In this document: piece by piece, positions 1 through 6,967 of the stretch
Layout of the letters: the number at the start of each line of letters is the position of its first letter
How positions within the stretch are numbered: the first letter of the stretch is position 1
Source of the DNA: a virus
Taxonomy: Duplodnaviria > Heunggongvirae > Uroviricota > Caudoviricetes
Virus record (IMG/VR): IMGVR_UViG_2706794683_000011
Length of the DNA: 6,967 nt
Strand: one strand, 5' to 3'
Position numbers and translations under genes: made by a program
Notes under the pieces: generated by a model
The model's database searches: none
The model's input: only the letters and a program-made list of their open reading frames with translations
What the model was told of the DNA's origin: nothing

Positions 1-107
1 GGCTGGGACGGAAGTCGCTGTCGTTCTCAAAATCGGTGGAGCTGCATGACAAAGTCATCGGGCATTATCTGAACATAAAACACTATCAATAAGTTGGAGT
101 CATTACC
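1..107 (+). mobile_element. IS1 right-end fragment (last 107 bp of IS1 including the right terminal inverted repeat; rest of element lies beyond window start)
   Basis: Bases 1..107 match the last 107 bp of the complete IS1 at 6195..6301 except one base (pos 4 t versus a at 6198) and end in the IS1 terminus ATCAATAAGTTGGAGTCATTACC. Confidence 0.95.
3..92 (+). CDS. insB: IS1 transposase InsB, C-terminal 29 codons only (5' part outside window)
   Basis: Frame translates [29 protein letters not shown] then stop; same as the C-terminus of the 167-aa insB ORF at 5783..6286 except L here where the internal copy has Q. Confidence 0.85.
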   Translation: MGRKSLSFSKSVELHDKVIGHYLNIKHYQ

Positions 108-497
108 CCAATTTTTTACGTACGTAAACCACTAAATGATATTTGCGAGAATGCTACCGAGTATTGAAAACACCACTACAAATACATAAGCAAATCCCAA
201 CAAATAACCAACAAATAATTTCCAGTGTTATTTTTAGCCGGTTTAAATTGAACCTTCAAATTATAGAGCACTTATAAATAACAGCCGTTAATATAAATTG
301 GCTAATAGATTTATTTTTATTCAGTCAAGAGCCATGAATAGGATTCGATAGAAAAAAGTTCAGATAAAAATAGAGATCTACTTCACAAATCAAACGAGAA
401 ACCAAAACTTACATCTTGAAATAATCACATTGATTAGATGAATATTTATCGCGCAATGACATCATTTTTTAATAATAGTTCAAAAAAAGGGCTCACG

Positions 498-1580
498 ATG
501 AAAAAATTAACAGTGGCAATTTCTGCTGTAGCTGCATCAGTACTGATGGCGATGTCTGCTCAGGCAGCTGAAATTTATAATAAAGACAGTAACAAGCTGG
601 ATCTGTACGGGAAAGTTAATGCTAAGCACTACTTCTCCTCTAATGATGCAGATGATGGTGATACTACTTATGCCCGTCTTGGCTTCAAAGGTGAAACCCA
701 AATCAACGATCAACTGACTGGTTTCGGTCAGTGGGAATATGAATTCAAAGGCAACCGCGCTGAATCTCAAGGTTCCTCCAAAGATAAAACCCGTCTTGCC
801 TTCGCTGGCCTGAAATTCGGTGACTACGGCTCCATCGATTACGGCCGTAACTACGGTGTAGCATACGACATCGGTGCGTGGACTGACGTCCTGCCAGAAT
901 TCGGTGGTGACACTTGGACTCAAACAGATGTGTTCATGACTGGTCGCACCACTGGTGTTGCAACTTATCGTAACAACGACTTCTTTGGTCTGGTTGATGG
1001 TCTGAACTTTGCTGCTCAGTATCAGGGTAAAAATGACCGCACTGACGTAACTGAAGCTAATGGTGATGGTTTCGGTTTCTCCACTACTTATGAGTATGAA
1101 GGATTCGGTGTAGGTGCAACCTATGCTAAATCTGACCGCACTAATAATCAGGTTATCTACGGTAACAACAGCCTGAATGCATCTGGTCAAAATGCTGAAG
1201 TATGGGCAGCTGGTCTGAAATATGATGCGAACAACATCTATCTGGCTACCACCTATTCTGAAACCCAGAACATGACTGTTTTTGGTAATAACCATATTGC
1301 CAACAAAGCACAAAACTTCGAAGTAGTTGCACAATATCAGTTCGACTTCGGTCTGCGTCCGTCCGTTGCTTACCTGCAATCTAAAGGAAAAGACTTGGGT
1401 GCGTGGGGTGATCAGGACCTGGTTGAATATATTGATGTAGGTGCAACCTATTACTTCAACAAAAATATGTCCACTTTTGTTGATTACAAAATCAACCTGA
1501 TTGATAAGAGCGATTTCACGAAAGCATCTGGCGTTGCTACCGATGATATCGTTGCTGTAGGTATGGTTTACCAGTTCTAA
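498..1580 (+). CDS. nmpC: Outer-membrane general porin, OmpC/OmpF/PhoE family, prophage-associated NmpC type (360 aa precursor)
   Basis: Translation starts [39 protein letters not shown]: a typical signal peptide with AQA cleavage site followed by the conserved porin N-terminus. Contains porin hallmarks ([34 protein letters not shown]) and ends in the C-terminal beta-barrel signal VYQF. SD-like AAAGGG precedes ATG 498. The ORF-track start at 438 adds 20 residues ahead of the signal peptide and is probably not used. Assignment by recall of NmpC/OmpF sequences. Confidence 0.9.
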
Positions 1581-1717
1581 TTTGATTACTAAAAGATATG
1601 TTGCGGGAGGCTTTGCCTCCCCAACATATAAGTGGCTCCCTCAAGCCACTTCCTTTAGGAGCACAACCTTGCTTCTAACTATATAAACCTTCTGTTATAT
1701 ATTACCCTTTATTTTTG

Positions 1718-1751
1718 GGGGCGTTGCAACGCCCCATTTTTAATAATTTTT
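1718..1751 (+). terminator. Candidate rho-independent terminator for nmpC (GC hairpin plus T tract)
   Basis: Perfect 18-bp palindrome GGGGCGTTGCAACGCCCC (1718..1735) followed immediately by ATTTTTAATAATTTTT. On the minus strand the hairpin is followed by A-rich sequence, so it is + strand specific. It lies 137 nt after the nmpC stop. Confidence 0.5.
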
Positions 1752-1768
1752 AGTAAACAATTGGCATA

Positions 1769-2152
1769 TTAATTAGAGTTATTAACAACGATATCCATCT
1801 CTAACCGGATATCTAATGCCATTAACATCCCTTCAATTATGCCCTCAGCCTTCTGTAACCTTTTCCCGATATAACCATCAGAGCAGCAATGCTTACCTGC
1901 CAGTGACATGAATGTCATACCGACTACATAATAATCTACTAATAAATCGTGCAAATCGCTGTTGTTCTTTTTCAGACGGGCCATGCACCCGCAAATAATC
2001 ATCGCGTCATCGTCACAACATTGCGGGCGAGATTTTACTTTTGAAGTAATTAATCCCTTAAAACCGGCGGCAATGGACGACCAGGTCACATCTTCATGAT
2101 TATTAGCCGCCCACGCTCCCCAACGCTCAAGAACCATCTGAATATCACGCAT
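1769..2152 (-). CDS. quuD: Prophage late-gene antitermination protein Q homolog (127 aa)
   Basis: Translation [34 protein letters not shown]...[16 protein letters not shown]... matches the DLP12 QuuD (YbcQ) type as I recall it. GGAG lies 7 nt before ATG 2152. The ORF-track start at 2167 is a TTG five codons upstream and probably not the real start. Position after rusA/ylcG fits lambdoid synteny. Confidence 0.85.
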
Positions 2153-2237
2153 CAACTTACTCCACAAAAATCAGACCAGAACGCCAATTACAAGCAAAAA
2201 TCAACAAAACAGTATTAGTTGATTGTTATCTCTGACT

Positions 2238-2378
2238 TCATACTCCTGCTCCTGTCAGGGTTTTGGCGTAATTCTTCAGTATTCGGTAATCGGTCAAAAC
2301 AGAACCGGGGAAACGATATAAGCGCAGATGCCCCCAGCGGTGGCGAAGAAGTTCTGCCATATAAAACTCAAACATCAT
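2238..2378 (-). CDS. ylcG: Small prophage protein between rusA and Q (46 aa), YlcG-like
   Basis: Minus-strand ORF ATGATGTTTGAG... translating [46 protein letters not shown] then stop. Its ATG overlaps the rusA stop (ATGA). Below the ORF-track size cut-off, found by hand translation. Name from size and synteny plus partial recall of the sequence. Confidence 0.55.
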
Positions 2379-2737
2379 TCATTCCCCATTTCGGTGATGG
2401 TCAGTTCCAGCCTCCCACCTTTGGTAACAGGCATCTTCACAACGCGGTAATCAACGACCTGAGCATCATCCAGCCAGAAACCTGCTTTGGTGAGTGCGTC
2501 AAAAGCGGCTTTTTGCAGATTATCCAGGTCACGGCGACGGCGATCCGGCATGTGGCACTCAATACGGATTTTCACTGGCATAGCCAGGCCGATATCCAGC
2601 ATTGCGTTTTTAATGATTCGGGTGACGTTATCGCGGTATGCCTGCCCTTCTGCGCTGATGTGTGTGCGCCCGCGATTATGGCGGTAATAGCGGTTATTGC
2701 TCGGAGGCCAGGGTAATGTGATGCTGTAGGTATTCAC
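2375..2737 (-). CDS. rusA: Holliday-junction resolvase RusA (120 aa)
   Basis: Translation [38 protein letters not shown]...[39 protein letters not shown]... is the RusA endonuclease sequence as recalled. Start codon is GTG (in-frame TAA two codons upstream), preceded by GAGGGGG, and overlaps the ybcO stop as GTGA. Confidence 0.9.
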
Positions 2738-3024
2738 GCCTTAATAACCCCCTCTTTCAGCCAGATAACCTGCGTTCTCGCCATACCTTCCAGCGCGCAT
2801 TCTTTTGCATACTCAGCATCGACAAAATATGTGCGGCGGTCGATTTCGTCGTGACAGGCAGAACATGCAATGGTGGCAATCAGGTCTGGCGGTTTGATAC
2901 CGGTACCGCACAATCCAGCCAGCCGGATATGTGCCAGTACTGACGTTTCAGGATTGCCATTACATACGCCAGGGATTCTTACCTGGCATTCCCGACCACG
3001 CGCTGCTTTTCTCAAATCAGCCAT
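2734..3024 (-). CDS. ybcO: Prophage Cys-rich protein YbcO (DUF1364-type putative nuclease, 96 aa)
   Basis: Translation [64 protein letters not shown]... Strong SD GGAGG lies 5 nt before ATG 3024. The ORF-track start at 3063 adds 13 residues with no SD. Lambdoid nin-region synteny. Confidence 0.85.
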
Positions 3025-3187
3025 GATTCCTCCTTGCTGCCAGTCGCAACCATTTTTTATCAACCAGGCTAGCGGTATATCCGAGCAGTGTTGGTATTTC
3101 GGATGGCTTCAGCTCAGGCTTACGCTTACGACGATTTGATACTCTGTAGATGTGCCCGTTCATGACACGAATAAGCGGTGTAGCCAT
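3017..3187 (-). CDS. ninE: NinE-family small protein (56 aa)
   Basis: Hand translation of minus strand gives [56 protein letters not shown] then stop, which matches lambda-type NinE as recalled. Its ATG overlaps the ybcN stop (TAATG) and its stop overlaps the ybcO start (ATGGCTGA). Missing from the ORF track because of size. Confidence 0.8.
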   Translation of the reverse strand: MATPLIRVMNGHIYRVSNRRKRKPELKPSEIPTLLGYTASLVDKKWLRLAARRNHG

Positions 3188-3642
3188 TACGCCTCCTGCT
3201 TATCGCGCAGCTGCTGGTATTCACAGCTCTGCGGAATTGTCAGGTGGCAGCCGATATTCATCGCCCAGGCTTCGACTTTGCACAGGAAGATGTACATCTC
3301 GCCGGTTTCCAGCTCTGACGTATGGCGGAGGGATTGGACGGTGGTGACCTCGCCGGACACGACATCTACACGGTCTTTGCTTTCGTAGCCGAGATAGGTG
3401 TGCTTCATCGCGTCTTTGACCCACTCAGGCGTAGCGAAGGTCTTGCCGCGGGCGATGAGATATTCGCTGATCTCCGTGTACCACATGTGGCTGAGCGCGT
3501 TCTGCGACAGGCTGCGCTTCTCGCGCCACGGCTTAACCTGCAGGCGTAAGCATTGCCCGGCATCCAGCAATGGCTGAATCTGCTGGCCGATGGCCGCGAA
3601 GTTACCGCGATGGAGTTTGATGCCGTCTACTGGCAGAGTCAT
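3187..3642 (-). CDS. ybcN: NinB/YbcN-family prophage protein (151 aa)
   Basis: Translation MTLPVDGIKLHRGNFAAIGQQIQPLLDAGQCLRLQVKPWREKRSLSQNALSHMWYTEISEYL... recalled as DLP12 YbcN (NinB-like, R.LSQN motif). SD GGGAGG lies before ATG 3642. Confidence 0.85.
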   Translation of the reverse strand: MTLPVDGIKLHRGNFAAIGQQIQPLLDAGQCLRLQVKPWREKRSLSQNALSHMWYTEISEYLIARGKTFATPEWVKDAMKHTYLGYESKDRVDVVSGEVTTVQSLRHTSELETGEMYIFLCKVEAWAMNIGCHLTIPQSCEYQQLRDKQEA

Positions 3643-3734
3643 ACGGCCTCCCTAACGGAAACCGCAGAATGCAGAAAATCGCAGGTGCATTTCTGCATCT
3701 GTGACAAGGTGATGAGTTCAGATTGTGGTCGCAT
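3639..3734 (-). CDS. Small ORF (31 aa) immediately upstream of and translationally coupled to ybcN; occupies the ylcH position of DLP12
   Basis: Minus-strand ATG 3734 follows an in-frame TAA and the SD AAGGGGA. Translation is MRPQSELITLSQMQKCTCDFLHSAVSVREAV; its TGA overlaps the ybcN ATG (GTATGACT). Sequence not recognised from memory, so called on position and coupling only. Confidence 0.4.
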   Translation of the reverse strand: MRPQSELITLSQMQKCTCDFLHSAVSVREAV

Positions 3735-3906
3735 TTAAGTCCCCTTAAATGCGCAGAAGTCACCGGAGTTGTTCAGGCTCCGATGAGAGGATTATGGCGG
3801 ATTGATTACGATAAATCAAAACTATCTTGAAGCCAAAACAGTGATCTTCGCTTTAAAAACCTTGTATACTTTCACCTAATCACAGCCAGAACTATGGATC
3901 TAACCA

Positions 3907-4284
3907 ATGACCAACAAAGAAAACAAAGATAAATATATTAACAAGTTCAAGAAAGAGCTTTCAAAATATATACAACCAACTGCTGGAGTGGACATTCAAT
4001 TATTTAACTCTAAGGATGGTGGTGGTGTAATTAAAGCCACTTTGAATAGAAGTGGAAAAAGAAAATCATCTATTGCTGGTAATTTTACTAAATTAGGTGA
4101 GGCAATTACCTCGAGTGGGCAGAGGGTTTTTGGTGGTGATCTATCAAATGTGAATTTTTACGGAACAAATACGATTTTTGATGGAGATACAATATTTTTA
4201 ATTAAATCACCTGATTCAGAGGAGTGGTCATCACAAAAAGCTTCCAAAGACGTAGAGGGCATCGTATTTGGAGGGAAAAAATGA
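3907..4284 (+). CDS. Hypothetical soluble protein (125 aa), AT-rich cargo gene, no family assigned
   Basis: Clean ORF: ATG 3907 directly follows an in-frame TAA. Lys-rich N-terminus MTNKENKDKYINKFKKELSKY, Gly-rich segments GGGVIKATLNRSGKRK and QRVFGGDLSNVNFYGTNTIFDGDTIFLI, C-terminus IVFGGKK. No signal peptide or hydrophobic helix. No clear SD. G+C visibly lower than flanking prophage genes. Confidence 0.55.
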   Translation: MTNKENKDKYINKFKKELSKYIQPTAGVDIQLFNSKDGGGVIKATLNRSGKRKSSIAGNFTKLGEAITSSGQRVFGGDLSNVNFYGTNTIFDGDTIFLIKSPDSEEWSSQKASKDVEGIVFGGKK

Positions 4285-4366
4285 TTAACATTACTACTAA
4301 GGATGCACTCAAGTCAGTGGTGAAGTAAGAGATCTAGTAATTCTTCTTGAAACTGATGGAAAAACG

Positions 4367-4708
4367 GTGTCTGATTATTTGCAGCCAATCCCTCCCAAAA
4401 AAGATACACACTGGAGCATGATTTTCATTCCGGTAGCAATTTATATACTACTTAATCTTGTATACATTATTGCTCACCCATTATTTCCTGAAAAATATCT
4501 AAAAACATCAACATCTATATTTCTATTCATTTCCTTCATATTAAGTGCAATAGTAGCATATTTTGTTTTCCATAAGCATAAATCTGCCACTCTATCCATA
4601 TGCAGCTTAGTGTTCTTAGTGTTAATTGTAGGTGCTAACGTAGGGTTTATCAGTTACAGCGACCTAACACAAAAAGCGACGCAAAAATTAGATAGTTTGT
4701 CTAAATAA
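4367..4708 (+). CDS. Hypothetical small integral membrane protein, three predicted TM helices (113 aa from GTG 4367, or 96 aa from ATG 4418)
   Basis: Three hydrophobic stretches (IFIPVAIYILLNLVYIIA, IFLFISFILSAIVAYFVF, LSICSLVFLVLIVGANVGFI) followed by a charged tail SYSDLTQKATQKLDSLSK. Frame is open from 4301. The first canonical start is GTG 4367 (weak SD); ATG 4418 has GGAG only 1 nt upstream. Start is therefore uncertain. Confidence 0.5.
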   Translation: MSDYLQPIPPKKDTHWSMIFIPVAIYILLNLVYIIAHPLFPEKYLKTSTSIFLFISFILSAIVAYFVFHKHKSATLSICSLVFLVLIVGANVGFISYSDLTQKATQKLDSLSK

Positions 4709-4815
4709 TTATGTTGCCATGCGAAGTATGCATGGCTGCATGTCTGCCTTCCATTTAAAATGGGCTAAGACCTATAACCCTAAATATTATTCTTTATTAT
4801 CTTCTTTACCACTTC

Positions 4816-5046
4816 GGTGATGCTGCCAACTTACTGATTTAGTGTATGATGGTGTTTTTGAGGTGCTCCAGTGGCTTCTGTTTCTATCAGCTGTCCCTCC
4901 TGTTCAGCTACTGACGGGGTGGTGCGTAACGGCAAAAGCACTGCCGGACATCAGCGCTATCTCTGCTCTCACTGCCGTAAAACATGGCAACTGCAGTTCA
5001 CTTACACCGCTTCTCAACCCGGTACGCACCAGAAAATCATTGATAT
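4816..5046 (+). mobile_element. IS1 left-end fragment (first 231 bp: left inverted repeat and 5' part of insA), truncated by IS21-family sequence
   Basis: 4816..5046 is identical to 5534..5764 of the complete IS1 and begins with the IS1 terminus GGTGATGCTGCCAACTTACTGAT. Identity stops after ...CATTGATAT, where the complete copy continues GGCCATG and this copy continues TGTCAGCGCC. Confidence 0.9.
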
Positions 5047-5287
5047 TGTCAGCGCCAGTGATATAAGACGGTAATTCGCCATTTGGATTGTCCGCTCCAC
5101 CCAACATGTTGTTTCCTTAAGGTTCTCACACCAGAAAGGACATCAACATGCTGAGCAGAGAGGACTTTTACATGATAAAGCAAATGCACCAGCAGGGCGC
5201 GTACATCGTCGATATTGCGACTCAGATTGGTTGCTCTGAACGGACGGTCAGACGCTACCTCAAATACCCTGAACCGCCAGCCAGAAT
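5047..5287 (+). mobile_element. IS21-family element, left end with 5' part of istA (IS100/IS21-like); runs into assembly gap
   Basis: Sequence begins TGTCAGCGCCAGTG (TG... terminus typical of the IS21 family, from memory). About 100 bp further in, an ORF starts MLSREDFYMIKQMHQQGAYIVDIATQIGCSERTVRRYLKYPEPPAR, which I recognise as the helix-turn-helix N-terminus of IS21-family IstA transposases. Confidence 0.75.
5148..5287 (+). CDS. istA: IS21-family transposase IstA, N-terminal 46 codons (remainder in gap)
   Basis: See the IS21-family element above. The ORF-track extension 5148..5555 is translation through N bases and is not real. Confidence 0.75.
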
Positions 5288-5533
5288 NNNNNNNNNNNNN
5301 NNNNNNNNNNNNNNNNNNNNNNNNNNNNNNNNNNNNNNNNNNNNNNNNNNNNNNNNNNNNNNNNNNNNNNNNNNNNNNNNNNNNNNNNNNNNNNNNNNNN
5401 NNNNNNNNNNNNNNNNNNNNNNNNNNNNNNNNNNNNNNNNNNNNNNNNNNNNNNNNNNNNNNNNNNNNNNNNNNNNNNNNNNNNNNNNNNNNNNNNNNNN
5501 NNNNNNNNNNNNNNNNNNNNNNNNNNNNNNNNN
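5288..5533. other. Assembly gap (246 N)
   Basis: Uninterrupted run of n from 5288 to 5533. It is bounded on the left by IS21-family sequence and on the right by the first base of an IS1 copy. Confidence 0.99.
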
Positions 5534-5588
5534 GGTGATGCTGCCAACTTACTGATTTAGTGTATGATGGTGTTTTTGAGGTGCTCCA

Positions 5589-5864
5589 GTGGCTTCTGTT
5601 TCTATCAGCTGTCCCTCCTGTTCAGCTACTGACGGGGTGGTGCGTAACGGCAAAAGCACTGCCGGACATCAGCGCTATCTCTGCTCTCACTGCCGTAAAA
5701 CATGGCAACTGCAGTTCACTTACACCGCTTCTCAACCCGGTACGCACCAGAAAATCATTGATATGGCCATGAATGGCGTTGGATGCCGGGCAACTGCACG
5801 CATTATGGGCGTTGGCCTCAACACGATTTTACGTCACTTAAAAAACTCAGGCCGCAGTCGGTAA
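5589..5864 (+). CDS. insA: IS1 protein InsA (91 aa)
   Basis: Translation [91 protein letters not shown]. Confidence 0.92.
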
Positions 5865-6286
5865 CCTCGCGCATACAGCCGGGCAGTGACGTCATCGTCT
5901 GCGCGGAAATGGACGAACAGTGGGGCTATGTCGGGGCTAAATCGCGCCAGCGCTGGCTGTTTTACGCGTATGACAGTCTCCGGAAGACGGTTGTTGCGCA
6001 CGTATTCGGTGAACGCACTATGGCGACGCTGGGGCGTCTTATGAGCCTGCTGTCACCCTTTGACGTGGTGATATGGATGACGGATGGCTGGCCGCTGTAT
6101 GAATCCCGCCTGAAGGGAAAGCTGCACGTAATCAGCAAGCGATATACGCAGCGAATTGAGCGGCATAACCTGAATCTGAGGCAGCACCTGGCACGGCAGG
6201 GACGGAAGTCGCTGTCGTTCTCAAAATCGGTGGAGCTGCATGACAAAGTCATCGGGCATTATCTGAACATAAAACACTATCAATAA
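5783..6286 (+). CDS. insB: IS1 InsB ORF (167 aa; normally expressed as InsAB' fusion by -1 frameshift)
   Basis: Translation [53 protein letters not shown]...HYLNIKHYQ, in the -1 frame relative to insA. Confidence 0.92.
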
Positions 6287-6441
6287 GTTGGAGTCATTAC
6301 CCGATTATCCGACTTATTAAAAATGCCTGTTTAAAATTATATAATTTAGCACATACCGCAACCAACTCCCACCTTAAACCAACTGGTCCGGATAATTCAG
6401 ATGTTCTCCTGTTCAAAAAGCTATTCTCCCCTTCGAAATTA

Positions 6442-6819
6442 ATGACAATTATCGGTGATGAAATTCCTCTTATATCTGAAAAACAGTCGCTTTCAAAGGT
6501 GCTTTTAAATGATGAGAATAATGAACTGAGTGATGGTACAAACTTCTGGGATAAAAATCGTCAATTAACCACAGATGAAATAGCTTGCTATCTTCAGAAG
6601 ATCGCCGCTAATGCAAAAAATACTCAAGTCAATTATCCTACTGGTCTCTACGTCCCCTACTCCACCAGAACTCACCTGGAAGACGCTCTCAATGAAAATA
6701 TTAAGAGCGATCCATCATGGCCGAATGAAGTCCAGTTATTCCCCATAAATACTGGCGGACACTGGATATTAGTTTCGCTACAGAAAATAGTAAATAAAAA
6801 AATAATAAACTACAAATAA
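6442..6819 (+). CDS. AT-rich orphan ORF (125 aa from first ATG); probable remnant of a larger gene; motif pattern reminiscent of Ulp1/CE-clan cysteine peptidases (tentative)
   Basis: No SD before ATG 6442, and the reading frame is open without a stop from 6244 across the IS1 boundary (6301) into the ORF. Contains [20 protein letters not shown] and, about 70 residues later, [15 protein letters not shown]...KKIINY. This resembles the Ulp1 pattern W-LND...IFIPIN..SHWALGIID.KKKTIGY (catalytic His in the HW motif), but the ORF stops about where the catalytic Asp and Cys would follow. Confidence 0.45.

Positions 6820-6967: not shown

Follow-up and report, generated by a model that had tools for sequence, protein, structure and literature searches.

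An intact NmpC/Lc-type porin gene with a simple IS1 insertion in its upstream spacer in a DLP12-like defective prophage

The window, by which is meant the whole stretch of 6,967 nucleotides that was analysed, belongs to the tailed-phage record IMGVR_UViG_2706794683_000011 of IMG/VR. Its left part carries the end of an IS1 element, an AT-rich spacer, an outer-membrane porin gene with a structured 3'UTR, and a late antiterminator gene that converges on the porin. These features, with positions counted from the first letter of the window, are as follows.

1-107, plus strand: right end of IS1, comprising the last 30 insB codons (3-92, stop at 90-92) and the inverted repeat, which ends ...CATTACC at 107
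108-115: right-hand copy of the IS1 target-site duplication, 8 bp, CCAATTTT
108-497, plus strand: intergenic control region upstream of the porin, 390 bp, AT-rich (29.7% GC)
370-390: predicted proximal CRP/CAP site, AGAGA-N6-TCACA, centre ~379.5, transferred by alignment from positions 1363-1383 of the PA-2 lc record J02580
449-490, minus strand: putative lysis-cassette promoter of DLP12 type, sigma-E-like TGAACT-N16-TCATT, with +1 at 449
498-1580, plus strand: intact general porin gene of the NmpC/Lc family, 360 aa (a 23-aa signal peptide and a 337-aa mature protein)
511-517, plus strand: CAGTGGC, presumed complement of the RybB sRNA 5' seed, in porin codons 5-7
1581-1746, plus strand: structured 3'UTR of the porin, presumably the ipeX region of nmpC/lc, 166 nt, multi-hairpin
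1769-2152, minus strand: late antiterminator Q of quuD type, convergent with the porin, matching Phage_antitermQ over 1-118/118

The porin ORF is 1083 nt long, with a GC content of 44%. Its product begins with a 23-aa signal peptide followed by AEIYNK, identical to the signal peptide annotated in lc of phage PA-2, and direct reading of the sequence gives ...AVGMVYQF at the C-terminus, with the terminal Phe present. A Sec signal peptide and a C-terminal aromatic residue (Phe) are both required in outer-membrane assembly. The Pfam model Porin_1 is matched across its entire length (1-337/337, 510.6 bits), PHROG 410 covers residues 1-360/360, and the score of 518 bits against the NCBIfam 'porin OmpC' subfamily lies above the cutoff of 484. 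Residues 24-360 align with the full-length solved chains of OmpC, OmpK36 and PhoE at E ~1e-135, and the fold is predicted to be the 16-stranded OmpC/OmpF type, as in these solved relatives. The first-pass annotation had described the ORF as complete from signal peptide to C-terminal Phe, preceded by an IS1 end at 107 and a 390-bp AT-rich leader; the 360-aa length and the full-length Pfam and PHROG matches bear out the first point, and the coordinates of all three elements proved exact.

Alignment with nmpC of E. coli K-12 (IS5 removed) and its flanks recovered a homologous leader, a homologous 3'UTR and a protein identical at 329 of 360 positions (91.4%), the same figure as was obtained against Lc of PA-2. 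Across residues 1-148 the sequence agrees fully with K-12 NmpC and departs from PA-2 Lc at a single position. In the C-terminal half, the differences from the two proteins, two deletions of 3 aa and 2 aa among them, cluster within a few stretches, and by analogy with OmpC these stretches are probably surface loops. All of the defining features open to computation were found in window 498-1580, which by homology is an NmpC/Lc-type porin of a lambdoid prophage.

The position of the start codon was considered separately. An upstream ATG at 438 would open an ORF of 380 aa in the same frame. This start was rejected because its frame breaks in PA-2 and in two related E. coli prophage records (L001 and L009), all three of which have 8 A's before the ribosome-binding site vs 7 in the window. 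The annotated start of PA-2 lc is the equivalent of window 498. Shortly after this start, in codons 5-7, lies CAGTGGC, the only such site within window 1-1800, which was matched as the complement of what we take to be the RybB seed. The nmpC mRNA is a RybB target in E. coli, where nmpC has been treated as the counterpart of ompD (PMC3333887). On the opposite strand the porin CDS also contains an antisense ORF of 280 aa (537-1379, minus), for which there is no sign of a real gene and which probably arises from the codon composition of the porin.

The first-pass annotation had set the intact copy of this gene against the K-12 gene, given there as disrupted by IS5. The statement on K-12 is right, b0553 being annotated as a pseudogene split by IS5B, but intactness is nothing out of the ordinary. 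With a contiguous copy counted as one place covering at least 80% of the leader + CDS query, 2,451 of 5,426 complete E. coli genomes (~45%) carry leader and porin contiguously, and the same query is found in 36 phage records, viable temperate phages included. The exact 360-aa protein is indexed in 17,488 blocks of a public protein collection and lies on at least 1000 contigs, its names there including 'porin OmpC', 'porin OmpD [Shigella sonnei]' and 'outer membrane porin protein LC'. WP_000737275.1 of E. coli CE0021a has the same sequence. Since some 45% of complete E. coli genomes have the contiguous leader and porin, the intact copy is the norm and the IS5-disrupted copy of K-12 the exception. 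The porin allele, the module around it and nearby IS1 insertions are all already in the databases, and nothing here is new in kind.

Homology and gene order identify window 108-1768 as the usual NmpC/Lc porin module, carried by a defective lambdoid prophage of DLP12 type. The Q gene at 1769-2152 encodes a protein 78-81% identical to Q of Stx phages, and past it follow ylcG, rusA, ybcO and ybcN, the gene order of DLP12. The same slot, with the porin between quuD and essD on the opposite strand, is found in K-12 and in the records L001 and L004-L013. On the side of the porin away from quuD, in K-12 DLP12 and in the uninterrupted relatives (L001, L004, L009 and others), lie the lysis genes essD-rrrD-rzpD, which agrees with the earlier expectation that lysis genes should be found on the IS1 side of nmpC; the start codon of essD stands 183 bp beyond the equivalent of window 108 in the uninterrupted relatives. 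Neighbouring genes are frameshifted or truncated, and the early region of the prophage has already been lost on the other side. No tRNA genes were found by ARAGORN in the window. The host of the prophage is most likely Shigella sonnei, as judged from the S. sonnei names borne by exact matches to the porin and to the ElaD fragment at 6442-6819.

Two small genes in the same neighbourhood (3907-4284 and 4281-4708, plus strand; PHROGs 18061 and 16940) replace ybcL/ybcM. The second encodes a 142-aa membrane protein in L009, and in the window it is frameshifted by a 1-bp deletion near 4304.

Homology to Stx2 phage II was used to look for a promoter of pR' type in the stretch directly behind quuD (1581-1768, minus strand), and no homologous sequence was found there. 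The Q protein of Stx2 phage II is ~78% identical, and the sole shared stretch, 83 bp at 77%, is located at the IS1 target site. In L009 this stretch occupies 9549-9631, spanning the equivalent of window 108-129, and it matches the end of the Q gene of Stx2 phage II together with the downstream hairpin (E = 1e-12). It looks like a scar, as if the porin module had entered directly behind an ancestral Q gene.

The IS1 element at the left edge of the window could be placed precisely. Window 3-92 encodes the InsB C-terminus and ends as in the full InsB ORF at 5783-6286, the right inverted repeat ends ...AAGTTGGAGTCATTACC at 107, and the transposase gene is directed at the porin. Position 108 is precisely where homology to E. 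coli prophages that lack the interruption sets in, so that the junction in the window consists of AAGTTGGAGTCATTACC followed by CCAATTTTTTACG. The window starts inside IS1 with 107 bp visible, and the far side of the element is read from identical relatives. Window 1-5286 recurs with 100% identity in L005 (CP049179.1) and in the IMG/VR contig L018; a further IMG/VR contig, L019, shares window 1-270 at 100% and ends there. Other IS1 copies within L005 are also 100% identical to window 1-107. In all three records a complete 768-bp IS1 is flanked by the direct 8-bp duplication CCAATTTT. The arrangement in L005 is ...CATAACCAATTTT, then IS1, then CCAATTTTTTACG, and the uninterrupted L009 has a single CCAATTTT. 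Beyond IS1, in these closest relatives, the ORFs for the holin (71 aa), endolysin (165 aa) and spanin are intact.

The first-pass annotation had left two origins for this junction, an insertion or an IS-mediated deletion. Mapping against prophages that retain the lysis genes gave a simple insertion in L005, L018 and L019, so in these records the first origin stands and the second does not: deletion of the lysis genes was rejected for the identical relatives because of their target duplication and intact lysis ORFs. The IS1 beside the porin is thus read as a simple insertion that removed nothing. An exact search for the IS1-leader junction gave 0 matches in GTDB contigs taken at one genome per species and no true match in 5,426 complete E. 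coli genomes; the junction was found in the two IMG/VR contigs and, via an exact-protein look-up, in L005. As it is unmatched among the complete E. coli genomes and the GTDB species representatives, the junction marks one lineage.

It was also considered whether the porin module had moved as an IS1 composite transposon, given direct IS1 copies at 1-107 and from 4817 onward. This was rejected, as the left IS1 has its own duplication and the right one has none.

The 390-bp leader that IS1 adjoins has conserved counterparts in many E. coli prophages as well as in K-12 DLP12 and PA-2. It is near-identical to the leaders of PA-2 and K-12 and carries three lineage-specific substitutions that set it apart from all four relatives compared. 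Two CRP sites are annotated in the PA-2 GenBank record, and catabolite-sensitive control of lc in PA-2 has been published. The proximal site is retained on the porin side of IS1. The distal site (positions 1067-1087 of the PA-2 record) falls 14-34 bp past the junction and has been moved 776 bp further off by IS1; it is a weak match, TGTGA-N6-AACCA, that was annotated from sequence alone. A scan of both strands of the leader for consensus sigma-70 promoters found none, and promoter positions therefore rest on literature and annotation.

At the other end of the gene, the 166-nt 3'UTR (1581-1746) folds with an MFE of -61 kcal/mol (z = -8.0) and ends in an intrinsic terminator, with a stem at 1718-1735 followed by a T-run. 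In the alignment it departs from K-12 and PA-2 at no more than a handful of positions. An Rfam scan of the whole window at E<=1 gave no matches, so the 3'UTR falls in no curated family. It probably corresponds to the part of nmpC/lc reportedly named ipeX (Castillo-Keller et al. 2006). IpeX has been listed among the sRNAs that target ompC (PMC5745476).

The same leader probably also holds the promoter of the lysis cassette on its other strand, a position derived from published primer coordinates. In the relevant passages of PMC7918800, which cite Rueggeberg et al. 2015, the DLP12 lysis-cassette reporter amplicon is given as -121..+650, and the cassette is reported to be under RpoE and Q control. 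The forward primer of this reporter maps to window 551-570, within the signal-peptide codons of the porin, and the K-12 amplicon is ~771 bp long; taken together, these two values would put the +1 of the lysis cassette on the minus strand, at the position matching window 449, a start site measured in K-12 whose coordinates come by secondary citation. The sigma-E-like element TGAACT-N16-TCATT found there agrees with the reported RpoE and Q control, and the window carries a G-to-A change (plus strand) inside its -10-like part. In uninterrupted relatives the transcript from this start would run antisense across the porin leader for ~380 nt to an intrinsic terminator (9572-9551 of L009, minus strand), which is located ~124 bp upstream of essD and lies past IS1, outside the window. 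Such an order of promoter, terminator and lysis genes is the kind of layout on which Q antiterminator action would be expected.

IS1 sits at about +342 of this predicted transcript, upstream of both its terminator and essD. Because the leader probably carries the lysis promoter, any consequence of IS1 is likelier to fall on the lysis genes than on the porin, and if the cited start is right the element would more likely act on the lysis cassette through polarity. Polarity on the lysis genes is not certain, because Q-modified RNA polymerase may read through IS1.

The explanation that best fits these observations, and in which confidence is high, is the porin module of a DLP12-like defective prophage that has received a single simple IS1 insertion, with the porin unaltered and the lysis genes the likelier to be affected. 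A single IS1 would have transposed into the porin-essD spacer at a point 390 bp before the porin ATG, with duplication of 8 bp, and the gene would have kept its coding sequence, proximal control DNA and 3'UTR unaltered; the porin would therefore be expected to be regulated as in other carriers of the allele. On its other side, the element would put 776 bp of polar DNA between the late promoter and the lysis genes. Within this explanation we infer the promoter positions, the polarity on the lysis genes and the expression of the porin. A variant that is possible, though doubtful, treats IS1 as a neutral passenger with respect to both strands: drift would have fixed it in a prophage already in decay, within a Shigella genome where IS elements have expanded. 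The four IS1 copies or fragments in 7 kb, together with an IS21-family element, the loss of the early region, the frameshifted or truncated neighbouring genes, and the restriction of the junction to one lineage, with its absence from the 5,426 complete E. coli genomes, are all in keeping with drift. The anatomy is equally consistent with it, and it differs from the favoured explanation only in denying a polar effect on the lysis cassette. A further reading, which we consider unlikely as a whole, makes the leader a face-to-face control region in which the porin promoter would fire rightward and a Q-/sigma-E-dependent lysis promoter leftward from ~449. IS1 would then uncouple the lysis genes from their promoter while sparing the porin and its ipeX 3'UTR, and would have been retained for that effect, domesticating the porin module in the S. 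sonnei lineage.

Two further alternatives concern the porin itself. That IS1 alters its expression, up or down, through displaced upstream DNA or through insAB read-through into the leader, is very unlikely. Silenced operons, bgl among them, are known to be activated by IS1 and IS5 insertions, insB points toward the porin, and the distal CRP site of the PA-2 record has been moved 776 bp away; a leader of 29.7% GC also has the low GC typical of H-NS targets, and possible H-NS nucleation sequences would have been displaced. However, the proximal CRP site and all 390 bp before the ATG are retained with near-identity to PA-2 and K-12, the IS1 junction brings no new sigma-70-like promoter, and the distal 'CRP site' that was displaced is a weak match annotated from sequence alone. 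No outward promoter is known at the right end of IS1. It is also rather unlikely that the porin is silent or non-functional in spite of its intact ORF, as a quiescent prophage gene. The title of Prilipov et al. 1998 calls nmpC of E. coli B a 'quiescent' porin gene, so that an intact ORF need not mean expression; the sigma-70 scan of the leader gave no consensus promoter, and convergent transcription from the predicted lysis promoter would overlap the 5' region of the porin. Against silence, nmpC transcripts of S. flexneri have been detected and are induced anaerobically in an FNR-dependent manner (PMC4229854), and patient sera react more strongly with S. flexneri NmpC in early convalescence than in the acute phase (PMC7809897). 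The exact allele is moreover undisrupted across thousands of genomes, and its substitutions are clustered rather than evenly spread, which would speak for a working protein on the assumption that the clusters are surface loops under selection.

Comparison with known systems places the window closest to NmpC of K-12 DLP12 (qsr'). The porin occupies the same quuD-essD slot on the opposite strand, window 108-1522 has 91.8% DNA identity to the K-12 locus, and the homologous 390-bp leader and the 3'UTR accompany the 91.4% identity in protein. The K-12 gene is a pseudogene, interrupted by IS5B near codon 346, unlike the intact copy in the window; the window allele is 5 residues shorter than K-12 NmpC owing to the 3-aa and 2-aa deletions, and the window has IS1 in its porin-essD spacer. 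Lc (protein 2) of PA-2 is equally close, with 91.4% identity and the same signal peptide, leader, proximal CRP annotation and downstream UTR. PA-2 is, however, a viable phage whose lc is expressed from the lysogen, whereas the prophage in the window is defective and riddled with IS elements, and IS1 separates the distal CRP site from the porin in the window, unlike in PA-2. OmpD of Salmonella and OmpC of enterobacteria share the Porin_1 fold family, which is reflected in the names of the protein ('porin OmpC' in PGAP, 'OmpD' in some records). The likeness to OmpD is one of family and names, and both are core chromosomal genes, unlike the prophage-borne porin of the window. The IS1 resembles the simple insertions known from gal and lac in its length of 768 bp, its canonical terminal repeats, its insA and insB genes and its AT-rich target. 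It differs in a duplication of 8 bp vs the more usual 9 bp; the gal and lac insertions are polar, and polarity here is the predicted component.

The locus matters little beyond annotation: E. coli and Shigella genomes by the thousand already have this allele, and research on the family goes back decades. What is gained is that the IS1 is to be read as an insertion and not a deletion, and that intact copies are the norm and K-12 the exception. As the porin-essD spacer probably holds both control regions, an IS element found there should be read for its bearing on both transcription units. Should S. sonnei express the porin, the cell would gain a surface antigen and a further general porin, and S. 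flexneri NmpC has been tried as a vaccine antigen. The earlier suggestion that an expressed extra porin would alter permeability and the receptor profile is reasonable but generic.

The rest of the window contains further IS1 sequence, the four copies or fragments lying at 1-107, 4817-5046, 5534-6302 and 6853-6967. The IS1 at 4817 (within 4817-5533) has no target duplication in L005 and replaces the phage P/O replication region; it is therefore on the early-gene side, and not on the lysis side, that IS-mediated loss of phage DNA would have occurred, and the copy at 4817 is read as marking a rearrangement. This IS1 is itself interrupted after 230 bp by the IS21-family element, which runs into a block of N at 5288-5533. 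Past the N block (5534-6967) the layout differs from L005. A fragment of an ElaD/SseL deubiquitinase gene (6442-6819) lies there between a complete IS1 (5534-6302) and an inverted IS1 end (6853-6967); the gene fragment corresponds to about residues 115-238 of 343 and has an exact copy on 290 contigs, named S. sonnei.

IS1 has also been found at the porin in other strains. In E. coli JNEC-KY204 (record L002, 5444-6212), an independent IS1 lies in the signal-peptide codons of the porin, at the equivalent of window 543-551, with a 9-bp duplication, and the gene is disrupted. Other E. coli matches of the same search likewise carry IS1 near the porin gene, and the porin region may have been hit by IS1 repeatedly. 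In E. coli W (NC_017635.1, record L020, 2501-2879), the leader and the first ~40 bp of the CDS (window 161-538) are present at 82% identity with no porin behind them, adjoining ybcM-ybcL-emrE near yedK; this copy of the leader looks like a remnant of a second porin locus.

Follow-up and report, generated by a model that had tools for sequence, protein, structure and literature searches.

The window, by which we mean the whole 6,967-nucleotide stretch of DNA that was analysed, covers a DLP12-like prophage that has been cut up by IS1. Between replication gene P and ybcN, and opposed to the phage early operon, it carries a cassette with two genes, ORF1 and ORF2. The features of this region are as follows.

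3660..3821, - strand: conserved lambdoid backbone 5' of ybcN (ylcH-like stretch), where the cassette-specific DNA has its left edge; relatives have an annotated small ORF of ylcH type here
3822..3906, + strand: cassette-specific leader 5' of ORF1, holding TATACT at 3865-3870; putative promoter only
3907..4284, + strand: ORF1, intact, encoding a 125-aa hydrophilic cytoplasmic protein (WP_000182282-type, phrog_18061) of a wide, uncharacterised family
4270..4275, + strand: GGAGGG, Shine-Dalgarno sequence for ORF2, within the last ORF1 codons and 5 nt before ATG 4281
4281..4708, + strand: ORF2, a pseudogene whose intact form encodes 142 aa (WP_000608370-type, phrog_16940), with a stop at 4326-4328
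4367..4708, + strand: out-of-frame 3' remnant of ORF2 (residues 30-142), the second ORF of an earlier sequence-only reading
about 4418-4477, 4511-4570 and 4589-4651, + strand: transmembrane (TM) helices TM1, TM2 and TM3 of the remnant, followed by a charged tail
4716..4736, + strand: stem-loop GCCATGC / GCATGGC just 3' of the ORF2 stop, kept at the end of a diverged cassette (L003)
4787..4812, - strand: last codons of replication gene P, cut by IS1; right edge of the cassette slot
4813..5046, + strand: IS1 fragment replacing the remainder of the prophage early region, found by BLAST against the IS1 copy in relative L002, with InsA-type ORFs

The coordinates of P were carried over by alignment from a second relative, L001, in which P is annotated at 7039-7752. 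A composition scan gives a GC content of 0.32-0.37 at 3751-4800 versus 0.55-0.60 at 3151-3750, confirming the AT-rich island with a sharp composition drop that the sequence-only reading had described. The same reading had bounded the island by an IS1 at 4816, and we find that IS1 homology indeed begins at 4813. It had further placed the island where DLP12 holds ybcL and ybcM, and in K-12 the corresponding DLP12 slot does contain ybcL-ybcM-ylcH, directly upstream of ybcN and on the strand of ybcN. With 3643-4815 as query, the match in about 3000 E. coli genomes is confined to 3660-3821.

ORF1 had been read as an open frame at 3907-4284 on the + strand, opposed to ybcN, ninE, ybcO, rusA and quuD; this holds, and its product is intact at 125 aa. 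The TATACT hexamer previously likened to a -10 element is present at 3865-3870, but a promoter scan gave it no acceptable -35 partner, called no + strand promoter-like site in 3822-3906 and found nothing convincing 5' of ORF1. The region upstream of ORF1 is not alignable with that of L003, a 72%-identical copy of the cassette. At the other end, the stem-loop at 4716-4736 has a predicted folding energy of -16.6 kcal/mol (z -2.7) and its L003 counterpart one of -27.5 kcal/mol (z -6.9). The stem-loop is without a T-tract, and a search of Rfam returned no RNA family in the window.

In its intact form ORF2 begins at ATG 4281, within the ATGA that also holds the ORF1 stop; among the matches listed, 44 of 46 near-identical E. 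coli copies have this start. Together, the GGAGGG sequence and the ATGA overlap suggest that translation of ORF2 is coupled to that of ORF1. In the window, one G of GATGGCA is missing after 4305 and the frame runs into TAA at 4326-4328 after 15 codons. The profile of phrog_16940 spans 142 positions, and the window product matches only 30-142. The second ORF that had been reported at 4367/4418-4708 is therefore real as an open frame with three helices and a charged tail, but it is the 3' remnant of a gene and not a complete one. Neither GTG 4367 nor ATG 4418 is preceded by a good ribosome-binding sequence, the candidates being weak or ill-spaced. With the frame broken in this way, the sequence-only reading missed the N-terminal 36-residue domain of ORF2, which is nearly invariant and better conserved than the rest of the protein.

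Annotations of exactly this truncated product, of 113 aa, occur on about 100 Shigella sonnei contigs. We therefore reject a sequencing error as the source of the frameshift and take the 1-bp deletion to be real. Gene 2 has been inactivated by this deletion, which is fixed in Shigella sonnei, and gene 1 alone is intact. The membrane ORF had been taken as intact, with frameshifting named in advance as evidence against the proposed module, and frameshifted is how we find it. As a consequence, the N-terminal domain is disconnected from the TM part in the window, and the window holds no working two-gene system. The loss of gene 2 in S. sonnei also implies that the gene is dispensable there.

We find the cassette in 48 of 5426 complete E. 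coli genomes (0.9%). L003 lies in the P-to-ybcN slot of a different lambdoid prophage and has kept both the gene lengths and the 4-bp overlap. The sporadic occurrence and this diverged copy in the same slot elsewhere agree with the earlier view that the cassette is a horizontally acquired moron; a DNA search of the GenBank phage collection gave no match. Measured against L003, dN/dS is 0.084 for ORF1 and 0.097 for ORF2, and at these values (0.08-0.10) both genes are under strong purifying selection.

Genome loci of more distant relatives were sought with a 10-sequence subset of the 71-sequence ORF1-family alignment. In nearly every distant locus a small membrane protein is encoded directly downstream of the ORF1 relative, usually with a 4-bp overlap; the loci counted are 11 of 15 genome loci (the remaining four being incomplete or degraded), 9 viral loci and the places of 11 further family members. 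An hhalign comparison of the enterobacterial ORF2 family with those downstream genes gives a probability of 96.4% (E 1.1e-9). The pair ranges over many phyla, from Enterobacteriaceae to Bacteroidota, cyanobacteria and Deltaproteobacteria. Comparison of the slot across prophages had been suggested as a way to see whether the two ORFs travel as a pair, and they do, with gene order kept in the distant homologues. We conclude that positions 3822-4786 hold a conserved mobile two-gene operon in decayed form, a relic here.

The ORF1 family comprises 111 representatives at 50% identity, nearly all of 120-135 aa, which share the motifs Y10, G39, F84-G-T-N, K100, W107 and D115. ORF1 of the window is of full length and conforms to this pattern, and its product is a cytoplasmic alpha/beta protein. 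An AlphaFold2 model of ORF1, made from a shallow enterobacterial alignment, has a pLDDT of 54. The model is poor, and fold searches gave no significant match. In intact ORF2 the N-terminal domain of about 36 residues is accompanied by three TM helices and a short amphipathic tail, with a basic loop (HKHK / RFK) on the cytoplasmic side, and its AlphaFold2 model, likewise from a shallow enterobacterial alignment, has a pLDDT of 74. Across the ORF2 family the N-terminal pattern is K..EG..E[IV]....G.....DY, followed by the three TM helices. By the positive-inside rule, this inner-membrane protein is predicted to have its N-terminus in and its C-terminus out.

That neither protein could be assigned to a family by eye is matched by our searches. 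Pfam, NCBIfam, PADLOC and PHROGs contain no known family for either protein or its relatives, except two PHROGs of unknown function. PADLOC-DB v2.0.0 gave no match for 71 ORF1-family and 31 ORF2-family members, only noise (best E 0.002-0.17), and PDB profile searches with both families returned nothing below E 0.02. The two WP accessions of the pair occur in none of the literature searched, and a search of the DefensePredictor supplements for the accession numbers gave nothing. One source labels the 142-aa protein a 'VIT1/CCC1 family predicted Fe2+/Mn2+ transporter'; we reject this assignment, as VIT1 is absent from the Pfam matches even at E up to 1. Similarities to the membrane domains of 7TM receptors (7TMR-DISM) are weak, below the curated cut-off and typical of hydrophobic helices.

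The transporter label and the sub-threshold receptor similarity would fit a membrane accessory function outside phage conflict, in which the pair serves as host-fitness cargo in ion or metal handling, envelope stress or as a signalling adaptor. Some loci do lie between housekeeping genes (L006, L007 and L017, three of 12 genome loci whose neighbourhood can be read, have housekeeping neighbours only), and the corresponding prophage region of K-12 carries the non-defence cargo emrE, ybcL and ybcM. Against this, no transporter family is matched in Pfam at even E=1, and we know of no transporter design in which a 3-TM protein of 125-150 aa works with a cytoplasmic partner. The patchy distribution of the cassette and the contexts of its relatives described below also argue against such a function, which we consider quite unlikely.

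Genomic neighbourhoods of the relatives were used to look for functional associations. Relatives of the pair are found directly upstream of BrxA and BrxB (BREX), directly after HsdM and HsdS (type I restriction-modification, R-M), and between type III Mod and Res, with all genes on one strand. Another relative follows an ATPase with AAA_15/AAA_21/DUF2813 domains. A paralogous pair lies in the P2 gpA-gpQ hotspot beside variable nuclease, RES or GAPS4 genes; this defence hotspot is defined in Rousset et al. 2022 (PMC9122126). In Table S5A of that source (PMC9122126) the P2-hotspot paralogue appears only as 'hypothetical + hypothetical', and a search of the text did not turn it up as a curated or tested system. 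Further relatives are prophage cargo near integrases and Dcm-type methylases, and one prophage with a relative also encodes BstA. One relative is carried on a mobilisable plasmid with MobC/relaxase, and in one locus SieB lies two genes away. Lastly, in one protein an ORF1-like domain is joined to an HNH nuclease (Pfam E 1.3e-12), and one ORF1 relative has a different, 1-TM partner; the two cases may represent effector swapping. Of the 12 genome loci whose neighbourhood can be read, only three are embedded in R-M or BREX loci, and the three with housekeeping neighbours only speak against a defence role; co-location in the whole, small sample of about 25 independent contexts is given as raw counts.

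It is from gene neighbourhood only that we infer a defence function for the intact pair. The patchy distribution (0.9% of E. coli genomes) together with the R-M, BREX and P2-hotspot contexts argues for a conflict system. Based on these data, we propose that the window contains a decayed copy of a new candidate two-component anti-phage module, made up of a sensor and a membrane effector, and we put the probability of this reading at about 0.5. The two-component exclusion module suggested from the letters alone fits the BREX, R-M and P2-hotspot company of the relatives, but it does not apply to the window itself, where the pair is not intact. In the proposed mechanism, the soluble ORF1 protein would control the membrane protein through binding to its cytoplasmic N-terminal domain. 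When a competing phage infects, the membrane protein would impair the membrane or prevent entry, leading to abortion or exclusion of that phage. Given the poor ORF1 model and the null fold searches, the sensor and effector roles are assigned by analogy only. More tentatively, the intact pair may be an undescribed, phylum-spanning anti-phage system in which the N-terminal domain of a 3-TM effector links it to a cytoplasmic sensor or regulator of about 125 aa that belongs to a new fold family. Such a system would sometimes be rewired to an HNH nuclease and, being often embedded in R-M/BREX operons and prophage hotspots, could serve there as a second-line guard.

Toxin-antitoxin genes (PIN, DUF4160/DUF2442, HigB-like and Xre-MbcA) are frequent neighbours of the relatives, and small membrane toxins are an established class. 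The pair could thus be a toxin-antitoxin or addiction module that stabilises its carrier prophage, plasmid or island, with a 3-TM depolarising toxin and ORF1 as antitoxin, or the reverse. A pair of short genes with coupled translation, carried by mobile elements of which one is a small mobilisable plasmid, and the known toxin-antitoxin genes that often adjoin relatives are what such a module would lead one to expect. However, each gene has been lost singly in nature: ORF1 is disrupted in strain CV839-06, where IS1 has inserted, and in strain Es_ST80, where it is frameshifted, both with ORF2 intact, and S. sonnei has lost ORF2 with ORF1 intact. Since a natural knock-out of either gene leaves the other intact, neither gene seems to act as an obligatory antidote, with the reservation that disruption of ORF1 may have a polar effect on ORF2 and that the genes may not be expressed. 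The same-strand embedding in R-M and BREX operons and the HNH fusion also suit defence better. The two-gene pairing behind the earlier suggestion of a toxin/immunity pair therefore stands, but the knock-outs weaken the suggestion itself; a classical toxin-antitoxin pair is unlikely, as is an addiction role more generally. The toxin-antitoxin and defence readings are compatible, because many abortive-infection systems are TA-like.

The orientation of the cassette against the lytic operon places it for expression in the lysogen. Prophage cargo so oriented, the presence of an inner-membrane protein and the SieB gene near one relative would all be in keeping with superinfection exclusion, in which the pair blocks DNA entry at the inner membrane like T4 Imm/Sp, P22 SieA or HK97 gp15 and is not an abortive killer. 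Neither protein resembles the Sie, Imm or Sp families, and a phage-specific entry blocker would not be expected to have a cytoplasmic partner, an N-terminal domain, an HNH fusion or non-prophage R-M/BREX sites; we judge this explanation decidedly unlikely. A holin-like role had also been offered for the membrane protein, and its small size, three hydrophobic helices, charged C-terminal tail and prophage location do suit such a role. But lysis genes of the prophage itself (essD, rrrD, rz) form a cassette downstream of quuD and a porin gene, the pair is transcribed against both the late and early operons, no holin family was matched in Pfam or PHROGs, and homologues occur in R-M/BREX loci, a plasmid and housekeeping contexts without an endolysin. 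We reject a holin or antiholin function in lysis, whose probability is close to nil.

The candidate anti-phage module can be compared with known systems. Like lambda RexA/RexB, a prophage abortive-infection system made of a cytoplasmic sensor and a small polytopic membrane protein, the pair is prophage cargo, expressed independently of the lytic operon and dispensable for the phage, and combines a soluble protein with a small inner-membrane protein of about 140 aa; by this analogy, phage exclusion would be the expected role. In contrast, there is no sequence or profile homology to RexA/RexB (Pfam, PHROG and PADLOC, including 71 + 31 relatives), and the pair is found across many phyla. RexB has 4 TM helices whereas ORF2 has 3 and an N-terminal cytoplasmic domain, and RexA has 279 aa to the 125 of ORF1. 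RexAB, which excludes other phages through a membrane depolarisation triggered by infection, lies in the immunity region and is co-transcribed with the repressor, whereas the pair occupies the P-ninB slot, the P2 gpA-gpQ slot or R-M/BREX loci.

The abortive-infection genes of the PrrC / RloC type, which are embedded in R-M loci, offer a second comparison, as relatives of the pair sit in R-M operons on the same strand, after hsdM-hsdS or between mod/res. A position inside R-M operons is classic for second-line guards. However, PrrC and RloC each consist of one large protein, an anticodon nuclease that includes an ATPase domain, whereas the pair consists of two small proteins, one of them a membrane component, and lacks a nuclease motif save for the single HNH fusion. 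A third likeness is to the cargo of P2/P4 hotspots, since a 31%-identical pair (124 aa and 154 aa, 3 TM) lies in gpA-gpQ of 17 E. coli genomes and in other Enterobacteriaceae. Such cargo includes a HAD-hydrolase + 3TM system and old/tin, and small membrane proteins in these hotspots are read as suicide effectors (PMC9122126). Unlike in the HAD-hydrolase + 3TM system, the soluble partner of the pair is no HAD hydrolase or recognised enzyme. Finally, Kiwa (KwaA with 4 TM and KwaB with DUF4868) and the TM effectors of CBASS, Pycsar and retrons likewise place a membrane protein beside a cytoplasmic partner in defence islands, but they show no homology to the pair, which has no cyclase, reverse transcriptase or DUF4868 and whose two proteins are much smaller.

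If the proposed function is correct, a compact module of about 800 bp and two unannotated protein families would be added to the membrane-effector immune systems, and the gating of a minimal membrane effector by a soluble partner could be studied in the pair as a small and tractable model. In lambdoid prophages, the P-ninB slot is a further cargo site able to hold defence-like genes, besides the established P2/P4 hotspots. The S. sonnei copy is a pseudogene in an IS1-eroded prophage and should be neither annotated nor tested as a functioning pair; intact alleles for cloning are available in E. coli 536, A7 and similar strains.

We find that the AT-rich cassette is a conserved, mobile two-gene module whose membrane gene, ORF2, is inactivated in the window (probability about 0.9). 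It lies in a DLP12-like lambdoid prophage remnant with the following features:

438-1580, + strand, porin gene
1769-2167, - strand, quuD (annotation of near-identical E. coli loci)
between quuD and rusA in the gene list, - strand, ylcG
2375-2737, - strand, rusA
between rusA and ybcN in the list, - strand, ybcO and ninE
3187-3642, - strand, ybcN
1-107, 4813-5046, 5534-6301 and 6858-6967, IS1 pieces (BLAST against the IS1 copy in E. coli CV839-06)
5288-5533, run of N

As the sequence-only reading had noticed, composition drops sharply relative to the neighboring genes, from a GC content of 0.55-0.60 (3151-3750) to 0.32-0.37 (3751-4800). Because backbone homology with about 3000 E. coli genomes stops near 3821 and replication gene P (- strand) ends with its stop codon at 4787-4789, we place the cassette-specific DNA at about 3822-4786. 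The K-12 locus confirms that this is the slot, directly upstream of ybcN, where DLP12 has ybcL-ybcM-ylcH, though the K-12 genes run in the same direction as ybcN and are not opposed to it. The proposed TATACT -10-like hexamer is present at 3865-3870, but a promoter scan found no acceptable -35 partner for it. The DNA upstream of ORF1 could not be aligned with that of a diverged, 72%-identical cassette (L003). A stem-loop just 3' of the ORF2 stop (4716-4736; dG -16.6, z -2.7) is kept in L003 (dG -27.5, z -6.9).

ORF1 (3907-4284, + strand) is intact, as first described, and encodes a 125-aa protein identical to WP_000182282 that has neither a signal peptide nor a hydrophobic segment. Across its family, Y10, G39, F84, G86, T87, K100, W107 and D115 are near-invariant. 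The AlphaFold model is poor (pLDDT 54; alpha-beta-beta-alpha-beta-beta-alpha), and a structural search with this low-confidence model returned no significant neighbor. ORF1 has decayed independently elsewhere. In E. coli CV839-06 (L002 4303-5074, L046) an IS1 is inserted at the position equivalent to window 4043-4052, with flanking matches that overlap by about 10 bases, consistent with target duplication; in Es_ST80 (L004 3028-3273) a 1-bp deletion cuts ORF1 to 81 aa.

The second ORF, previously read as an intact gene at 4367/4418-4708, does not begin at a gene start. In relatives, intact ORF2 encodes 142 aa (WP_000608370) and its ATG overlaps the ORF1 stop (ATGA); in the window this ATG is at 4281, preceded by GGAGGG at 4270-4275. 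Since one G is missing after 4305 (GATGGCA to GATGCA), the frame from 4281 stops at TAA 4326-4328. In the family's PHROG profile, which is 142 positions long, the match to the window ORF is confined to 30-142, and residues 1-36 (MINITTKDGTQVSGEVRDLVILLETDGKTVSDYLQP), which are lost here, form the best-conserved stretch of the protein. Restarts at GTG 4367 and ATG 4418 have weak or badly spaced ribosome-binding sequences, as read from the sequence, and their product would still lack the conserved N-terminal domain. Sequencing error is ruled out: this exact 113-aa remnant was seen on 100 contigs and has several accession numbers as a protein of Shigella sonnei. The lesion also recurs in an IMG/VR contig that matches window 1-5286 without a difference. 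Frameshifts in near-identical relatives had been named as evidence against a working cassette, and for the membrane gene this is what we find, the 1-bp deletion recurring in S. sonnei. The window holds a relic, with ORF1 intact and ORF2 a pseudogene, in a prophage of the S. sonnei type that IS1 has eroded. What stands of the sequence-only reading is ORF1, the AT-rich island and the idea of mobile paired cargo; the intact second ORF, and with it a working two-gene system in the window, does not. In a further independent inactivation, a 92%-identical Enterobacter-type cassette (L041, IMG/VR, from about 6375) has ORF2 cut to 73 aa.

The ORF2 model consists of a small low-confidence beta-hairpin and helix followed by three long helices (46-68, 71-100 and 103-141; pLDDT 74), and it has no structural neighbor in our search. 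From the positive-inside rule (a basic TM2-TM3 loop, HKHK or, in distant members, RFK, and lysines before TM1), we infer that the N-terminal domain is cytoplasmic and the tail outside. A source label of VIT1/CCC1 transporter for ORF2 is unsupported by a Pfam scan.

That the two genes travel as a pair is evident across E. coli prophages. The cassette occurs in 48 of 5426 complete genomes, with 46 copies at >=99% identity and two at 72%. The 72% copy sits in another lambdoid prophage, between replication/ren genes and a NinB-slot gene, again opposing the operon, and its two genes keep both their lengths (378 bp and 429 bp) and their 4-bp overlap; dN/dS between the two versions is 0.084 for ORF1 and 0.097 for ORF2, with dS saturated. 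Word-indexed searches found enterobacterial relatives only, all labeled hypothetical. An exhaustive ORF1 profile search yielded 111 representatives at 50% identity, nearly all full-length (120-135 aa). Loci obtained for them belong to Deltaproteobacteria, Acidobacteriota, Synechococcus, Myxococcales, Betaproteobacteria, Bacteroides, Flavobacteriia, IMG/VR viral contigs and metagenomes. At these loci the gene after the ORF1 homolog, in most cases overlapping it by 4 bp, nearly always encodes a protein of 120-155 aa that combines three hydrophobic helices with a short N-terminal domain (K..EG..E[IV]....G.....DY..P), and profile-profile comparison links these downstream genes to the enterobacterial ORF2 family (probability 96.4%, E 1.1e-9). 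The operon is mobile and its effector is sometimes swapped. [quoted passage not shown] In another variant (L054 3480-4279, L055) the 3-TM protein is replaced by a 135-aa partner with one TM helix and a coiled coil. As by eye, neither family could be assigned: Pfam, NCBIfam, PDB sequences and the defense-system finder PADLOC v2.0.0, a suggested check, gave no match. By exact-sequence look-up, the unrelated 125-aa and 142-aa proteins share one 90%-identity cluster (197 members), which may be a clustering artifact.

Relatives of the pair are found in the following company:

directly upstream of BrxA and BrxB (L005)
directly after HsdM and HsdS (L011)
between type III Mod and Res, same strand (L013)
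after an AAA_15/AAA_21/DUF2813 ATPase (L054 and L055, the one-TM variant)
in the P2 gpA-gpQ hotspot (paralogous pair)
in prophages near integrases and Dcm-type methylases
in a prophage also carrying BstA
two genes away from SieB
adjoining toxin-antitoxin pairs
with transposases on both flanks
on a MobC/relaxase plasmid

The P2 gpA-gpQ interval was defined as a defense hotspot by Rousset et al. 2022 (PMC9122126), whose Table S5A enters the pair just as hypothetical. This paralogous pair (31% identity; 124 and 152-154 aa; L062 7007-7836 in E. coli EC11, L057-L060 8001-8836) is present in 17 of the 5426 E. coli genomes and in other enterobacteria, where its variable neighbors are OLD-type, RES or GAPS4 genes; RefSeq places the start of its ORF1 14 codons later than is consistent with the family. 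In three loci (L006, L007, L017) the sole neighbors are housekeeping genes. In this small sample without matched background, the neighborhoods have the pattern of defense or mobile-element conflict cargo.

The operon is translationally coupled; its products are one cytoplasmic protein and one inner-membrane protein, the latter with a conserved N-terminal domain. By analogy with RexAB and other TM-effector systems, ORF1 would sense infection or regulate its partner via that domain, and ORF2 would be a membrane effector, either depolarizing the cell or blocking entry. We propose tentatively, at slightly less than even odds, that the intact module is an anti-phage system. A toxin/immunity pair was also suggested from the sequence; an obligatory toxin-antidote relation is disfavored because each gene is found naturally disrupted on its own: ORF1 is hit by IS1 or by a frameshift with ORF2 intact (CV839-06 and Es_ST80), and ORF2 is frameshifted with ORF1 intact, with polarity as a caveat. 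The alternative of a holin-like membrane protein is rejected, given that the lysis cassette is elsewhere in the prophage, the cassette is on the opposite strand and homologs occur in non-phage loci. For anti-phage function, the closest parallels are RexAB-type and hotspot-cargo two-component systems, which share a similar logic; in contrast, the pair has no homology to them, another TM number and another locus, and no test placed it among them. We found no published description of the pair in a survey that included the Rousset and DefensePredictor supplements and did not extend to Brenes & Laub 2025, and we propose it as an undescribed candidate system. It is the intact family, more than the window's decayed copy, that deserves attention.

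The window's four IS1 pieces within 7 kb fit a Shigella genome, and the IS1 at 4813 is broken at 5046 by another element (5047-5287), whose first ORF (5148-5285) has a transposase-type HTH and which is next to the run of N. Past the final codons of P, nothing remains of the prophage early region. The DLP12 porin gene (nmpC/ompC-like) forms one unbroken ORF here and is split by IS5 in K-12 (L071 8530-10826). Lastly, the ORF at 6442-6819 (+ strand) encodes part of an ElaD/SseL-like deubiquitinase (C48/Ulp1 peptidase; PF22102, E 1.6e-14; Peptidase_C48, E 2e-06) that retains the first half of the domain only, ahead of the last IS1 copy.
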